A stretch of 64,000 nt of DNA from an uncultured Bacillales bacterium (lineage in GTDB: Bacteria; Bacillota_I; Bacilli_A; RFN20; CAG-826): NCBI GenBank assembly GCA_946414655.1, contig CAMKPL010000002.1, positions 133,765-197,764 of the forward strand, read 5' to 3'. Positions 1-64,000 of the stretch are shown in pieces. The position numbers and the translations under genes were made by a program. Below the pieces are notes generated by a model that was not told the origin of the DNA, did no database searches, and was given only the letters and a program-made list of their open reading frames with translations. Every line of letters begins with the position of its first letter. The first letter of the stretch is position 1.

Positions 1-2174
1 GCTATGTTTTAGCAGGAATTTTAAATAGCGCACTAACAATCATTGGGACATCCATTGTTTGTTGGATTCTCTTTGTTGTTGGCGTTGTTTTAATCTTTAA
101 TAAGCAAGTTGTTTTACTCTTTAAAATGATTAAAAACCGAAAGAATAAAACTCCTAAACGAGAAGTTCGTTCTGAAGTAGCTGTGATCGAAGAAATTGAG
201 ACACCTGTTAATGAAGAATCTTCAGGAACTAATTTAGAAGATAAAAGTGATGAAGATCAAGCAGCACTTCGTTCAATGGTGATGCATAGTTTTAACAATA
301 CACATGGATTCCAAAAAGCAACATTTAACTTTGCTGAAGAAAAAGAGACTGAAACCAAGTTTGAACAACATTCATTCCAAGCCAGTCAATTCAATCCAGA
401 ACAACCTGTGTTTAATCAACAAGTTGAGACCGAACAAGTTCCAAGCGAACCTGTTGAAAGTGAATATGCATTTTCTGCTGAAAATGAAGAACCACAAGTT
501 GAAGAAGAAACTGTTGTTGAAAAGACACCACTTGCTCCAGCTGAACCAGTGGAAGAAGTTGTGAGTGATCCATATCATCGTCCGCAACCAAAAGCGGTGA
601 TTCAAAAACCATATATTTACCCAGAAAAATCACTTTTAACTCCGCATGAATCAGCAGATGATATTTCGAAAAATGATGAATCGTGCGCTTCGCGTACTGA
701 TTTAATGAATCAAGTCTTTTCTGACCTAGGGATTGGCGCCAAAATCGTTGGACACACAATCGGACCTTCGGTCACTCGTTTTGATGTCGCAATGAATGCT
801 AATGTTTCGGTTTCCACAATGCTAAGATATGTTGATGATATTTCCATTCGTCTTGGCGGTGTTCCATGCCGTTTCGAGAGAATTGTTTTTGGTAAACCAA
901 CTTCTGGTTTAGAAATCCCAAATGCCGTTCGTACAAATGTCGGTTTATTCGAATCCATCAATGTTATGGAAGAGAAGAAGTGTAAACCAATGGAAATTAT
1001 TTTTGGCAAGAACATTTCTGGCGAATTAATTACGGCTGATTTAACAAAATTCCCACACATGTTAGTCGCTGGTACAACCGGTTCTGGTAAATCAATCTTT
1101 ATGCATGCAACGATTTTATCGTTGATTATGCGTAATTCACCAGAACATTTAAAGCTCATGCTTGTTGATCCAAAGAAGGTTGAAATGAGCTATTACAAAG
1201 AGATTCCACATCTCCTTTGTCCAAATATTTCTGATCCACAAAAAGCCTATTTTGCTTTCAAAAAACTCGTTATTGAAATGGAACGTCGTTATAACCTTTT
1301 TGAGGCTTCGGGCGTTCGTGATATTGGCGAATTTAATGATTATGCTAAAGCAAATGCCATTCAACCACTCCCATTTATTTGTGTCTTTATTGATGAATAC
1401 GCAGACTTAAGTGAAGCTTGTAAGGATATTCGTACACCAGTTGTTCGTATCGCTCAAAAAGCACGCAGTGCTGGTATCCATTTAGTTATTGCAACCCAAC
1501 GCCCAAGCGTAAATGTTATTGATGGCGTAATTAAGGCCAACGTGCCTGTTCACGTGGCATTAATGACATCAAGTGCTACTGACTCGATAACAATTATTGG
1601 TGAAGGTGGCGCGGAGCAACTTCTTGGAAACGGCGATATGCTCGTTGAATGTTCTCTTATTTCTCGTAGCAACAAACCACGTGTCCAAGGTTGCTTTGTT
1701 TCTAGTAGCGAAATTCATAATGTCTGTAACTACATTCGTAGTGAAAATAAACCACAATATGATCCGTTCTTTATGGATCTAGAAAAAGATCCAGATGAAC
1801 CAGTCGGTGGCATCTCTAAATCAAACGAACCAGAGGTGACAAAAGTTGATAAAAACCTTGAAGAAGAAAAGCTTTACGAAATCATTAAAGAAGATATTTC
1901 TTCTCGTGAATATTGTTCCATCTCATTTTTAACGAGAAGTTATGGAATTGGTTTCCCAAAAGCTGGACGTCTTTTCAATAAACTTGTTTGTGATGGATAT
2001 GTTGCTGACAAGGGTGATGCTCGTGGTTCAAAAGTCTTAATTCATACTGTTTCTCAGCCACAACAAAACGGTTCAATTGAGCAATCTGAATTTATTCCAA
2101 ATGATCAACTTGAAGAATCTAGTGATGATTCAAGTTTTAGCCATGATACTGAAGTCGATCCAGTAGATGAATAG
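1..2174 (+). CDS. ftsK: DNA translocase FtsK/SpoIIIE, 5'-truncated by the window edge. The ORF is open and in-frame from position 3 and encodes a TM helix before the first listed Met.
   Basis: Walker A 'GTTGSGKS'. RecA-like motor motifs. C-terminal winged-helix gamma domain 'SISFLTRSYGIGFPKAGRLFNKL'. The upstream in-frame translation 'YVLAGILNSALTIIGTSIVCWILFVVGVVLIF' is a TM segment. Confidence 0.9.
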   Translation, partial: YVLAGILNSALTIIGTSIVCWILFVVGVVLIFNKQVVLLFKMIKNRKNKTPKREVRSEVAVIEEIETPVNEESSGTNLEDKSDEDQAALRSMVMHSFNNTHGFQKATFNFAEEKETETKFEQHSFQASQFNPEQPVFNQQVETEQVPSEPVESEYAFSAENEEPQVEEETVVEKTPLAPAEPVEEVVSDPYHRPQPKAVIQKPYIYPEKSLLTPHESADDISKNDESCASRTDLMNQVFSDLGIGAKIVGHTIGPSVTRFDVAMNANVSVSTMLRYVDDISIRLGGVPCRFERIVFGKPTSGLEIPNAVRTNVGLFESINVMEEKKCKPMEIIFGKNISGELITADLTKFPHMLVAGTTGSGKSIFMHATILSLIMRNSPEHLKLMLVDPKKVEMSYYKEIPHLLCPNISDPQKAYFAFKKLVIEMERRYNLFEASGVRDIGEFNDYAKANAIQPLPFICVFIDEYADLSEACKDIRTPVVRIAQKARSAGIHLVIATQRPSVNVIDGVIKANVPVHVALMTSSATDSITIIGEGGAEQLLGNGDMLVECSLISRSNKPRVQGCFVSSSEIHNVCNYIRSENKPQYDPFFMDLEKDPDEPVGGISKSNEPEVTKVDKNLEEEKLYEIIKEDISSREYCSISFLTRSYGIGFPKAGRLFNKLVCDGYVADKGDARGSKVLIHTVSQPQQNGSIEQSEFIPNDQLEESSDDSSFSHDTEVDPVDE

Positions 2175-4185
2175 TTATTTATCAAATTATCACGAAATAT
2201 GCATTCCTAACCACATCCTCGGATCTGGTTTTTCTCTTTTTATTAATAACGAAGAAAGAGAATGTCAATTTGTCAGTAATACTGACAAGGTTTTATATTA
2301 TAACATTTCAGGAAATGATGAAATTCTTGATAAAGAAATCATTTTAAAATATGGTGATCAACAAGAGCATGTCGATGTGACAAAACTTGCTCTTTTATTG
2401 GACTTTGATGATATCTACGCTACTGATATTGAGCTTGGACCAATCTGTCATGATGATTACACGATCTTTCGATTATGGGCTCCGTTTGCTTCAAGTGTCG
2501 TTTTATCTATAGATAACGCCTCATATAAACTTCAGCGTTTAGACCGTGGTGTATATGAAATTCGTGTTGATGGTGATTTAGATGGTCATCTTTATCAATA
2601 TGAAGTAACCGTGAATGGTCAAAAACACGTCGTAACCGACCCATACGCGAAATCAAGTAATGCCAACGGAAAAGAGTCTGCCGTAATTAATCTATCTCGC
2701 TTAATGCGTTCATTTAAAAATGTCGTCGTGGAAAAGACATATAGCAAACTTAAAAGCAGTATCTATGAATTACATGTCCGTGACTTCACGATTCAACAAA
2801 CAACCAACATTGTTCATAAAGGAAAATATTTAGGTTTAACCGAGGAAAATCGCGTTACAAAACAGAATCATCATTGTGGTTTAGATTATTTAAAGTTCCT
2901 TCACGTGAGTCATGTTCAACTTCTTCCGGTGCTAGATTTTGAAACAGTGGATGAAATTAAAGGTGGTTATAACTGGGGTTATGACCCAGTATCTTTCTTT
3001 ACTTTAGAAGGAAGCTATTCCTTAGATCCAAATAATCCGTTTTCAAGAATGGTGGAGTTCCGTGAACTTGTTGATTCGTTACATAAAGCAGGATTGAGAG
3101 TTAATCTCGATGTGGTTTATAACCACATTTACAATGGGGCGAGACAAAATCTAAATGTTATTACTCCACATTACTTCTTAAGAGAAGAAAATGGAAAACT
3201 TGCTAATCATTCTTGGTGCGGATGTGATTTTGCTAGCGAGAGAAAAATGGCTCGTCGGCTAATTAAAGAATCGATCGATTTCTTAATGAAAACTTATGAT
3301 GTTGATGGCTTCCGCTTTGATCTTATGGGTCTAATTGATTTAGAGACAATGAAAGAAGTGACAAATCTCATTTTATCTAACAAAAAAGAAGCCCTTGTTT
3401 ACGGTGAAGGTTGGGATATGAACGCCATCACTTTTAAAGATGAAAAACTCGCCACAATCAAAAATAGCCACGAATTGCCTGACGTTTCGTTCTTTAATGA
3501 CACATATCGTGACATTATGAGAGGCCATGGTGGACACGCTAAACTCGACGATAACGGATTTCTTTTGGGTAACACATCGTATGTCGAAGGTTTTAAATTT
3601 GCTTATCTTGGATCATCAAAAAACTTAACATATCCAAAGCTTTTTGATAACCCAAGTCAATCTATCAACTATGTTGAGTGCCATGATAACGCAACGCTTT
3701 ATGACGTTATAAATGAATCAACCGAAGATATTGATGTTTTAAGAATGGTGAAACTATTTAATAAAGTTATCATGTGTTCGGTTGGTATCCCATTTATTCA
3801 TATGGGACAAGAAATCGGTTTAACCAAGCACAACCAAAGAAATACATATAATTTAGGTGATTATTATAATCAAATGGATTATGACATTTTGGATGAACGC
3901 TATGACATGGCACAGTCATTTAGACACTATAACCTCGCTCGTCAGCATGCTGATTTTTTAGATAATCTAGATTTAAACAATGTTAGTTTTACGTCTCCTA
4001 AAGAAGGTGTGCTAATCGCGACCTGGAATGGGGAAAGAAAATATAAATATTGTTTCAATGTAACGAAACAAGAATTTGCCTTGCCAAATAGTGAAAGTTT
4101 CTATAATTATTCAAAGAATAATAATCGAGTAGAAGAAACAATTTATCTTCCACCTTTCCGTTGTACTTATTTATTAAAGGATTAA
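2167..4185 (+). CDS. Type I pullulanase / alpha-1,6-glucosidase (GH13), cytoplasmic with no signal peptide.
   Basis: GH13 conserved regions I-IV: 'YNWGYDP', 'GFRFDLMG', 'GEGWD', 'YVECHDN'. Overlaps the ftsK stop by 8 nt. Confidence 0.8.
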   Translation: MNSYLSNYHEICIPNHILGSGFSLFINNEERECQFVSNTDKVLYYNISGNDEILDKEIILKYGDQQEHVDVTKLALLLDFDDIYATDIELGPICHDDYTIFRLWAPFASSVVLSIDNASYKLQRLDRGVYEIRVDGDLDGHLYQYEVTVNGQKHVVTDPYAKSSNANGKESAVINLSRLMRSFKNVVVEKTYSKLKSSIYELHVRDFTIQQTTNIVHKGKYLGLTEENRVTKQNHHCGLDYLKFLHVSHVQLLPVLDFETVDEIKGGYNWGYDPVSFFTLEGSYSLDPNNPFSRMVEFRELVDSLHKAGLRVNLDVVYNHIYNGARQNLNVITPHYFLREENGKLANHSWCGCDFASERKMARRLIKESIDFLMKTYDVDGFRFDLMGLIDLETMKEVTNLILSNKKEALVYGEGWDMNAITFKDEKLATIKNSHELPDVSFFNDTYRDIMRGHGGHAKLDDNGFLLGNTSYVEGFKFAYLGSSKNLTYPKLFDNPSQSINYVECHDNATLYDVINESTEDIDVLRMVKLFNKVIMCSVGIPFIHMGQEIGLTKHNQRNTYNLGDYYNQMDYDILDERYDMAQSFRHYNLARQHADFLDNLDLNNVSFTSPKEGVLIATWNGERKYKYCFNVTKQEFALPNSESFYNYSKNNNRVEETIYLPPFRCTYLLKD

Positions 4186-4194
4186 AATGTTGTT

Positions 4195-5016
4195 ATGAGA
4201 AAATTCTTTATTTACTTAAAAGTTGTCTTCATGTGTGGCCCAGTTATTCTTTTTAATTTATTTCGTTATTTAAAATACACTCGTCATCCAGAGAAATATC
4301 CTTTTGAAAAAAGATATGCCATGGTGCGTAAGGAAATCAACTTTGTTTTACGCCGCTTCCATATCGATGTTCAAGCTCAAGGCTACGAAACACTTAGCAA
4401 AGCTAAAAAACCTTGCTTAGTCATTTCAAACCACTATAGTTTAATGGACCCAGTCATGCTCATTGCTAGTAGTGAACGTCCAATTACTTTCTTATCAAAG
4501 AAAGAAAATTTAAAGATGCCATTTGTTGGTCAAATCTTAAAGATGCTCCAAGTGTTTACGATTGACCGTAAAAACGTTCTTTCTCAAGTTCGTACATTGC
4601 AACAAATCGGCGAATATCTAAAAGATGAAACCAAACCACACGTTGTCATTTTTATTGAAGGTACCAGAAACAAAAAACCAGAAGGCGATCTTCTTGAATT
4701 CCATCCTGGAACATTAAAAATTGCCTATAAGGCAAATTGTAATATTGTTCCAGCAACAATGTATGGAACATTCCGTATCTTAAAGCTTAATTCGTATCTT
4801 AAAAAATATCCATTCTGGTGGAAGATTAATGGTCCAATCACACCAGAGATGTTTGCTAATAAGAGCACGATTGATTTAGCTGCTGAAATTAGACAAAAAA
4901 TGACCGAACAAGTCGATCAATTGCGAGTTTTAGATCAGAAATATATCTACGAAGAGAAAGTTAGTGTCAAACGCAAAGCGTTAGAAACTGTCGTCGATCT
5001 TCGCGTTAATGCGTAA
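4195..5016 (+). CDS. plsC: 1-acyl-sn-glycerol-3-phosphate acyltransferase (PlsC family)
   Basis: 'NHYSLMDP' HxxxxD acyltransferase motif, 'FIEGTRN' motif, N-terminal TM helix. Confidence 0.75.
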   Translation: MRKFFIYLKVVFMCGPVILFNLFRYLKYTRHPEKYPFEKRYAMVRKEINFVLRRFHIDVQAQGYETLSKAKKPCLVISNHYSLMDPVMLIASSERPITFLSKKENLKMPFVGQILKMLQVFTIDRKNVLSQVRTLQQIGEYLKDETKPHVVIFIEGTRNKKPEGDLLEFHPGTLKIAYKANCNIVPATMYGTFRILKLNSYLKKYPFWWKINGPITPEMFANKSTIDLAAEIRQKMTEQVDQLRVLDQKYIYEEKVSVKRKALETVVDLRVNA

Positions 5017-6285
5017 TCCCTTCGGATATAAGTTCTTTAGAACTCCATTTACGGAATGAACGCATCCAAGATTCATTCCTAGATACGAAACGAAATAATA
5101 GCCCTCTGGGTTATTTTTTCTAATTTGATTTCCGCTTAGGTATTGGACAACTTCCTCTCGAGTAAGTTCGATGCTATTTCTGGCTGAGACGGCATGAGAG
5201 AAGTGGTGGGAAGGAATCTCTTTGTTATTAATAATTGACTTTGTTAGTAATCCTGGACGAATAGATAATTCAATCAGGCGTTCATCAATCTTATTTTTTA
5301 AATGAAAAACTTGCGTTTCTTTGGAGTTTCCTTTGGTTTGAACAACACGTTTGATGTCAATTTCTTCGACCCGATTTTCACTTAAAATTCCTGGTTTTGT
5401 AATTAAGGCAATGTAGTGTCCCTCCCCAGGAAACATGTTTGGAAAAAAGTGTATGGTTTCCGGATATTTTTTTGAGCGGAAATTGCCGGTGATTTCTGGA
5501 ATTCGTTTGAGTTTTGCTGGTGTTTTTTGAAGGAGATATTCGACGACTTCTTCGTCTTCTTCATATGAATATGAGCAGGTTGAATAAACGAGAGTTCCTC
5601 CTTCTTTTAACATGGAAAAGGCCATCAAAATTAGTTCCTTTTGAATGGCAGAATATTTTAAGACTTTTTCATAAGTCCAATCTTTTTTCATTTTCTCGTT
5701 TTTACGAAACATCCCCGATCCGCTACAAGGAGCATCAAGGATAATTGCGTCAAAATAATTCAGGTAATTCTGAGATATTTTTGAGAAGTCTAGTGATGTT
5801 ACAACAACATTATCAAGACCCATTCTTTCAACGTTTTGAAGAAGAGTTAATGCTCTTGGTTTTGATAAATCGTTTGAAACTAGAATCCCGTTTTGATTGA
5901 GTCTTAATGAAGCTTGAACAGTTTTTCCTCCTGGTGCCGCACAAAGATCAAGAATCCTTTCATTTCCTTGTAAAGGAAGAAGGGAAGCAACAATAGCGGC
6001 GCTAGGATCTTGAATATAATACGCGCCTTGTTCGTGATAAATCATTTTTCCTAAGTCATATTTACTTTGGTCATACAAGAAGGCATGTTCTACGAACGGA
6101 TGTCTTCTAAGACGAGGAAAAAGATTAATGAAAGCCTCATCGCTCATTTTCTTAAAGTTTAAATAAACGCCTTTGTGCTCCTTTTCATCGAAAGATGAAA
6201 TAAGACCAGAAATTTCACTTTCTGTTAAATACTTTTTTAAGTGGTTAGTAAAATCCATATCTTTATTATTAAATAAAACAAACAC
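4981..6285 (-). CDS. rRNA cytosine-C5 methyltransferase, RsmB/RsmF (NOL1/NOP2/Sun) family. Start may be the internal Met at about 6258.
   Basis: SAM-binding motif 'DLCAAPGGKT', catalytic 'DAPCSGSGMFRK', C-terminal PUA-like region. The 3' ends overlap plsC by 36 nt (convergent). Confidence 0.75.
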   Translation of the reverse strand: MFVLFNNKDMDFTNHLKKYLTESEISGLISSFDEKEHKGVYLNFKKMSDEAFINLFPRLRRHPFVEHAFLYDQSKYDLGKMIYHEQGAYYIQDPSAAIVASLLPLQGNERILDLCAAPGGKTVQASLRLNQNGILVSNDLSKPRALTLLQNVERMGLDNVVVTSLDFSKISQNYLNYFDAIILDAPCSGSGMFRKNEKMKKDWTYEKVLKYSAIQKELILMAFSMLKEGGTLVYSTCSYSYEEDEEVVEYLLQKTPAKLKRIPEITGNFRSKKYPETIHFFPNMFPGEGHYIALITKPGILSENRVEEIDIKRVVQTKGNSKETQVFHLKNKIDERLIELSIRPGLLTKSIINNKEIPSHHFSHAVSARNSIELTREEVVQYLSGNQIRKNNPEGYYFVSYLGMNLGCVHSVNGVLKNLYPKGLRINAKIDDSF

Positions 6286-6356
6286 AATTACGAGTTTTAA
6301 AAATTGTTATTATAATTCATACTAATTTGGTATGATTATAATGAGGTTTTATTTTT

Positions 6357-7658
6357 ATGAGAATGGTAGATATTATTACAAAAAAACGTGATGGTAAGGA
6401 ATTAACCGACCAAGAAATCACGTTCTTTGTTGACGGATATGTCGCTGGTAGAATTCCAGACTATCAAGTTTCCGCACTTTTAATGGCCATCGTCTTTAAA
6501 GGCATGACCAACCGTGAAATCGTCACTTTAACTGACCGTATGGAACATAGTGGCGATGTTATGGATTTAAGTGATATTAAGGGAGTAAAAGTTGATAAAC
6601 ACTCCACAGGTGGTGTTGGAGATAAAACTACCTTGGCCCTTGGGCCAATGGTTGCCGCTTGTGGTGCTGTTTTAGCTAAAATGAGCGGTCGTGGTTTAGG
6701 TCACACCGGTGGAACACTTGATAAACTTGAATCAATTCCGGGTATGAATGTGTTTGTTTCTGATGAACAATTTAGAAAACAAGTTGCTGAAATTGGATGC
6801 GCAGTTGTCGGACAAACCGGACAACTCGTTCCAGCTGATAAAAAGTTATACGCCCTTCGTGACGTTACTGGTACAGTTGAGTCAATGCCTTTAATTGCTT
6901 CTTCGGTTATGTCAAAGAAGCTTGCTAGTGGATCAGACTGTATTTTACTCGATGTGAAGTTTGGTAATGGCGCTTTCATGAAGAATATTGAAGCTGCTAA
7001 AGAACTTGCTATTGTGATGTGCAAGATTGGTAATGCACTAGGACGTGATACTCGCGCAGTCTTAACTGATATGGAACAACCATTAGGCTTTGCCGTAGGC
7101 AATGCCTTAGAAGTTAAAGAAGCAATTGCTACCTTACATGGACACGGTCCAAAAGATTTTACTGAATTATGCTTACGTTCAGGCGCAATCATGCTTGAGC
7201 AAGCCAAGATTGCTAAATCAGAAGAAGAAGCCATGAAAATGCTCAAGAAAGTTATTGCTGATGGCAGTGCTTTTGAAAAATTCCGTCAAATGGTTATCGC
7301 CCAAGGTGGTGATGTTTCCTATATCGATCATCCAGAAAAATTCCCAGAATCCAAATATGTCGTTGAAGTCAAAGCGGCTAAAGATGGTTATATTAAGCGC
7401 ATTGTTGCCCTTGAAATCGGCGAAAGCGCTATGCGCTTAGGCGCCGGTAGAGAAACATTTGATGATGTCATTGATATGTCTGCTGGTATTGTCTTAAGTA
7501 AGAAGGTTGGAGACAAGGTCAAGAAGGGTGATGTTCTTTGCACAGTTCACACCAATGTTGAAGATCATGCTCAAATTCTTAAGGATATTGAAGAAGCTTT
7601 CCATATTGTTGATGAATTTGTCGCTGTTCCTCCAACTGTTCACGATTACATTCATTAA
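6357..7658 (+). CDS. pdp: Pyrimidine-nucleoside phosphorylase
   Basis: 'DKHSTGGVGDKTTL' phosphate-binding motif and 'SGRGLGHTGGTLDKLESIPG'. Length 433 aa is typical of Pdp/DeoA. Confidence 0.85.
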   Translation: MRMVDIITKKRDGKELTDQEITFFVDGYVAGRIPDYQVSALLMAIVFKGMTNREIVTLTDRMEHSGDVMDLSDIKGVKVDKHSTGGVGDKTTLALGPMVAACGAVLAKMSGRGLGHTGGTLDKLESIPGMNVFVSDEQFRKQVAEIGCAVVGQTGQLVPADKKLYALRDVTGTVESMPLIASSVMSKKLASGSDCILLDVKFGNGAFMKNIEAAKELAIVMCKIGNALGRDTRAVLTDMEQPLGFAVGNALEVKEAIATLHGHGPKDFTELCLRSGAIMLEQAKIAKSEEEAMKMLKKVIADGSAFEKFRQMVIAQGGDVSYIDHPEKFPESKYVVEVKAAKDGYIKRIVALEIGESAMRLGAGRETFDDVIDMSAGIVLSKKVGDKVKKGDVLCTVHTNVEDHAQILKDIEEAFHIVDEFVAVPPTVHDYIH

Positions 7659-7660
7659 TA

Positions 7661-8110
7661 ATGAAAATTGTTATTCAAAATGTAACAAGAGCCTCATGTG
7701 AGGTTGATAAAAAAATCGTGGGAAGTATTTCCCGCGGTTTTTGTCTATTTGTTGGTTTTACCAATGGAGATAATAAAGAGCTCGTTGAAAAGATGAGTAA
7801 TAAACTTCTTTCGTTACGTTTGTTTGATGACAAAAATGGTAAGACAAATCTTTCTTTGAAAGATATTAACGGAGAAATCCTCTCGATTTCGCAGTTTACT
7901 TTGTATGCATCGGTTAAAGATGGACGTCGTCCAAGCTTTGTTAATGCTCTTAATCCAAATGAAGCTAGTGAATTATACGATTACTTTAATCAATGTCTAA
8001 AAGATGCTGGATATAAAGTAGAAACTGGTATTTTTGGTGCAATGATGAAAATTGATTTAGTCAATGATGGCCCATTTACAACCATCCTTGATTCAAAGGA
8101 GCTTTTCTAA
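7661..8110 (+). CDS. dtd: D-aminoacyl-tRNA deacylase
   Basis: 149 aa. 'SQFTLYA' and the C-terminal 'NDGPFT' motif are characteristic of Dtd. Confidence 0.85.
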   Translation: MKIVIQNVTRASCEVDKKIVGSISRGFCLFVGFTNGDNKELVEKMSNKLLSLRLFDDKNGKTNLSLKDINGEILSISQFTLYASVKDGRRPSFVNALNPNEASELYDYFNQCLKDAGYKVETGIFGAMMKIDLVNDGPFTTILDSKELF

Positions 8111-9237
8111 TGAAAGTCATGCTTGGCTTAAGTGGTGGTGTTGACTCTGCCGTCGCCGCATACCTTCTAAAGAAGGAAGGCTATGATGTTGTCTGTTGTT
8201 TTATGCGTAATTGGGACGCTATGGCAAATGGAGATTACCTTGGTAATCCAACTGTAAATGATGATCAATGTCCACAAGAAAAAGACTATCAAGATGCCCA
8301 AAAAGTTGCCTCTAAACTTGGTATTCCACTCTTAAGAGTAGACTTTATTAAAGAATACTGGGATCATGTTTTCTCATTCTTCATTGAAGAATATGAACAC
8401 GGAAGAACACCGAACCCTGATATTTTGTGTAACAAATACATTAAGTTTGATGCCTTTTTAAAGTTTGCTAAGGAGCATGGCTGTGACATGATCGCAATGG
8501 GACACTATGCATCTAGAGAAGAAAAAGATGGTCATTTCTACTTAAAGAAATGCGCCGACACAAACAAAGATCAAACATATTTCTTATCCCAGATTAATGA
8601 AGAACAAATTCGTTCATGTCTATTTCCATTAGGAAACATCGACAAAACTGAAGTCAGACGAATCGCCCATGAATTACAACTCGATTCAGTGATGGATAAA
8701 AAAGACTCAACAGGAGTTTGTTTTATCGGAGAAAGAAACTTCCGTGAATTCTTAAAGAACTATATTCCTGCACAAAATGGCAATATCATTGATATTGATA
8801 CAGGAAAAATCATTGGAACACATCGCGGAGTTTACTATTACACGATTGGTCAACATAAAGGACTAGGAATCGGTGGTATTTCAGGCGAAACAGCGACAGG
8901 ATGGTTCATTGTTAAAAAGGATGCTAAGAAAAACATCCTTTATGTTACGCGTGGAGACGCACAACAATATTTAATGTCTAATAAGTGTGTTGTTCGTAAG
9001 CTGAATATTATTAATCCGAATGAGAAGTTCCCTCAAAAAGTCGGAGTAAAATTCCGTTATCGTCAACTAGATCATCCAGCAACAATAGATCTTAAAGAAG
9101 ATGCGATTATTTGTACATACGACTGCTATAAAGCAGTCACCCCTGGACAAGAAGCCGTTTTCTATAATAAAGACGGATTACTAATTGCCTCTGGAACAAT
9201 CGATGAAGTTTATCGAGATGATAAACGAATAGACTAA
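8110..9237 (+). CDS. mnmA: tRNA-specific 2-thiouridylase MnmA
   Basis: PP-loop 'GLSGGVDSAV', catalytic Cys residues, 'CNKYIKF' motif. Start overlaps the dtd stop (ATGA-type coupling). Confidence 0.9.
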   Translation: MKVMLGLSGGVDSAVAAYLLKKEGYDVVCCFMRNWDAMANGDYLGNPTVNDDQCPQEKDYQDAQKVASKLGIPLLRVDFIKEYWDHVFSFFIEEYEHGRTPNPDILCNKYIKFDAFLKFAKEHGCDMIAMGHYASREEKDGHFYLKKCADTNKDQTYFLSQINEEQIRSCLFPLGNIDKTEVRRIAHELQLDSVMDKKDSTGVCFIGERNFREFLKNYIPAQNGNIIDIDTGKIIGTHRGVYYYTIGQHKGLGIGGISGETATGWFIVKKDAKKNILYVTRGDAQQYLMSNKCVVRKLNIINPNEKFPQKVGVKFRYRQLDHPATIDLKEDAIICTYDCYKAVTPGQEAVFYNKDGLLIASGTIDEVYRDDKRID

Positions 9238-9242
9238 AAGAA

Positions 9243-9270
9243 AACACACCATAAGGTGTGTCTTTTCTTA
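9243..9270. terminator. Bidirectional rho-independent terminator between the convergent genes mnmA and the ABC ATPase.
   Basis: Hairpin ACACACC-ataa-GGTGTGT followed by CTTTTCTT. Confidence 0.5.
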
Positions 9271-10269
9271 TCTATTGATTGATTTAGCTTCTGCTTCATC
9301 AAACATATTGAGCAGATGTTCAACTGTGAGATTTTGTTTTTCTTTTCCGGAGATGTCGTGAATGATCTTTCCTTCATAGAACATGATTAAGCGGTCACCG
9401 TAAGTAATCGCATCACGCATGTTATGTGTGACCATGAGGGTGGTTAGTTTATTCTCACGGACAATCTTTTCTGTTAAGGCAAGAACCTTCTTGGCGGTTT
9501 TTGGATCAAGCGCTGCAGTGTGCTCATCAAGAAGAAGAATTTGTTTTGTGAGATCGTATTTACGAATCTTGGCATCAAATTCATCATATAAAGCACGCTT
9601 TTTGGCGCGTTTTTCTTTGCAAGAAAGTTTCTCCTTAGAAAGTTCTTTTAAAGCCTCTTTGTAGGCTTGTTTAGCATCATTATAAACTCTCGTCACTTCT
9701 TGTTTGGCTTTTTCTTTATCACCAATATAGAAAGTCGAATAATCTTTAATGATTTGTTTATGCGATGGTTCAGCTCTTAATGTTGCCATTAACAATGTTA
9801 ATGCTTGACGTTGTCCGCCAGAAAGAACACTTGTTTTAGTTGTTAAACGTGTTTCTAATCCAAGATTGAAACTCTTTAACATCTCAATGTATTTTTGTTT
9901 TTGTTCTTTGTTGATGTACCAACCTAAACCATTATGTCCGCCTTTACGTGAGGCAATCGCCATGTTTTCAATGACTTGCATTGATCCAGCAGTACCTTTG
10001 TTCGTGTCTTGGAAGACACGGGCGAAGTATTTAGCGCGTTTATTCTCTGGCATGTTGGTAATATCAACATCGTTAAGTAAAACAGCGCCTTGATCTGGAT
10101 TCATATTTCCAGTAAGAACATTTAATGTAGTTGATTTTCCGCTTCCGTTTCCACCAATAATAGTGACAAATTCGCCATCATTTATGGTGAAAGAAACATT
10201 GTTTAAAGCAACTTTTTCATCAGCTGTTCCTTTGTAGAAGACTTTTGTAACGTTTTTAAAAGATAACAT
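9268..10269 (-). CDS. ABC transporter ATP-binding protein, COG1101-like. It carries an about 78-aa Lys/Glu-rich insert between the signature motif and Walker B.
   Basis: Walker A 'GGNGSGKST', signature 'LSGGQRQ', Walker B 'ILLLDEHTAALD', H-loop 'THNM'. Insert is 'RAEPSHKQ...KIRKYDLTKQ'. Confidence 0.8.
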   Translation of the reverse strand: MLSFKNVTKVFYKGTADEKVALNNVSFTINDGEFVTIIGGNGSGKSTTLNVLTGNMNPDQGAVLLNDVDITNMPENKRAKYFARVFQDTNKGTAGSMQVIENMAIASRKGGHNGLGWYINKEQKQKYIEMLKSFNLGLETRLTTKTSVLSGGQRQALTLLMATLRAEPSHKQIIKDYSTFYIGDKEKAKQEVTRVYNDAKQAYKEALKELSKEKLSCKEKRAKKRALYDEFDAKIRKYDLTKQILLLDEHTAALDPKTAKKVLALTEKIVRENKLTTLMVTHNMRDAITYGDRLIMFYEGKIIHDISGKEKQNLTVEHLLNMFDEAEAKSINR

Positions 10270-11180
10270 TATTTAGCCTCCTTTGCTCGTTGATGTTTTG
10301 ACTTCGCATTCTTAATATATACATTTTTAATGTATGGTACAGCAAGGAAGATGGCGACAACAATTGCTGAAAGCATCTTTAATAATTCTGGTTCGTTTGT
10401 GACATAGACAATGAATTGGAAGACAAAGAAATAGATAATTGCGCCAACAGTAACAAATCCCATATTAAGTGCAAAATTCTTTGATAAACGACCAAATAAA
10501 GTTGTTCCAATAACAATGGCAGCTAATCCAATGACGATTGCTCCTCGACCCATATTAATATCAGCTGAACCTTGGAAACGAGCAAGTACTGCTCCGGCAA
10601 AAGCAACAATAGCATTGGAAATCATTAACGCAATGATTTTACGGGCATTAACATTAATACCGTTTGCTTTGGCCATCGCTTCGTTTGAACCAGTCGCACG
10701 AATAGATGACCCATATTTGGTTCCAAAGAACCAATACAATGCTAGAATGAGGATGGCAGCGATGCCAATAACAATTGGAATTGTCGTATAAACACCTGAA
10801 CTAGCATTCATCGAAATGAGTGCGTCACGTGAATTAATTGGCATTGATGCTTGACCTAAGATCTTGTAGTTAATTGACCAGAGCATTAACTGAGTTAAAA
10901 TACCAGCCAAAATCCCTGGAATTCCTAGATAACAGTGGAGTAAGGCTGTAATTAAACCAGCCGCAGCTCCAGCAAAGAAGGAAATAAGAAAACCAAGTGG
11001 AACAGGAACACCAGCCGCTGTAAGGATGGCAAATAAACATCCTCCAGTAGCAAATGATCCATCAACAGTTAAATCAGCAAAATCCAAGATTTTGAATGTG
11101 ATAAAAACACCAATGGCCATAATTCCCCAAATGATGCCTTGGTCTAGAACAGATGGTAGTGTGTTAAAAAATCCAGCCAT
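10269..11180 (-). CDS. ABC transporter permease, COG4120 / branched-chain-type BPD_transp_2 family.
   Basis: Polytopic membrane protein. Translationally coupled to the downstream ATPase gene (start/stop overlap). Confidence 0.75.
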   Translation of the reverse strand: MAGFFNTLPSVLDQGIIWGIMAIGVFITFKILDFADLTVDGSFATGGCLFAILTAAGVPVPLGFLISFFAGAAAGLITALLHCYLGIPGILAGILTQLMLWSINYKILGQASMPINSRDALISMNASSGVYTTIPIVIGIAAILILALYWFFGTKYGSSIRATGSNEAMAKANGINVNARKIIALMISNAIVAFAGAVLARFQGSADINMGRGAIVIGLAAIVIGTTLFGRLSKNFALNMGFVTVGAIIYFFVFQFIVYVTNEPELLKMLSAIVVAIFLAVPYIKNVYIKNAKSKHQRAKEAK

Positions 11181-11196
11181 TTTATTTGCTTAAAAA

Positions 11197-12183
11197 TTAT
11201 TCGAGTGGTAAGACTTCGTAACCAGCATCTTCAGGAACATCAATTCCTAAAGCTGTACAACGGGAAGGAACATAAAGTTTCTTCACATTGGTATCGTATT
11301 GAATTTCGTATTCACGAATATCTTTTTTACCAAGTAAAATGTTGAATGCCATTTCACCAGTGATTTCACCTAAACGGGTGTAATCAATGGATAATGTGGC
11401 AAAGCCACAACCTTTACAAATGCCAGATTCTCCAGCAAAAACTGGGACACCAGCACCTTCAAATACTTGGTTAATCGAAGCAGTGTTATCAGCACAGAAG
11501 TTATCTGTTGGGATATAAATCACATCTTCTTTAGAAGCGGCAGTATTACAAACTGATGTTAATGTGTCGGATCCAGAGATTGGATAAGTAGAAACTGTTT
11601 TACCAGCATCTTCTAAATGCTTCTTGACTTCATCAACTTGGAATTTGGAGTTAGCTTCGCTAGCGGAGTATAAAATACCAAATTTTGTTGCATCTGGGCA
11701 AAGTTCTTTCATTGCATTAACTTGTCCATCAAGTGGTGCAAGATCGCTTGTTCCAGAAACATTAGTTTTTGTTTTTCCACCTTCAACTTCAATACTACAT
11801 GCGACACCAAAATCAGTTACAGATGTTCCTAAAATAGGAATATAAGATGTGGCAGTGTAAGCCGCAGATAAGCATGGAGTAGCATTAGCTAAGATTAAAT
11901 CAACATCTTTACTAACTAAAGTCGAAATAATGGTTGGGCAGTTAGCTTGATCACCAGCAGCATCGGTTTGAACAAATTCGATTTCACGTCCTTCCGCAGT
12001 AAGGAGAGCGGCTAATTTGGATTTAAAACCGTTTGTTGCTGCATCAAGAGCAACGTGAGGAACGAACTGAGCAATACCTACAACATATTTTTGTTTGTCT
12101 GGGTTAACTTTAATGTCAGTTTTTCCACAACCTGCTAAAGCAGTAATCGCGGCAACGCCGAGGAGTAATGAACCTTTCTTCAT
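11197..12183 (-). CDS. ABC transporter substrate-binding lipoprotein, ABC_sub_bind/COG2984 family.
   Basis: Lipoprotein signal 'LAGC'. First gene of a three-gene importer operon. RBS AGAGGT upstream. Confidence 0.75.
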   Translation of the reverse strand: MKKGSLLLGVAAITALAGCGKTDIKVNPDKQKYVVGIAQFVPHVALDAATNGFKSKLAALLTAEGREIEFVQTDAAGDQANCPTIISTLVSKDVDLILANATPCLSAAYTATSYIPILGTSVTDFGVACSIEVEGGKTKTNVSGTSDLAPLDGQVNAMKELCPDATKFGILYSASEANSKFQVDEVKKHLEDAGKTVSTYPISGSDTLTSVCNTAASKEDVIYIPTDNFCADNTASINQVFEGAGVPVFAGESGICKGCGFATLSIDYTRLGEITGEMAFNILLGKKDIREYEIQYDTNVKKLYVPSRCTALGIDVPEDAGYEVLPLE

Positions 12184-12219
12184 AATTTTTACCTCTAATC
12201 ACTTTCTATTTATGTTTAA

Positions 12220-12237
12220 TTCACCTTATTTGGTGAA
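12220..12237. promoter_or_regulatory. Perfect inverted repeat TTCACC-N6-GGTGAA in the divergent intergenic region; candidate operator.
   Basis: Lies 37-54 bp upstream of the ABC operon start codon and about 160 bp upstream of the HTH-trpB start. Confidence 0.35.
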
Positions 12238-12344
12238 AGTTTTCTAATAATTTGATAATTATCTGAAATTTAAACGGTGCTTAAATTCTACAAAATTTAA
12301 TGAAAATTGTATATAAAAATTTTTTTATGAAATTCCAAATGTTC

Positions 12345-12373
12345 TTGAAATCGCATTATCGGTATTTTATAAT
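12345..12373 (+). promoter_or_regulatory. Sigma-A-type promoter for HTH-trpB
   Basis: TTGAAA - 17 bp - TATAAT, then RBS GAGGAA 8 nt before the ATG at 12400. Confidence 0.45.
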
Positions 12374-13800
12374 TGTGCCGAAAGTTGAGGAACGGAACAA
12401 TGTATATTTCAGTCAAAGAAGCCGCAGAAAAGTGGGGAATTAATGAACGCCGTGTTCGTCTTTTATGCCAAGAAAACCGTATCGAAGGTTTAAAAAAGAA
12501 AGGCAAAGCTTATCTTATTCCAGATAATGCACCAAAACCACTTGATCGAAGAGGCAAAACAAATCCGATTAAAATTAATAAGAATAAAGAAATAAATTTC
12601 GCGACATATCGTAAAGAATATCCGACAAAAGACGGTTATTTTGGTGAATATGGTGGGTCTTATTTTGATGAAAAAACAAACAAGATTTTCCAGGAAATTT
12701 ATAATGCCTACCTCACCATTTGCAAATCCTCGAAATTTATCAACGAATTACGTGAAATCCGCAAGAATTACCAAGGAAGACCAACACCAGTTTATCACTG
12801 TGAACGTCTCTCGAATTACCTTGGAAAAGTTCAAATATATTTGAAAAGAGAAGATTTAAACCATAATGGTTCCCATAAACTAAATAACTGCATGGGACAA
12901 GCTCTTTTGGCAAAATATCTTGGTAAAACTAAGTTAATTGCCGAAACTGGAGCTGGTTCTCACGGCTCTGCTGTGGCAACTGCAGCAGCTTATTTTGGTC
13001 TAAAATGTGACATTTATATGGGCGCTGTTGATATGGAAAAACAAGCACCAAATGTGAACCGCATGAAAATGCTTGGAGCAAGAGTTATTCCAGTTTATGA
13101 AGGCACTCAAACTCTAAAAGAAGCTGTTGATGTTGCTTTTGTAAATTATTTAAAAGAATCTAAAGATGCTTTCTATCTTATGGGATCGGCCGTCGGACCT
13201 CATCCTTATCCGCTAATTGTTAGGGATTTCCAGGAAATTATTGGTCGAGAAGCACGTGAACAGTTCTTAGAAATGACTGGAGAATTGCCTGATATTGTTT
13301 GTGCGTGTGTCGGTGGTGGAAGTAACGCTATCGGTATGTTTGAGGCTTTCTTAAATGATCCAGTCCAAATTGTTGGTGTTGAACCAATGGGTACCGGAAA
13401 GGAAATCGGCAAAAATGCCGCATCCATGACTTTCGGCAAACCTTATGTTCTCCATGGATTTAAGAACCGTGTTTTATTAAATAAAGACGGTAGTGTGGCA
13501 AATGCTTACTCCATTGCATCTGGCTTAGATTATCCAGGCGTTGGACCAGAGCACTGCTTCCTTCATGATATTGGTCGAGTAGAATATGATAGTGTGACTG
13601 ATGAGGAAGCGTTAGAAGCTTTTAAGCTTCTTTCAAGACTCGAAGGTATTATTCCAGCAATCGAATCAGCTCATGCACTAGCTTATGCTATTCGTGTTGC
13701 TCGTACTCGTCATTCTGGTTCAATCCTTGTCAATTTAAGTGGACGAGGAGATAAAGATCTCGACTACATCATGAAAAAATACCCAGAAATTCTTGAATAA
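12373..13800 (+). CDS. trpB: Tryptophan synthase beta subunit (TrpB1-type) fused to an N-terminal HTH DNA-binding domain. Probable true start is the ATG at 12400 ([13 protein letters not shown]...).
   Basis: Core is collinear with E. coli TrpB: '[17 protein letters not shown]' (PLP lysine), 'GGGSNAIG', '[12 protein letters not shown]', 'NLSGRGDKD'. N-terminal 60 aa '[39 protein letters not shown]' matches the common Firmicute stand-alone HTH family. No trpA is adjacent. Confidence 0.8.
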
Positions 13801-13829
13801 TTCTTTTAATTATTCGTATTTGTGATATA

Positions 13830-13990
13830 TTTATTGTGCTCCGATAAAGGAACTTGCCACTCCTTTGGAGATGATGAAGAATCATCGTGTCTCTGCGTTA
13901 AAGAGAAAATAATTAAGTGCAATACAAAGTATTGAAAGAGGATGGTACCGCGATAAGTTCGTTCCTCTGAGATACTTTTTTATTTTGTTT
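13830..13990 (+). ncRNA. T-box leader (probable Ala specifier GCC) controlling alaS by transcription attenuation.
   Basis: Conserved T-box sequence 'AGAGGATGGTACCGCG' at about 13935-13952. Candidate specifier loop 'ACUUGCCAC' (GCC followed by a purine). Terminator-like interrupted stem GUAU..AGAGGA / UCCUCU..AUAC followed by UUUUUUUAUUUU directly before the alaS RBS. Confidence 0.65.
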
Positions 13991-14003
13991 AGGAGGTCAA
14001 GAT

Positions 14004-16610
14004 ATGAAATACATGACCGGTCAAGAAATTCGTGAAACATGGTTAAACTTTTTTAAATCCAAAGGTCACCATGTTGAAAAAGGTGCTTCTTTAATTCCAT
14101 ACCAAGATCCAACATTACTCTGGATTAATTCAGGTGTGGCCGCTTTAAAGAAATACATGGACGGTAGTGAAGTACCACCAAGCCGAAGAATCACCAATGT
14201 CCAGAAGTCAATTCGTACAAACGATATTGAAAACGTTGGTTTTACTGCTCGACACCACACATTCTTTGAAATGCTTGGTAACTTCTCCATAGGAGACTAC
14301 TTTAAAAAGGAAGTTATTCCATTTGCATTCGAAATTCTCACTAGTGAGAAATATTTTGGAATGCCTAAGGATAAACTCTATTTCACATATAACCCAATTG
14401 ATGAAGAAACACATCAACTTTGGTTAAAAGAAGGTGTTGAAGAGTCACATCTAATTCCTTTAGAAGGAAACTATTGGGAAATCGGCGAAGGTCCAGCTGG
14501 ACCAAACACTGAAGTGTTTTTTGACCGTGGTGAAAAGTATGATCCTAAACATTTAGGTGTTCGACTACTTCGTGAAGAAATTGAAAACGACAGATACATC
14601 GAAATCTGGGGTATTGTTTTTTCACAATTTAACGCCGTTCCTGGAACACCAAGAAGTCAGTATAAGGAATTACCAAGCAAGAACATTGATACAGGCGCTG
14701 GATTGGAACGTATTGCTTGCGTATTACAGGAAACAGAAACGAATTTTGAAACAGACTTGTTCCTACCAATTATTAAAAAGATTGAGCTTATAGCTCAACA
14801 ACCATATAAACCTCCATACCTGACCAATTACAGAGTTATTGCTGATCATATTAGAGCTGTGACATTTGCGATTGCTGATGGCGAAATTTTCTCAAATGAA
14901 GGTCGCGGATATGTTTTACGTCGACTTGTCCGACGTGCAATGAGATTTGCAAAGCAAATTGGTATTGAAAAACCATTCATGTACACACTTGTTGATGTTG
15001 TTATCAACATCTATGCTAAGTTCTACCCAGAAAATGTTTCTAAAGGACCAAGTATCGCTAAGATGGTTAAAGCCGAAGAAGAAAAATTCCTTGAGACATT
15101 GACTACAGGCGAAGCTTTGCTTCGTGAAATGATTATTGGCAAAAAAGAACTTTCTGGAATTGATGCTTTTAAACTCTATGATACATTCGGCTTCCCAATT
15201 GATTTAACAATTGAGATTTGTGCTGAAAAAGGTGTTAAAGTTGATCGAGATGGTTTTGAAAAAGAGATGGAAAAGCAAAAAGAACGTGCTCGTCAAGCTC
15301 GCTCAAATGCGCAAAGCATGCATAAACAGTCCAAGGATCTGCTCGAATTTGTTACTCCATCTGAATTTACTTATGAACCAGAACCGCTTATAGCGGTTGT
15401 TATTGGATGTTTTAAAGATGGAGTCCGAGTAAAAGAGATTTCTGACGAAGGCGAAATCATTTTGTCGAGAACAAATTTCTATGCCGAATCTGGTGGCGAA
15501 GTTGCAGACACAGGCGAAATTTCCAATAGTTCTACAACTCTAGAGGTGTTTAACGTTGTTAAAGCACCAAACAAGCAACATCTTCATGCTGTCAAAGTAA
15601 AACGCGGTGTTATTAGAGAAGGTGATGAAGTTCGAGCTGAAATTAATATCGAAGATCGTCGATTAATCGAAAGAAACCATACTGCAACACACCTTTTACA
15701 AGCTGCTTTGGATAAAGTGCTTGGAAACCACATTAAACAAATGGGTTCTTACGTATGTAAGGATTATATGAGATTTGACTTCACTCATTATAGTAAAATT
15801 ACTAGCGAAGAATTAAAAGCAATTGATTCTGAGGTAAATAAAATGATTGCTGAAGCTATTCCAGCAAACATCCAAATCATGTCTTTAGCCGATGCAAATA
15901 AGCTTGGTGCTAAAGCGTTCTTCTCTGAAAAATATGGTGATGAAGTTCGTGTTGTTGCTTATAGCAACAAGTCAATTGAATTCTGTGGTGGTTGTCACGT
16001 TAAGAACACTTCTGAAATTGGAGTGTTTGTTATTGAAAGTGAATCATCAATCGCATCTGGAGTGCGAAGAATTCAAGGGCGTTCATCTGTTGGTGCCTAT
16101 GAATTAATAAAAGAACGACAAGACACATTAAAACAAATTGTTGAGAGTGTTGGTGCTTATAGCACCAGTGATGCATTAAATAAGATTCATAATATGTTAG
16201 AGGAACTCAACAAAGTTAATCGTCGCTTATCATCGCTGATGGATCGAATCTCTCACTCAAGCGCTAATGATGCCCTTGAACAATTTATTGATCTTAAAGG
16301 ATATAAGGTTTTAACAAAATATGTTAAGGGCGCCTCAATGGAAAACCTAAATTCCATGGGTGATGACCTTAAAGTCAAATTTAATGATTATGCTATCCTC
16401 CTTATAGGAGGAGATGGAGATTCTCTGCCAATTTCAGTATTTATTGGTGGCTCAGCGTTACGAAAAAATATGGCCGGAAATCTTGTTCGAGAAGTTGCTA
16501 AACAACTTGGTGGTGGTGGCGGAGGACGCCCGAATATGGCAAACGGTTCGGGCCGTGATTCAACAAGGATTGAATCCGCTATTCAGTTATTCAAGGAGAC
16601 TCTTCAATGA
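14004..16610 (+). CDS. alaS: Alanine--tRNA ligase
   Basis: 868 aa. Class II aaRS motifs, editing-domain 'HTATHLL' and 'CGGCH' zinc motifs, C-terminal DHHA1-like 'GGGGGGRPNMANG'. Confidence 0.9.
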   Translation: MKYMTGQEIRETWLNFFKSKGHHVEKGASLIPYQDPTLLWINSGVAALKKYMDGSEVPPSRRITNVQKSIRTNDIENVGFTARHHTFFEMLGNFSIGDYFKKEVIPFAFEILTSEKYFGMPKDKLYFTYNPIDEETHQLWLKEGVEESHLIPLEGNYWEIGEGPAGPNTEVFFDRGEKYDPKHLGVRLLREEIENDRYIEIWGIVFSQFNAVPGTPRSQYKELPSKNIDTGAGLERIACVLQETETNFETDLFLPIIKKIELIAQQPYKPPYLTNYRVIADHIRAVTFAIADGEIFSNEGRGYVLRRLVRRAMRFAKQIGIEKPFMYTLVDVVINIYAKFYPENVSKGPSIAKMVKAEEEKFLETLTTGEALLREMIIGKKELSGIDAFKLYDTFGFPIDLTIEICAEKGVKVDRDGFEKEMEKQKERARQARSNAQSMHKQSKDLLEFVTPSEFTYEPEPLIAVVIGCFKDGVRVKEISDEGEIILSRTNFYAESGGEVADTGEISNSSTTLEVFNVVKAPNKQHLHAVKVKRGVIREGDEVRAEINIEDRRLIERNHTATHLLQAALDKVLGNHIKQMGSYVCKDYMRFDFTHYSKITSEELKAIDSEVNKMIAEAIPANIQIMSLADANKLGAKAFFSEKYGDEVRVVAYSNKSIEFCGGCHVKNTSEIGVFVIESESSIASGVRRIQGRSSVGAYELIKERQDTLKQIVESVGAYSTSDALNKIHNMLEELNKVNRRLSSLMDRISHSSANDALEQFIDLKGYKVLTKYVKGASMENLNSMGDDLKVKFNDYAILLIGGDGDSLPISVFIGGSALRKNMAGNLVREVAKQLGGGGGGRPNMANGSGRDSTRIESAIQLFKETLQ

Positions 16611-17038
16611 GTAAAATCCTCGGACTTGATTTAGGAACGACAACGCTTGGTATTGCTGTTACCGATGCTTTAAGCATCGCAGTACATCCAAGAGAAGTTT
16701 ATCGGTTTGAAAAAGGAAATTTTAAAAGCGCGCGCGAGCATGTTTTAGAAATCTGCGAGAAAGAAAACATCCATGAATTAGTTATTGGTGTTCCATATTA
16801 CGAATCAGGCGACCTATCTCCACATGCTAAAAGTTGCTTAAGATTTAAAAATGATTTGCTTATAGCAAATAGCAAACTAATTATTCACGAAATTGATGAA
16901 TCTTACTCCACGATTGATGCAGACGAAAAATTAAAAGAAATGAATTTGTCTTATGAAAAACGCAAAGCGCTTGTAGACGAGTACGCTGCTGTCGTGATTC
17001 TAGAAAGATATCTTAGAAAACTGGAGGAACAGAAATGA
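16607..17038 (+). CDS. ruvX: Holliday-junction resolvase-like / pre-16S rRNA nuclease YqgF (RuvX)
   Basis: 'ILGLDLGTTTLGIAV' RNase H-like fold N-terminus. 143 aa. ATGA overlap with alaS. Confidence 0.85.
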   Translation: MSKILGLDLGTTTLGIAVTDALSIAVHPREVYRFEKGNFKSAREHVLEICEKENIHELVIGVPYYESGDLSPHAKSCLRFKNDLLIANSKLIIHEIDESYSTIDADEKLKEMNLSYEKRKALVDEYAAVVILERYLRKLEEQK

Positions 17039-17307
17039 AAAACCCATTGTTAGAAGACGAAATTTTAATTACCGATGAAAACGGTGTCGAACAAGTGATG
17101 AAAATTCTCTTCACATACGAGAATGAAGAACGTCATAAAATGTATGCCTTCTTATATAAAGAAGGGGATGAAGATAATGTCGTTCCTGTTTCGATAAACG
17201 AAAAGGATTCTTCAATTGAGGTCATTGAAGACGAAAAAGAGCTTGAAGAAGTTGAAGAAGTTTTCAATTGCTTCCTTGATGACCCAAAAATGAAGGAAAT
17301 TAAATAA
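17035..17307 (+). CDS. DUF1292 family protein (B. subtilis YrzB-like)
   Basis: Small acidic protein in the conserved position after ruvX. 'ITDENGVE...YAFLYK' pattern. Confidence 0.65.
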   Translation: MKNPLLEDEILITDENGVEQVMKILFTYENEERHKMYAFLYKEGDEDNVVPVSINEKDSSIEVIEDEKELEEVEEVFNCFLDDPKMKEIK

Positions 17308-17372
17308 TTTGTTGTTTACAACATTAAATATGATTGGTAAACTCTTTATTGCGATTTAGGAGGCTTTAAAAG

Positions 17373-17852
17373 ATGGCCACAGAAAAAATTGAATTAACAA
17401 AAGAAGGCGAAGCTAAGTTAACGAAAGAACTTCGTCACTTAATTGATATTGATCGTCCAGAAGTCTTGGACCAACTTGCTGCCGCTCGTGCACAAGGCGA
17501 CTTGAGCGAAAACGCTGACTATGATGCAGCGCGTAATAAACAAGCTGAAGTTGAAGCTCGTATTAAAGAAATCGAAAATATTTTAGCAAATGCTAAAATT
17601 ATCGAAGAAAAGAAACAAACAAGTAAACTTGTCGCTCTAGGTTCAACAGTTGAAATCAAAGATCTTAGTGATAACACCAAGGCAACCTATACCATCGTTG
17701 GTACAGTTGAAGCTAATCCAACTAAAGGATTGATCTCCAATGTCTCTCCACTTGGAAAAGCCATTATTGGTAAAAAAGTTGGTGATGTTTGTGTTGTGCG
17801 TGTTGCTCGCGAATATAAAGTCGAAATCTTAAAGCTTACAACTGGTAAATAA
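17373..17852 (+). CDS. greA: Transcription elongation factor GreA
   Basis: N-terminal coiled coil 'LTKEGEAKLTKEL...RPEV' and C-terminal FKBP-like domain. 159 aa. Confidence 0.9.
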   Translation: MATEKIELTKEGEAKLTKELRHLIDIDRPEVLDQLAAARAQGDLSENADYDAARNKQAEVEARIKEIENILANAKIIEEKKQTSKLVALGSTVEIKDLSDNTKATYTIVGTVEANPTKGLISNVSPLGKAIIGKKVGDVCVVRVAREYKVEILKLTTGK

Positions 17853-17865
17853 GATTCCCACCCAA

Positions 17866-17893
17866 AAAAATTAAGGTACCTATGGTACCTTTT
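17866..17893 (+). terminator. Rho-independent terminator after greA
   Basis: AAGGTACC-tat-GGTACCTT followed by TTTT. Confidence 0.6.
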
Positions 17894-17954
17894 TTAATTC
17901 GTGCGAAAAATTTGTCTTTATTTTACGCATATAGATAGTGAAAGGAGACAAATT

Positions 17955-18128
17955 ATGCGCAAATTAACTAGAGAAGAACTCGCCGAGATTAAGACTGGCG
18001 AGCTCACATTAACAGCAGTATTAACTGTTCTGGCTGTTTCTTTGATGGCAGTAGTAATTTATAAATTATTCATGTCTAAAGAAGGCAGCTCGACTGTCCC
18101 TGGTGGTTGGAAATTTACTTGGAAATGA
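17955..18128 (+). CDS. Small (57 aa) single-TM peptide, translationally coupled to radC (ATGA overlap). Its N-terminus resembles a double-glycine-type leader.
   Basis: RBS AAAGGAGA 7 nt upstream of ATG. Sequence 'MRKLTREELAEIKTG|ELTLTAVLTVLAVSLMAVVIYKLFMSKEGSSTVPGGWKFTWK'. The longer track ORF (17901) would overlap its own RBS. Confidence 0.5.
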   Translation: MRKLTREELAEIKTGELTLTAVLTVLAVSLMAVVIYKLFMSKEGSSTVPGGWKFTWK

Positions 18129-18799
18129 AAATTGCCGATTTACCAAAGGAGGCAAAGCCTCGTGAAAAAGCCTTCTGTTATGGCATTGGTGAATTAGACG
18201 ATCAAGAACTACTCGCTTTAATCATCGGAAGTGGGGTGAGGGGGCATTCAGCGATTGAGATTGCAAGGTCCTTGTTAGAGACCTTCATTACACTCCCTCA
18301 CCTCTCTACGGCTTCATTAAGTGCGCTTATAGCGCAAAAAGGATTAAACAGAGTAAATGCGTTAAAATTGATCGCCGCATTTGAATTACATAGACGCCTT
18401 TCATCAACGAAATATGCCTTACCAGAGCAAATAACTAAGACAAATCAAATAGTCGATCGTTTTCGTTATCTAGAAAACTTTGATTATGAGGTTGTTATTT
18501 TAGTCATGCTGAATCGGAAAAAAGAAATCATTCGCGAGGTCACTAAGTATAAAGGGACATATGATTCATGTTTCTTTAATTTCAAAGAAATTATATCCGA
18601 ATTATTGGATTCAAAATGCACGTCTTTCATTGTTGTGCACAATCATCCAGATGAATCACACTTACCTAGCGAGAACGATGTCATCTCGACTTCGATTCTT
18701 AAAGACAAAACGGAAGAATTCGGAATGAAGCTTTACGATCATGTAATCATCTTCAAAAATGGTTTCTATTCGTTCAAAGAACAAGGCCATTTTCGCTAA
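18107..18799 (+). CDS. radC: RadC-like JAB/MPN domain protein (UPF0758). Likely start is the ATG at 18125 (MKIADLPKE...).
   Basis: N-terminal HhH-like 'ELLALIIGSG', JAMM motif 'HNHPDESHLPSENDV'. Confidence 0.8.
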   Translation: MEIYLEMKIADLPKEAKPREKAFCYGIGELDDQELLALIIGSGVRGHSAIEIARSLLETFITLPHLSTASLSALIAQKGLNRVNALKLIAAFELHRRLSSTKYALPEQITKTNQIVDRFRYLENFDYEVVILVMLNRKKEIIREVTKYKGTYDSCFFNFKEIISELLDSKCTSFIVVHNHPDESHLPSENDVISTSILKDKTEEFGMKLYDHVIIFKNGFYSFKEQGHFR

Positions 18800-18967
18800 A
18801 ATATGGTTTACATTTGTAAAAAAATGTTTACAAACACTTTCATTAATAATATATTAATAAGCGTTGTCGCCTCACAAGCTACAACCGCATAGAAAAGGTA
18901 ACTAACTTATTACTCATAGTAATAGACCTTAATAGCGAGTCTTGAGTGAGAAAGTCGAGGTATATTT
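18800..18967 (+). promoter_or_regulatory. rplU 5' leader region containing two short palindromes; possible L21-leader autoregulatory RNA.
   Basis: Palindrome TTTGTAAA-N7-TTTACAAA overlaps a TTTACA(-35)-17-TATATT(-10) promoter. Second palindrome ATTACTCATAGTAAT. The 168-nt untranslated leader is typical of Firmicute rplU operons. Confidence 0.3.
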
Positions 18968-19279
18968 ATGTACGCTATCATTGAAACTGGTGGAAAACAA
19001 GTTCGCGTCGAAGTCGGACAAAAGGTTTTTGTTGAAAAACTCGATGTAGAAGAAAACAAAGCAGTGAGCTTTGAGAAGGTTCTTCTTGTCGCGGACAAAG
19101 AAGTTAAAGTCGGTACACCATATGTCGAAGGAGCGAAAGTAACCGCAAAAGTCGTGAAAAACGGACTTGGTAAAAAGATTCGCATCTACAAATACAAAGC
19201 TAAACATAATTCCGCTCGTCGTATGATTGGTCATCGTCAACCATATACTTGCGTTGTTATTGAAAGCATCGTTGCTTAA
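18968..19279 (+). CDS. rplU: 50S ribosomal protein L21
   Basis: '[11 protein letters not shown]' N-terminus. 103 aa. Confidence 0.9.
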
Positions 19280-19282
19280 TTT

Positions 19283-19594
19283 ATGATCAAAGTTACTGTC
19301 ATAAAAGCAGAACAAAAAATTAAAAGTATATTAGTCAAAGGCCATTCTAATTCTGCACCAAAAGGAGAAGACCTCATCTGTGCTGGAGTTAGCTCAATCA
19401 TCATTGGTGGAGCAAACGCCATCACTCATCCTGAATGTTATACATTCAAAACTGATGAAGGTTACTTCGAAATAAGAGAATTAAAAACGGCGAATGAGCA
19501 CGATTACAACGTCTTAGAAACTGTGCTTACTCAATTAAAAACTATTGAGGAAACATATCCTAAATTCGTTCAAGTAATCGAGAAAGGAAATTAG
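19283..19594 (+). CDS. prp: Ribosomal-processing cysteine protease Prp (YsxB)
   Basis: Conserved position between rplU and rpmA. Catalytic 'GHS...C' pattern ('[19 protein letters not shown]'). Confidence 0.8.
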
Positions 19595-19596
19595 TT

Positions 19597-19878
19597 ATGT
19601 TATTTAGATTAAATATCCAACTCTTTGCTTCTAAAAAAGGTGTTGGTTCAACTAAAAACGGACGTGATAGCGAATCGAAACGTCTTGGTGCAAAAGTCTC
19701 TGATGGAGAATATTGCACAGCCGGTTCAATTATTTACCGCCAAAGAGGAACAAAAATTCTTCCAGGTGTGAATACCAAACGTGGTGGAGATGATACCATC
19801 TTCGCAACCATCTCTGGTATTTGTAAGTATGAACGTGTTGGACGTTCTAAAACACGCGTTAGCGTTTACGCCAAGTAA
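19597..19878 (+). CDS. rpmA: 50S ribosomal protein L27 with Prp-cleaved N-terminal propeptide
   Basis: '[20 protein letters not shown]'. The FAS|KKG cleavage motif is typical of Firmicute L27. Confidence 0.9.
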
Positions 19879-19889
19879 GTTGAAAAATA

Positions 19890-19957
19890 TTAGACCTCTT
19901 AGGAGGTCTTTTATTTTATTTAAACGATTAAGACCACAAAAAAGTGGTCTTTTATTA
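19890..19957 (+). terminator. Two tandem rho-independent terminators after rpmA
   Basis: AGACCTC-ttag-GAGGTCT followed by TTTTATTTTATTT. Then AAGACCAC-aaaaaa-GTGGTCTT followed by TTATT. Confidence 0.55.
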
Positions 19958-19980
19958 TCTGACGTATATAATGTGAGTGT

Positions 19981-21252
19981 ATGTTTATTGACCGAGTAGT
20001 AGTTGAAGTAAGATCCGGTAAAGGCGGAGATGGCATGATTGCCTTCCTCCACGAAAAGTACGTCGCTAAAGGCGGACCAAGTGGTGGAAATGGTGGTCGT
20101 GGTGCTTCGATTATTTTTCGTGCGAATAAATCAATTAACACATTGTTTAATTTCCGTCACTCTAAAGTCATCATTGGACAAGATGGTGGAAAAGGTTTAA
20201 CCAAAAACAAATACGGACGCGGTGCAGATGATGTCTATGTCGATGTACCTTTAGGTACTGTTGTTTATTTAGAGAAGAATCACGAGTTCCTTTGCGACTT
20301 ATCCCAAGACGGTCAAGAAGTTGTTGTCGCTAAAGGCGGCCGTGGTGGAAGAGGCAATGCTGCTTTTAAATCTGATAAGAACCGTGTTCCGCGTATTGCT
20401 GAAAACGGCTTACCAGGCGAAACCAAACGTCTTATCCTAGAGTTAAAACTTTTAGCTGATGTCGGATTGGTCGGACTTCCAAATGCTGGTAAATCAACAC
20501 TATTAAGTGTTGTAAGTAATGCAAATCCTGAAATTGCTGATTATCCATTTACGACTATTGCTCCAAATTTAGGAGTGGTAAACGTTTCCAAATATGAAAC
20601 TTTTGTCATGGCTGATTTACCAGGATTAATCGAAGGTGCACACCTTGGTAAGGGTTTAGGATTAACATTCTTAAGACATCTTGAAAGATGTCGAGTTATT
20701 GTCCATCTTGTTTCAATGAGTGATGAAAATCCATATGAATCGTTTAAACAAATTCAAACCGAACTCAAAGAGTACGGCATGGGATTAGAAAAACGTCCAT
20801 TAATTATTGTGGCAAGTAAAATGGATGAGGATGGAGCAGAAGATAAACTCAGAGAGTTTAAGAAAAAAGTTAAAACGGAAGTTATTCCAATCTCATCTTT
20901 AACACACGATGGAATTAATGAGCTTGTTAAAAAATGTTATGAACTAGTTTCAAAAACTGATCCATTCCCATTAATGGGAACTAAAGACAAAGTCGAAACT
21001 AAAGTTTATAATGCTTATAAAGATCAAAAACCAATCTTTGAGGTTATTAAAGAAAGAGATCATGTCTATCGCCTTGTCGGAGAATCAATTGAACGAACTT
21101 ATTCATTGATCAACATTTCTACTGATGAAGGTTTGATGCGTCTGATAAACTATTTAAGGAAAATCGAAGTTGAAGAAGCGCTAAAAGAAGCTGGAGCCGA
21201 AGATGGAGACAGTGTCTTCTTATGTGACTTTGAATTCGAATATTTAGAATAA
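19981..21252 (+). CDS. obg: GTPase Obg/CgtA
   Basis: Obg fold Gly-rich N-terminal domain, G1 'GLPNAGKST', G3 'DLPG', C-terminal OCT domain. Confidence 0.9.
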   Translation: MFIDRVVVEVRSGKGGDGMIAFLHEKYVAKGGPSGGNGGRGASIIFRANKSINTLFNFRHSKVIIGQDGGKGLTKNKYGRGADDVYVDVPLGTVVYLEKNHEFLCDLSQDGQEVVVAKGGRGGRGNAAFKSDKNRVPRIAENGLPGETKRLILELKLLADVGLVGLPNAGKSTLLSVVSNANPEIADYPFTTIAPNLGVVNVSKYETFVMADLPGLIEGAHLGKGLGLTFLRHLERCRVIVHLVSMSDENPYESFKQIQTELKEYGMGLEKRPLIIVASKMDEDGAEDKLREFKKKVKTEVIPISSLTHDGINELVKKCYELVSKTDPFPLMGTKDKVETKVYNAYKDQKPIFEVIKERDHVYRLVGESIERTYSLINISTDEGLMRLINYLRKIEVEEALKEAGAEDGDSVFLCDFEFEYLE

Positions 21253-21983
21253 TGAAGAATTTAGAAGCTTATTTATTAGAAATCCAATCCTTTTTAAAGG
21301 ATTATTTAGATAAATCTGGCTGCAAAGCCTATGTTTTGGGTTTAAGCGGCGGAGTGGATTCTTCTTTAGTTGCAGCCTTAGCCCGTAAAGCTGTTGGAAA
21401 AGATAAACTTTATTGCTATTGTATTGACATTGAATCCAATCCAAAAGATATCGAAGATGCTAAAAAAGTTGCTATGCAACTTGATGTTAACCTCGAAGTC
21501 ATCTCTTTGACTGAGACTTATCATTGTTATCTAAAGGATTTAAAAGGCAAAAACTTTTTACGTTTATCTAAATCTAATTTAAAAGTGCGTATGCGCATGT
21601 GTGCATTATTTGCGTATGCTCAAGAACACTCTGGTCTTGTTTTAGGCACAGACAATTGGGACGAACGCTATGTCGGCTATTTCACAAAGTACGGTGATGG
21701 TGCCGCCGATATCCTTCCAATTGTGCATCTGACCAAACAAGAAGTGCGGGAATCATCAAAAATTTTGGGAATCTCTGAAGATTTATATAATCGCGTTCCA
21801 TCTGCCGGACTTTTCGAAGGCCAAACTGATGAATTAGAAATGGGAATCTCCTATGCTGACTTAGATAATTACCTTTTAGGTAAAGAAGTCAATATAGAAG
21901 CAAAAAAACGTATCGAACATCTCCATAAAATTAGTGAACATAAGCGTGTTGAAATCCCTTCTCCAAAGCCTCCAAAAAGATAA
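21252..21983 (+). CDS. nadE: NH3-dependent NAD+ synthetase
   Basis: PP-loop 'GLSGGVDSS'. 243 aa. ATGA overlap with obg. Confidence 0.85.
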   Translation: MKNLEAYLLEIQSFLKDYLDKSGCKAYVLGLSGGVDSSLVAALARKAVGKDKLYCYCIDIESNPKDIEDAKKVAMQLDVNLEVISLTETYHCYLKDLKGKNFLRLSKSNLKVRMRMCALFAYAQEHSGLVLGTDNWDERYVGYFTKYGDGAADILPIVHLTKQEVRESSKILGISEDLYNRVPSAGLFEGQTDELEMGISYADLDNYLLGKEVNIEAKKRIEHLHKISEHKRVEIPSPKPPKR

Positions 21984-22002
21984 CAAAATAAAAAAATTTT
22001 AA

Positions 22003-22030
22003 GAAAAGTGGCAAATTTGCCGCTTTTTTT
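22003..22030 (+). terminator. Rho-independent terminator after nadE
   Basis: GUGGCAAA-UUUGCCGC (one G-U pair) followed by UUUUUUU. Confidence 0.5.
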
Positions 22031-22072
22031 ACGATAAAGATATATATAAGGAATAACGAGGAAGGAGTCACT

Positions 22073-22642
22073 ATGTTTGACTATTTTATTGGATGCGTCA
22101 CTCGTGTCCTACCTCACGCCATCGTGCTTGAAACAAACGCGATTGGTTATTACATTTTTGTTTCAAAACCTAAACTTTTCCAAATTGGTGACGAAACTAA
22201 AGTTTATGTGCAAGACCTTTTAAAAGAAGACGGTTATTATTTGGTTGGTTTCCCATCGATCGAAGAAAGAGAAGTTTATTACGGGCTTAACTCGGTTAAT
22301 GGAATTGGTCCAAAAACAGCATTAAAAATTCTTAGTGAATGTAACTATCAAGATCTGAAGAAAGCTATTGAAAGCAATAATCTCTTCTTTTTAAGAAGTA
22401 TTAAGTGGATTGGACAAAAAGCATCAGCCCAAATTCTTCTTGATCTTCGTGGTTTCTTTGACCTAAATCAAAACATCAATGTTAACCAGTATGAAGAAGT
22501 TCAATTTGCCTTAAAACGTCTTGGATATAAAAACCGAGATATTGTTTCAACTTTGTCCGGTATCAACATACCAGATGCCTCAAACGAAGAAATCATCAAA
22601 GAGGCATTAAGGAGGTTAAGACCTTATGCGCAGCACAGTTGA
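22073..22642 (+). CDS. ruvA: Holliday junction branch-migration protein RuvA
   Basis: OB-fold N-terminus 'MFDYFIGCV', HhH motifs 'VNGIGPKTALKIL'. 189 aa. Confidence 0.85.
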   Translation: MFDYFIGCVTRVLPHAIVLETNAIGYYIFVSKPKLFQIGDETKVYVQDLLKEDGYYLVGFPSIEEREVYYGLNSVNGIGPKTALKILSECNYQDLKKAIESNNLFFLRSIKWIGQKASAQILLDLRGFFDLNQNINVNQYEEVQFALKRLGYKNRDIVSTLSGINIPDASNEEIIKEALRRLRPYAQHS

Positions 22643-23630
22643 AAGCAAAGAAGAAAAGCAGGTTGAAAACACTCTTCGTCCACATTCTTTTGATGAGTTT
22701 TTTGGGCAACATTCTCTTATAGAGAATCTCCGTGTCTTTATTAGCGCAGCTAAGAAAAGAAACGAAGCTCTGGACCATGTTCTTGTATATGGCCCATCTG
22801 GACTAGGAAAAACAACGATAGCTCACGTTATTGCAAACGAATTAGAACAAAAGCTCATTTCGATTAGTGGACCAACAATCGAAAAGATTGGTGATATGGC
22901 CTCCATTCTTTCATCTTTAGAACCCGGACAAGTCCTTTTTATTGACGAAATTCATCGACTGCCAAAAGTGGTGGAGGAATTTCTTTATGGAGCAATGGAA
23001 GATTACCAAATTTCTATCCTTATTCAACATGATAAAGATTCCCAAAATATTGTGATTGATCTACCTCCATTTACCATTGTTGGAGCGACAACAAAAGTTA
23101 GTTCATTATCGTGGCCTTTAAGGCAAAGATTTGGCATTAATTTTAAATTCGACTTCTACAGAGTAGAAGAAATTGAACAAATCACTAAACGTTCGACTTT
23201 TGTTTTGGGTAACAAAATTGACCAAGAATCTTCACATGAAATTGCCATTCGTTCTCGAGGTACACCACGTATTGCTAATCGTTTGTTAAGACGAGTACGT
23301 GATTTTGCGACTGATCAAGGCAAATACGCAATCACAATCGATATCACAAAAGATGCTTTACAAAGGATTGGAGTTGACCAAATTGGACTCGATGAGATGG
23401 ACTTGATGTATCTAACACAACTTATTTCGAGGTTTAATGGTGGTCCGGTGGGTCTTGATACATTAGCTTCATCATTTGGTGAAGATCCATCAACTCTAGA
23501 AGAGATTTGTGAACCATATTTGATTGGAATCGGTTTAATTAACCGAACACCTCGTGGAAGAGAAATCACTCTCGTTGGAAAAGAGTATTTTTTAAAACAT
23601 CATTCAGAGAGACTTTCTAAACAAATTTAG
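22626..23630 (+). CDS. ruvB: Holliday junction ATP-dependent DNA helicase RuvB
   Basis: Walker A 'GPSGLGKTT', Walker B 'LFIDEIHRL', sensor motifs, C-terminal winged helix. Confidence 0.9.
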   Translation: MRSTVESKEEKQVENTLRPHSFDEFFGQHSLIENLRVFISAAKKRNEALDHVLVYGPSGLGKTTIAHVIANELEQKLISISGPTIEKIGDMASILSSLEPGQVLFIDEIHRLPKVVEEFLYGAMEDYQISILIQHDKDSQNIVIDLPPFTIVGATTKVSSLSWPLRQRFGINFKFDFYRVEEIEQITKRSTFVLGNKIDQESSHEIAIRSRGTPRIANRLLRRVRDFATDQGKYAITIDITKDALQRIGVDQIGLDEMDLMYLTQLISRFNGGPVGLDTLASSFGEDPSTLEEICEPYLIGIGLINRTPRGREITLVGKEYFLKHHSERLSKQI

Positions 23631-23818
23631 TCGATTTTATCGGTTATTTTCTATTTATTCTATATTATTGATTTTTCAATATTTTGAAACAATCGATAAT
23701 AGTTATCCAATACGTTTCTTAAAACTTTCCTTGCTTAAGCAAAGGAGTAGTAGTATTCTTTAAAAGCAAACTTAATTTTTAATTAAGGTCTAGAAAATAC
23801 AAGAAAGAGAACATAGTT

Positions 23819-26512
23819 ATGCGTCGTTTAATTGCTTATATCTCGATGGTCATCGCCATCTTAATCGGTGTTGGCGTATCTTTTGCTCCAACATTTACCA
23901 AAATGAAAGAAGGTCGTGAATTCGCTTCTGGTCGTGAAATTGTCTTTACCCTTAAGGATAAAGAAAATGAAGCTGATCCAGTAAAAGCAGATGCCGCAGA
24001 AAAAGTTGCCGATATCATGAAGGAACGTTTAGACCTCATGAATGTCGAAGACTATTCTGTTAAGATTGGCACAAACAAAGACGACCCAAGCCAAGTTTAT
24101 GCAGATACGATTTCTGTTTCTTTCTCAACCCAAGACGACACCTTATTTAACTATGTTTCTCGTTTACTTGAATTCTCCGGTAAGGATTTCTCTTTAAGAG
24201 GAAACCTTGATGAAGCCTTTGCTGAAAACGTCTTTAAAGACGTTGAAGCTTATATTTATCGTGATTCAGGCACAATTCCTTATGTTATTTTCCCTGTTTC
24301 CGATAGTGAAGCCGTCAAAACTTTCTTAAAAGTTGTTAGCGGTGAAGATGAAGAATCAGAAGATTCTGGAGCAAAAAGTCTCCTACTTCCAAAATTCGCT
24401 GAAGCTGATGAAGGCGAAGGAGAAAGCGAAGAAGAAGGCGAACAAAAGAATCCAGATGTTTTCCTTTGTGGAAACTGGGGTGATGATGACTCCATTGAAA
24501 AAGCATCTGAAAACCCATATTCAGCCGAGAAGGTTATTTGTTCTTGGAACCACGAGAACATTTGGAACCCAGATTCAAAAGAAGCCGAAACTGAATTACG
24601 TTTCCTCTGTGGATCTGCCAATGAATCCGGTGAATACGATTTAACCGCTTTAAAGAAAGCGAACCAACAAGCATCATTCCTTTTAGGAATGTTTAACGCA
24701 AAAGAATACGAAGTCGCTGTTGAAAACAAGTTTAAAGACGTCACCGTTGATGGTGGGATTAAATATAACTATCTCACTGTTGAAGCTTCTTATGAAAACC
24801 TCATTTCCTTTGAAGGAAATAGCACTAAGCTTGCTTGGTCAGCGACACTTAAAGCAACTTTAATTGGTGTCGTCATTGTTTCTTTACTTTTAGCAATGTT
24901 CTTCCGTTTACAATCTTTGGCCGCGATTGCAACAAGTTTATTAAGCTTGTTCTTCACGTATTTACTATTCTTCGCCATGACTCCAACATTTAATGTTGCA
25001 GCCATTGTTGGAGGTATTGTTGTTGCTCTCCTTTCGATTTTTGGTGAAATTGTTTATATGCATCGCTTCCGTGATGAAGTTTATAAAGGACGTAGTTTAA
25101 AGAAAGCTAATACTGAAGCATTTAGACGTTCAAACTTAATTGTTCTTGATGGAACAGTTTTAGTTGGTGCAAGTGGATTACTCTTCTACCTTCTTGGAGG
25201 TGAAGCTTTAAAATCATTCGGAGTGATCGCTTTCTTTGGTGCAATTATTTCCTTTGTTTTATTCCACATTGTCTATCGTATTTTGAATTGGCTTTTAGCC
25301 AATACAACAAATATTCAAACTAAATATAGTTTGTTTAATATTGACGAAAGCAAAGTTCCAAACATTGCTCTTGATGAAAAGCCAAACTTTGAAAGCCCAT
25401 ATGAGAAAACCGATTTTACTAAGAAACGCAAAGCGTTAGGTATTGTTGGTGGCGTCTTATTGGTTGCTTCCTTAGCTGGTATCATCACTTTTGGTGTATT
25501 AAATGGTTCACCAATTAACACCAAGAAAGCATCAGATGATCACTCAGTCATCTATACATCAATTCAAGCTGATGATGACAGATTAAATTCCACACTCTTT
25601 AGTGATGAAATCTTAGCCAAGATTGTTATCGACGGCAAAGCCGTTAACGTGAAAAATGTTTCTGTCGAATTTAAAGAAACAAAGAGCTACGATCTTGATG
25701 AAAAACTCGAAAAGACAACATATCAATATGTTGCTAAATTCGATAATGTGCTCTCCAACGATAAAGTCCAATACAAGGATGGAGAAGATTTAAAAGATGC
25801 GGAGAATTTACAAGATGCGGTAGTTAATCTTGTTGAAAAATATGAAATTATTGAAAATGGTGTCACTGCCGATGTTCGTGTCACCGGTGAAACTGTTTCA
25901 ACTCCAAATCAAGGCGAAATTGCTTTAGCAACCGGCATTACTTTAGCAGCCGCATTTGTCTACTGCGCTTTCCGCTATCGTTTATCTCGTGCTTGTAGCT
26001 TACTTGTTGTGAGCACTGGTGTGACAACCGTGACATACGGATTACTCACACTTACACGTCTAGCCACATCATCCGTGAGCGCAATTTTACTTCCAATCGT
26101 TGCCATCTCATCCTTATTAACTGCTCTCTTCTACTTAAGTAGAGAGAAAGAACTTGATAAAGAAGAAAAGGCCTATGATGCTGAAAAGCGAAGCGCACTT
26201 GTTGCTCGCGCTGCTTCACTTAGTGCATTACCAGTATTCACTTTTGCATTAATTGGTGGATACCTAGCGATTAACTTCTTTGGTTTTGGACCAGTTGAAT
26301 TAACAATCCTCTTTGGTGCAGTGATTGTCGGAACAGTATTAACTGTTCTTGCAGTGCTCTCACTTATGGGTCCACTTGCTAGTGTCTTTGATCGCTTATT
26401 CAGCAAGGTTCGCTTACCAAAATTACGCCGTCATAAAGAAAACAAACAACATTCGCTTAAACCAAAAACAAGTGAACCACAAGAAACAATCTTTATCGGT
26501 ATTAACGACTAA
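23819..26512 (+). CDS. secDF: Fused protein-export membrane protein SecDF (897 aa) with an about 180-aa acidic, Cys-containing insertion in the first periplasmic domain.
   Basis: 12 TM segments in two blocks with periplasmic domains. Conserved SecD/SecF TM motifs. Insert is 'SGEDEESEDSGAK...GEGESEEEGEQ...FLCGNWGDDD...VICSWNHE...FLCGSANESG'. Confidence 0.85.
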   Translation: MRRLIAYISMVIAILIGVGVSFAPTFTKMKEGREFASGREIVFTLKDKENEADPVKADAAEKVADIMKERLDLMNVEDYSVKIGTNKDDPSQVYADTISVSFSTQDDTLFNYVSRLLEFSGKDFSLRGNLDEAFAENVFKDVEAYIYRDSGTIPYVIFPVSDSEAVKTFLKVVSGEDEESEDSGAKSLLLPKFAEADEGEGESEEEGEQKNPDVFLCGNWGDDDSIEKASENPYSAEKVICSWNHENIWNPDSKEAETELRFLCGSANESGEYDLTALKKANQQASFLLGMFNAKEYEVAVENKFKDVTVDGGIKYNYLTVEASYENLISFEGNSTKLAWSATLKATLIGVVIVSLLLAMFFRLQSLAAIATSLLSLFFTYLLFFAMTPTFNVAAIVGGIVVALLSIFGEIVYMHRFRDEVYKGRSLKKANTEAFRRSNLIVLDGTVLVGASGLLFYLLGGEALKSFGVIAFFGAIISFVLFHIVYRILNWLLANTTNIQTKYSLFNIDESKVPNIALDEKPNFESPYEKTDFTKKRKALGIVGGVLLVASLAGIITFGVLNGSPINTKKASDDHSVIYTSIQADDDRLNSTLFSDEILAKIVIDGKAVNVKNVSVEFKETKSYDLDEKLEKTTYQYVAKFDNVLSNDKVQYKDGEDLKDAENLQDAVVNLVEKYEIIENGVTADVRVTGETVSTPNQGEIALATGITLAAAFVYCAFRYRLSRACSLLVVSTGVTTVTYGLLTLTRLATSSVSAILLPIVAISSLLTALFYLSREKELDKEEKAYDAEKRSALVARAASLSALPVFTFALIGGYLAINFFGFGPVELTILFGAVIVGTVLTVLAVLSLMGPLASVFDRLFSKVRLPKLRRHKENKQHSLKPKTSEPQETIFIGIND

Positions 26513-26518
26513 TTTTAA

Positions 26519-26547
26519 TAGGGCTATTTAAATAGCCCTTTAATTTA
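26519..26547 (+). terminator. Rho-independent terminator after secDF
   Basis: AGGGCTATTTAAATAGCCCT palindrome followed by TTAATTT. Confidence 0.5.
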
Positions 26548-26554
26548 CTTAAAT

Positions 26555-28135
26555 ATGGACCGTTTATATCACGAACTTCTCAATTACTATCACCTTTCTG
26601 AAGATGAGTTTTTAAAGATGTCATGTCCCTTAGAAGAGATTCATCTAATTGAACCAACTTCGATTAAGGGAATGAATCGAGTTAAGTCACGTATTTTTGA
26701 ATCAATCAAAAACAACGAAAAGATTATTATCTATGGTGATTATGATTGTGATGGAATCAGTGCTACATCAATCATGTATCGCACATTCCAAATCCTCAAT
26801 TACCATGTTTCTTATTACATTCCATCACGTTATTTAGACGGATATGGACTTAATGTCCAAAACGTTGAAAAGATTGCTTTAGCCGGCTACAAACTAATTA
26901 TTTGTGTCGATAACGGCATCTCTCAACATGAAGCGATTCATCGTGCCAAAGAACTTGGTATTGACGTTATCGTTATTGACCATCATGAAGTTCCTGAAGT
27001 AAGAACTGAAGCGTACGAGATTATTCATCCAACTGTTTCCGAAATTTCAGAGATTATTGGTTCAGGCGGATTTATGGCGTTATATGTTTCAGCTGCACTT
27101 CTTGGTTCATATGATGATTATTTAGTGACAATTGCTGGTTTAAGTGTCATTTCCGACATGATGGAATTAAAAGGTCAAAATCGTGACCTTGTTCGACTCG
27201 CTGTGAACAATTTTGAGAAGAATAAATACCTTCCTCTCCGCTTGTTAGCGGAATCTCCAATCATTTCTGAGAAATCATTCTCGATGGAAATCGCGCCGAA
27301 AATTAACGCGATTGGACGTCTGATGGAGAAAAACGAGGCCAATCTTCTTGTGAAATATTTCACAACAGATAATGACCAAGATGTTTATTCACTATGTGAT
27401 TGGATTAACCGTATCAACGCTGAGCGAAAAGAAATCACACGAGAAACCGTCGATAACCTTCAAGAGGACTTCTCTAGTTTACCTGGTATCTGTGTCAACA
27501 TTGATACAAAAGAAGGCATTATTGGTTTGATTGCCAATCGGTTCTTAAATTTATATAACGTTCCTTCTTTAGTTTTCACAAAGGATGTTTTACATCCTGA
27601 AATCTTAAAAGGTTCAATTCGATCAAAAGAAGGATTTAATGTCACAAAAGCATTTAAATCCCTAGAAAAATATCTTGTTACTGGTGGTGGACACTCCTTT
27701 GCTGGAGGCTTATCCATCAAAGCAAACGACTTTGAAGAATTTAAAAAAGAATTCCTCAAACTTTGTGAGCAATACAGGATTGAAGAAAGCAAACATCCAA
27801 GCATCGATATTTCCCTTTCTGAAATCACCATGTCGAACTATGAACTTGTTCGCAAATTTGCTCCATTTGGAATGGGTTTTGAAGAACCTCTATTCTCTAT
27901 TGAGAATATTCCAACTAGAGGCCTAACATTTATCTGTGAAGGAAAACACCTCTCCACACCATTAACAATCCAATCAAAATTACTCGGTTTTAATATGAGT
28001 AAAGATGAGATTCAGTCAGCGTCTTTAATGAACATTGAAGGCCACTTTAACCTCTCTTCATTTAAAGGCGCAAAGACGCTTGAATTTCGAATTTCAAAAT
28101 ATAATCTTCACCAATCTAGCGCACCTGTGCGATAA
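26555..28135 (+). CDS. recJ: Single-stranded-DNA-specific exonuclease RecJ, short form with DHH + DHHA1 core only.
   Basis: DHH motifs 'IIIYGDYDCDGISA' and 'VIDHHE'. DHHA1 'GGGHSFAGG'. Conserved position after secDF as in Bacillus. Confidence 0.75.
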   Translation: MDRLYHELLNYYHLSEDEFLKMSCPLEEIHLIEPTSIKGMNRVKSRIFESIKNNEKIIIYGDYDCDGISATSIMYRTFQILNYHVSYYIPSRYLDGYGLNVQNVEKIALAGYKLIICVDNGISQHEAIHRAKELGIDVIVIDHHEVPEVRTEAYEIIHPTVSEISEIIGSGGFMALYVSAALLGSYDDYLVTIAGLSVISDMMELKGQNRDLVRLAVNNFEKNKYLPLRLLAESPIISEKSFSMEIAPKINAIGRLMEKNEANLLVKYFTTDNDQDVYSLCDWINRINAERKEITRETVDNLQEDFSSLPGICVNIDTKEGIIGLIANRFLNLYNVPSLVFTKDVLHPEILKGSIRSKEGFNVTKAFKSLEKYLVTGGGHSFAGGLSIKANDFEEFKKEFLKLCEQYRIEESKHPSIDISLSEITMSNYELVRKFAPFGMGFEEPLFSIENIPTRGLTFICEGKHLSTPLTIQSKLLGFNMSKDEIQSASLMNIEGHFNLSSFKGAKTLEFRISKYNLHQSSAPVR

Positions 28136-28158
28136 TTATTTATAAGGAACCCCCGCCT

Positions 28159-30474
28159 ATGAACACAAAGAAAATAATTCTTCCATTAGTAGCATTATTT
28201 CTTTTAGCTGGCTGTAATTCTGGTTCGAAGAAAACGAGTAAAAAATCCGGAACTAGCCAATCGCCAACACCAAGTGAACAAAAAATTCCATCTTATGATG
28301 GATTGCCTGATTATGGTGAATATGAAGGCACACCAGGAGTTGGAGAAAACCATATTCAATCTATTTCTGCATCTCCAAATAAGACGCATTTAGCCTATGT
28401 TGGTGATGTTTTTACAATCGATTCATCAGTTTCACCTTCATCGATTCCTGAAGAAGAGAAAGTATTTTCATACACATCTTCAAATGAATCTATTGCATCT
28501 GTCAAGATTCTTGATGAAGGACCTGATGGCGAGGTGACATGTTTATCTCCTGGAAAAACAACAATTACGGTTTATTCTTTTGAAAAGAGATTTAAAAGGG
28601 AAATTGTCTTAACAGTTTATGAAAAATCCGATTCAACCGATTTTTATCAAGTTGGCACGAATGCAAACAATGATAAAAAGAAATTTGGTTGGGTCGATAA
28701 AAGATATTTTGATGGCGATAGTGCTGGTGTAACTCAGCTCGGAAGAAACTTCTGGAAGTTCCTTAGATCCCAACCATCCAAGATTGCTACCTATGGTGGA
28801 GCGCTTGCTTTTGGTAGTGCAAACGCCCCAGAAGGATCATTTGAATTATCAACTGTTTTCCAATATCCTGTTGAATCTGTTATTTTAAATTGCTCCAGCG
28901 CTCCTGAAACTGATCCATCAACAGGGATTAATACATCCTACGGAAGTTCAACAATTGATTCATGGATTGGTGAAAATCATTTCGATATTACTATTAACGG
29001 AACAAAATATTCACCAACCAGTGCGATACATACTGCTCGCGGAACTGATGACGCTACTTGTAGTGATCATATCATTGATTGTAAGAATATGTCAGGTGAA
29101 TTCCATGTTAAGCTTGGTGCATCTGCTGGATATATCCGTATTAAATCAATTGTCATTAATTACGCAAATCGTGTTTTCCCAAGCGGCAATGAATCGACCG
29201 CAAACATCAATTTTGATGAAGCATCGTTTACGACCACACCTTCTTCATCATTTAAAGCCAATACCTGTAAAGACGCCAATAATCTTGTTAATGTTGCTCT
29301 TTCATATATGAAAGAAAAGGATGCTGCTGTGGAGAATCATTACGCCATGCGTGGTAACTCAACATTAATCATCACACCTGTTGATAAAACAAAAACAATT
29401 AAGAGTGTTGATGCCACATTTGCCCAATACACACTTCCAGAAGACGAAGTTGATAAAGATGGAAAAGTTATAAAAGAAGCCGGTACTGTTATTATAAATA
29501 ACATTACCACTCGTGAATCCTATACTAACGCCGACGCAATTCTCGATAATTTCCCATCAAAAGAAAACAATGTTAAACTAACAAATTTAAACCTTGGTAC
29601 AAACTGGGTAGAAATCAAAAATGCTCAAACTCAAACAAGTGGATATCTTCTAGGATTAGTTTCACTAAAAGTGGAACTTACTGATGCTGTTACACCGGCT
29701 TCCTTTAGTAAGATGGAAATTGAAGGTCATGTCTTACAAGATACGTATGATTATGAGTCAACAACATATCGTGATACATTTAAAGATCGCGGATGTGCTG
29801 TGAATGCATATTTTACGAATCCAAATCTAATGCCAATCATGCTTAACTCAAATGATTTAAACTTTAAGACAGTTAAAGATTCTCTGAGCTGGAATGCCCT
29901 TAGTTTAGGCGATACAAGTGTTAGTGGAACATCAAAATATGGTGCATTGACATATGAAGGCATTACAGTTCAACAACACGAAAATAAACAATGGAAAAAA
30001 GCGACCAGTGTGGGAGAAGGAAAATATCTAATTGTCTCACGTGAAACACATAAGTGTTTTTCTGGAATCGGAACTAATACACAGATGCAAAACGGGACAA
30101 CGGATTTTGTTGTTAGTTTGAACACCGATAATATGATTGATGGAAGTTACCAAATTGATTATTCCTATTTCACATTTACATCAACTACAAGCAATCATTT
30201 CCGTGCTGATAGTCGCTCCGAATACTTTATTAATGGATTGACAAGCAGTGGTAAGATTTCCTTCTCATATTCAAGTAATGTCTCTTTGTTCCTTGTTCAA
30301 AATGAAGGCGGATTTGATATCCATTATAGTCAAAACAAAAAACAAGACGATGGAACCTATGTTACATACGAATATGTTTTTGGTTTAACTTCATCTGGAT
30401 ATTTCTCTTTTGTTGATGTGACAAGTGAGGCAAGTCAACTTCCAGAACCTGTTGATTTCTATCGTCTTGCCTAG
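28159..30474 (+). CDS. Large surface lipoprotein (771 aa) of unknown function, with an N-terminal Big_2-like Ig domain.
   Basis: Lipobox 'FLLAGC'. Ser/Thr/Pro/Lys-rich linker. Big_2-like 'AYVGDVFTIDSSVSP...VTCLSPGKTTITVY'. Remainder has no recognisable catalytic motifs. Confidence 0.6.
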   Translation: MNTKKIILPLVALFLLAGCNSGSKKTSKKSGTSQSPTPSEQKIPSYDGLPDYGEYEGTPGVGENHIQSISASPNKTHLAYVGDVFTIDSSVSPSSIPEEEKVFSYTSSNESIASVKILDEGPDGEVTCLSPGKTTITVYSFEKRFKREIVLTVYEKSDSTDFYQVGTNANNDKKKFGWVDKRYFDGDSAGVTQLGRNFWKFLRSQPSKIATYGGALAFGSANAPEGSFELSTVFQYPVESVILNCSSAPETDPSTGINTSYGSSTIDSWIGENHFDITINGTKYSPTSAIHTARGTDDATCSDHIIDCKNMSGEFHVKLGASAGYIRIKSIVINYANRVFPSGNESTANINFDEASFTTTPSSSFKANTCKDANNLVNVALSYMKEKDAAVENHYAMRGNSTLIITPVDKTKTIKSVDATFAQYTLPEDEVDKDGKVIKEAGTVIINNITTRESYTNADAILDNFPSKENNVKLTNLNLGTNWVEIKNAQTQTSGYLLGLVSLKVELTDAVTPASFSKMEIEGHVLQDTYDYESTTYRDTFKDRGCAVNAYFTNPNLMPIMLNSNDLNFKTVKDSLSWNALSLGDTSVSGTSKYGALTYEGITVQQHENKQWKKATSVGEGKYLIVSRETHKCFSGIGTNTQMQNGTTDFVVSLNTDNMIDGSYQIDYSYFTFTSTTSNHFRADSRSEYFINGLTSSGKISFSYSSNVSLFLVQNEGGFDIHYSQNKKQDDGTYVTYEYVFGLTSSGYFSFVDVTSEASQLPEPVDFYRLA

Positions 30475-30518
30475 TCGAACAAGCAAGAATAGATTTATCT
30501 ATTAAAAATAAAATGGAT

Positions 30519-30552
30519 TTCGTTATCTACACGAAGTCCTTTTTGTTATAAT
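30519..30552 (+). terminator. Probable terminator after the 771-aa lipoprotein gene
   Basis: GGAUUUCG-uuaucuacac-CGAAGUCC (one G-U pair) followed by UUUUUG. Confidence 0.4.
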
Positions 30553-30622
30553 ATTTAATATAGAAGTGAAAAACGTACGATTTCATTTCTATTAGTAATA
30601 GAAAGGAGATTATAAATTACTT

Positions 30623-31255
30623 ATGAAAAAAACTACTTTAGTTTTACTCCCAGTCTTAGGTGCACTTCTTCTTGCTGGTTGTACAACCGCAAAGAGGCCA
30701 AACAAGAAAAAATCTTCTAGTGCTACCGTTACTTCCAAAACCACATCTCAAGGTGGTGGTGGTAACACTTCCCAAGGTGGCGGTGGCAATACCTCCCAAG
30801 GTGGTGGTGGTAACACTTCCCAAGGCGGAGGCGGCGGAGGCGGCGGTAACGGCACTGTTACCCTTAAAGCTAACGCTGATAAAAGCGCTCAAGATACAAC
30901 TTCAGTTACATTCTCAAATTCTGGTTATACTGTTCTAATTGAACAAGGTAGCAATACCCAAAACACCATTGAAGATTGTGTTAGTAAAACTGGACAAAAT
31001 TCTTTTAGAATGTATAAGGCATTTGACGTTACATTTAGCGCCCCATCTGCATTCAGCAAGCTTGAAATCCAATGGTTCAGCTTCAATGATGAGCCAACTA
31101 AATACGCATTTAATTTCGAAAATGATAATGCGACATTTGAGATGGATCAAACAAACATGAAGACAACCGTCACACTTAAATCTGCTGCAAGCAGCATTAA
31201 GTACGCCAACATCGCTCATCAAGCTCGTGTTGATACCGTTACGTTTATTGCTTAA
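30623..31255 (+). CDS. Small surface lipoprotein (210 aa) with an (S/T)QGGGGN(T) low-complexity linker; paralog of the next gene.
   Basis: Lipobox 'LLLAGC'. 'TSQGGGGNTSQGGGGNTSQGGGGNTSQGGGGGGGGNG'. C-terminal about 130-aa beta-rich domain ending '...VDTVTFIA'. Confidence 0.6.
   Translation: MKKTTLVLLPVLGALLLAGCTTAKRPNKKKSSSATVTSKTTSQGGGGNTSQGGGGNTSQGGGGNTSQGGGGGGGGNGTVTLKANADKSAQDTTSVTFSNSGYTVLIEQGSNTQNTIEDCVSKTGQNSFRMYKAFDVTFSAPSAFSKLEIQWFSFNDEPTKYAFNFENDNATFEMDQTNMKTTVTLKSAASSIKYANIAHQARVDTVTFIA
30745..30860 (+). repeat. Tandem near-identical 21-24-bp coding repeats (ACnTCcCAAGGtGGtGGtGGtAAc x4-5) encoding the TSQGGGGN linker.
   Basis: Direct reading of the sequence. The same repeat DNA recurs at 31500-31565 in the adjacent paralog. 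Confidence 0.7.
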
Positions 31256-31300
31256 TATCAGGGAAGACTAATAAGTTAATTTCTATTACAACCAAGAGAG

Positions 31301-31340
31301 GATTATAAATCCTCTCTTTTTCTTTTTCTTCAAATAATAT
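31301..31340 (+). terminator. Rho-independent terminator after the 210-aa lipoprotein gene
   Basis: AGAGAGGAT-tataa-ATCCTCTCT followed by TTTTTCTTTTTCTT. Confidence 0.6.
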
Positions 31341-31369
31341 AAAATATTATGTGAAAGAAGGGTTTTAAT

Positions 31370-33094
31370 ATGAATAAAAAATTCCTTATTCTTCCAATCG
31401 TCTCGGCTCTTTTGTTAGCGGGATGTACACTTGGAGGAAAAAAATCTAACAGGAAGAAAAAATCTTCTAGTGCAGTGATTACTTCTTCTGTAACCTCAGG
31501 AGGAAACACTTCTCAAGGTGGTGGTGGTAACACCTCGCAAGGTGGCGGTGGCAATACCTCTCAACCAAGCGGAAGTAGTTCGACACCAGCTCCAACAGAT
31601 TGGTCCTCTGCTGAAGCATCTGCTTTTAGTACAGCGTTCCACGGTATTGTCCCAGCTTATTTTTCTGTTGGGCTTGATTCAGAAGAATCTCAAGCAGAGT
31701 ATGGTTATTTCGTTTCAAAAGCAACAACCGAAGCAATTGCTGATGCCTACTATAATGGCCTCGATTCAACATGGGAAATCGCCTATGATGCAGATGGATA
31801 CGAAGAGAAGCATAAGACTCCTACTGATAACACGGGTTATGTTGTTTGCTATGTAGGTGGTGATCTTAGCGGAAACATTTTTGTTGTTTGGCAATGGTAT
31901 TCTCCAGTCACTTCACTTTCATTGAGTGGAACTCAAAATACTGAATTTGATGTTGGTGACACATTTAGTTACGAAGGCTTAGTTGTCACAGTTAACTTTA
32001 AAGATGGTGACACCATGTCATTTGATTCTGTAGAAGACATTGAATACTATTTCACCGTTACATCTCCAGACATGACTACAGCCGGTCAAAAAACAATTAC
32101 TGTTTCATATTCTGTAGATGAAACAACGACGGTCACAGCAAGCTACACAATTAATGTTAAATCTTCTGTGAAATATACTGTTTCATTTGATGGTGGTGAA
32201 GGAACAGGAACCATGTCCGATGTTGAAGCATCCGAGGGAAGTTATACTCTTCCAGGTTCAACATTTGTTGCCCCAGAAGGCAAAGCCTTTGCCGGTTGGA
32301 AAGCCAATAATACTGGTGACTTAATCCCAGCTGGTGGAACATATAACTTAACTGCTGCTGTGACATTCTATGCTCAATGGGCAAACGAATATACCGTTTC
32401 ATTCTCCGCAGGAGAAGGTAGTGGCACAATGGATCCAGTCAAAGTTGGAGAAGGTGGTAAGATTAGCGAACCAACCTGCACATTTACTGCTCCAACTGGA
32501 AAAGAATTTGATAAATGGGTCATTGGAACCGAAGCTGTTACATTCCCATATACTGTTACAGGCAATGTTACCTTAACCGCAACATGGAAAGAAAAAGCAA
32601 CACCTGTTCAATCAGTCAAATATACGATTGATAATCCAGCCGATCAATATGGTAAGAAATTCTCTGAATTAACTGCAGACCAAATTCTTTCCGGCTTTGT
32701 CTCAAACGGAGCAAATGTCATTACCGAGGTCAAAGATTATAATGCTAACGTTTATTTCGGCGGAAACGGTGGTTCTGGTGATACAGCATTCACCATTGTC
32801 GATGCATTTAAACTTGGTAAGAGTAAAGCAAAAGGCGAGGCAACAGTTGTCATTGGCTCTGGATATTCATTCTCTAAATTAGTTTTAACAGTTGTTGGAC
32901 AACGTGATGATGGTTCGTTAACCGTTAATGGCGTTGAAAAAGCTGTTACAGCTAAAGCTGGTCCAGGTGATCTTACTACACAAACTCTTGAGTTTGATAT
33001 TGCTAGTGGCACAACTGAATTTGTGATGTCATCTAAAGATGATTCAACCGGAAACTTTAGTATTTACATCTTAAGTCTTGAATTTGTTGCCTAA
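31370..33094 (+). CDS. Surface lipoprotein (574 aa) with Gly-rich linker, Listeria-Bacteroides-type (Flg_new) repeats, and a C-terminal domain shared with the 210-aa paralog.
   Basis: Lipobox 'LLLAGC'. 'TSQGGGGNTSQGGGGNTSQ'. Two about 65-aa repeats 'YTVSFDGGEGTGTM...FAGWKAN...TFYAQWA' and 'YTVSFSAGEGSGTM...FDKWVIG...TLTATWK'. C-terminus ends '...IYILSLEFVA'. Confidence 0.65.
   Translation: MNKKFLILPIVSALLLAGCTLGGKKSNRKKKSSSAVITSSVTSGGNTSQGGGGNTSQGGGGNTSQPSGSSSTPAPTDWSSAEASAFSTAFHGIVPAYFSVGLDSEESQAEYGYFVSKATTEAIADAYYNGLDSTWEIAYDADGYEEKHKTPTDNTGYVVCYVGGDLSGNIFVVWQWYSPVTSLSLSGTQNTEFDVGDTFSYEGLVVTVNFKDGDTMSFDSVEDIEYYFTVTSPDMTTAGQKTITVSYSVDETTTVTASYTINVKSSVKYTVSFDGGEGTGTMSDVEASEGSYTLPGSTFVAPEGKAFAGWKANNTGDLIPAGGTYNLTAAVTFYAQWANEYTVSFSAGEGSGTMDPVKVGEGGKISEPTCTFTAPTGKEFDKWVIGTEAVTFPYTVTGNVTLTATWKEKATPVQSVKYTIDNPADQYGKKFSELTADQILSGFVSNGANVITEVKDYNANVYFGGNGGSGDTAFTIVDAFKLGKSKAKGEATVVIGSGYSFSKLVLTVVGQRDDGSLTVNGVEKAVTAKAGPGDLTTQTLEFDIASGTTEFVMSSKDDSTGNFSIYILSLEFVA
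31500..31565 (+). repeat. Second copy of the (ACTTCNCAAGGTGGNGGTGGNAA)n linker repeat DNA, about 95% identical over about 55 bp to 30766-30830.
   Basis: caaggtggtggtggtaacacctcgcaaggtggcggtggcaatacctctcaa compared with caaggtggtggtggtaacacttcccaaggtggcggtggcaatacctcccaa. Confidence 0.7.
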
Positions 33095-33107
33095 TTAATG
33101 AACATTT

Positions 33108-33142
33108 GATTAGAGGCTAGTTCATCTGGCCTCTTTTCTTAT
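33108..33142 (+). terminator. Rho-independent terminator after the lipoprotein cluster
   Basis: AGAGGC-tagttcatctg-GCCTCT followed by TTTCTT. Followed by an extended -10 'TGgTATAAT' promoter for relA. Confidence 0.55.
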
Positions 33143-33196
33143 GCCTATATTACTTCGCTTTTCTTTTTAAAGAACGTTGGTATAATATTTAGCAAG

Positions 33197-35398
33197 ATGG
33201 CAAATCAAGTGAATATTTCTAATGAAAATAAACTCCACACCTTTGACGAAGTCAAGGATGTTTTCTATGTTTATATTCGTGATGAAAAATCACGTGATTT
33301 AATTGAGAAAGCATATAAGTATGCCGAGAAAAAACACGCTAAACAAGTTCGTAAATCTGGCGAACCTTATATTCATCATCTAATTGAGGTTTGTTATATC
33401 TTAGCAGAGCTTCAAGCTGGCCCAGCTACTCTTTGTGCTGGACTTCTTCACGATGTTGTCGAAGATACAAACACCAGCGTTGAAGACATTAAGAAAGAAT
33501 TTGGTGATGATATTGCCTATCTTGTTGATTGTTTAACCAAGATTCAACGTTTAAAACTCTCGCATCGAACCGAAGAAGAATTCGTTGCTGAAGACCATCG
33601 TAAGATTTTCTTAGGCATGGCTAGAGATGTTCGTGTTATTTTGATTAAACTTGCTGATCGATTACATAATATGCGTACCTTAGGTGCTTTAGCACCTGAA
33701 CGTCAAGTCGTACTGGCCCGCGAAACACTAGAAGTGTTCGCTCCAATTGCACACCGTTTAGGTATGAACCAGATCAAATCTGAACTGGAAGACCTTTCGC
33801 TAAAATACCTTGAACCAGAGAAATACGAAGAGATTACTCAACTCGTTAATTCAAAAGTTAAAAACGCCATGAAGTCTTTGGAGACTTTCTCGAAGAAGGT
33901 TGCTGATGACCTCTTTGAAAAAGGTATTCCTTTCCAGATGGAAAGACGTGTGAAATCGATTTACTCGATTTATCGTAAGATTTATCAAAAGCATCATAAA
34001 TTCGAAGATATCTTTGATATTTTAGCGATGAGAATCATCACCGAAACCGAATTAAACTGTTATGAAATCTTAGGTATTATTCACGCCACATATAAACCAA
34101 TTCCTGGACGATTCAAAGATTATATCGCCATGCCAAAACCAAACATGTATCAATCACTACATACATGTATTCTTTCTGGTGATGGAAACATCTTTGAAGT
34201 TCAAATCAGAACAAAAGAAATGGATGAAGTCGCTGAAAGCGGTGTTGCCGCCCACTGGAGATATAAAGAAGGCACCAACTATAATGCCTCCCGCGAACAA
34301 AAAGAAATTGAAGAACGTTTACACTGGCTTCGTGACTTTGTCACGATTAGTGAAGAAGATTTAAACGCTAAAGAATACATGTCGACATTGTCCAATGATA
34401 TTTTTAATGCGAATGTCTACGTCTTTACTCCACAAGGTAAGGTCATCGACCTTCCTCAAGGAGCAACCCCGATTGACTTTGCTTATAAGATCCACACCAA
34501 GGTTGCTGAAAAGGCTGTCGGAGCCAAAGTCAATAACTCGATGGTCCCATTAAACACCGCCTTAAAAACTGGTGACGTGGTGGAGATTAAAACAAGTAAT
34601 AACGCTACTGGACCAAATGAAGGTTGGTTAAATATTGCGACCTCTAACTTTGCTAAATCTCATATTCGTAAATTCCTGGCTAAAAAGAACGCGGAATTCA
34701 TGAAAGATGATAAGATTGCCAAAGGCAAAGATGCGATGATTGATGCCTTTAAAACGATCGGTATTGGTGAATCCGACATGGAACGTTTAGCTAACCAAGA
34801 TAAGGTTTTTAAACAGTTTGGTGTGAAGGACTTAGATGAACTTTATTTAGCGGTCTCCAACAAGAACCCAATCCCGGCAGCAATCATTGATTTTCTTAAC
34901 GTTCGACCAAAGGAAGAAATCAAGGTCGACAAGGTCAAGAAAAATGACAACGATCACTGCCCGGTTTATGTCCCAAATGCTGGCAAAATTGCCATCACTT
35001 TAGGGTCCTGTTGTACCCCAATTCCAGGAGATGAAATTGTGGGTTATATTACCAAGGGAAAAGGCATCACAGTTCACGTCAAAAATTGTCCAAATATTAT
35101 CAACGAAAAGAAGCGACTGATCGATGTTTTTTGGAAAGATGACCTTAAGGATGGAACCTATCCTGTTGACCTCAAAATTGAGTGTTATGACCGAGCGAAT
35201 TTAGTCACCGATGTGATGCAAATTTTCTCGTCTCAAAAAGTCTCTGTTACATCGCTTAATTGTCAACTCCATTCCTCGACCATGACAACATCGATTGCCT
35301 GCACAATTTATGTCAAAAATGCTGCTCAACTTCGCGATGTAATGAACGTTTTATTAAACGTTAAATCGGTCTATGAAGTAAGCCGAGTTTTCCATTAA
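33197..35398 (+). CDS. relA: Bifunctional (p)ppGpp synthetase/hydrolase Rel (RelA/SpoT homolog)
   Basis: HD hydrolase domain 'HHLIEV...HDVVED'. Synthetase domain 'RVKSIYSIYRK...' and 'FEVQIRT'. TGS and ACT C-terminal domains. 733 aa. Confidence 0.85.
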   Translation: MANQVNISNENKLHTFDEVKDVFYVYIRDEKSRDLIEKAYKYAEKKHAKQVRKSGEPYIHHLIEVCYILAELQAGPATLCAGLLHDVVEDTNTSVEDIKKEFGDDIAYLVDCLTKIQRLKLSHRTEEEFVAEDHRKIFLGMARDVRVILIKLADRLHNMRTLGALAPERQVVLARETLEVFAPIAHRLGMNQIKSELEDLSLKYLEPEKYEEITQLVNSKVKNAMKSLETFSKKVADDLFEKGIPFQMERRVKSIYSIYRKIYQKHHKFEDIFDILAMRIITETELNCYEILGIIHATYKPIPGRFKDYIAMPKPNMYQSLHTCILSGDGNIFEVQIRTKEMDEVAESGVAAHWRYKEGTNYNASREQKEIEERLHWLRDFVTISEEDLNAKEYMSTLSNDIFNANVYVFTPQGKVIDLPQGATPIDFAYKIHTKVAEKAVGAKVNNSMVPLNTALKTGDVVEIKTSNNATGPNEGWLNIATSNFAKSHIRKFLAKKNAEFMKDDKIAKGKDAMIDAFKTIGIGESDMERLANQDKVFKQFGVKDLDELYLAVSNKNPIPAAIIDFLNVRPKEEIKVDKVKKNDNDHCPVYVPNAGKIAITLGSCCTPIPGDEIVGYITKGKGITVHVKNCPNIINEKKRLIDVFWKDDLKDGTYPVDLKIECYDRANLVTDVMQIFSSQKVSVTSLNCQLHSSTMTTSIACTIYVKNAAQLRDVMNVLLNVKSVYEVSRVFH

Positions 35399-35433
35399 TT
35401 TAAATCATATTTTTTGACTCCTATTATAATCAA

Positions 35434-35462
35434 TTGCATTTATAGAGTTATTTCTCTATAAT
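35434..35462 (+). promoter_or_regulatory. Sigma-A-type promoter for hisS-aspS-tkt
   Basis: TTGCAT - 17 bp - TATAAT about 28 bp upstream of the hisS RBS AAAGGAG. No T-box motif is present. Confidence 0.4.
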
Positions 35463-35490
35463 ATGAACGATTAATAAAGGAGTTTTTATT

Positions 35491-36810
35491 ATGGAAAACC
35501 CAGTCAAAGGAACACACGATATTATTGGCACAGAAGCCGTTTTCTATACTGAAATTGAAGAACGTCTAAAAACAGTGGCCACAATTTTTGGCTACGATGA
35601 AATTCGTACTCCAATCTTAGAATACACCCCACTTTTCTTACGCTCAGTTGGAGAATCAAGCGATATTGTTCATAAAGAAATGTATACCTTTGACGATAAA
35701 GGTGGCCGTTCTGTGACTATGCGTCCAGAGATGACTGCCGGAGTAATGCGTAGCATTGTTTCCAATAAACTCTACGCGGAAGCTGATCTTCCATTAAAGT
35801 ATTTCTACCTTGGACCATGCTTCCGTTATGAAAGACCACAAGCTGGAAGGTACCGTCAATTCCATCAATTTGGTGTGGAATGCGTTGGTGCACCAAGCGC
35901 TTACTTAGACGCCGATGTGATTAACCTTGGTTTTCATTGTTTCTCTTCAATCCGCGTTCCGGTGAAAGTCAAAATTAACTCTCTAGGTGACGAAGAAAGT
36001 CGTAATAACTATCGAACTGCTCTAAAAAAGTATTTTGCTAAATACATTGACAAGATGTGCGACGACTGCAAACGTCGTTACGAGATTAATCCTCTTCGTA
36101 TCCTTGACTGTAAAGTTCCAGAAGACGCCGAAATTGTTAAAGGCGCACCAAAATTAAGAGACTATCTTTCTAGTCACGCTAAAGCATACCTTAAAGAAGT
36201 GATGGCGATTCTAGAATCCTATAACATTGAAGCGGAAATTGATGATAACCTCGTAAGAGGTTTAGATTACTATACTGGTATTGTTTTTGAATACCACGCT
36301 GAAGAAATTGAAGGATTAGCCGAAGTTGGTGCTTTGGGTGGTGGAGGACACTACGCACATCTTTTAAAAGATGTCGGTGGTCCAGATTATGAAGGAGTTG
36401 GTATGTCACTAGGCATTGAACGACTCTATCATGTCTTTAATCACTTCAATAAAGAACTACCAGACACCTTTGGTTTAGATTTCTACATTATGCCAATGGA
36501 TGCTAAATATATTGGTGATTGTGCTGTTTTACTTAACCAAATCCGCTTTAGCGGAATGATTGCTGATATGTCATTTGAACCAAAATCCTTCAAATCACAA
36601 TTTAAGAGTGCATTACGTAAGAAAGCCAAATTCGCCATCATCGTTGGTGAAGACGAATTTAAAAACGGTGAATTTACAGTGAAGAACTTATCCACCCAAG
36701 TCCAAACTAAAGTTCGTGGGGAAGATATTTCGAACTCACTTAGAACAATGCTTCAGGAATATTATGAAGCAGCAGAAATGAAATTTTTCGAGGAGCACGG
36801 CAATGAATAG
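35491..36810 (+). CDS. hisS: Histidine--tRNA ligase
   Basis: Class II motifs; 'FRYERPQAGRYRQFHQFGVE' is motif 2. C-terminal anticodon-binding domain. Confidence 0.9.
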   Translation: MENPVKGTHDIIGTEAVFYTEIEERLKTVATIFGYDEIRTPILEYTPLFLRSVGESSDIVHKEMYTFDDKGGRSVTMRPEMTAGVMRSIVSNKLYAEADLPLKYFYLGPCFRYERPQAGRYRQFHQFGVECVGAPSAYLDADVINLGFHCFSSIRVPVKVKINSLGDEESRNNYRTALKKYFAKYIDKMCDDCKRRYEINPLRILDCKVPEDAEIVKGAPKLRDYLSSHAKAYLKEVMAILESYNIEAEIDDNLVRGLDYYTGIVFEYHAEEIEGLAEVGALGGGGHYAHLLKDVGGPDYEGVGMSLGIERLYHVFNHFNKELPDTFGLDFYIMPMDAKYIGDCAVLLNQIRFSGMIADMSFEPKSFKSQFKSALRKKAKFAIIVGEDEFKNGEFTVKNLSTQVQTKVRGEDISNSLRTMLQEYYEAAEMKFFEEHGNE

Positions 36811-38530
36811 AACTTGTTATAATACAGATCTTTCTTTGAAAGATGAAGGTCGTGAAGTTAGCCTAGTTGGCTGGGTGAGTAAAAAGAGAAATCTTGGCGC
36901 TCTCCAATTTATCGATCTTAGAGATCGTAGCGGAATCATCCAAATTACTGTCCAAGAAGGCGTCAGTGTCCCAGATGTCCGTAATGAATACGTGATCCGC
37001 GTTGAAGGAACAGTCCACAAAAAGGATGTTCCAAACAAAGCCTTAAAAACTGGTGAAATCGAAGTTTTGGCAAAGAAAATCGAAGTCTTTAGTAAAGCTA
37101 ATCCAACTCCTCTAATCATTGCTGATGATACAGATGCCTTGGAAGATGTGCGATTAAAATATCGTTATCTTGATCTTCGTCGACCAGTGATGAGACATAA
37201 TCTCGAAAAAAGAGCCCAAATCGTGAAAGCCGCTCACCAATATTTTGATGAGAACGGTTTTATCGAAGTTGAAACTCCGTGTTTAACTCTTTCGACACCT
37301 GAAGGCGCTCGCGATTATATCGTGCCATCTCGTGTGAGTCACGGTTGTTTCTATGCTCTTCCTCAATCACCTCAATTGTTTAAACAATTGCTGATGATTG
37401 GTGGTTTTGAACGTTACTATCAAATCGCCCGTTGCTTCCGTGATGAAGATTTAAGACAAGATCGACAACCTGAATTTACTCAGATTGACTTAGAAATGTC
37501 TTTCCTTGACCAAGACGAAATCTTAACTATTATGGAAGGCTTCTTGAAGAAGGTATTTAAGGAAACTGTTAATTTTGATCTAAAGCTTCCACTTCGTCGT
37601 CTTCCATATAAGGAAGCAGTTGATGTTTATGGTAGCGATAAACCAGATACTCGATTTGAAATGCATCTTATTGAAGTAACAGATGTCTTAAAGAAAACTG
37701 AATTTAGTGGTTATCAATCCGCTGAATCTATTAAAGCTCTTGTTGTTCCAGGAGTTGCTCCAGTAACTTCAAGAAAAGTGATTGATAATTTAACACTTGA
37801 AGCGAAAAAGTTTGGGTTTGGTGGAATTGGTGTTTACAAAGTAAACAACGGCACAGTTGAATCCTCTTTAGCAAAGTTTATGAATGAAGAACAAATGAAA
37901 GAATTTGTTGCTTTAACAAAAGCGAAAGATGGAGATCTTATTCTTGTGCTTGCTGGGAAGCATGACCCGGTGTGCTTTGCGCTTGGTGCATTACGCTCTA
38001 AATACGCTCACGAGCTCGGTTATGTGAAGCCAAACACTTATGATTTGCTCTGGGTGGTGGATTTCCCACTTTTCGAGAAAGATATTCATGATGGTTCATA
38101 TAAACCATTACACCATCCATTCACACGTCCAACACCTGAAACTGCCCAATATTTAGACAGTGACCCAAGTAAGGTTTTGTCAGCCGCTTATGACATAGTC
38201 ATAAATGGTTATGAAGCAGGCGGTGGATCTCTTCGAATTTATGACCAAGATATGCAAAAGAAAATCTTCAACATTCTTGGTTTTACCAATGAAGATATTG
38301 CCAGAAAATTTGGTTATTTTGTGAAGGCGTTTCAATATGGAACTCCTCCACATGGTGGAATTGCCTTTGGATTAGAACGTTTATCAATGATTATTTGTGG
38401 AACCGATAACATTCGCGATGTAATCGCCTTCCCAAAGAACCTCAAAGCAACATGCCCAATGAGTAATGCACCAGAGCCAGTTGATGAAGCTCAATTAAAA
38501 GATGTCGGTATCAAAATTGCCGAAGAATAA
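36803..38530 (+). CDS. aspS: Aspartate--tRNA ligase
   Basis: N-terminal OB fold. Motif 2 'FRDEDLRQDRQPEFTQIDLEMSF'. Motif 3 'GGIAFGLERL'. GAD insertion domain. 575 aa. Confidence 0.9.
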   Translation: MNRTCYNTDLSLKDEGREVSLVGWVSKKRNLGALQFIDLRDRSGIIQITVQEGVSVPDVRNEYVIRVEGTVHKKDVPNKALKTGEIEVLAKKIEVFSKANPTPLIIADDTDALEDVRLKYRYLDLRRPVMRHNLEKRAQIVKAAHQYFDENGFIEVETPCLTLSTPEGARDYIVPSRVSHGCFYALPQSPQLFKQLLMIGGFERYYQIARCFRDEDLRQDRQPEFTQIDLEMSFLDQDEILTIMEGFLKKVFKETVNFDLKLPLRRLPYKEAVDVYGSDKPDTRFEMHLIEVTDVLKKTEFSGYQSAESIKALVVPGVAPVTSRKVIDNLTLEAKKFGFGGIGVYKVNNGTVESSLAKFMNEEQMKEFVALTKAKDGDLILVLAGKHDPVCFALGALRSKYAHELGYVKPNTYDLLWVVDFPLFEKDIHDGSYKPLHHPFTRPTPETAQYLDSDPSKVLSAAYDIVINGYEAGGGSLRIYDQDMQKKIFNILGFTNEDIARKFGYFVKAFQYGTPPHGGIAFGLERLSMIICGTDNIRDVIAFPKNLKATCPMSNAPEPVDEAQLKDVGIKIAEE

Positions 38531-38553
38531 TTTATTAATTAAGGAGAAAAAAG

Positions 38554-40509
38554 ATGAATCAAAAAGAACTCTCAGTTGCCGCAATCAGATCCATGTGTAT
38601 CGATGTGGTGAACAAAGCCAAATCTGGTCACCCAGGAATGGCCTTAGGCAGTGCCCCAATCCTTTATACTCTTTGGACACGCCACCTCGTTGCTGATCCA
38701 AAAGATCCAACATGGTTTAACCGTGATCGTTTTGTCTTAAGTGCCGGACACGCTAGTTCCCTTCTTTACACAATGCTTCATGTGTCTGGATACAACGTAT
38801 CCATGGATGACTTAAAAGCCTTCCGCCAACTCGGAAGCTTAACTCCAGGACATCCAGAATTTAAGCACACATGTGGTGTGGATGCGACCAGCGGACCTTT
38901 AGGTCAAGGTATTGCTCAAGCCGTCGGTATGGCCATGGCGGAACGCGCTGTTAGTCACCAATATCCACAAGGCAAAGTGCTTTGCGATCATTACACATAT
39001 GTCTTATGTGGTGACGGATGTCTCCAAGAAGGACTTTCACAAGAAGCGATTTCTCTTGCTGGACATCATAAGTTAAATAAACTTATTCTCATTTATGACA
39101 GCAACGCTGTCACACTTGATGGAGGACTTGATTTATCCTTCTCCGAAAATGTTAAAAACCGTTTCAAAGCTTCCGAATGGAATGTTTTAGAAGTGATGGA
39201 TGGAAATGATGTGGAAGCAATTGATCAAGCAATAGCAAAAGCAAAAACTTCCAAATCAAAGCCAACATTAATCATTGTTCATACCGTGATTGGTTATGGT
39301 AGTGAAAAACAAGGAACCTCAAAAGTTCATGGTAACCCACTTGGTGAAGAAGATGGTGCGAAAGCAAAAGCTTTCTACGGATTTAATTATCCAACATTCA
39401 CTATTCCTCAAGAAGTTTACGATGAATTTAAAAATTCATTTGCTAAACGTGGTATTGCTTCACACAAGGAGTATGACGCGAAAGTGTCAGCTTGGAAAGC
39501 TGCTCACCCAGGCGCCACCAAGAAATTTGAGCGTGCAGTAAGTGGTGATGTTTCTAGCTATTTCAAGAAAACTCCAAAATTTGTCGAAAATACTGATTCA
39601 ACCCGTGTTAGTTCTGGAAAAGCTCTTAATGAGCTTTACAACAAGATTCCATTTTTAATGGGTGGATCTGCCGATGTTGCTGGTTCGGTCATGACTCATA
39701 TTAATGGCGGTGTTGACTTCACACCAAGAACTCCAAAGGGTCGTAATGTAAACTGGGGTATCCGTGAATTTGAAATGGCGAGCGCCCAAAACGGGATGCT
39801 TTTACACGGAGGTCTAAAGACCTATGTTGGATGTTTCTTAGTCTTCTCTGATTACATGAAGTCTGCTATCCGTATGGCTGCTCTTTCTAAATTACCAGCC
39901 ATTTATCTTTTCTCCCATGATACAATCGCTGTTGGCGAAGATGGACCAACCCATCAACCAATTGAACACTTAGCTATGCTAAGAAGTATTCCAAATATGA
40001 ACGTTATTCGTCCATGTGATGTGAACGAAACATACGCGGCATGGGAAATTGCTCTTCGTTCAACCGAAACACCAACTGCATTAATTCTTTCTCGTCAAGG
40101 TCTACCTTTATTAGGTAGCAAGTATCATGAAGTCGCTAAAGGTGCTTATGTGATTGATAAAGAAGCAAAACATGTTGATGCAACTATTGTTGCAACAGGT
40201 AGTGAAGTTGCTTTAGCAGTTGAAGCCAAGAAGCTTCTTCAAGAACAAGGCGTTGATGTCCGTGTTGTCTCCATGCCATCCTGGTTTGATTTTGAAAAAC
40301 AACCAGACGAATACAAGAAAGCTGTCTTTGGAGTTAGTAAAGACAAAGTCTTTGCTGTCGAAATGCTTTCTAGCTTTGGTTGGTACAAATACGCTGATCA
40401 TGTTATGAGCGTCGATACATTCGGAACTAGCGCTCCAGCCAAAGAAGCAATCAAAGCCTATGGCTTTACGGCTGAAAAAGTTGCTGAATTTGTAAAAAGA
40501 GGACTTTAA
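38554..40509 (+). CDS. tkt: Transketolase
   Basis: ThDP-binding 'GDGCLQEG' and 'GEDGPTHQPIE'. 651 aa. Only 23 bp separate it from aspS, so it is co-transcribed. Confidence 0.9.
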   Translation: MNQKELSVAAIRSMCIDVVNKAKSGHPGMALGSAPILYTLWTRHLVADPKDPTWFNRDRFVLSAGHASSLLYTMLHVSGYNVSMDDLKAFRQLGSLTPGHPEFKHTCGVDATSGPLGQGIAQAVGMAMAERAVSHQYPQGKVLCDHYTYVLCGDGCLQEGLSQEAISLAGHHKLNKLILIYDSNAVTLDGGLDLSFSENVKNRFKASEWNVLEVMDGNDVEAIDQAIAKAKTSKSKPTLIIVHTVIGYGSEKQGTSKVHGNPLGEEDGAKAKAFYGFNYPTFTIPQEVYDEFKNSFAKRGIASHKEYDAKVSAWKAAHPGATKKFERAVSGDVSSYFKKTPKFVENTDSTRVSSGKALNELYNKIPFLMGGSADVAGSVMTHINGGVDFTPRTPKGRNVNWGIREFEMASAQNGMLLHGGLKTYVGCFLVFSDYMKSAIRMAALSKLPAIYLFSHDTIAVGEDGPTHQPIEHLAMLRSIPNMNVIRPCDVNETYAAWEIALRSTETPTALILSRQGLPLLGSKYHEVAKGAYVIDKEAKHVDATIVATGSEVALAVEAKKLLQEQGVDVRVVSMPSWFDFEKQPDEYKKAVFGVSKDKVFAVEMLSSFGWYKYADHVMSVDTFGTSAPAKEAIKAYGFTAEKVAEFVKRGL

Positions 40510-40513
40510 TCTG

Positions 40514-40921
40514 ATGCCTTCCTTTTCTCGCAATAAAGAACATGAACTTGTGATGATATGCATTTATGATGCATTAACACACATCTCTTTGGGAGATGAG
40601 TTTTCAGTTGAAGAGACAATGGAGTCCATTTTTGAAGAACCTTTTGAAAATATTTCTCTCTTTGCTAAGCAAATTGTGGTGAAATCTCTAAAAAACATTG
40701 ACGAAATTGAGTCAGTTTACCAAGCGAAAATGCCAAAATGGAAATTCTCACGCTTAAACCGACTTGAACAAGCAATTCTTTTAATGAGCTACACCCAAGC
40801 TGAGATTGAGGGAAAAGACTCTAAAAGAGTCATTATTGATGTAGCAGTGCGATTATCAAAGAAATACCTTGATGAATCGGACTATAAATTCGTAAACGCG
40901 ATCTTGGATAATGTGCTGTGA
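40514..40921 (+). CDS. nusB: Transcription antitermination factor NusB
   Basis: 135 aa, all alpha-helical. 'NRLEQAILLMSYT' motif. Confidence 0.8.
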   Translation: MPSFSRNKEHELVMICIYDALTHISLGDEFSVEETMESIFEEPFENISLFAKQIVVKSLKNIDEIESVYQAKMPKWKFSRLNRLEQAILLMSYTQAEIEGKDSKRVIIDVAVRLSKKYLDESDYKFVNAILDNVL

Positions 40922-42117
40922 ATCTAACTTTATATTCTGTCACTAGTCTTAACCGTTATATCAAACAGAAGTTTGATTCGGACACTTCTCTTAGAGGGAT
41001 TAAACTTAAGGGAGAAGTTTCTAATTTTAAACCCTATAGTAACGGCCACATCTACTTTACCCTCAAGGATGAAAACTCCTCTATAAGGGCAGTAATGTTT
41101 GGTGAATATACAAAGTATATCCAAGGACCAATTAAAGACGGTGATGAAATTATTGCGGTTGGGTATGTGTCGACTTACCCAGCACGTGGCGAGTACCAGT
41201 TCTACGCCCAAGCGATTGAACTTGCCGGGGCCGGACAGCAACTCCTTGAACTAGAGATGCTTAAAAAGAAACTCGCTGCCGAAGGATTATTTGACCAGTC
41301 ACGCAAGCGTGAAATCAAACAATTCCCACGAGCGATTGGTGTCATCTGTGCACCAAATAGCGCAGCTCTAAGCGATATTGAAAAGAATATTCGTCTAAGA
41401 AACCCGTTTGTAGAGCTTAAAATCTTCCCATCCCTTGTCCAAGGTAGTGAAGCGCCAAAAGAGCTCTTAAAAGCCCTTAAAAAGGCCGAAATATCAAGTA
41501 TTGATACGTTGATCATCGGTCGAGGTGGCGGTGCTAGTGAAGATTTATCAGCCTTTAATGATGAGGCACTTGTACGCGCAGCAGCTGCATTCCCAGTTCC
41601 AGTTATTGCAGCAGTCGGTCATGAAATTGACTTCACACTCATTGACTATGTTGCTGATGCTAGAGCATCAACACCAACTGGAGCAGCAGTCTTATCAACT
41701 ATTGATATGCGTGAGGTGATGCAACGTGTCGATGTCGATTCTGCTAGGCTAGATGAAGCAATGAAGAATCGAATGACGTTGTTACGTCATAAGATTGATT
41801 CGTTAAAGAATCGCCCATTCTTCATTAATCCACGTTCAATGTATGAAACAACTTTAGTTGAAGTGGATAATTCCAAGAAACGTCTCGAACAAGCGATGCT
41901 CTACCAGATTAAGTCTCGCCAAGAAAGAGTCGAGATGATGAGCAAGCAACTTCAATCACTATCTATTGATAGTGTTCTAACCAGAGGATTTGCAATCATG
42001 CAAACACCAGATGGAAAAGTTGTGACGAGCGTTGAGCAAGTTAGTATCGACCAAGAACTAAAAACAAAATTAAAAGATGGTTGTATAACAACCAAAGTGA
42101 TTAAGAAGGAGAAATAA
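40918..42117 (+). CDS. xseA: Exodeoxyribonuclease VII large subunit (GTG start overlapping the nusB stop)
   Basis: N-terminal OB fold 'GEVSNFKPYSNGHIYFTLKD'. Catalytic domain 'IGRGGGASEDL'. Confidence 0.85.
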   Translation: MNLTLYSVTSLNRYIKQKFDSDTSLRGIKLKGEVSNFKPYSNGHIYFTLKDENSSIRAVMFGEYTKYIQGPIKDGDEIIAVGYVSTYPARGEYQFYAQAIELAGAGQQLLELEMLKKKLAAEGLFDQSRKREIKQFPRAIGVICAPNSAALSDIEKNIRLRNPFVELKIFPSLVQGSEAPKELLKALKKAEISSIDTLIIGRGGGASEDLSAFNDEALVRAAAAFPVPVIAAVGHEIDFTLIDYVADARASTPTGAAVLSTIDMREVMQRVDVDSARLDEAMKNRMTLLRHKIDSLKNRPFFINPRSMYETTLVEVDNSKKRLEQAMLYQIKSRQERVEMMSKQLQSLSIDSVLTRGFAIMQTPDGKVVTSVEQVSIDQELKTKLKDGCITTKVIKKEK

Positions 42118-42119
42118 AA

Positions 42120-42308
42120 ATGGCAACTGAACAAATTAATTTCGAAAAATCACTCGAACGTCTGCAAGAGATTGTCGACAAGATTGAAAAGGAAACCCTT
42201 CCTTTGGAAGAATCTATCAAACTCTATGAAGAAGGAAAGAAGGTTATTTCGACCTTAGAGAAGGCCTTAAAGGAAGCTGAAGCAAAAATCGGAGAACTAC
42301 AAAAATAA
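42120..42308 (+). CDS. xseB: Exodeoxyribonuclease VII small subunit
   Basis: 62 aa. 'FEKSLERLQEIVDKIE...LEESIKLYEEG' is the canonical XseB coiled coil. Confidence 0.8.
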   Translation: MATEQINFEKSLERLQEIVDKIEKETLPLEESIKLYEEGKKVISTLEKALKEAEAKIGELQK

Positions 42309-42329
42309 CTTAAAAGTTAGAAATTTAAA

Positions 42330-42358
42330 ATAGTAGTTATTTAGTAGATTATTAGTAA
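42330..42358 (+). repeat. Site a of the 11-bp-periodic TTAGTAG heptamer direct-repeat motif (ATAGTAGttatTTAGTAGattaTTAGTAAatg), ending at the dxs ATG.
   Basis: Heptamers at 42330, 42341 and 42352 with 11-bp spacing. Related sites at about 49852 and about 58622. Confidence 0.55.
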
Positions 42359-44221
42359 ATGTCTAGAAAGAAAGTTAACAATGTTAAACACGTTAATTTA
42401 AACGAAATCAAAGATCCATCATTTTTGAAGAATCTTTCGTATGCTGAGCTCAACGTTCTTGCTGACGATATTCGTAAAGAAATTATCCGCTGTACTGCCA
42501 AGAATGGTGGACACCTTTCTAGTAATCTCGGAGTAGTGGAATTAACCATTGCTATCGAACATTTCTTTGATTTATCAAAGGACAAACTAATTTTCGATGT
42601 TGGTCACCAATGTTACACACACAAAATCTTAACTGGACGTCCTCTTGAAACATTAAGACAAACAAACGGTATTTCTGGTTTCCAGAAAATCGATGAATCA
42701 ACCTATGACTGTTTTGATGCTGGACATTCTTCAACATCAATTTCCGTAGCAAATGGCTTTGCCATTGCTCGTGATTTAAAAGGTGAAAACTATAATGTCA
42801 TCGCTCTAATTGGCGATGGATCTATTCCTTCTGGATTAGCTTTTGAAGGACTCAATAACATTGCTAGTGGAAAAAATAAAGTTGTTATCATTTTAAATGA
42901 TAATGGTATGTCTATTTCTAAACCTGTTGGTGCTTTATCAAAGTCATTTGGCCGAATTTCAACTGCAGCAGGTTATAACCGTATTAAATACGGATATCGC
43001 CGAGCAATGTTTAAAACCAAAGTCGGTAAGAAGATTTATAATCTTACTTTAAGAATTAAGAACTGGTTTAAACGCCATCTTACTTCCCCAAATATTTTTA
43101 CCGATCTTGGTTTTGCCTATATTGGTCCGGTTGATGGACACGACATTCGAAAGCTTGAAAAAGCATTTAAACGAATTGGAAACACTGAAAAATCAGTGGT
43201 CGTTCATGTATGTACTACCAAAGGTAAAGGCTACGAATTAGCTGAAAACGACAACACCGGATCATGGCATGGAGTTGCCCCATTCAAGATTCAAGATGGT
43301 GTACCTTTAAAATCATCAAATCACGTTAGTTGGTCGAAAGTCTTTGCTGACCTATCTCTTGAAGAGATGAAGAAACATCAAGATGCATTTTTAATCTCTC
43401 CAGCGACAACTGTGGGCGCAGAAATGGAAGAGGTTTTAAAACAATTCCCGGAGAGAAGTCTTGATGTCGGCATTGCCGAAGAACATGCCGCAACACTTTC
43501 TGGAGCACTTTCTCGCGGTGGTTATCACCCCATTATTTCGATTTATTCAACATTCATGCAGCGTGCTTACGATGAAATATCGCATGACATGTCACGTACT
43601 AAAGCGAATGCGACACTACTGATCGACCGTGCCGGACTAGTTGGACGTGATGGTGAAACTCATCAAGGCATCTATGATGCAGCGTTTTTATCAACAATTC
43701 CAGGTGTTGTTATTACAATGCCTTCGACACGTAAAGAAGCCGAATACCTATATAGCGAATCATTCAACAATCACGGTGTATTTGCGATGCGTTATCCACG
43801 TGCCACATGCATTGAGGAAGGAAAAGAAGAACAACTTTCCTTTGGAAAATGGATTAAAGTACGCGAATCTAAATCAAAGAAAGTTGCGGTGATCTCTGTT
43901 GGACATCTCACTCATGAGTTGAATCAACTGGTTGAGGAAAAGCGTCTAGATTGCACAATTTATAACGCTATTTTCATTAATCCAGTTGATGAGGATGCTT
44001 TGAAGAGCCTCCTCTCATATGATAAAATCGTCATTTACGATGCGTATAGCACCCAAGGAGGCCTTGTTTCGCTCGTGACGCTTAAATTATCGCAACTAAA
44101 ATTTAAAGGGCTTATTTCGGCTCGTTGTGTACCAAACGTTTTTGTCAAGCAAGCAACAATCACGGAACAACTCGAATCTTTTGGATTGCTTCCAAGACAA
44201 ATTTTAGAAGAACTTAAATAA
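42359..44221 (+). CDS. dxs: 1-deoxy-D-xylulose-5-phosphate synthase
   Basis: 'DPSFLKNLSYAELNVLADDIR' N-terminus. ThDP motif 'GDGSIPSGLAFEGLNN'. Transketolase-like domains. No Shine-Dalgarno; the start abuts the repeat motif. Confidence 0.85.
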   Translation: MSRKKVNNVKHVNLNEIKDPSFLKNLSYAELNVLADDIRKEIIRCTAKNGGHLSSNLGVVELTIAIEHFFDLSKDKLIFDVGHQCYTHKILTGRPLETLRQTNGISGFQKIDESTYDCFDAGHSSTSISVANGFAIARDLKGENYNVIALIGDGSIPSGLAFEGLNNIASGKNKVVIILNDNGMSISKPVGALSKSFGRISTAAGYNRIKYGYRRAMFKTKVGKKIYNLTLRIKNWFKRHLTSPNIFTDLGFAYIGPVDGHDIRKLEKAFKRIGNTEKSVVVHVCTTKGKGYELAENDNTGSWHGVAPFKIQDGVPLKSSNHVSWSKVFADLSLEEMKKHQDAFLISPATTVGAEMEEVLKQFPERSLDVGIAEEHAATLSGALSRGGYHPIISIYSTFMQRAYDEISHDMSRTKANATLLIDRAGLVGRDGETHQGIYDAAFLSTIPGVVITMPSTRKEAEYLYSESFNNHGVFAMRYPRATCIEEGKEEQLSFGKWIKVRESKSKKVAVISVGHLTHELNQLVEEKRLDCTIYNAIFINPVDEDALKSLLSYDKIVIYDAYSTQGGLVSLVTLKLSQLKFKGLISARCVPNVFVKQATITEQLESFGLLPRQILEELK

Positions 44222-44225
44222 AAAG

Positions 44226-44268
44226 TCATTCGTGTTATGGTTAACATAATATTGAATGATTTTTTTAT
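44226..44268 (+). terminator. Terminator-like hairpin after dxs
   Basis: TCATTC...GAATGA outer stem followed by TTTTTTT. Confidence 0.45.
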
Positions 44269-44286
44269 GCTCTATAGAATAGAAGT

Positions 44287-45480
44287 ATGAGTAAAATCAT
44301 TTTGCATATTGATCTCAACACCTTCTTTGTTCGTTGCGAAGAACTTGTTAATCCATCCTTAGAAGGCCAGCCAGTTATTATTGGTCATAGCGGTCGTGGC
44401 GGAATTGTTTCAACATGTTCATATGAAGCAAGAAAATACGGTGTGCATAGTGGTCAGCCAACATTTAAAGCTCTCGAACTTTGTCCAAATGCGATTGTTA
44501 TTCATGGACATTACGAACTTTATAGTCGTAAATCAAAAGAGTTCTTTAACTATGTTAAGCAGTACTCTAAAATCATCGAAAAAGCCTCCATTGATGAATG
44601 TTATGTCGATATGACAAAGCAGCTTTCAAATGTGAAAGATGTTGTGGCGTATCTAAAAGAATTCCAAAATAAATTACTTCAAACAGTTGGACTTAAATGT
44701 TCAATTGGCGTTGCTCCAACCAAATTCCTTGCCAAAATGGCAAGCGATATGAAGAAACCAATGGGAATCACCATTATTCGCCGTCGAGATGTTCGTAAAA
44801 TGCTTGATCCACTTCCGATTTCTTCCTTCTATGGAATCGGTAAAAAGACTGCTCCGAGATTAGAAGCAATGGGCGTTAAGACAATTGGTGATTTAGCAAA
44901 GCTAATTAATTCTGATGAACCATCAGTTAAGCAAGCATTCGGCAAATTTTACTATGTCATTAAGGATTGGATTAACGGATATGGTAGCGATGAAGTTGAT
45001 GTCGAACCATGGGATCCAAAATCCATTGGCCACTCGACAACATTTGTCAGCGATTCAACAGATTTTGATGAAATCCGAGGTTATTTAAAAGATCTTGCTA
45101 AAGAAGTATCCGATGAAGCCAAAGAAAAAGGCAAAATCGGATTTAATGTTCAACTTGTCTTAAAGACAAACGAATTCAAAACAATTAATCGTTCAGTCAA
45201 ATTGCCTAAACCAACAAACGATTTTGAAACAATTTATAATGAGGCTTCGATTCTTTTAGAAAAGAACCTTAATGGTCAAGAAATTCGTCTATGTGGTGTA
45301 ACGCTACAAAATCTGATTTATGCTTCTGATTATGTTGAACAGTTATCAATTTTTGATAATTATGAAGACGACGAGAAGAATGCGACAAGAGATTTAATTC
45401 GTGAACTGAACCGGAAGATGAAGGGAGCCAAGTTTATGCGAGCCTCGGACATCCTTAAGGAGAAGAGAAATGGACATTAA
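44287..45480 (+). CDS. dinB: DNA polymerase IV (Y-family)
   Basis: 'ILHIDLNTFFVRCEE', catalytic 'SIDECYVDMT', little-finger domain. Confidence 0.85.
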   Translation: MSKIILHIDLNTFFVRCEELVNPSLEGQPVIIGHSGRGGIVSTCSYEARKYGVHSGQPTFKALELCPNAIVIHGHYELYSRKSKEFFNYVKQYSKIIEKASIDECYVDMTKQLSNVKDVVAYLKEFQNKLLQTVGLKCSIGVAPTKFLAKMASDMKKPMGITIIRRRDVRKMLDPLPISSFYGIGKKTAPRLEAMGVKTIGDLAKLINSDEPSVKQAFGKFYYVIKDWINGYGSDEVDVEPWDPKSIGHSTTFVSDSTDFDEIRGYLKDLAKEVSDEAKEKGKIGFNVQLVLKTNEFKTINRSVKLPKPTNDFETIYNEASILLEKNLNGQEIRLCGVTLQNLIYASDYVEQLSIFDNYEDDEKNATRDLIRELNRKMKGAKFMRASDILKEKRNGH

Positions 45481-46348
45481 TCGCGCTAAAGAACTCTTCT
45501 TCCAACATCTTCGCGTTGAAAAAGGTCTCTCTGAAGATACTGTTCTTTCCTATGCTTACGATATTAACGAATTCTTTAAAGAATTCAAATATAAAGATAC
45601 TGAAGATATCCTTCCAACAGATATTGGCGATTTTATACGCATTCAAAGTAAAAACAAGATGGCCACAGCAACGATTGCTCGTCGTCTATCTTCTTTAAAA
45701 AACTTCTACATTTTCCTAGAAAAAGAAGATTTTATTCATCTTCCAATGAGGGATGTCGAAACACCAAAAGGAGTGAAGCATTTGCCATCAGTACTTAGTA
45801 TTGAACAAGTTGAGCAACTTCTTGATGCCCCTGATTTAAACAAGGACGAAGGAGTTCGCGATCGAGCAATGCTTGAGCTAATGTATGCATCGGGACTCCG
45901 TGTTAGTGAACTGCTTTCATTAAAAATGAAAAACATTTCTTTCGAGAGAAATATTGTCACGGTAATTGGTAAAGGAAATAAACAAAGAAAAGTTCCTTTT
46001 GGAGATTTTGCAAAGGATTATCTTGTTCAATATATTGACCATGCTCGAAAAAAGAATCCTGGTTCAAGAACTGACTATGTTTTCTTAAATCGATATGGAA
46101 AACCATTATCTAGACAATACTTCTTTTTACAAGTAAAAAAGTATGCCGAACAAGTCGGAATAAAAGAAGATATTTCACCTCATACATTACGGCATTGTTT
46201 TGCAACCCACCTTCTTGAATCCAGTGCGGATATCCGAACTGTTCAAGAAATGCTTGGACATAGCAATATTGCTACAACCCAGATTTATTTAAATATCTCT
46301 ACGCGACGTATCCTTGAAGCGTATGATTTGTATAGCAAACGAAAATAG
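45470..46348 (+). CDS. xerD: Tyrosine recombinase XerD (XerC/D family)
   Basis: Catalytic R..HxxR..Y: '[36 protein letters not shown]'. A xerD-deoB adjacency is also found in B. subtilis. Overlaps dinB by 11 nt. Confidence 0.75.
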
Positions 46349-47576
46349 TTTAGAATATGGACGATTTAGGAGTGAAATTATGAAAAAATTTAAAAGAATC
46401 TTCGTCATTGTAACAGACTCAGCCGGTATTGGTGAAATGCCAGATGCTGAAAAATTTGGTGATAAAGGCACTAACACCTGGGTTCATACCGCGGAAAAGT
46501 GCGGTGGACTGCATGTTCCAAATATGAATGCATTAGGCATTGGTGATCTTGCTCCAGTGAAAGGTACTAGTAAAGTTAGTCATCCACATGCATATAGCAT
46601 GAGATTAAGAGAAGCCAGTAATGGAAAAGACACCATGACTGGTCACTGGGAAATGATGGGTATTTATACAACAAAACCATTTATTACCTTTACAGACACT
46701 GGATTCCCAAAATCGTTAATGGATGAATTAGCTGAAAAAACTGGTCATAAGTTAATTGGTAATAAAGCCGCATCTGGAACCGAAATTCTTAAAGAATTAG
46801 GTGAACAGCAGATGAGAGAAAACTCCTTAATTGTTTATACTTCCGCCGACTCTGTTTTACAGATTGCCGCTCACGAGGAAGTAACTGGTGTTCCTGAACT
46901 TTATCGTTGTTGCGAAATCGCTCGTGAAATCTGCTTACGTCCAGAATATTATGTTGGCCGCGTTATCGCTCGTCCGTTTGTTGGCACAGATGCATCCAAC
47001 TTCAAACGTACACCAAATCGACACGACTTAGCCGTCTCTCCAAGTGGTACTACTGCTATGGACATTCTTAAAGAGAATGGTTATATGGTTTCATGTATTG
47101 GTAAGATTGGTGATATCTTCAATCAATGTGGGGTTGTTAAAACCCAAAAAACTGTCTCCAATAAAGACGGAATGGAAAAGACGATTGATGAATGTAAGCA
47201 CCACGATTTCGAAGGTTTATGTTACATCAACTTAGTTGAATTCGACTCGGAATACGGACATCGTCGTAACCCACTTGGATACGGAAAAGCTCTTGAAGAA
47301 TTTGATGTTCAACTTGGTGAATTAATGGAAGCTTCTAAAGAAGATGACCTGATTATGGTGACTGCTGACCACGGAAATGACCCAACTCATACCGGGACAG
47401 ACCACACCAGAGAAAAAGTTCCTCTAATTTGCTATAGCAAGTCCTTCAAACATGGTAAATACCTTGAAGAACGTGAATGCTTTGCTGACATTGGTGAAAC
47501 TATCCTTCAAAACTTTGGACTTAAGAAAGCCGATACAATGATTGGTAAACCAATCAAAGAGCTTCTTGAAGACTAA
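46314..47576 (+). CDS. deoB: Phosphopentomutase. Probable true start is the ATG at about 46380 with RBS TAGGAGTG.
   Basis: '[14 protein letters not shown]' metal-binding N-terminus, '[18 protein letters not shown]'. The track ORF start (TTG) lies inside xerD. Confidence 0.85.
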
Positions 47577-48160
47577 TTTAGTAAAATTATTTGATGAGAA
47601 AGGCGTCTTATGAGATGCCTTTTTTCTAATTTTGAAATAAGACGAGACAAAGTCTCACGTTCTAAATGGACACTTTGTGCAAGAGTGGTGATGCTCTTAA
47701 ATGAAATTTGTCCTTTGTTAGATTGAAGGTAGAACAGAAAACGTTCCTCAGCACTTTCTAAAGACAAAAGTTTGATATGGTGGTTCAAACGTTTCACAAA
47801 ACTCGATTCAAGTTTCATATATTCCTCAAAAAACTGCGGATCTTTCATAAGATTTTTAAACTCTTCTTTCTTTATAAGAAAGATTTGACTATCATCAATT
47901 GTCGTAACGTTGCCTTTAAATTTGTTATCTTCTCCAAAAACAAGATGTACGCCAAAGAAGTCGTTAGGTTTAATTTCGTTATAAACAATCTCGGTCCCTT
48001 TAAAGGAGTACGACTGAATACGAATAAAGCCAGATTTAACTAATCCAACATAATGACATTCTTCTCCTTCATGAAAAAGAACCATTCCTTTAGGAAAAGA
48101 TTTTGTCGTGTATCCATGTTCTTCCAAAATTTGTATAAAAGTCATAATTTCGTGATTCAA
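47573..48160 (-). CDS. Crp/Fnr-family transcriptional regulator (TTG start in track; an alternative ATG lies 5 codons in).
   Basis: cNMP-binding beta-roll '[24 protein letters not shown]'. C-terminal HTH '[17 protein letters not shown]'. Confidence 0.7.
47597..47628. terminator. Bidirectional terminator between the convergent genes deoB and the crp/fnr-like gene
   Basis: AAGGCGTCT-tatg-AGATGCCTT flanked by T-runs on both strands. Confidence 0.55.
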
Positions 48161-48177
48161 ATCACATTTTAATTAAA

Positions 48178-48195
48178 TCATATAAAGTATGATGT
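48178..48195. promoter_or_regulatory. Palindrome ATCATA-N5-TATGAT in the short divergent intergenic region between the crp/fnr-like gene and the ABC operon; candidate operator.
   Basis: Inverted repeat seen directly. Located immediately upstream of the SBP start codon. Confidence 0.3.
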
Positions 48196-49108
48196 GTCTA
48201 TGAAAACAAAGAAATTATTTTTACTCCCAGCACTCCTTCTAGCTGGCTGCTCTATCGATAGTCAGGAAAAACTATCCATTCTTACTCCAACGGGCGCTCC
48301 AGCGGTCGTTTTTGCATCGTTTTTAAACGATTCTAACTTCAAAGTCATTGATCAACCAGCGAATATTATTGCCCAAATGGTCAATGAAAATGTCGATATC
48401 GCTGTTTTACCAACAAACGTCGGAGTTCAGCAAATTGCAAAAGGTCTCAAGTACAAAATTGCTTCAACAATCACATTTGGAAACCTATTTATTTGTTCGA
48501 CTGGACTAGATGAAGACGGCGTTATGGGTGATGACGATTATATCGTCTCATTCCAGGAAAATGCTGTTCCAGACAAAATATATAAGGCTGTTTATGATGT
48601 AGCAGTTGATTATTACGCAACAAATGCCCAAGAAGCTGCAAAGTGTTTAAAACTAAAACGCGATGTTGTGAATAGCAAAGATGTTGATTATGTCTTAATG
48701 GCTGAACCAGCTATTAGCAAACAAGAATCTATCGGAACTGACTTTAGCATTTATGCTAATCTTCAAGAACAATATCAGACGAAGTACGATAATCAACAAA
48801 TCTTTCAAGCCTCAATTTTTGTTCGTGATTCATTATCTCATGAGCAAGTTGATCCTTATTTAGGTCGTATTAAATCCTATGTTTCTTCCTTAAAAGCTAA
48901 TCCTTCTCTTTTAGAGAATGCAAAACAATTAGACCCAAACGCCGAAACAACTTTAGGAATTGATATTGCAGCAACTGTGGCGGCAATTAAAAAAGATAAT
49001 GCCATCGGTATCGGTTATGAAGTTGCCTATGAACACAAACACGAGATTGATACATTCTTAAAAATCTTTGGCATGACGGAGACTAATGAAGAAATTTATT
49101 ACAAATAA
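48194..49108 (+). CDS. ABC transporter substrate-binding lipoprotein, NMT1/THI5-like/NitT-TauT-type fold; specificity unknown.
   Basis: Lipobox 'LLLAGCS'. GTG start in track. 304 aa. Confidence 0.6.
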   Translation: MSMKTKKLFLLPALLLAGCSIDSQEKLSILTPTGAPAVVFASFLNDSNFKVIDQPANIIAQMVNENVDIAVLPTNVGVQQIAKGLKYKIASTITFGNLFICSTGLDEDGVMGDDDYIVSFQENAVPDKIYKAVYDVAVDYYATNAQEAAKCLKLKRDVVNSKDVDYVLMAEPAISKQESIGTDFSIYANLQEQYQTKYDNQQIFQASIFVRDSLSHEQVDPYLGRIKSYVSSLKANPSLLENAKQLDPNAETTLGIDIAATVAAIKKDNAIGIGYEVAYEHKHEIDTFLKIFGMTETNEEIYYK

Positions 49109-49862
49109 GTATTTCTTAATTTTTTCAGGAATAGTTTTACTATTTGGACTGTGGTTTTTAGCAACGCTTATCTTTGATAAGAACTCAATGATTTTTCCAT
49201 CTCCGATTGTTACTTTTGATGCATTAATTCAACTTTTAGGGGTTGGCTATACATATCAATGTTTAGCTTATTCTGTGCTGAAGATGTTGATCGGATTTGG
49301 ATTGGGATTTATTGTGGCGTTTATTCTCGCACTTATTGTGCGTGATAATGACCATTTGTACACATTATTCTCACCAATCATTACAGCCTTAAAAGCCATT
49401 CCAACAGCAGCGATTGTCTTTTTGTTCGTTGTTTTAGTGGATGCCGAATATGCTCCATGTTTTCTTGTAATGATTTTATCATTACCAATCTTATATGAAT
49501 CGCTTGTTAACGGTATGAGAAATATTGATCCTCAAATTCTTGATGCTGTGAAAATCGATGGTGGTAAAGGAATACAAAAGCTCTTTCGTGTTCAACTACC
49601 TTTAGCGCTCCCATATCTGCTTGTCGGTATCATTTCGTCGTTTTCTCTATCTTTTAAGATAGAAATCATGTCTGAAATTGTTACCGGATATACACGTAAC
49701 GGTTTAGGAAGTTTGATTAAATCTGTGCAAATCAATGACCCAACAAATATGGCAGCCATTTTTGCATATTCTTTAATCGCAATTATATTGATGATCATTG
49801 TTTCTATTCCGGCATCTTACTTAAGAAATAAAGTGGCAGTGAAAGCTGGAATTAGTAGATAA
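49086..49862 (+). CDS. ABC transporter permease (binding-protein-dependent, TauC/SsuC-like). No cognate ATPase gene is adjacent.
   Basis: 6 TM helices. EAA-like loop 'KIDGGKGIQKLFRVQLP'. Overlaps the SBP gene. Confidence 0.65.
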   Translation: MKKFITNKYFLIFSGIVLLFGLWFLATLIFDKNSMIFPSPIVTFDALIQLLGVGYTYQCLAYSVLKMLIGFGLGFIVAFILALIVRDNDHLYTLFSPIITALKAIPTAAIVFLFVVLVDAEYAPCFLVMILSLPILYESLVNGMRNIDPQILDAVKIDGGKGIQKLFRVQLPLALPYLLVGIISSFSLSFKIEIMSEIVTGYTRNGLGSLIKSVQINDPTNMAAIFAYSLIAIILMIIVSIPASYLRNKVAVKAGISR

Positions 49863-49882
49863 TTAGTAGTTGTTATCCACTC
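49852..49882 (+). repeat. Site b of the TTAGTAG 11-mer repeat motif (TTAGTAGATAA-TTAGTAGTTGT), overlapping the permease stop codon and abutting the DnaA-box-like TTATCCACT.
   Basis: The two 11-mers are identical to the two 11-mers found at site c. Confidence 0.55.
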
Positions 49883-49934
49883 ATTTATATGTGGAAAAGT
49901 CCTAGTTCAGGGCTTTTTCTTTAGTTAATTGATA

Positions 49935-49975
49935 TAAAGGAAATAAATAAAAAAGAACGATTAATTCGCTCTTTC
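49935..49975 (-). terminator. Probable rho-independent terminator (minus strand) after rsfS
   Basis: On the minus strand: AAGAGCG-aauuaau-CGUUCUU (one G-U pair) followed by UUUUUUAUUUAUUU. Confidence 0.4.
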
Positions 49976-50011
49976 TTGGTATTTGGTTAACATAATATCT
50001 ATTATGCGAAG

Positions 50012-50338
50012 TTATCTCTTTTTCGGACTTTCTAAAACTTGCTCAATGGAAACTCTCTCGCGTTCTTCTTTGGAGAAAATATTCACAATAACATGATAAG
50101 CATCGATCAAAATCCATCCAGATTCTGGAGTTCCTTCTTTGTGCGAGTAATTGACTTTCTTTTCCTCGAGCTTATCGATGATAGCGTCAGCCAATGCTCC
50201 GAGTTGACGAACGTTTGTCGCTGAACAAAGAACATAATATTCCGCGAAAGGCGTTCTTTCTGAGACATCAATTACTGAAATATCTTCTGCTTTATGATCA
50301 GAAAGAACTTTTTTAACCATTTGAACAACTTTATCCAT
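50012..50338 (-). CDS. rsfS: Ribosomal silencing factor RsfS (YqeL/Iojap)
   Basis: 108 aa. 'DKKAEDI...IDV...FADYFVICSGTS'-type pattern ('AEDISVIDVSERTPFAEYYVLCSATN'). Confidence 0.85.
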   Translation of the reverse strand: MDKVVQMVKKVLSDHKAEDISVIDVSERTPFAEYYVLCSATNVRQLGALADAIIDKLEEKKVNYSHKEGTPESGWILIDAYHVIVNIFSKEERERVSIEQVLESPKKR

Positions 50339-50340
50339 TG

Positions 50341-51444
50341 TTAATCTCCTAAATACATTTTAAAACATTCGTCTGTCAGACGATTTTTAATATCTTTAGC
50401 ATGCGCAAGTAAATACTTGCGGTTATCTTTCAAAGTATCTAAAAATCCTTGTTTCCAGTTTTTCATGCACGAATTAATTAAAAAACGAGAATCAAATTGG
50501 CGAGTTGGTTCGATTTTGTCTGCGGCATAGACCACCATTCCAAGTTCACTCATATTTGCGCAGCCTGTGCAATGGAACTTCACCGCATTAAGAATCTCTT
50601 TGTCTTTGATATGGAAATCGTTTATTAAAATATATTCACCAATAAATTGGTGATAAGCAAAACGAGGCATATCTAAATAATCTTTGTATTTTTCCTTCAT
50701 AACTTTTTCAGGATCAATTTTTCCATAGCTTGCGAGTTTACCAATATCGTGGAATAATCCGGTAAAGTAATACTTTGCAGGATTTGGAAGATTATTAACC
50801 ACCGCAATTTGGTATGCTAACTTTGCGACTTCGATGGAGTGGTTTAATCGTTTTTCATCAACATATTCGCTAACTTTCTTTACATAGTAAAGACGATGCT
50901 TTTCAATATAGTTTAAAACTTCTTTTGGAAGATCAAGAGACATCCCTAAACGAACTGCAGTTGAACTAACTTCACCGCTTTCTAAATAGTTCAGATTAAT
51001 CATGTTGTATTTGTAAACAATATCTTCGCTGATAAGAACACCTGGTCTAGGAACATAGACAATCTGTGTTAGTCTTGATAGTAACTCAGCATCCTTCCAT
51101 TCTGGGAATTTATTAACCTGGTCTCCACCAATTAAAAGGTAGAGTTTTGATTTTGGGTATTTCTTATAGAAATAACTAACGGTATCAATTGTATAATTCA
51201 CTTCACTTGTGGATTTCAGTTCATATTCGCTGATTTGTGACCCGGCAGGAGCGTATAGGCGAAGAACTAGCTTCATCATTTTTAAACGGTCTTCACCACT
51301 GGCCTCGCATTCTTTCCATCGTGGAGAACGTGCCGGCACGAAAATGACGTCTGCGTTTAGCTTAAGCGATGCAGCACGCGCAATCCGAAGATGACCATTA
51401 TGGATTGGATCAAATGATCCACCGTAAATGATGTAATTAGCCAT
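50341..51444 (-). CDS. nadD: Fusion protein: nicotinate-nucleotide adenylyltransferase NadD (N-terminal) + HD-domain hydrolase YqeK (C-terminal)
   Basis: 'YGGSFDPIHNGHL' (H/T)xGH motif and 'SSTAVR' at the NadD end. HD motif 'GLFHDIGK' in the C-terminal half. 367 aa total. Confidence 0.8.
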   Translation of the reverse strand: MANYIIYGGSFDPIHNGHLRIARAASLKLNADVIFVPARSPRWKECEASGEDRLKMMKLVLRLYAPAGSQISEYELKSTSEVNYTIDTVSYFYKKYPKSKLYLLIGGDQVNKFPEWKDAELLSRLTQIVYVPRPGVLISEDIVYKYNMINLNYLESGEVSSTAVRLGMSLDLPKEVLNYIEKHRLYYVKKVSEYVDEKRLNHSIEVAKLAYQIAVVNNLPNPAKYYFTGLFHDIGKLASYGKIDPEKVMKEKYKDYLDMPRFAYHQFIGEYILINDFHIKDKEILNAVKFHCTGCANMSELGMVVYAADKIEPTRQFDSRFLINSCMKNWKQGFLDTLKDNRKYLLAHAKDIKNRLTDECFKMYLGD

Positions 51445-51447
51445 TAA

Positions 51448-52605
51448 TTATTTGGTTAAGACCTTTGGTCTTGACGAATAAATCGCCACTCCTTTTGGAA
51501 TGCAGATACGGAATGTTTGGTTCGCGGCTTTAAAGTTGATCCAACCTAAACCTTGAACACCAATATCACGATAGTTACTTTCAGTAATTGTAATTTCAAA
51601 GACGTCTAAATCATGCCCAGAGTGAATTCTAGGAAGTGATGGTACAAGACGTTTACGTAAAACAGATTGAATAAATTTCTCATCGACATGTTGTCCGGTA
51701 ATCTTTTTTAATTCAACATGGTCGTGGAAATAGCATTTAAACTCGGTTTTCTTGCCTTTTAGGAGTTGGATGTAGCCAATTCCACCAAAGCAGAGAACTT
51801 GGCCTTCCTCGAGGCTTACTTTTTTGGCCTCAACGGCCTTGGTTAGATAGATTTGTTTAAGTGTGGCCTTGTCGAGGTTATAAAGAATCGAGTTATTAAT
51901 GGAAAGTCCTGGAGCATCATATAATGATGTTGTTCTAGAAAGAGGAATCTCCATAACTGATAATTTTGTTTTTGGATATAGATGTGTAGAGATAGTTCCT
52001 TTACTCATATTTGAGTAAACACGAAGGAACGATTGAACAAGAGTGGTTTTACCACTCATCGAAGCTCCGACAACGTAGACATCTCTTCCGTTGCGGAGTT
52101 CGTATATTCTTGAAAGAATATGTTTAGCGTTTTCATCGGTTGTTGCGGTTGCTAAAACAACATCGTCCTTGGTTAATTTAATTCCTGATGCACGGAAACG
52201 ATGGGCGACATATTCTTTGGTGTCTTCTTCGGTGCATGTTGGTGGCAAAAGGTCAAATTTGTTACCGACAACTAAAATATCCATACCTTGGATAATCGCG
52301 TTGATTTGGAGAGAGAAACTTGCTTCAAAAGAGAAGAGGTTTACTACGTAAACAAGAAGAGCGTTTTTACGTTTTGCATCCATGACAAACTTCAGATAGT
52401 CTTCACTGACTTCTGGTTCGTTGGATTTGTTGCGATAACGTTCGAGTTCGAAACAATGGTCACAGAACAAAAAGTTTTGTGATGCGTTTTCGAGTGTTTC
52501 TTTCTTAACGTAACCTTCTTTTGTTGGGTCTTCGCTTTGTAAGACTGCGCCGCAACTATAGCAGCGACGAATTTGAGAAATTTTTGCCATTATCTTTCCC
52601 TCCAA
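51448..52605 (-). CDS. yqeH: Ribosome-biogenesis GTPase YqeH (circularly permuted, N-terminal Zn finger)
   Basis: N-terminal 'CYSCGAVLQ...CDHCF' zinc ribbon. Permuted G motifs 'NKFDLL' (G4) before 'GASMSGKTT' (G1). Confidence 0.8.
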   Translation of the reverse strand: MEGKIMAKISQIRRCYSCGAVLQSEDPTKEGYVKKETLENASQNFLFCDHCFELERYRNKSNEPEVSEDYLKFVMDAKRKNALLVYVVNLFSFEASFSLQINAIIQGMDILVVGNKFDLLPPTCTEEDTKEYVAHRFRASGIKLTKDDVVLATATTDENAKHILSRIYELRNGRDVYVVGASMSGKTTLVQSFLRVYSNMSKGTISTHLYPKTKLSVMEIPLSRTTSLYDAPGLSINNSILYNLDKATLKQIYLTKAVEAKKVSLEEGQVLCFGGIGYIQLLKGKKTEFKCYFHDHVELKKITGQHVDEKFIQSVLRKRLVPSLPRIHSGHDLDVFEITITESNYRDIGVQGLGWINFKAANQTFRICIPKGVAIYSSRPKVLTK

Positions 52606-53111
52606 TCAATTAATTTGCCTTTTCGTTTTAAATGACGACGAATTGGGCGATCAAACAAGCGGTTAAAGTGGGTTGTTGGTTGGTCTTCCTTAACAATTTT
52701 ATCTGTGAGAATACATAGTATTCTAGCACGATTCGCTGAAGCAATATCCGTGACCGTTTGATCACCAATCATCACCGCTGTTTTTAAATCAATTTGTGCT
52801 TCTTTTAGTTTACGAATCAGCTTTCGAGCAAATGGTTTGCCCACTGCTGAGGCATATCTAACTCCGAGAGCATTAGCGTATTCTTGGACACGTTTGCCAG
52901 TGTTATTAGAGATGATGAATAACTCAATCCCATTTTCTTCAAGAAGCTGCTTAAATGAAACAACATTTGCGCTCGGTGTTTTTGTTTTATACGAATCTAG
53001 AGTATTGTCTAGATCCGATAAAACGGTCTTAATCCCATGCTTTTTATAAAAATCAATTTCGATTTCGAATATTGATTTCGCATGAGCATAAGGAGTGTAA
53101 ACTTTGCACAT
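52590..53111 (-). CDS. yqeG: HAD-superfamily phosphatase YqeG
   Basis: 'VLSDLDNTL' DxD motif, 'IISNN', 'MIGDQTVTD'. Confidence 0.75.
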   Translation of the reverse strand: MCKVYTPYAHAKSIFEIEIDFYKKHGIKTVLSDLDNTLDSYKTKTPSANVVSFKQLLEENGIELFIISNNTGKRVQEYANALGVRYASAVGKPFARKLIRKLKEAQIDLKTAVMIGDQTVTDIASANRARILCILTDKIVKEDQPTTHFNRLFDRPIRRHLKRKGKLIDWRER

Positions 53112-53169
53112 ATCTTAATTATACACATTCTTTAGTTAACTAAAAGTGAGAATAATTCGCATATGTATG

Positions 53170-53202
53170 AAAAAAACGCTGATTTCGCAGCGTTTTTTGT
53201 TA
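53170..53202. terminator. Terminator after parC (minus strand) and upstream of yqeG
   Basis: AACGCTG-atttcg-CAGCGTT flanked by A/T runs. Confidence 0.55.
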
Positions 53203-53215
53203 ATTTTGGAGTTAA

Positions 53216-55840
53216 TTAGTCATCCAGAATATCGTCATCAAAGATGGAGATTTGGGTATAACCTTTTTCCTCTTCTTCCTTAATTTCTTCTAAAGAAGCT
53301 TCTTCTTTTTCGCTATGTTTAGAGAACTCTGGAACTTCTTCTTTTTTAACATAGTGAGAAACGATTTTATCATCCACAAATTCGCTTGATTCAACAAATG
53401 GCGTAATTAAGCGAATTTTGGCGCTCATTTCGACACTTTGTTTAGCGTATCGATCCATTGGAGTGAGATGATAATCATCCACGACAATGTCACGAATCTC
53501 CTGCATGTTGTCTAAGAAACGAATCGCATTCGATTCTTCTTCCTTGTTAAGCTTGAAGGCGTAAACAAGTTCATGGACATCAGATTTAAATGATTTAAAG
53601 ACACATGAAGAGTGGCCTAAACGAGAGGTTAATTCGGTCTTTTCCACATCATAAATTCTGACGCAGGCTTTATTGGTAATAACAACGACTTTTCCTTTGG
53701 TGTTATACTTTGGATAAGCAAGGACATTTACGATGTGTGCTTTACCTAGTTTAGCAAACGATTTTACACCACCACTTCGCATGCCACTTGTTGGTAGTTC
53801 ATTTTCGTTAAACATTGTTGAATTTCCGTCACTAGTGAAGAGGACTAAATTAGAATCTCCATCAGTTAATGTGACGTCAGCTAATTCATCATCCTGGAGT
53901 AATTTGATGCAGATTAGTGGTTTAGAATAACGTACAACTTGGAAATCTGAGACTGGAAGTCGTTTAATTTGCCCGTTTTTAGTGACAAGAGCAAAGAATA
54001 GGTCACTTCTAAACGTATCTATCGCATATGCACGCACTATTTTTTCATTAGGATTTAAAGAAATTAAATAGTTAATGTGACGACCTTCTTCTTTCCACTT
54101 ATTTTCTGTTAATTGGTGCACTGGAATATAAAGAAAGTTACCTTCATTTGTAAAACAAATGAGGTAGTCAGTTGTGTAAACTTCTCCATTATAAACAAGG
54201 ACGTCTCCTGCTTTCATACCTGGAAGTGGGTTTTCACCACTTGAACGATATGATTTTAAGGAGGAATATTTCATATAACCATCTCGAGTAATCGCGAGCT
54301 TAACAAGTTCTTTGCTAATTAAATCACGTTTATCAATGGCTATTGATTCATGTTTATCGACAATTTGTGTTTTTCTTTCGTAGCCATATTTTTTGGAGAT
54401 TTCACGAAGATCACTAATAAGTAGACGATTAAGTTTATTTCTGTCTTCAAGAATTCCTTTTAGGAATTCGATTCTCTCTTCTAATGATTTTTTCTCATTT
54501 AAAAGAGTTGTGATGTCGGTGTTAGACAACTTATAAAGTTGTAACATGACAATCGCTTCAGATTGAGCTTCACTAAAACCGAATTTTTCTTGTAAATTCT
54601 TCTTCGCATCCGCTTTATCTTTCGATTTTCTAATTAAATCAACGACTTCATCAAGAATCGAAATGGCTTTGATTAAACCGTCAACGATATGCAGACGTGA
54701 TTGGTTCTTATTGAGCTCAAAATTTGAGCGTCTTGTGATGACGTTAACTTGGTGTTCAATATAACAATCAATGAAATCTAAAAGATTCATTGTTTTTGGT
54801 GAACCATTAACAATCGCGACCATGTTCGCCGAGTAGGAAGAACGTAATCCAGACTTACTTAAAAGGTATTGATGAATAACGTCAATATTCGCTTCTTTTT
54901 TGACATCGATAACGATGCGTAAACCTTGTCGATCAGATTCATCACGAACTTCAGCAATACCTGGTAAAACATTGTTGTGTCGGAGCATATCGATCTCATG
55001 AACAATGTCAATTTTGACTGCTTTATATGGAATTTCGGTGACGATAATTTTCTTTTCTTTTTCCGTATTAATCACTTCGGTTTTTGAGAGAATTTCGATT
55101 CTTCCTCGACCCTCTAAATAGATGTCTTCAAGACCCTTTGAACGGATGATTAAACCACCGCCTGGAAAGTCTGGTCCGGGAACAAATTGGAGGAGGTCTT
55201 TTGGTTCAACTCGGACGTGATTAATGCGATAAATTATTGCTTCAATAACCTCTTTGAGGTTATGTGTTGGGATTTCTGTTGCCATACCAACAGCGATACC
55301 TTCACTACCATTAACAAGTAAATTTGGAAAGCGAGAAGGCACAACAACCGGCTCAAAATTTTCATCATCAAATGTGAGCGCCATGTCGACTGTATCTTTA
55401 TCAATATCGCGGATCATTTCTTCAGCGATTTGACTGAGCCTGGCCTCGGTATATCGATAAGCAGCAGGACCATCTCCATCGATGGATCCGTTGTTACCTT
55501 GGAAGTCAATTAATGGGTTATTTACTTTCCATGTTTGGCTCATACGAACAAGAGCTTCATAAATGGAGCTATCACCATGTGGGTGATAAGTACCCATCAC
55601 AGCACCAACTGTGTGTGCACATTTTCTTGTTGGACGAGTGAAAATATTGCCATCTTTGTACATGGCATAAATGATTCTTCTTTGAACTGGTTTTAAACCA
55701 TCTCGAGCATCTGGAATCGCACGATCTTGGATGACATATTTGGCGTAAGTCGCATAGCGACTTCCCATAATCTCTTCCATCGTCTCATGATGGATGTTTT
55801 CGATGATTTCGACTGGTTGAACTTCTTTTTTCTTCGCCAT
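53216..55840 (-). CDS. parC: DNA topoisomerase IV subunit A (ParC, GyrA paralog) with an acidic C-terminal tail
   Basis: 'DGLKPVQRRI', active-site 'AAYRYTEARL'. C-terminal beta-pinwheel. Follows parE and lies opposite plsY, as in streptococci/bacilli. Assignment as ParC rather than GyrA rests on context. Confidence 0.75.
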   Translation of the reverse strand: MAKKKEVQPVEIIENIHHETMEEIMGSRYATYAKYVIQDRAIPDARDGLKPVQRRIIYAMYKDGNIFTRPTRKCAHTVGAVMGTYHPHGDSSIYEALVRMSQTWKVNNPLIDFQGNNGSIDGDGPAAYRYTEARLSQIAEEMIRDIDKDTVDMALTFDDENFEPVVVPSRFPNLLVNGSEGIAVGMATEIPTHNLKEVIEAIIYRINHVRVEPKDLLQFVPGPDFPGGGLIIRSKGLEDIYLEGRGRIEILSKTEVINTEKEKKIIVTEIPYKAVKIDIVHEIDMLRHNNVLPGIAEVRDESDRQGLRIVIDVKKEANIDVIHQYLLSKSGLRSSYSANMVAIVNGSPKTMNLLDFIDCYIEHQVNVITRRSNFELNKNQSRLHIVDGLIKAISILDEVVDLIRKSKDKADAKKNLQEKFGFSEAQSEAIVMLQLYKLSNTDITTLLNEKKSLEERIEFLKGILEDRNKLNRLLISDLREISKKYGYERKTQIVDKHESIAIDKRDLISKELVKLAITRDGYMKYSSLKSYRSSGENPLPGMKAGDVLVYNGEVYTTDYLICFTNEGNFLYIPVHQLTENKWKEEGRHINYLISLNPNEKIVRAYAIDTFRSDLFFALVTKNGQIKRLPVSDFQVVRYSKPLICIKLLQDDELADVTLTDGDSNLVLFTSDGNSTMFNENELPTSGMRSGGVKSFAKLGKAHIVNVLAYPKYNTKGKVVVITNKACVRIYDVEKTELTSRLGHSSCVFKSFKSDVHELVYAFKLNKEEESNAIRFLDNMQEIRDIVVDDYHLTPMDRYAKQSVEMSAKIRLITPFVESSEFVDDKIVSHYVKKEEVPEFSKHSEKEEASLEEIKEEEEKGYTQISIFDDDILDD

Positions 55841-55841
55841 C

Positions 55842-57785
55842 TTACTTCACCTCATCAATAAACGAATCAACTTCGTTGAAGTTAATATTTTCTTCGATCC
55901 AACGACGTCTTGTAGCTGGGTCATTACCCATTAAAATAGTTAATTCTTGGGCTGCTAATAAGGAATCTTCGATTGTGACTTGAGTTAATTGTCTTGTCGC
56001 TGGATTCATGGTTGTTTCCCATAGTTGATCAGCGTTCATTTCGCCTAAACCTTTATAGCGGGAAACCTTGCATCCAGGGCCTACTTCCTTCTTGGCTTGT
56101 TCTAATCCAACATCATCCCAAGCATATCGATGAATCATTTTATGATTCACTTCTCTTTGAACTCGGTATAAAGGAGGCATTGCGACAAAGAGTCGGCCTT
56201 TCTTAATGAGTTCAGGCATAAAGTTATAGAAGAAGGTAATTAAAAGTGTTTGAATGTGTGCTCCATCGGTATCAGCATCAGTCATAATAATGATTTTGCC
56301 ATATCTAGCATGATCGATATTAAATGACTCATTTACACCAGTTCCAATGGTGTTAATTAATGTCGCACATTCTTCGTTTTTAAGAACTTTATCTAAAGGA
56401 AGTCCAAAAGTATTTAGTGGTTTACCACGTAGTGGTAAGATTGCTTGATGGCTTCGATCACGCGAGTTTTTCGCTGTTCCACCAGCAGAATCACCCTCAA
56501 CAATAAATAATTCGTTACTATCATAATCTTTCGATGTTGCTGGAGTAAGTTTATCAGACAAGACTATGTCTTGTTTGATACTTTTCTTAGAACGGATCTC
56601 TTCTTTGGCTTTTCTAGCGGCTAAACGAGCACTTTGAGCCTTCAAACATTTCTGGATTAACGAAACAGCAAAATCTTTGTGTTCGTTCATATAATAACTA
56701 AAGTTATTATAAATAAAGTTAGTTACAAGAGGTAAAGCTTCAGGAGTACCAAGTTTTTGCTTAGTTTGACCTTCATATTCGAGCTTTTCCTCAGGTATTT
56801 TTAAGGAAATAATCGCGGTTAAACCTTCGCGAATGTCATTTCCATCGAGTTTTTGTTTACTACGTAAAAGGTTATTTTGTTCGGCATAATCGTTCACAAT
56901 TTTAGTTAACCCAGCACGTAAACCTTGTTCATGAGTACCACCGTCACGGGTTCTGACATTATTCGCGTAAGAATAGATTGTTTCTTGATAATCATCGGAA
57001 CAGTATTGCAGAGCAATACTAATAGCAATGCCGTTTTCTTTTCCTTCGAAATAAATCGACTCACCAATACGTTGTTTTTTCTCGGTGAGATAGTTCACAT
57101 ACTCCTTAATTCCGTCTTTATAGCAGAATTCCGAATGTTGACCACTTCTTTCATCATGAAGAGTGAATTTTACACCGCGGAGAAGATAAGCACTTTCTTG
57201 AATGTGGTTGGCAATAATATCGTATTTAAAATCTACACTAGAGAAGATTCGTGCGTCAGGTTTAAATCTGATCAAAGAACCACGCTTCTTGGTGTTACCA
57301 AGAACTTCGAGTGGAGTCTCAAGTTTTCCACCATCTTTAAAACGAATATGATAGATTTTTCCATCCCTAAAAACAGTCACATCACAGTAGTCAGAAAGGG
57401 CATTTGTAACTGAGCTTCCGACACCATGAAGACCAGCACTACTTTGGTAGGCTTTATTCGAGAATTTTCCACCAGAATGGAGGGTGGTAAAAATGAGTTG
57501 AACAGCTGGCATTCCAGTAGCTTTATGAATGTCGACTGGAATACCTCTACCACCATCTAAAACGGATAAAGAACCATCCTTATGGATGGTTATGTTAATT
57601 TCATTACCATAACCATTGAGTGCTTCGTCAACCGCGTTATCAACAATTTCCCACACTAAATGATGTAGTCCATTGAGGTTAGTTGAGCCGATGTACATAG
57701 CTGGTCTTTTTCGCACACCGGAAAGACCCTCTAAAAGGTCAATATCGGCAGCAGTATAAGACGTGTTTTTGTTTGTTTCTGACAT
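55842..57785 (-). CDS. parE: DNA topoisomerase IV subunit B (ParE, GyrB paralog)
   Basis: GHKL ATPase 'LHHLVWEIVDNAVDE', 'GLHGVGSSV'. Toprim 'EGDSAGG', 'PLRGK', 'IMTDADTDG'. Confidence 0.8.
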   Translation of the reverse strand: MSETNKNTSYTAADIDLLEGLSGVRKRPAMYIGSTNLNGLHHLVWEIVDNAVDEALNGYGNEINITIHKDGSLSVLDGGRGIPVDIHKATGMPAVQLIFTTLHSGGKFSNKAYQSSAGLHGVGSSVTNALSDYCDVTVFRDGKIYHIRFKDGGKLETPLEVLGNTKKRGSLIRFKPDARIFSSVDFKYDIIANHIQESAYLLRGVKFTLHDERSGQHSEFCYKDGIKEYVNYLTEKKQRIGESIYFEGKENGIAISIALQYCSDDYQETIYSYANNVRTRDGGTHEQGLRAGLTKIVNDYAEQNNLLRSKQKLDGNDIREGLTAIISLKIPEEKLEYEGQTKQKLGTPEALPLVTNFIYNNFSYYMNEHKDFAVSLIQKCLKAQSARLAARKAKEEIRSKKSIKQDIVLSDKLTPATSKDYDSNELFIVEGDSAGGTAKNSRDRSHQAILPLRGKPLNTFGLPLDKVLKNEECATLINTIGTGVNESFNIDHARYGKIIIMTDADTDGAHIQTLLITFFYNFMPELIKKGRLFVAMPPLYRVQREVNHKMIHRYAWDDVGLEQAKKEVGPGCKVSRYKGLGEMNADQLWETTMNPATRQLTQVTIEDSLLAAQELTILMGNDPATRRRWIEENINFNEVDSFIDEVK

Positions 57786-57884
57786 ATACTTAATTCAATT
57801 TCCAGAAATTGATTATAGCAAACAAAAGGTTGAAAAAGCACGGAGTTTTTTATTAGAATAAATGACGTATTTAGGAGATTTGAA

Positions 57885-58625
57885 ATGGATATTATTTTAT
57901 ATAATATAATCGTCGGTTTTTTATCATTAATTTTAGGTTATTTTTTTGGTTCTATTCCAACAGGAATCATTCTTGGAAAGGTCTTTTTTCATCGTGATCC
58001 ACGTCAAGAAGGGTCAAAAAACTCGGGTGGAACGAACGTCGGAAGACTATTTGGCAAGAAAATTGGCTTACTTTGCATCATCCTCGATATGATCAAAACT
58101 GTGATTCCTTTAATAATTGTTTGGTCAATTATTAAATTCTCTTCCTTAAATCAAGTTTTAGTCGACAACTTTGGTTCAGGCTTATGGAACAACGGAGTCC
58201 TTTATATTTATCTTGCTCCTTTAGGAGCAATGGTTGGACATTGTTATCCTGTGTTTGCGAAGTTTAATGGAGGTAAAGCTGTGGCAACTGTCGCAGGATT
58301 TGTTCTTGCGACATCTTGGTTACTCTCTGTTCTCGGCTTAGCAGTCTTCTTTATAGTTCTAAAAATTAAAAAGTATGTCTCACTTGGTTCAATTGTAACA
58401 ATCATTGCCGTGACACTCGTTGCTTGGATTATGGTCATCGTTAAATACTTTGGTCCAGTCTCATTTGCAAACTTCGGAATGTATGGTTGGGGCGATTATG
58501 TTGTTGCCGGATTTGAGTATGCCGGGGTGATGACATTCGGAGCGGCGTTATTAATCTATAGACACCGCGCAAACATCAAACGATTGGCCAACCATGAAGA
58601 ATCAAAAATTAAGTGGTTAAGTTAG
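57885..58625 (+). CDS. plsY: Glycerol-3-phosphate acyltransferase PlsY
   Basis: 'GSKNSGGTNVGR' motif. Polytopic membrane protein, 246 aa with an internal insertion. Confidence 0.8.
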   Translation: MDIILYNIIVGFLSLILGYFFGSIPTGIILGKVFFHRDPRQEGSKNSGGTNVGRLFGKKIGLLCIILDMIKTVIPLIIVWSIIKFSSLNQVLVDNFGSGLWNNGVLYIYLAPLGAMVGHCYPVFAKFNGGKAVATVAGFVLATSWLLSVLGLAVFFIVLKIKKYVSLGSIVTIIAVTLVAWIMVIVKYFGPVSFANFGMYGWGDYVVAGFEYAGVMTFGAALLIYRHRANIKRLANHEESKIKWLS

Positions 58626-58654
58626 TAGTTGTTTAGTAGCAAATTAGTAGATAA
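58622..58654 (+). repeat. Site c of the TTAGTAG repeat motif: three perfect heptamers at 11-bp spacing (TTAGTAGttgtTTAGTAGcaaaTTAGTAGataatta), overlapping the plsY stop codon.
   Basis: Heptamers at 58622, 58633 and 58644. A perfect DnaA-box 9-mer (TGTGGATAA = rc TTATCCACA) lies 35 bp downstream at about 58685-58693. Confidence 0.6.
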
Positions 58655-58670
58655 TTACACTGTTGATAAA

Positions 58671-58738
58671 ACACTCATCGTTATTGTGGATAAACAAATT
58701 ATTCCGATTTGATGGGTGTTTTTCATTGACACTTTTTA
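58671..58738 (+). terminator. Possible long-loop terminator for plsY
   Basis: AAACACUCAUC...GAUGGGUGUUU (11 bp, one G-U pair) followed by UUUUU. Confidence 0.3.
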
Positions 58739-58800
58739 AAATCGTCAACGTACCACTACCACTACTGCTCAAAATTTTTATATAGCAAAATCGGGCACAA

Positions 58801-58832
58801 AAAAAGCGCCCGTTTAAGGCGCTTAATTTGCT
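58801..58832 (-). terminator. Rho-independent terminator after yneF (minus strand)
   Basis: AAGCGCC-uuaaacg-GGCGCUU followed by UUUUUUUG on the minus strand. Confidence 0.55.
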
Positions 58833-58848
58833 TGGGTGAGGAATTGTC

Positions 58849-59070
58849 TTACCCGTTTCTTTTCATGCTGTTCATGACCGCTCTGACTTGAGCTTCAGAT
58901 GGCTTTCTTCCCATCTGTTGAAACATAGCACGAATCATCTTTTCGTTGATTGGAGGATTCTTCTGAAGTTCACGTTTGAAGAACCAACGTGAGAGGAAGA
59001 AGCCCACCGCAAGACCGACGATTAAGACACCAATAAGGGCTCCAATGAAGCCGCCGACTGAGATATCCAT
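58849..59070 (-). CDS. yneF: UPF0154 family small membrane protein (B. subtilis YneF-like)
   Basis: N-terminal TM helix, then 'NPPINEKMIRAMFQQMGRKPSEAQV', the hallmark of UPF0154. Confidence 0.7.
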   Translation of the reverse strand: MDISVGGFIGALIGVLIVGLAVGFFLSRWFFKRELQKNPPINEKMIRAMFQQMGRKPSEAQVRAVMNSMKRNG

Positions 59071-59086
59071 AATTTAAATCTCCTTT

Positions 59087-59641
59087 TTAGGCGCGTCCGT
59101 CGTATTCACCAGTGTCGGTGCGAACAAGGATCTTTTCGCCATTGTTAATGAATAATGGGACTTTGGTCTTAAGACCAGTCTCTAAAACCGCCTGTTTCAT
59201 TGCTTTATTAACAGTGTCACCACGAACACCTGGTTCGCATTCGGTAATTGTTAAAGCAACTGTTGATGGAAGAGAAATTCCAAGAATTTCATCATCATAG
59301 AAGAGAATTTCGATTTCAGATCCTGAAACTAGGAAGTTCTTTTCCCATTCTAAACGGTCTTTATTAATTTCGATTTGTTCATAGGTTTCATTATCCATGA
59401 AGACAAAGTTAACTCCGTCATCATAAAGGAATCCCATTTTCTTCTTAGAAAGCGTTGCTTTCTCGACATCATAACCAGAGTTACGAGCAAGTTCAATGAT
59501 TGCTCCTGTACGCATATTTTTAGCTTTGACTTTAGCAACCATCTTGCGCATCGCTGTCTTATTTAATAAGATATCGAGCACTTGATAAAGGTTACCTTCG
59601 TCGATGAAATAGTTTCCAGGACGTAATTCAGTAACGTTCAT
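59087..59641 (-). CDS. efp: Elongation factor P
   Basis: 'VTELRPGNYF', KOW-like N-terminal domain with the conserved Lys region 'AKVKAKNMRTGA'. 184 aa. Confidence 0.9.
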   Translation of the reverse strand: MNVTELRPGNYFIDEGNLYQVLDILLNKTAMRKMVAKVKAKNMRTGAIIELARNSGYDVEKATLSKKKMGFLYDDGVNFVFMDNETYEQIEINKDRLEWEKNFLVSGSEIEILFYDDEILGISLPSTVALTITECEPGVRGDTVNKAMKQAVLETGLKTKVPLFINNGEKILVRTDTGEYDGRA

Positions 59642-59680
59642 ATTTAGTTCCTCCTAAAACGCTAACAATTATATCTAAAA

Positions 59681-60319
59681 TTAGATATTTCGTAAATATG
59701 AGTTATATTTCTTCTCTCTTTCAAGAGTAGTTTTTGGCCCATGACCAGGATAAATATTGTAATTTTTCTCTAGTTTCACAAGCTTTAATAAGCTTGAAGA
59801 CATTAATCGAGGAGCGCTGCTTGCTAGATCAACTCTTCCCACAGTTGTGTAAAAGAGAGTGTCTCCGCTAAACATCGCGTTTTCCTCATCGACAAGAAAA
59901 ACTGCTGATCCACGAGTATGAAATGGAGTTGCTATACACTTAATAGTGTATCCGCATGTTTCAAATTCTTCTCCATCCATTAATTCTTTCATGTTCTTAG
60001 GACGATACACAAGATTCTTGTTTCCGTATTCAGTCCAACTAGAAAGATTATATTTTGGATTATCGATTTCCTTAGCTTCGTCTTCATAAATGAAGACAGT
60101 GGCTTTTGGGAAAGCATTTACCACCGCTTCTAAGGCATCAATATGGTCAAAATGGACATGAGTGATAAGGATTGCCTCGATTGTTAATTCGAGGTGATTA
60201 ATATGATCGAGTAAACAATTGTTAATGTTATAACCAGGGTCGACTAAAATAGCATGTTTTTTATCTTTCCACATCAAATATGATGTGCAGGCTATTCTAG
60301 AACGAAATAAATCGATCAT
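59681..60319 (-). CDS. Metallo-beta-lactamase-fold hydrolase
   Basis: 'THVHFDH' (HxHxDH) and downstream His/Asp ligands. 212 aa. Confidence 0.7.
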   Translation of the reverse strand: MIDLFRSRIACTSYLMWKDKKHAILVDPGYNINNCLLDHINHLELTIEAILITHVHFDHIDALEAVVNAFPKATVFIYEDEAKEIDNPKYNLSSWTEYGNKNLVYRPKNMKELMDGEEFETCGYTIKCIATPFHTRGSAVFLVDEENAMFSGDTLFYTTVGRVDLASSAPRLMSSSLLKLVKLEKNYNIYPGHGPKTTLEREKKYNSYLRNI

Positions 60320-60342
60320 ATATAAAAAAATAAGGATGAACC

Positions 60343-60495
60343 TTATTTCTTCTCCTTATGCACTGTGTGCTTTTTGCATCTTGGACAGTATTTTTTGGTT
60401 TCCATACGGTCTGGATGTTCTTTTTTATTTTTATCGGCGATGTAGTTTTCTTCGCCACAAACGGTGCATTTTAATGTGAAATGATCTCTTGGCAT
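60343..60495 (-). CDS. rpmG: 50S ribosomal protein L33. The true start is the ATG at about 60495 with RBS GGAGG; the 82-aa track ORF over-extends upstream.
   Basis: '[50 protein letters not shown]' is a 50-aa CxxC...CxxC zinc ribbon. Confidence 0.8.
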
Positions 60496-60582
60496 AGTTA
60501 TTTCCTCCGTTAAGCAAGTAAGATAATACCACAAGGCTAAAAATATATCTACAAGATATTTTAAGAATGATATAATCAATTC

Positions 60583-61641
60583 ATGGCTCAATTAGCTCGA
60601 GAAAAAACAAAACAAATTCATGTTGGAAAGATTGCTCTTGGTGGACAGAACAAAGTTTTAATCCAATCCATGTGTAATATTAAAACATCCAACTTCATTG
60701 AAGTTGCTGAACAAATTAACGCTTGTGCTGCTCTAGGAGCAGACTTAATGCGTGTTAGTGTTTTAGACATGGATGATGCTCACGCGATTAAAGAGATTAA
60801 ATCACGAATTAGTGTCCCATTAATTGCTGATATCCATTTTGACTATAAATTAGCCTTAGCTTCTATTGAAGCTGGTGTTGATGCAATCAGATTAAATCCT
60901 GGAAATATTGGGTCAAAAGAGAATGTCCAAAAAGTAGTCGAAGCATGTAAACAAAAACACATTCCAATTCGCGTTGGTGTTAACTCTGGATCAATCGATA
61001 AGGAAGTGAACAACAACACCGCCATTGTTACCGCCAAAGAACTTGTTGAATCTGTTTCAAGAATGGTAAAAATTCTTGAGGATTTGGACTTCTATGACAT
61101 TGTCATTTCTTTGAAATGTTCTCATGTTCTTGAAACAATCGAGTCTTATAGACTCGCAAGTAAGAAATTTAAATATCCACTTCATATTGGAATCACTGAG
61201 GCTGGACCAAAGGATATCGGACTTGTTCGCTCCGTTGCTGGCTTAGCCCCATTATTAAGTGAAGGTATCGGAGATACAATTCGTATCTCGCTTAGTGATG
61301 AACCAGAAGAAGAAGTGCGTGCCTGTCGACGTCTTTTAAAAGATTTAGGAATCCGAAGCGATTATCCAAATCTGATTTCGTGCCCGACATGTGGTCGAAC
61401 ACAAGTTAATCTTGTTCCGCTTGCCAACAAGATTTCGAAGTTTCTAGAAGAAAACAAGATTAATAAAACCGTCGCTGTGATGGGCTGCATTGTCAATGGT
61501 CCAGGCGAAGCAAAACGCGCTGACATCGGTTGTGCAGGTGGAAAAAACGAATGGGTTATTTTTAAAAAAGATAAAATAATTAAAAAAGTTCCCGATAAAG
61601 ACATTTATAAGGAACTTACTAAACTAATCTTAGAATTATAA
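60583..61641 (+). CDS. ispG: 4-hydroxy-3-methylbut-2-enyl diphosphate synthase (GcpE)
   Basis: TIM-barrel N-terminal domain and C-terminal [4Fe-4S] motif 'CPTCGRT...GCIVNGPGE'. Confidence 0.85.
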
Positions 61642-61643
61642 AA

Positions 61644-62549
61644 TTATCTCCAGTTCACAAACTGGGATTTTTTTAACATTTCAATCTCCTCCTTGTATGG
61701 AGGTTTTTCACCGACATATGGAGTTTCCAGTAACTTTGGAAGATCTTTTAATAATGGGTGATGGACAAATTTGTTTAATGCTTCAAATCCGATTGTTCCA
61801 TAACCGAGATTTTCGTGTCGGTCTTTATGTGAACCTGGTTCATTTTTTGAGTCATTAATATGTAGACAAAGAAGTTTGTTCAAACCTATGGTTTGGTCAA
61901 ACTGCTTTAAGATGGTGTCGATATCTTTGATATCGTAACCATAATCAGAAATGTGACATGTGTCCAAGCAAACACCGATTCTTTCTGGGTGTTTAACTTT
62001 CGAAATAATTTCAGCGAGTTGTTCAAATGTTGAACCCATTTCGCCGCCTTTTCCAGCCATTGTTTCAAGAGCAATTTTCACATCAGTTGTATCTTTATCC
62101 AACACCCCATCTAAGGCTTTGACGATTGAGTCAATTCCATTTTCAACGCCTGTTCCAACGTGACTACCTGGATGAAGGACCATGATTTTCACACCAAAAG
62201 CTGCTGTACGCACTAATTCGATTGCCAAGGCTTTCTTGGCTAGATCATAAACATTTTCGTTAAGCTGGTTAGCGATGTTAATGATGTATGGGGCATGCAC
62301 GACAATTTTGCTTTCATCGATACCATGCTCTTTTAAAAGAGCACGTCCTTCATTAATTTTTAGTCTTTCAAGAGGAAGACGAAATGTGTTTTGAGGAGCG
62401 CCAGTGTAAAACATGAGTGTGTTAGCGCCATATGAAAGGGCCTCTTTAATTGATCCTAGATAGTAATCTGGTGCTGACATGGAAACATGTGAGCCAATGT
62501 AGAGTGTTTCTTTATCCATTTTGTCTGTTTTCTTTCTTGTATCGTTCAA
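61644..62549 (-). CDS. nfo: Endonuclease IV (probable start at the internal Met at about 62519, '[13 protein letters not shown]')
   Basis: TIM-barrel AP endonuclease motifs 'HAPYIINIA', 'LETMAGKG', 'CLDTCH', 'LHINDS'. Confidence 0.85.
61651..61678 (+). terminator. ispG terminator hairpin embedded in the 3' coding end of the convergent nfo gene
   Basis: CCAGTT-cacaa-AACTGG followed by GATTTTTTT. The ispG and nfo stop codons are separated by only 2 bp. Confidence 0.4.
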
Positions 62550-63870
62550 CGCGTTGACGACGAATATCTTTTTTAATGATTTCGCGTCGATGTTGTTGTT
62601 TAACTTTCTTGACTTCTAAGCGAACTTTTTTCTTGTATCCTGGTTTAACTTTCTTATTTTTTCCTTTGGAAAGATTTACTACTTTACGGATCTTTTGATC
62701 AAGTTCACTATCTTTCTTTTTACTAGTTGGATGCGCTTTAACAATCTCGTGCCCTTCGCTTAGTTTTCCATTTCGAAGGGTGAGATATTTAAAGTTGACG
62801 CCTTGTTCTTTTAAAGTGAGTGGTTTAGAAGTGTGTTCGTTATTGTAGAATGTATAACATTTTCCTTCTTTACCAAAGCGTCCGGTACGACCAGCGCGAT
62901 GATAGTAGAATTCAAGATTTTCTGGTAAATCAACATTTATAATGTCGGTGACATCTTCAATATCAAGGCCTCGTGCCGCCATATCGGAGCACACAAGGTA
63001 ATAAATCTCGCCGTTTTTAACTCGTTTAAGAACATTCTTTCTTTCACGAGCAGATAAGTCTCCGGTTAGTAAACCAGCTGGTTGACCATTTGATTTCAAG
63101 AATTCATACACTTTGTTTGCGGTTTCTTTCTTTGAAGCAAACACTAAAAGAAGATAAGGATGAATTTCTTTTATCATAGATAAAACAGCATGATTAATAT
63201 CTTGGTGACCAACATCGACAAGAAGATGCTCAACACTGCTACTAGTCATAATTTCTTCGTTGATGACGAGTTGATCAGCACCGATGTACTTTTCTAATTC
63301 GTGACCGAGGTTAGCTTCAAGCGTAGCGGAACAAACAAGGAATTGCGGATGACTGATTCGTAAAACGAATCGGTCGATATCAGGAAAAAAACCTTCTTTT
63401 AGAAGCATATCAGCTTCATCAAGTACAATTGTTTTCACATTAGTGAGGGAAACAATGTTTTGATCAAAGATATCTGCAAGTCTTCCTGGAGTTCCGACAA
63501 TTATGTGTGGAGCGACAGAGAGACCTTTAGTTGAGTTATCTCGCTCAGTACCAGATTTAAATAAACGAACTTTCAGTTCTGAATAATCCTTTGTAAATTC
63601 GACAAATGTGTCAAAGATTTGTTGAGCAAGTTCTCTAGTTGGAGCAACGACAATCGCTTGAACATTTTGATTTTCTAAATCAATTCGCTCAATAATTGGA
63701 ATAACAAAGCTGAGGGTTTTACCTGTTCCTGTAGCTGATTGAATAAGTAAATTTTCACCTTTTAAGGCCTTTGGAATGACGCGAAGTTGAATTTCACTTG
63801 GATGATAAAAATGCTGGCGTTTTAAGCTAGCAATCATTTTGTCGGAAAGGTTAATCGCATTAAAAGGCAT
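62512..63870 (-). CDS. DEAD-box ATP-dependent RNA helicase (CshA-like) with a Lys/Arg-rich C-terminal tail
   Basis: Q motif, 'ATGTGKT', 'DEAD', 'SAT', '[10 protein letters not shown]'. Basic C-terminus '[24 protein letters not shown]...'. Confidence 0.85.
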
Positions 63871-63917
63871 AATTTTTACCGCGCTTTATTATACACGAAA
63901 AATTCTATTCGTGTTAT

Positions 63918-64000
63918 CATAACGACATGAAAATCGAAATTCTCGAACCATTTGGATATTGTGCGGGTGTGGACCGGGCAATCTCGATGGCCTACAAGTG
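63918..64000 (+). CDS. ispH: 4-hydroxy-3-methylbut-2-enyl diphosphate reductase IspH (LytB), N-terminal fragment; continues beyond the window.
   Basis: 'MKIEILEPFGYCAGVDRAISMAYK' matches the conserved IspH N-terminus (GFCAGVxRAI). Confidence 0.7.

What the first reader, a model, noticed from the sequence alone, without database searches (positions are those of the whole stretch)
58622..58654. TTAGTAG heptamer repeat family with 11-bp periodicity: site c (three perfect heptamers)
Three loci carry the same composite motif built from two 11-mers. A = TTAGTAGTTGT and B = TTAGTAGATAA.
- Site c (this range): A - TTAGTAGCAAA - B.
- Site b (about 49852): B - A.
- Site a (about 42330): ATAGTAGTTAT - TTAGTAGATTA - TTAGTAAATGT.

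Heptamer starts are spaced exactly 11 bp apart, one helical turn. That is the architecture of direct-repeat binding sites for winged-helix (OmpR/PhoB-type) regulators or Rep-type iteron binders.

All three sites are in the + orientation and sit right at gene boundaries. They overlap the plsY and permease stop codons, and one ends at the dxs start codon with no Shine-Dalgarno. Each site also places stop codons in all three frames. No annotated feature class explains these repeats.

TAG-rich sequence is unexpected in an AT-rich genome where TAG is a rare stop. A perfect DnaA box (TGTGGATAA) lies 35 bp downstream of site c, and site b abuts TTATCCACT.
Basis: seen in the sequence. Interest (0 to 1): 0.75.

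Follow-up and report, generated by a model that had tools for sequence, protein, structure and literature searches.

The report
Phased TTAGTAG arrays beside DnaA boxes, dif
Short rows of the 7-base word TTAGTAG, repeated every 11 bases, are real and are kept at the same few gene boundaries around the chromosome's replication end-point in a whole group of uncultured gut Bacilli; two rows sit at fixed distances from DnaA boxes and one sits next to the dif site, so they are most likely docking sites for an unidentified DNA-binding protein.

Summary
Pairs of TAGTAG at 11-bp spacing occur 5 times in the window against 0.11 expected. They form exactly three arrays, all intergenic and all on the + strand.

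The arrays are conserved at orthologous positions, in the same orientation:
- Site a (xseB–dxs): about 12 species, 35–55% GC.
- Site b: about 14 species.
- Site c: 10 species.

The heptamer is nearly invariant (unit TTAGTAG-W-T-W-W); the rest of the spacer is free.

New context:
- The window contains the replication terminus, with a dif site at 49985–50012.
- At site b, the last heptamer is followed by DnaA boxes at +10 and +26/27 and by the dif core at +125–127, although the intervening sequence drifts.
- At site c, a DnaA box lies at exactly +17 in 10 of 10 species.

This fixed helical geometry points to a double-stranded-DNA nucleoprotein complex. My best reading is an unidentified oligomerising DNA binder working with DnaA.

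The closest analogues are Rok–DnaA (Rok prefers TACTA, the complement of TAGTA), iteron plus DnaA-box modules, and Pho-box architecture. No Rok homologue, response regulator or Rep gene was found. RNA-level roles are not excluded, since dxs lacks a Shine-Dalgarno sequence wherever the array is present.

The parts
42330..42362 (+). Site a. Three 11-bp units (ATAGTAGttat TTAGTAGatta TTAGTAAatgt) fill the xseB-dxs intergenic region and end at the dxs ATG (42359). dxs has no Shine-Dalgarno sequence.
   Evidence: An orthologous array lies between the xseB stop and the dxs ATG in L058, L122-L129, L132 and L135 (Dxs identity 49-91%, GC 35-55%).
49852..49872 (+). Site b. Two units (TTAGTAGataa TTAGTAGttg). 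The permease ORF ends at the TAA at 49860-49862, inside the array.
   Evidence: Conserved in L223-L229, L231, L122 and L126-L128, L135.
49873..49898 (.). Inverted pair of DnaA boxes: TTATCCACT (49873-49881), 8 bp, TGTGGAAAA (49890-49898). It directly abuts site b.
   Evidence: Measured from the start of the last heptamer, the first box is at +10 and the second at +26/27 in most of 10 relatives.
49893..49919 (+). Intrinsic terminator hairpin of the ABC-permease operon, downstream of the array and boxes.
49985..50012 (+). dif site (Xer recombination site): GGTTAACATAA | TATCTA | TTATGCGAAGT. The XerD-type arm faces site b. It overlaps the rsfS stop codon.
   Evidence: It lies at the + to - gene-orientation switch and the AT-skew sign change. 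The dif core is at +125-127 from the last heptamer of site b in 9 of 10 species.
58622..58654 (+). Site c. Three perfect units (TTAGTAGttgt TTAGTAGcaaa TTAGTAGataa). The first TAG (58623-58625) is the plsY stop codon.
   Evidence: Identical in L001 and L100. Conserved with 2-3 units in L223-L231.
58661..58669 (+). DnaA box TGTTGATAA, 17 bp from the start of the last heptamer of site c.
   Evidence: A box with at most 1 mismatch to TGTGNAWAA lies at exactly +17 in 10 of 10 species. The background rate is 0.0015 per position.
58670..58724 (+). plsY terminator hairpin (AACACTCATC ... GATGGGTGTT, then a T-run). Its large loop contains the perfect DnaA box TGTGGATAA at 58685-58693.
   Evidence: The stem changes compensatorily between species (AACACTCATC/GATGGGTGTT, AACGCTCATC/GATGGGCGTT, AGCCCATC/GATGGGCT); I read this from the alignment, as RNAalifold returned no consensus. 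The second box is at +40/41 in 6 of 10 species.

Best explanation
The arrays are binding sites on double-stranded DNA for a sequence-specific protein that oligomerises head-to-tail. This protein is not yet identified.

How I think it works:
- One protomer binds each TTAGTAG(WT) unit. Units repeat every 11 bp, so all protomers sit on one face of the helix.
- At sites b and c the bound array lies at a fixed distance and helical phase from DnaA boxes. Together they form a composite complex of this protein with DnaA in the replication-terminus region.
- At site b the complex is held a fixed distance of about 126 bp from the XerD arm of dif. It behaves like an accessory or architectural region of dif.
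- At site a (xseB-dxs), and at the aspS-tkt junction in relatives, the same protein bound inside a very short intra-operon spacer would act as an operator or roadblock, setting how much transcription or translation reaches the downstream gene.

Shown: the arrays, their non-random phasing, their conservation, the invariant geometry with DnaA boxes and dif, and the terminus context.

Inferred: that a protein binds the arrays, that DnaA occupies the boxes, and what the complex does.
For: - Phasing. Pairs at 11 bp are at least 45-fold over expectation. Across 72 units, heptamer positions 2-5 are invariant or nearly so, position 9 is mostly T, and the other spacer positions are only constrained to A/T. 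This is the pattern expected for base-specific contacts repeated once per helical turn.
- Orthologous conservation. Position and orientation are kept across species that share only 50-85% protein identity and range from 33 to 55% GC. No other arrays occur in the 20-kb loci.
- Invariant geometry. At site c a DnaA box is at +17 in 10 of 10 species. At site b boxes are at +10 and +26/27 and the dif core at +125-127, while the sequence in between (two terminators) is not conserved. In the 50-55% GC relatives the dif-proximal heptamer is again followed by GGTGGATAA or GGTGAAAAA at +17/18. Conserved length with drifting sequence indicates a spatial constraint on DNA.
- Both orientations relative to transcription occur. 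The arrays upstream of tkt (L126, L127, L132, L135) and between nrdA and nrdB (L020) are antisense. One array in L020 lies upstream of the -35 of a leaderless pfk promoter. A phage contig carries an array in its early control region. These are easier to explain by binding to DNA than to RNA.
- Precedents. Rok of B. subtilis prefers TACTA/AACTA, the complement of TAGTA/TAGTT (PMC6212790). Rok brings DnaA to its sites and clusters near ori and ter (PMC11841835). L230 has TTAGTTG/TTAGTTA units at site c.
Against: - No candidate binding protein was found. There is no Rok-family gene in the window or the held loci, and the Rok family appears restricted to Bacillus. The window holds no response regulator or Rep gene. 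Only 64 kb of the genome could be read.
- Sites b and c lie between a stop codon and an intrinsic terminator, which is also a typical place for 3'-UTR RNA elements.
- Wherever the array precedes dxs the gene lacks a Shine-Dalgarno sequence. More distant Dxs loci without the array have one. This hints at a role in the mRNA.
- DnaA boxes accompany only sites b and c, not site a, the tkt site or the arrays of other lineages.
- Arrays of 3 or 5 units are odd for dimeric binders.
Confidence: 0.5

Rival explanations
1. RNA-level element. UUAGUAG repeats in 5' and 3' untranslated regions act in the transcript. They could be a binding platform for a multimeric RNA-binding protein, in the manner of TRAP or HutP. 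They could be an unstructured leader that allows translation without a Shine-Dalgarno sequence. They could be a three-frame stop block that releases ribosomes before the terminator hairpin. They could be seed repeats that pair with the complementary CUACUAA arrays next to the Shine-Dalgarno sequences of tkt and nrdB.
For: - In sites b and c the array lies between the stop codon and the intrinsic terminator. The same holds for L020 position 4306 and for L027.
- dxs has no Shine-Dalgarno sequence in any array-bearing species, and the array ends 0-7 nt from the ATG.
- Three 11-nt-phased TAGTAG units give double stop codons in all three frames; this follows directly from the sequence.
- Antisense arrays abut the Shine-Dalgarno sequences of tkt and nrdB.
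- The organism uses leaderless-type starts.
Against: - Invariant spacing to DnaA boxes and to dif has no rationale in RNA.
- Both orientations relative to transcription occur. Among co-directional gene pairs the count is 4 sense to 2 antisense.
- One array lies upstream of a promoter.
- Triplet spacing of 0 and 5 nt does not fit TRAP (2-3 nt) or HutP (4 nt); those spacings are from my own knowledge.
- No Rfam family matches and no consensus structure was predicted.
- TAA would be the cheaper stop codon in an A/T-rich genome, yet TTAGTAG is what is conserved.
Confidence: 0.2
2. Operator of an OmpR/PhoB-type response regulator. Tandem winged-helix domains bind the 7-bp repeats, with the wing in the A/T-rich 4-bp spacer, and control a regulon that includes dxs, tkt and plsY.
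For: - The architecture, a 7-bp direct repeat plus a 4-bp A/T-rich spacer at an 11-bp period, is the same as the Pho box (Pho-box layout from my own knowledge).
- In other lineages arrays sit just upstream of -35 elements, for example L020 pfk and degV and L027 ftsA.
Against: - No response regulator or histidine kinase is in the window.
- Sites b and c are in convergent intergenic regions with no promoter to regulate.
- Site a abuts the ATG.
- The neighbouring genes do not form a coherent regulon.
- The idea does not explain the fixed geometry with DnaA boxes and dif.
Confidence: 0.12
3. Polar replication-fork (and transcription) barriers. The arrays would be Ter-like sites bound by a terminator protein, forming a fork trap around dif.
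For: - All array positions of this clade lie within about 12 kb of dif. In the window they are at -7.7 kb, -0.14 kb and +8.6 kb, and none lies in the other 42 kb to the left.
- Relatives have one oppositely oriented array (tkt, -) to the left of the + oriented ones. L020 shows the same diverging arrangement, two - arrays followed by two + arrays.
- The arrays sit at the ends of transcription units.
Against: - All three arrays in the window have the same orientation on both sides of dif.
- Arrays in other lineages lie in loci where no dif was found, next to nrdAB, groEL and ftsA, and one is in a phage.
- No rtp- or tus-like gene was seen.
- Clustering of three sites in one window is weak statistics.
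Confidence: 0.1
4. The arrays are bound by DnaA itself. They would be either DnaA-trio-like TAG repeats or an 11-bp-phased row of very weak DnaA boxes (AGTAGWTWW compared with TGTGGATAA) that extends an ATP-DnaA oligomer nucleated at the strong boxes. The locus would then be a datA- or DARS-like DnaA control site.
For: - TAG is the DnaA-trio consensus, 3'-GAT-5' (PMC6669920 and PMC8287927).
- The unit TTAGTAGATAA matches TGTGGATAA at 7 of 9 positions when the spacer is ATAA, and the conserved T at unit position 9 fits the box.
- Strong boxes sit in the same orientation at fixed distance.
- The low-affinity sites of E. coli oriC are 9-mers with 2-bp gaps, which is an 11-bp period (my own knowledge).
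Against: - Trios must be contiguous with a 3-nt period and lie within a few bp of the box. Here TAG pairs are separated by 5 nt, the register shifts by 1 in each unit, and the gap to the box is 10 bp.
- The invariant TGTG core of the box is AGTA in every unit, and the spacers are mostly not ATAA.
- Site a, the tkt site and the arrays of other lineages have no DnaA box to nucleate binding.
Confidence: 0.06
5. The arrays are chance low-complexity sequence or a neutral or selfish short tandem repeat.
For: Most hits to the triple heptamer in public genomes and phages are plain tandem repeats of a single 11-mer.
Against: - In this lineage the spacers differ between units while the heptamers are conserved.
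- The shuffled expectation is about 0.
- Position, orientation and spacing are conserved across 10-14 species.
Confidence: 0.02

Closest known systems
Rok nucleoid-associated protein of Bacillus subtilis, with its TACTA/AACTA sites and its partnership with DnaA
   Same: - The core of the heptamer, TAGTA, is the complement of TACTA, one of Rok's two top-scoring pentamers; the other is AACTA (PMC6212790). The variant TAGTT (complement of AACTA) occurs in L230, L132 and L020.
- Rok oligomerises.
- Rok co-localises with DnaA and recruits it.
- Rok forms clusters near ori and ter (PMC11841835).
- Rok binds intergenic and promoter DNA and mobile elements.
   Different: - Rok covers extended A+T-rich, mostly horizontally acquired regions. 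It does not bind short, strictly phased arrays at conserved core-gene boundaries.
- No Rok-family protein (PF23159/PF26513) was detectable outside Bacillus or in the held sequence.
- At Rok sites DnaA is recruited without DnaA boxes. Here canonical boxes are present.
Iteron plus DnaA-box modules of theta replicons (pSC101, P1, RK2, and the 11/12-mers of Vibrio cholerae ori2 bound by RctB)
   Same: Same-orientation direct repeats regularly spaced about one helical turn apart, next to one or two DnaA boxes at a defined distance. This matches sites b and c. The replicon architecture is from my own knowledge.
   Different: - No rep gene and no clear A/T-rich unwinding element are present.
- The location is the chromosome terminus beside dif, within essential housekeeping genes.
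- There are only 2-3 repeats of 7 conserved bases.
- Site a has no DnaA box.
Pho box and other OmpR/PhoB-family operators
   Same: A 7-bp direct repeat plus a 4-bp A/T-rich spacer, an 11-bp period, head-to-tail repeats, and 2-5 units per site.
   Different: - The sequence is unrelated.
- Sites b and c are not at promoters.
- No cognate regulator was identified.
- Odd unit numbers occur.
Accessory sequences of Xer sites (cer and psi), and the DnaA-box plus NAP-site control loci of E. coli (datA, DARS1/2)
   Same: - Like cer and psi: protein-binding DNA at a fixed distance from the XerC/D core. At site b the dif core is at +125-127.
- Like datA and DARS: a small cluster of DnaA boxes combined with sites for another DNA-bending or architectural protein, placed away from oriC.

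Both comparisons rest on my own knowledge.
   Different: - Chromosomal dif sites normally need no accessory sequences.
- cer and psi accessory DNA lies on the XerC side. Here it lies on the XerD-type side.
- The accessory proteins differ: PepA, ArgR, ArcA, IHF and Fis.
- No function was tested here.
DnaA-trios of the origin basal unwinding system
   Same: The TAG trinucleotide, read on the strand that continues 3' into TGTGGATAA-oriented boxes. This is the arrangement at site c. The trio consensus is from PMC6669920 and PMC8287927. The strand arrangement is inferred from the E. coli oriC sequence as I know it.
   Different: - The TAG pairs are interrupted by 5 nt, giving an 11-nt rather than a 3-nt period.
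- There is a 10-bp gap to the box.
- The location is the terminus, not oriC.

Membership tests
OmpR/PhoB-type response-regulator operator | Direct repeats of 6-7 bp at a 10-11 bp period with a short A/T-rich spacer | tested here: met
   The unit is TTAGTAG-W-T-W-W with an 11-bp period, rarely 12.
OmpR/PhoB-type response-regulator operator | Sites lie at or overlap the -35 region of regulated promoters | tested here: not met
   In the window, sites b and c are between convergent genes, between the stop codon and the terminator, and site a abuts the dxs ATG. Some arrays in other lineages do lie just upstream of -35-like hexamers.
OmpR/PhoB-type response-regulator operator | A cognate response regulator that binds the repeats | not testable with these tools
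   No response regulator is in the 64-kb window.
Rep-type iterons of a theta replicon | Several same-orientation repeats next to DnaA box(es) | tested here: met
   Sites b and c have boxes at invariant offsets. Site a does not.
Rep-type iterons of a theta replicon | An adjacent rep gene and an A/T-rich unwinding element, that is a replicon context | tested here: not met
   The flanking genes are the permease, rsfS, plsY, yneF and efp. The context is the terminus with dif.
Rok-type xenogeneic-silencer binding sites | Preferred pentamer TACTA/AACTA | tested here: met
   TAGTA is invariant or nearly so in 72 units, and TAGTT variants occur. The Rok preference is taken from PMC6212790.
Rok-type xenogeneic-silencer binding sites | A Rok-family protein encoded by the organism | tested here: inconclusive
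   tblastn of Rok against 2.3 Mb of held DNA gave one spurious antisense hit inside xseA. A Rok search of 5.8 billion proteins returned only Bacillus and close relatives. The genome outside the window was not searched.
Rok-type xenogeneic-silencer binding sites | Extended A+T-rich, horizontally acquired target regions | tested here: not met
   The arrays are 22-55 bp long and lie in intergenic regions of conserved core genes with conserved synteny.
DnaA-trio / basal unwinding system | At least 3 contiguous trinucleotide repeats (3'-GAT-5') within a few bp of a DnaA box | tested here: not met
   TAG pairs are separated by 5 nt, and 3 bp (site b) or 10 bp (site c) separate the end of the last heptamer from the box.
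DnaA-trio / basal unwinding system | Located at oriC | tested here: not met
   The region has convergent gene orientation, an AT-skew flip and dif, so it is the terminus.
Ter sites of a replication fork trap (RTP or Tus type) | Located in the terminus region | tested here: met
   The arrays are 7.7 kb and 0.14 kb to the left of dif and 8.6 kb to its right.
Ter sites of a replication fork trap (RTP or Tus type) | Two groups of opposite polarity flanking the terminus | tested here: inconclusive
   All three arrays in the window are on the + strand, on both sides of dif. Relatives have one - oriented array at tkt, to the left of the + arrays. Whole genomes would be needed.
TRAP/HutP-type triplet-repeat RNA sites | (G/U)AG triplets separated by 2-3 nt (TRAP) or 4 nt (HutP), in the sense strand of the regulated mRNA | tested here: not met
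   Triplet gaps are 0 and 5 nt. The arrays at tkt and between nrdA and nrdB are antisense. The family spacings are from my own knowledge.
dif (XerC/D chromosome dimer resolution site), the feature next to site b | Two 11-bp arms around a 6-bp centre, resemblance to known dif sites, a single copy at the point where genes and skew converge, and conservation in relatives | tested here: met
   GGTTAACATAA-TATCTA-TTATGCGAAGT at 49985-50012. It is found at the syntenic spot in 13 related loci; in 2 further loci the strict pattern used missed it because the right arm reads TTATA/TTAT. It lies at the strand and skew switch. The resemblance to E. coli dif (reverse complement ATTTAACATAA-TATACA-TTATGCGCACC) is from my own knowledge.

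The most novel reading that the evidence does not exclude
The heptamer arrays and their phased DnaA boxes form a nucleoprotein module not described before, located at the terminus. An unknown array-binding protein and the replication initiator DnaA assemble at a fixed 12 helical turns from the XerD arm of dif, with a second module 8.7 kb away after plsY. The module could couple completion of replication or chromosome dimer resolution to DnaA status. That would make it a datA/DARS-like timing locus, or an accessory region for Xer recombination or Topo IV action. The same protein would also gate read-through into dxs, tkt and nrdB.
Probability: 0.2. Interest if true: 0.85.

Novelty: new variant of a known kind. 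Interest (0 to 1): 0.62.

Why it matters
If the reading is right, an uncultured clade of gut Bacilli keeps a small fixed-geometry DNA module next to dif and at a few operon junctions. The module is phased heptamers plus DnaA boxes.

DnaA boxes conserved at the terminus, in register with another protein's binding array and with the Xer site, would be a new link between replication initiation control and termination or dimer resolution. That link is poorly understood outside E. coli and B. subtilis.

The motif is short, strongly conserved and easy to synthesise. It therefore makes the question directly testable by pull-down, DAP-seq and footprinting, and it offers a handle on regulation in a lineage with no cultured representative.

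If instead it acts in RNA, it would be a new kind of leader for translation without a Shine-Dalgarno sequence, or a new 3'-UTR element.

Tried and rejected
- Literature search for TTAGTAG returned only primers and unrelated sequences.
- Rfam: nothing at the sites, with gathering or permissive thresholds. RNAalifold gave no consensus structure for the site c region.
- Promoter reading (heptamers as -35/-10, or a leaderless dxs promoter): the distance from the third heptamer to the ATG varies from 0 to 7 nt, L058 has no -10 at the right place, and the scan finds no promoter there. Rejected.
- KOPS/SRS-type polar motifs pointing at dif: site c has the wrong orientation. Rejected.
- Association with dif in general: no dif-like site in the other array-bearing loci L020, L027, L037, L107 and L220.
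- Rok homologue as the binder: not found.
- Depletion of TACTA as a Rok-like genome signature: it is present (observed/expected 0.25-0.29) but explained by lower-order TpA/TAG depletion, with a Markov observed/expected of 0.9. Not used as evidence.
- Candidate binders encoded next to arrays:
  - The extra ORF beside dif in L225-L227 is a membrane protein.
  - The L037 neighbour is an ordinary MarR-like protein.
  - The Crp/Fnr-like protein at 47573-48160 belongs to a family that binds palindromes.
- Triple-heptamer scans of public genomes and phages are dominated by unrelated single-11-mer tandem repeats. Only 6 genome loci and 1 phage locus resemble the arrays described here.
- The inverted box pair at site b as a Crp-type palindrome: the half-sites are everted relative to the CRP consensus, and site c has tandem boxes. 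Rejected in favour of DnaA boxes.
Full report
**Observation**

- Site a: ATAGTAGttat TTAGTAGatta TTAGTAAatgt at 42330-42362, ending at the dxs ATG at 42359.
- Site b: TTAGTAGataa TTAGTAGttg at 49852-49872, followed directly by TTATCCACT.
- Site c: TTAGTAGttgt TTAGTAGcaaa TTAGTAGataa at 58622-58654. Its first TAG is the plsY stop codon.

The heptamer itself is not over-represented (7 found, 5.4 expected). Its 11-bp phasing is:
- TAGTAG-N5-TAGTAG with at most 1 mismatch: 5 found against 0.11 expected.
- Same-strand TAGTA pairs pile up at distances 11 and 22 only.
- Scores for two and three phased units give 3 and 2 clusters, against about 0 in composition-matched shuffles.

All arrays are intergenic and on the + strand.

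**Organism and neighbourhood**

The window is a 37% GC stretch from an uncultured member of the Bacilli. It carries an L21 leader and the genes hisS, aspS, tkt, xseA, xseB, dxs, dinB, an xerC/D-like recombinase, deoB, a Crp/Fnr-like regulator, an ABC transporter, rsfS, nadD-yqeK, yqeH, yqeG, parC, parE, plsY, yneF, efp and ispG. The nearest named genome is 'Bacillales bacterium UBA4278' (L100).

Three observations place the replication terminus here:
- Genes run on the + strand up to 49.9 kb and mostly on the - strand afterwards.
- The AT skew changes sign at the same place.
- In the convergent gap between the permease gene and rsfS lies GGTTAACATAA-TATCTA-TTATGCGAAGT (49985-50012). This is an 11-6-11 site closely resembling known XerC/D dif sites. 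It is conserved at the syntenic position in every relative examined.

**Conservation**

A scan of GTDB representative genomes for the perfect triple heptamer returned at least 120 loci. Most are plain tandem repeats of one 11-mer (TTAGTAGGTGA and similar) in rumen Bacteroidales. That is a different phenomenon. Arrays with differing spacers, like those in the window, were found only in uncultured gut 'Bacilli/Bacillales/Mollicutes' MAGs: L020, L027, L037, L058, L100 and L107.

Loci fetched through Dxs relatives and PlsY relatives show that each site in the window is an orthologous, conserved feature.
- Site a lies between the xseB stop and the dxs ATG in about 12 species. Their Dxs identity is 49-91% and their GC content 35-55%. 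The central TTAGTAG is nearly invariant.
- Site b is present in about 14 species.
- Site c is present in 10 species.

Orientation is always the same, and no additional arrays occur in the roughly 20-kb loci. Some relatives have a fourth conserved array between aspS and tkt, in the opposite orientation and touching the tkt Shine-Dalgarno sequence.

Across 72 units the logo is T(0.9)-T-A-G-T-A(0.93)-G(0.88)-W-T(0.76)-W-W. The heptamer is conserved and the spacer is only constrained to be A/T-rich.

**Fixed geometry with DnaA boxes and dif**

This is the most informative result. All offsets below are measured from the start of the last heptamer.

At site c:
- A DnaA box (TGTTGATAA, TGTGAATAA or TGTGAATTA) starts at exactly +17 in 10 of 10 species. 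The background rate for such a match is 0.0015 per position.
- A second box (TGTGGAWAN) lies at +40/41 in 6 of 10 species, inside the loop of the plsY terminator.

At site b:
- A box in the TTATNCACA orientation starts at +10.
- An inverted box, KGTGGAWAA, starts at +26/27.
- The dif core starts at +125-127 in 9 of 10 species.
- The intervening sequence, which holds two terminators, is not conserved.

In the more distant 50-55% GC relatives, the dif-proximal heptamer is again followed by GGTGGATAA or GGTGAAAAA at +17/18.

The TGTGG-oriented boxes are thus at +17 at site c and +26/27 at site b. These differ by about one helical turn. Conserved length with drifting sequence, together with helical phasing, are the signatures of a protein-DNA assembly on duplex DNA. 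I therefore place the arrays at the DNA level, as a row of binding sites for a protein that oligomerises along one face of the helix. At sites b and c that protein would work together with DnaA. At site b it would do so at a fixed distance from the XerD-type arm of dif.

**What the binder might be**

No binder was identified. The window encodes no response regulator, Rep protein or RTP/Tus-like protein. Its only regulator is a Crp/Fnr-type protein, a family that binds palindromes.

The best functional analogue is B. subtilis Rok.
- Its winged-helix domain prefers TACTA and AACTA, which are the complements of TAGTA and TAGTT (PMC6212790).
- It oligomerises and bridges DNA.
- It brings DnaA to its sites and clusters near ori and ter (PMC11841835).
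- TAGTT variants of the unit do occur (L230, L132, L020).

However, Rok-family proteins were found only in Bacillus and none in 2.3 Mb of held sequence. Rok targets are long A/T-rich foreign regions. This is therefore 'works like', not 'is a member of'.

The other close architectures are iteron plus DnaA-box modules of plasmid and secondary-chromosome origins, and the Pho box (7+4 bp). The defining replicon context is absent and the promoter context is largely absent. DnaA-trios share the TAG triplet (PMC6669920 and PMC8287927), but the 11-nt period and the gap to the box exclude a true unwinding module, and the region is the terminus rather than oriC.

**What remains open**

An RNA-level role is not excluded.
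- Sites b and c lie between the stop codon and the terminator.
- Three phased TAGTAG units give double stop codons in all three frames.
- dxs lacks a Shine-Dalgarno sequence in every array-bearing species, while more distant Dxs loci without arrays have one.
- The organism shows several leaderless-type starts.

Against an RNA role:
- The DnaA-box and dif geometry has no RNA rationale.
- Antisense arrays exist at tkt and between nrdA and nrdB.
- One array lies upstream of a promoter.
- A phage carries an array in its early control region.
- No Rfam match or consensus structure was found.

A Ter-like fork barrier is compatible with the clustering around dif and with the diverging arrangement seen in relatives and in L020. 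It is not supported by the uniform orientation across dif in the window, or by arrays in loci of other lineages where no dif was found.

In lower-GC relatives (L020, L107) arrays are much denser. L020 has five within 5 kb around nrdA, nrdB, pfk, udk and degV. The protein may therefore be a more general architectural or regulatory factor, of which the window's clade keeps only a few high-value sites.

**Verdict**

The finding is real, strongly non-random and evolutionarily conserved. It is best explained as a phased DNA-binding array for an unidentified protein, forming composite sites with DnaA boxes beside dif and after plsY, and sitting as an operator or roadblock in the xseB-dxs junction. 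It is a new variant of a known kind of element (phased direct-repeat operators or iterons with DnaA boxes), in an unusual and potentially important place.

Noticed in passing
window 49985-50012: A dif site (GGTTAACATAA|TATCTA|TTATGCGAAGT) lies at the convergent permease/rsfS gap and overlaps the rsfS stop codon. Together with the gene-strand switch and the AT-skew flip, it marks the replication terminus. An xerC/D-like recombinase gene lies 4 kb away (45470-46348), and parC/parE lie 3-8 kb to the right.
   Followed up: yes
window 49873-49898 and 58661-58693: Pairs of DnaA boxes lie at the terminus: TTATCCACT with TGTGGAAAA, and TGTTGATAA with TGTGGATAA. They are conserved in relatives at invariant offsets. 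The second box of site c sits in the roughly 30-nt loop of the plsY terminator hairpin.
   Followed up: yes
window 58720-58745; also L223-L231 downstream of plsY: A block TTTTT[C/A]ATTGAC[A/G]NTTTTT directly after the plsY terminator is identical in all relatives, as is AAATTRTTYCGAT inside the hairpin loop. This is unexplained.
   Followed up: no
window 44262-44289 (dinB), 53111-53136 on the - strand (yqeG), 60558-60585 (ispG): Each has a good -10 box (TAGAAT, TGTGTATAAT, TGATATAAT) exactly 6 nt before the ATG and no Shine-Dalgarno sequence. This suggests frequent leaderless mRNAs in this organism.
   Followed up: partly
L002-L121 (for example L013, L023, L046, L075, L103): Rumen and gut Bacteroidales, Paludibacteraceae and Prevotella MAGs carry many tandem arrays of a single 11-mer (TTAGTAGGTGA or TTAGTAGGTTA). 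Arrays have 3-7 copies, and there are several per genome. Degenerate TTAGTATG copies often lie upstream and GTTATAAT downstream. This is a separate, apparently uncharacterised repeat family that shares the heptamer.
   Followed up: partly
L220 3094-3122 (IMGVR_UViG_3300031760_000211): A 32% GC phage contig has a variable-spacer triple array (TTAGTAGataaTTAGTAGattaTTAGTAG). It lies in the 740-bp non-coding region upstream of its erf and exonuclease early genes.
   Followed up: partly
L020 470-5320 (uncultured Bacilli MAG CALVLC010000012.1): Five arrays lie within 5 kb: in the divergent pfk/nrdA region, in the nrdA-nrdB spacer (5 units, antisense), after nrdB just before its terminator, and in the divergent udk/degV region. 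None has a DnaA box, and no dif was found in the locus.
   Followed up: partly
L225 1318-1881, L226 1470-1946, L227 1310-1810: Three relatives have an extra gene inserted between the permease gene and site b/dif. It encodes a 158-187 aa multi-pass membrane protein with no Pfam match.
   Followed up: partly
window, whole; L223-L227: TACTA/TAGTA is the rarest or second-rarest of the 96 A/T-rich pentamers (observed/expected 0.25-0.29 from base composition). The depletion is accounted for by lower-order TpA/TAG avoidance (Markov observed/expected about 0.9).
   Followed up: yes
window 18873-18952: A ribosomal protein L21 leader (RF00559, 43.8 bits) lies upstream of the rplU-rpmA genes.
   Followed up: no
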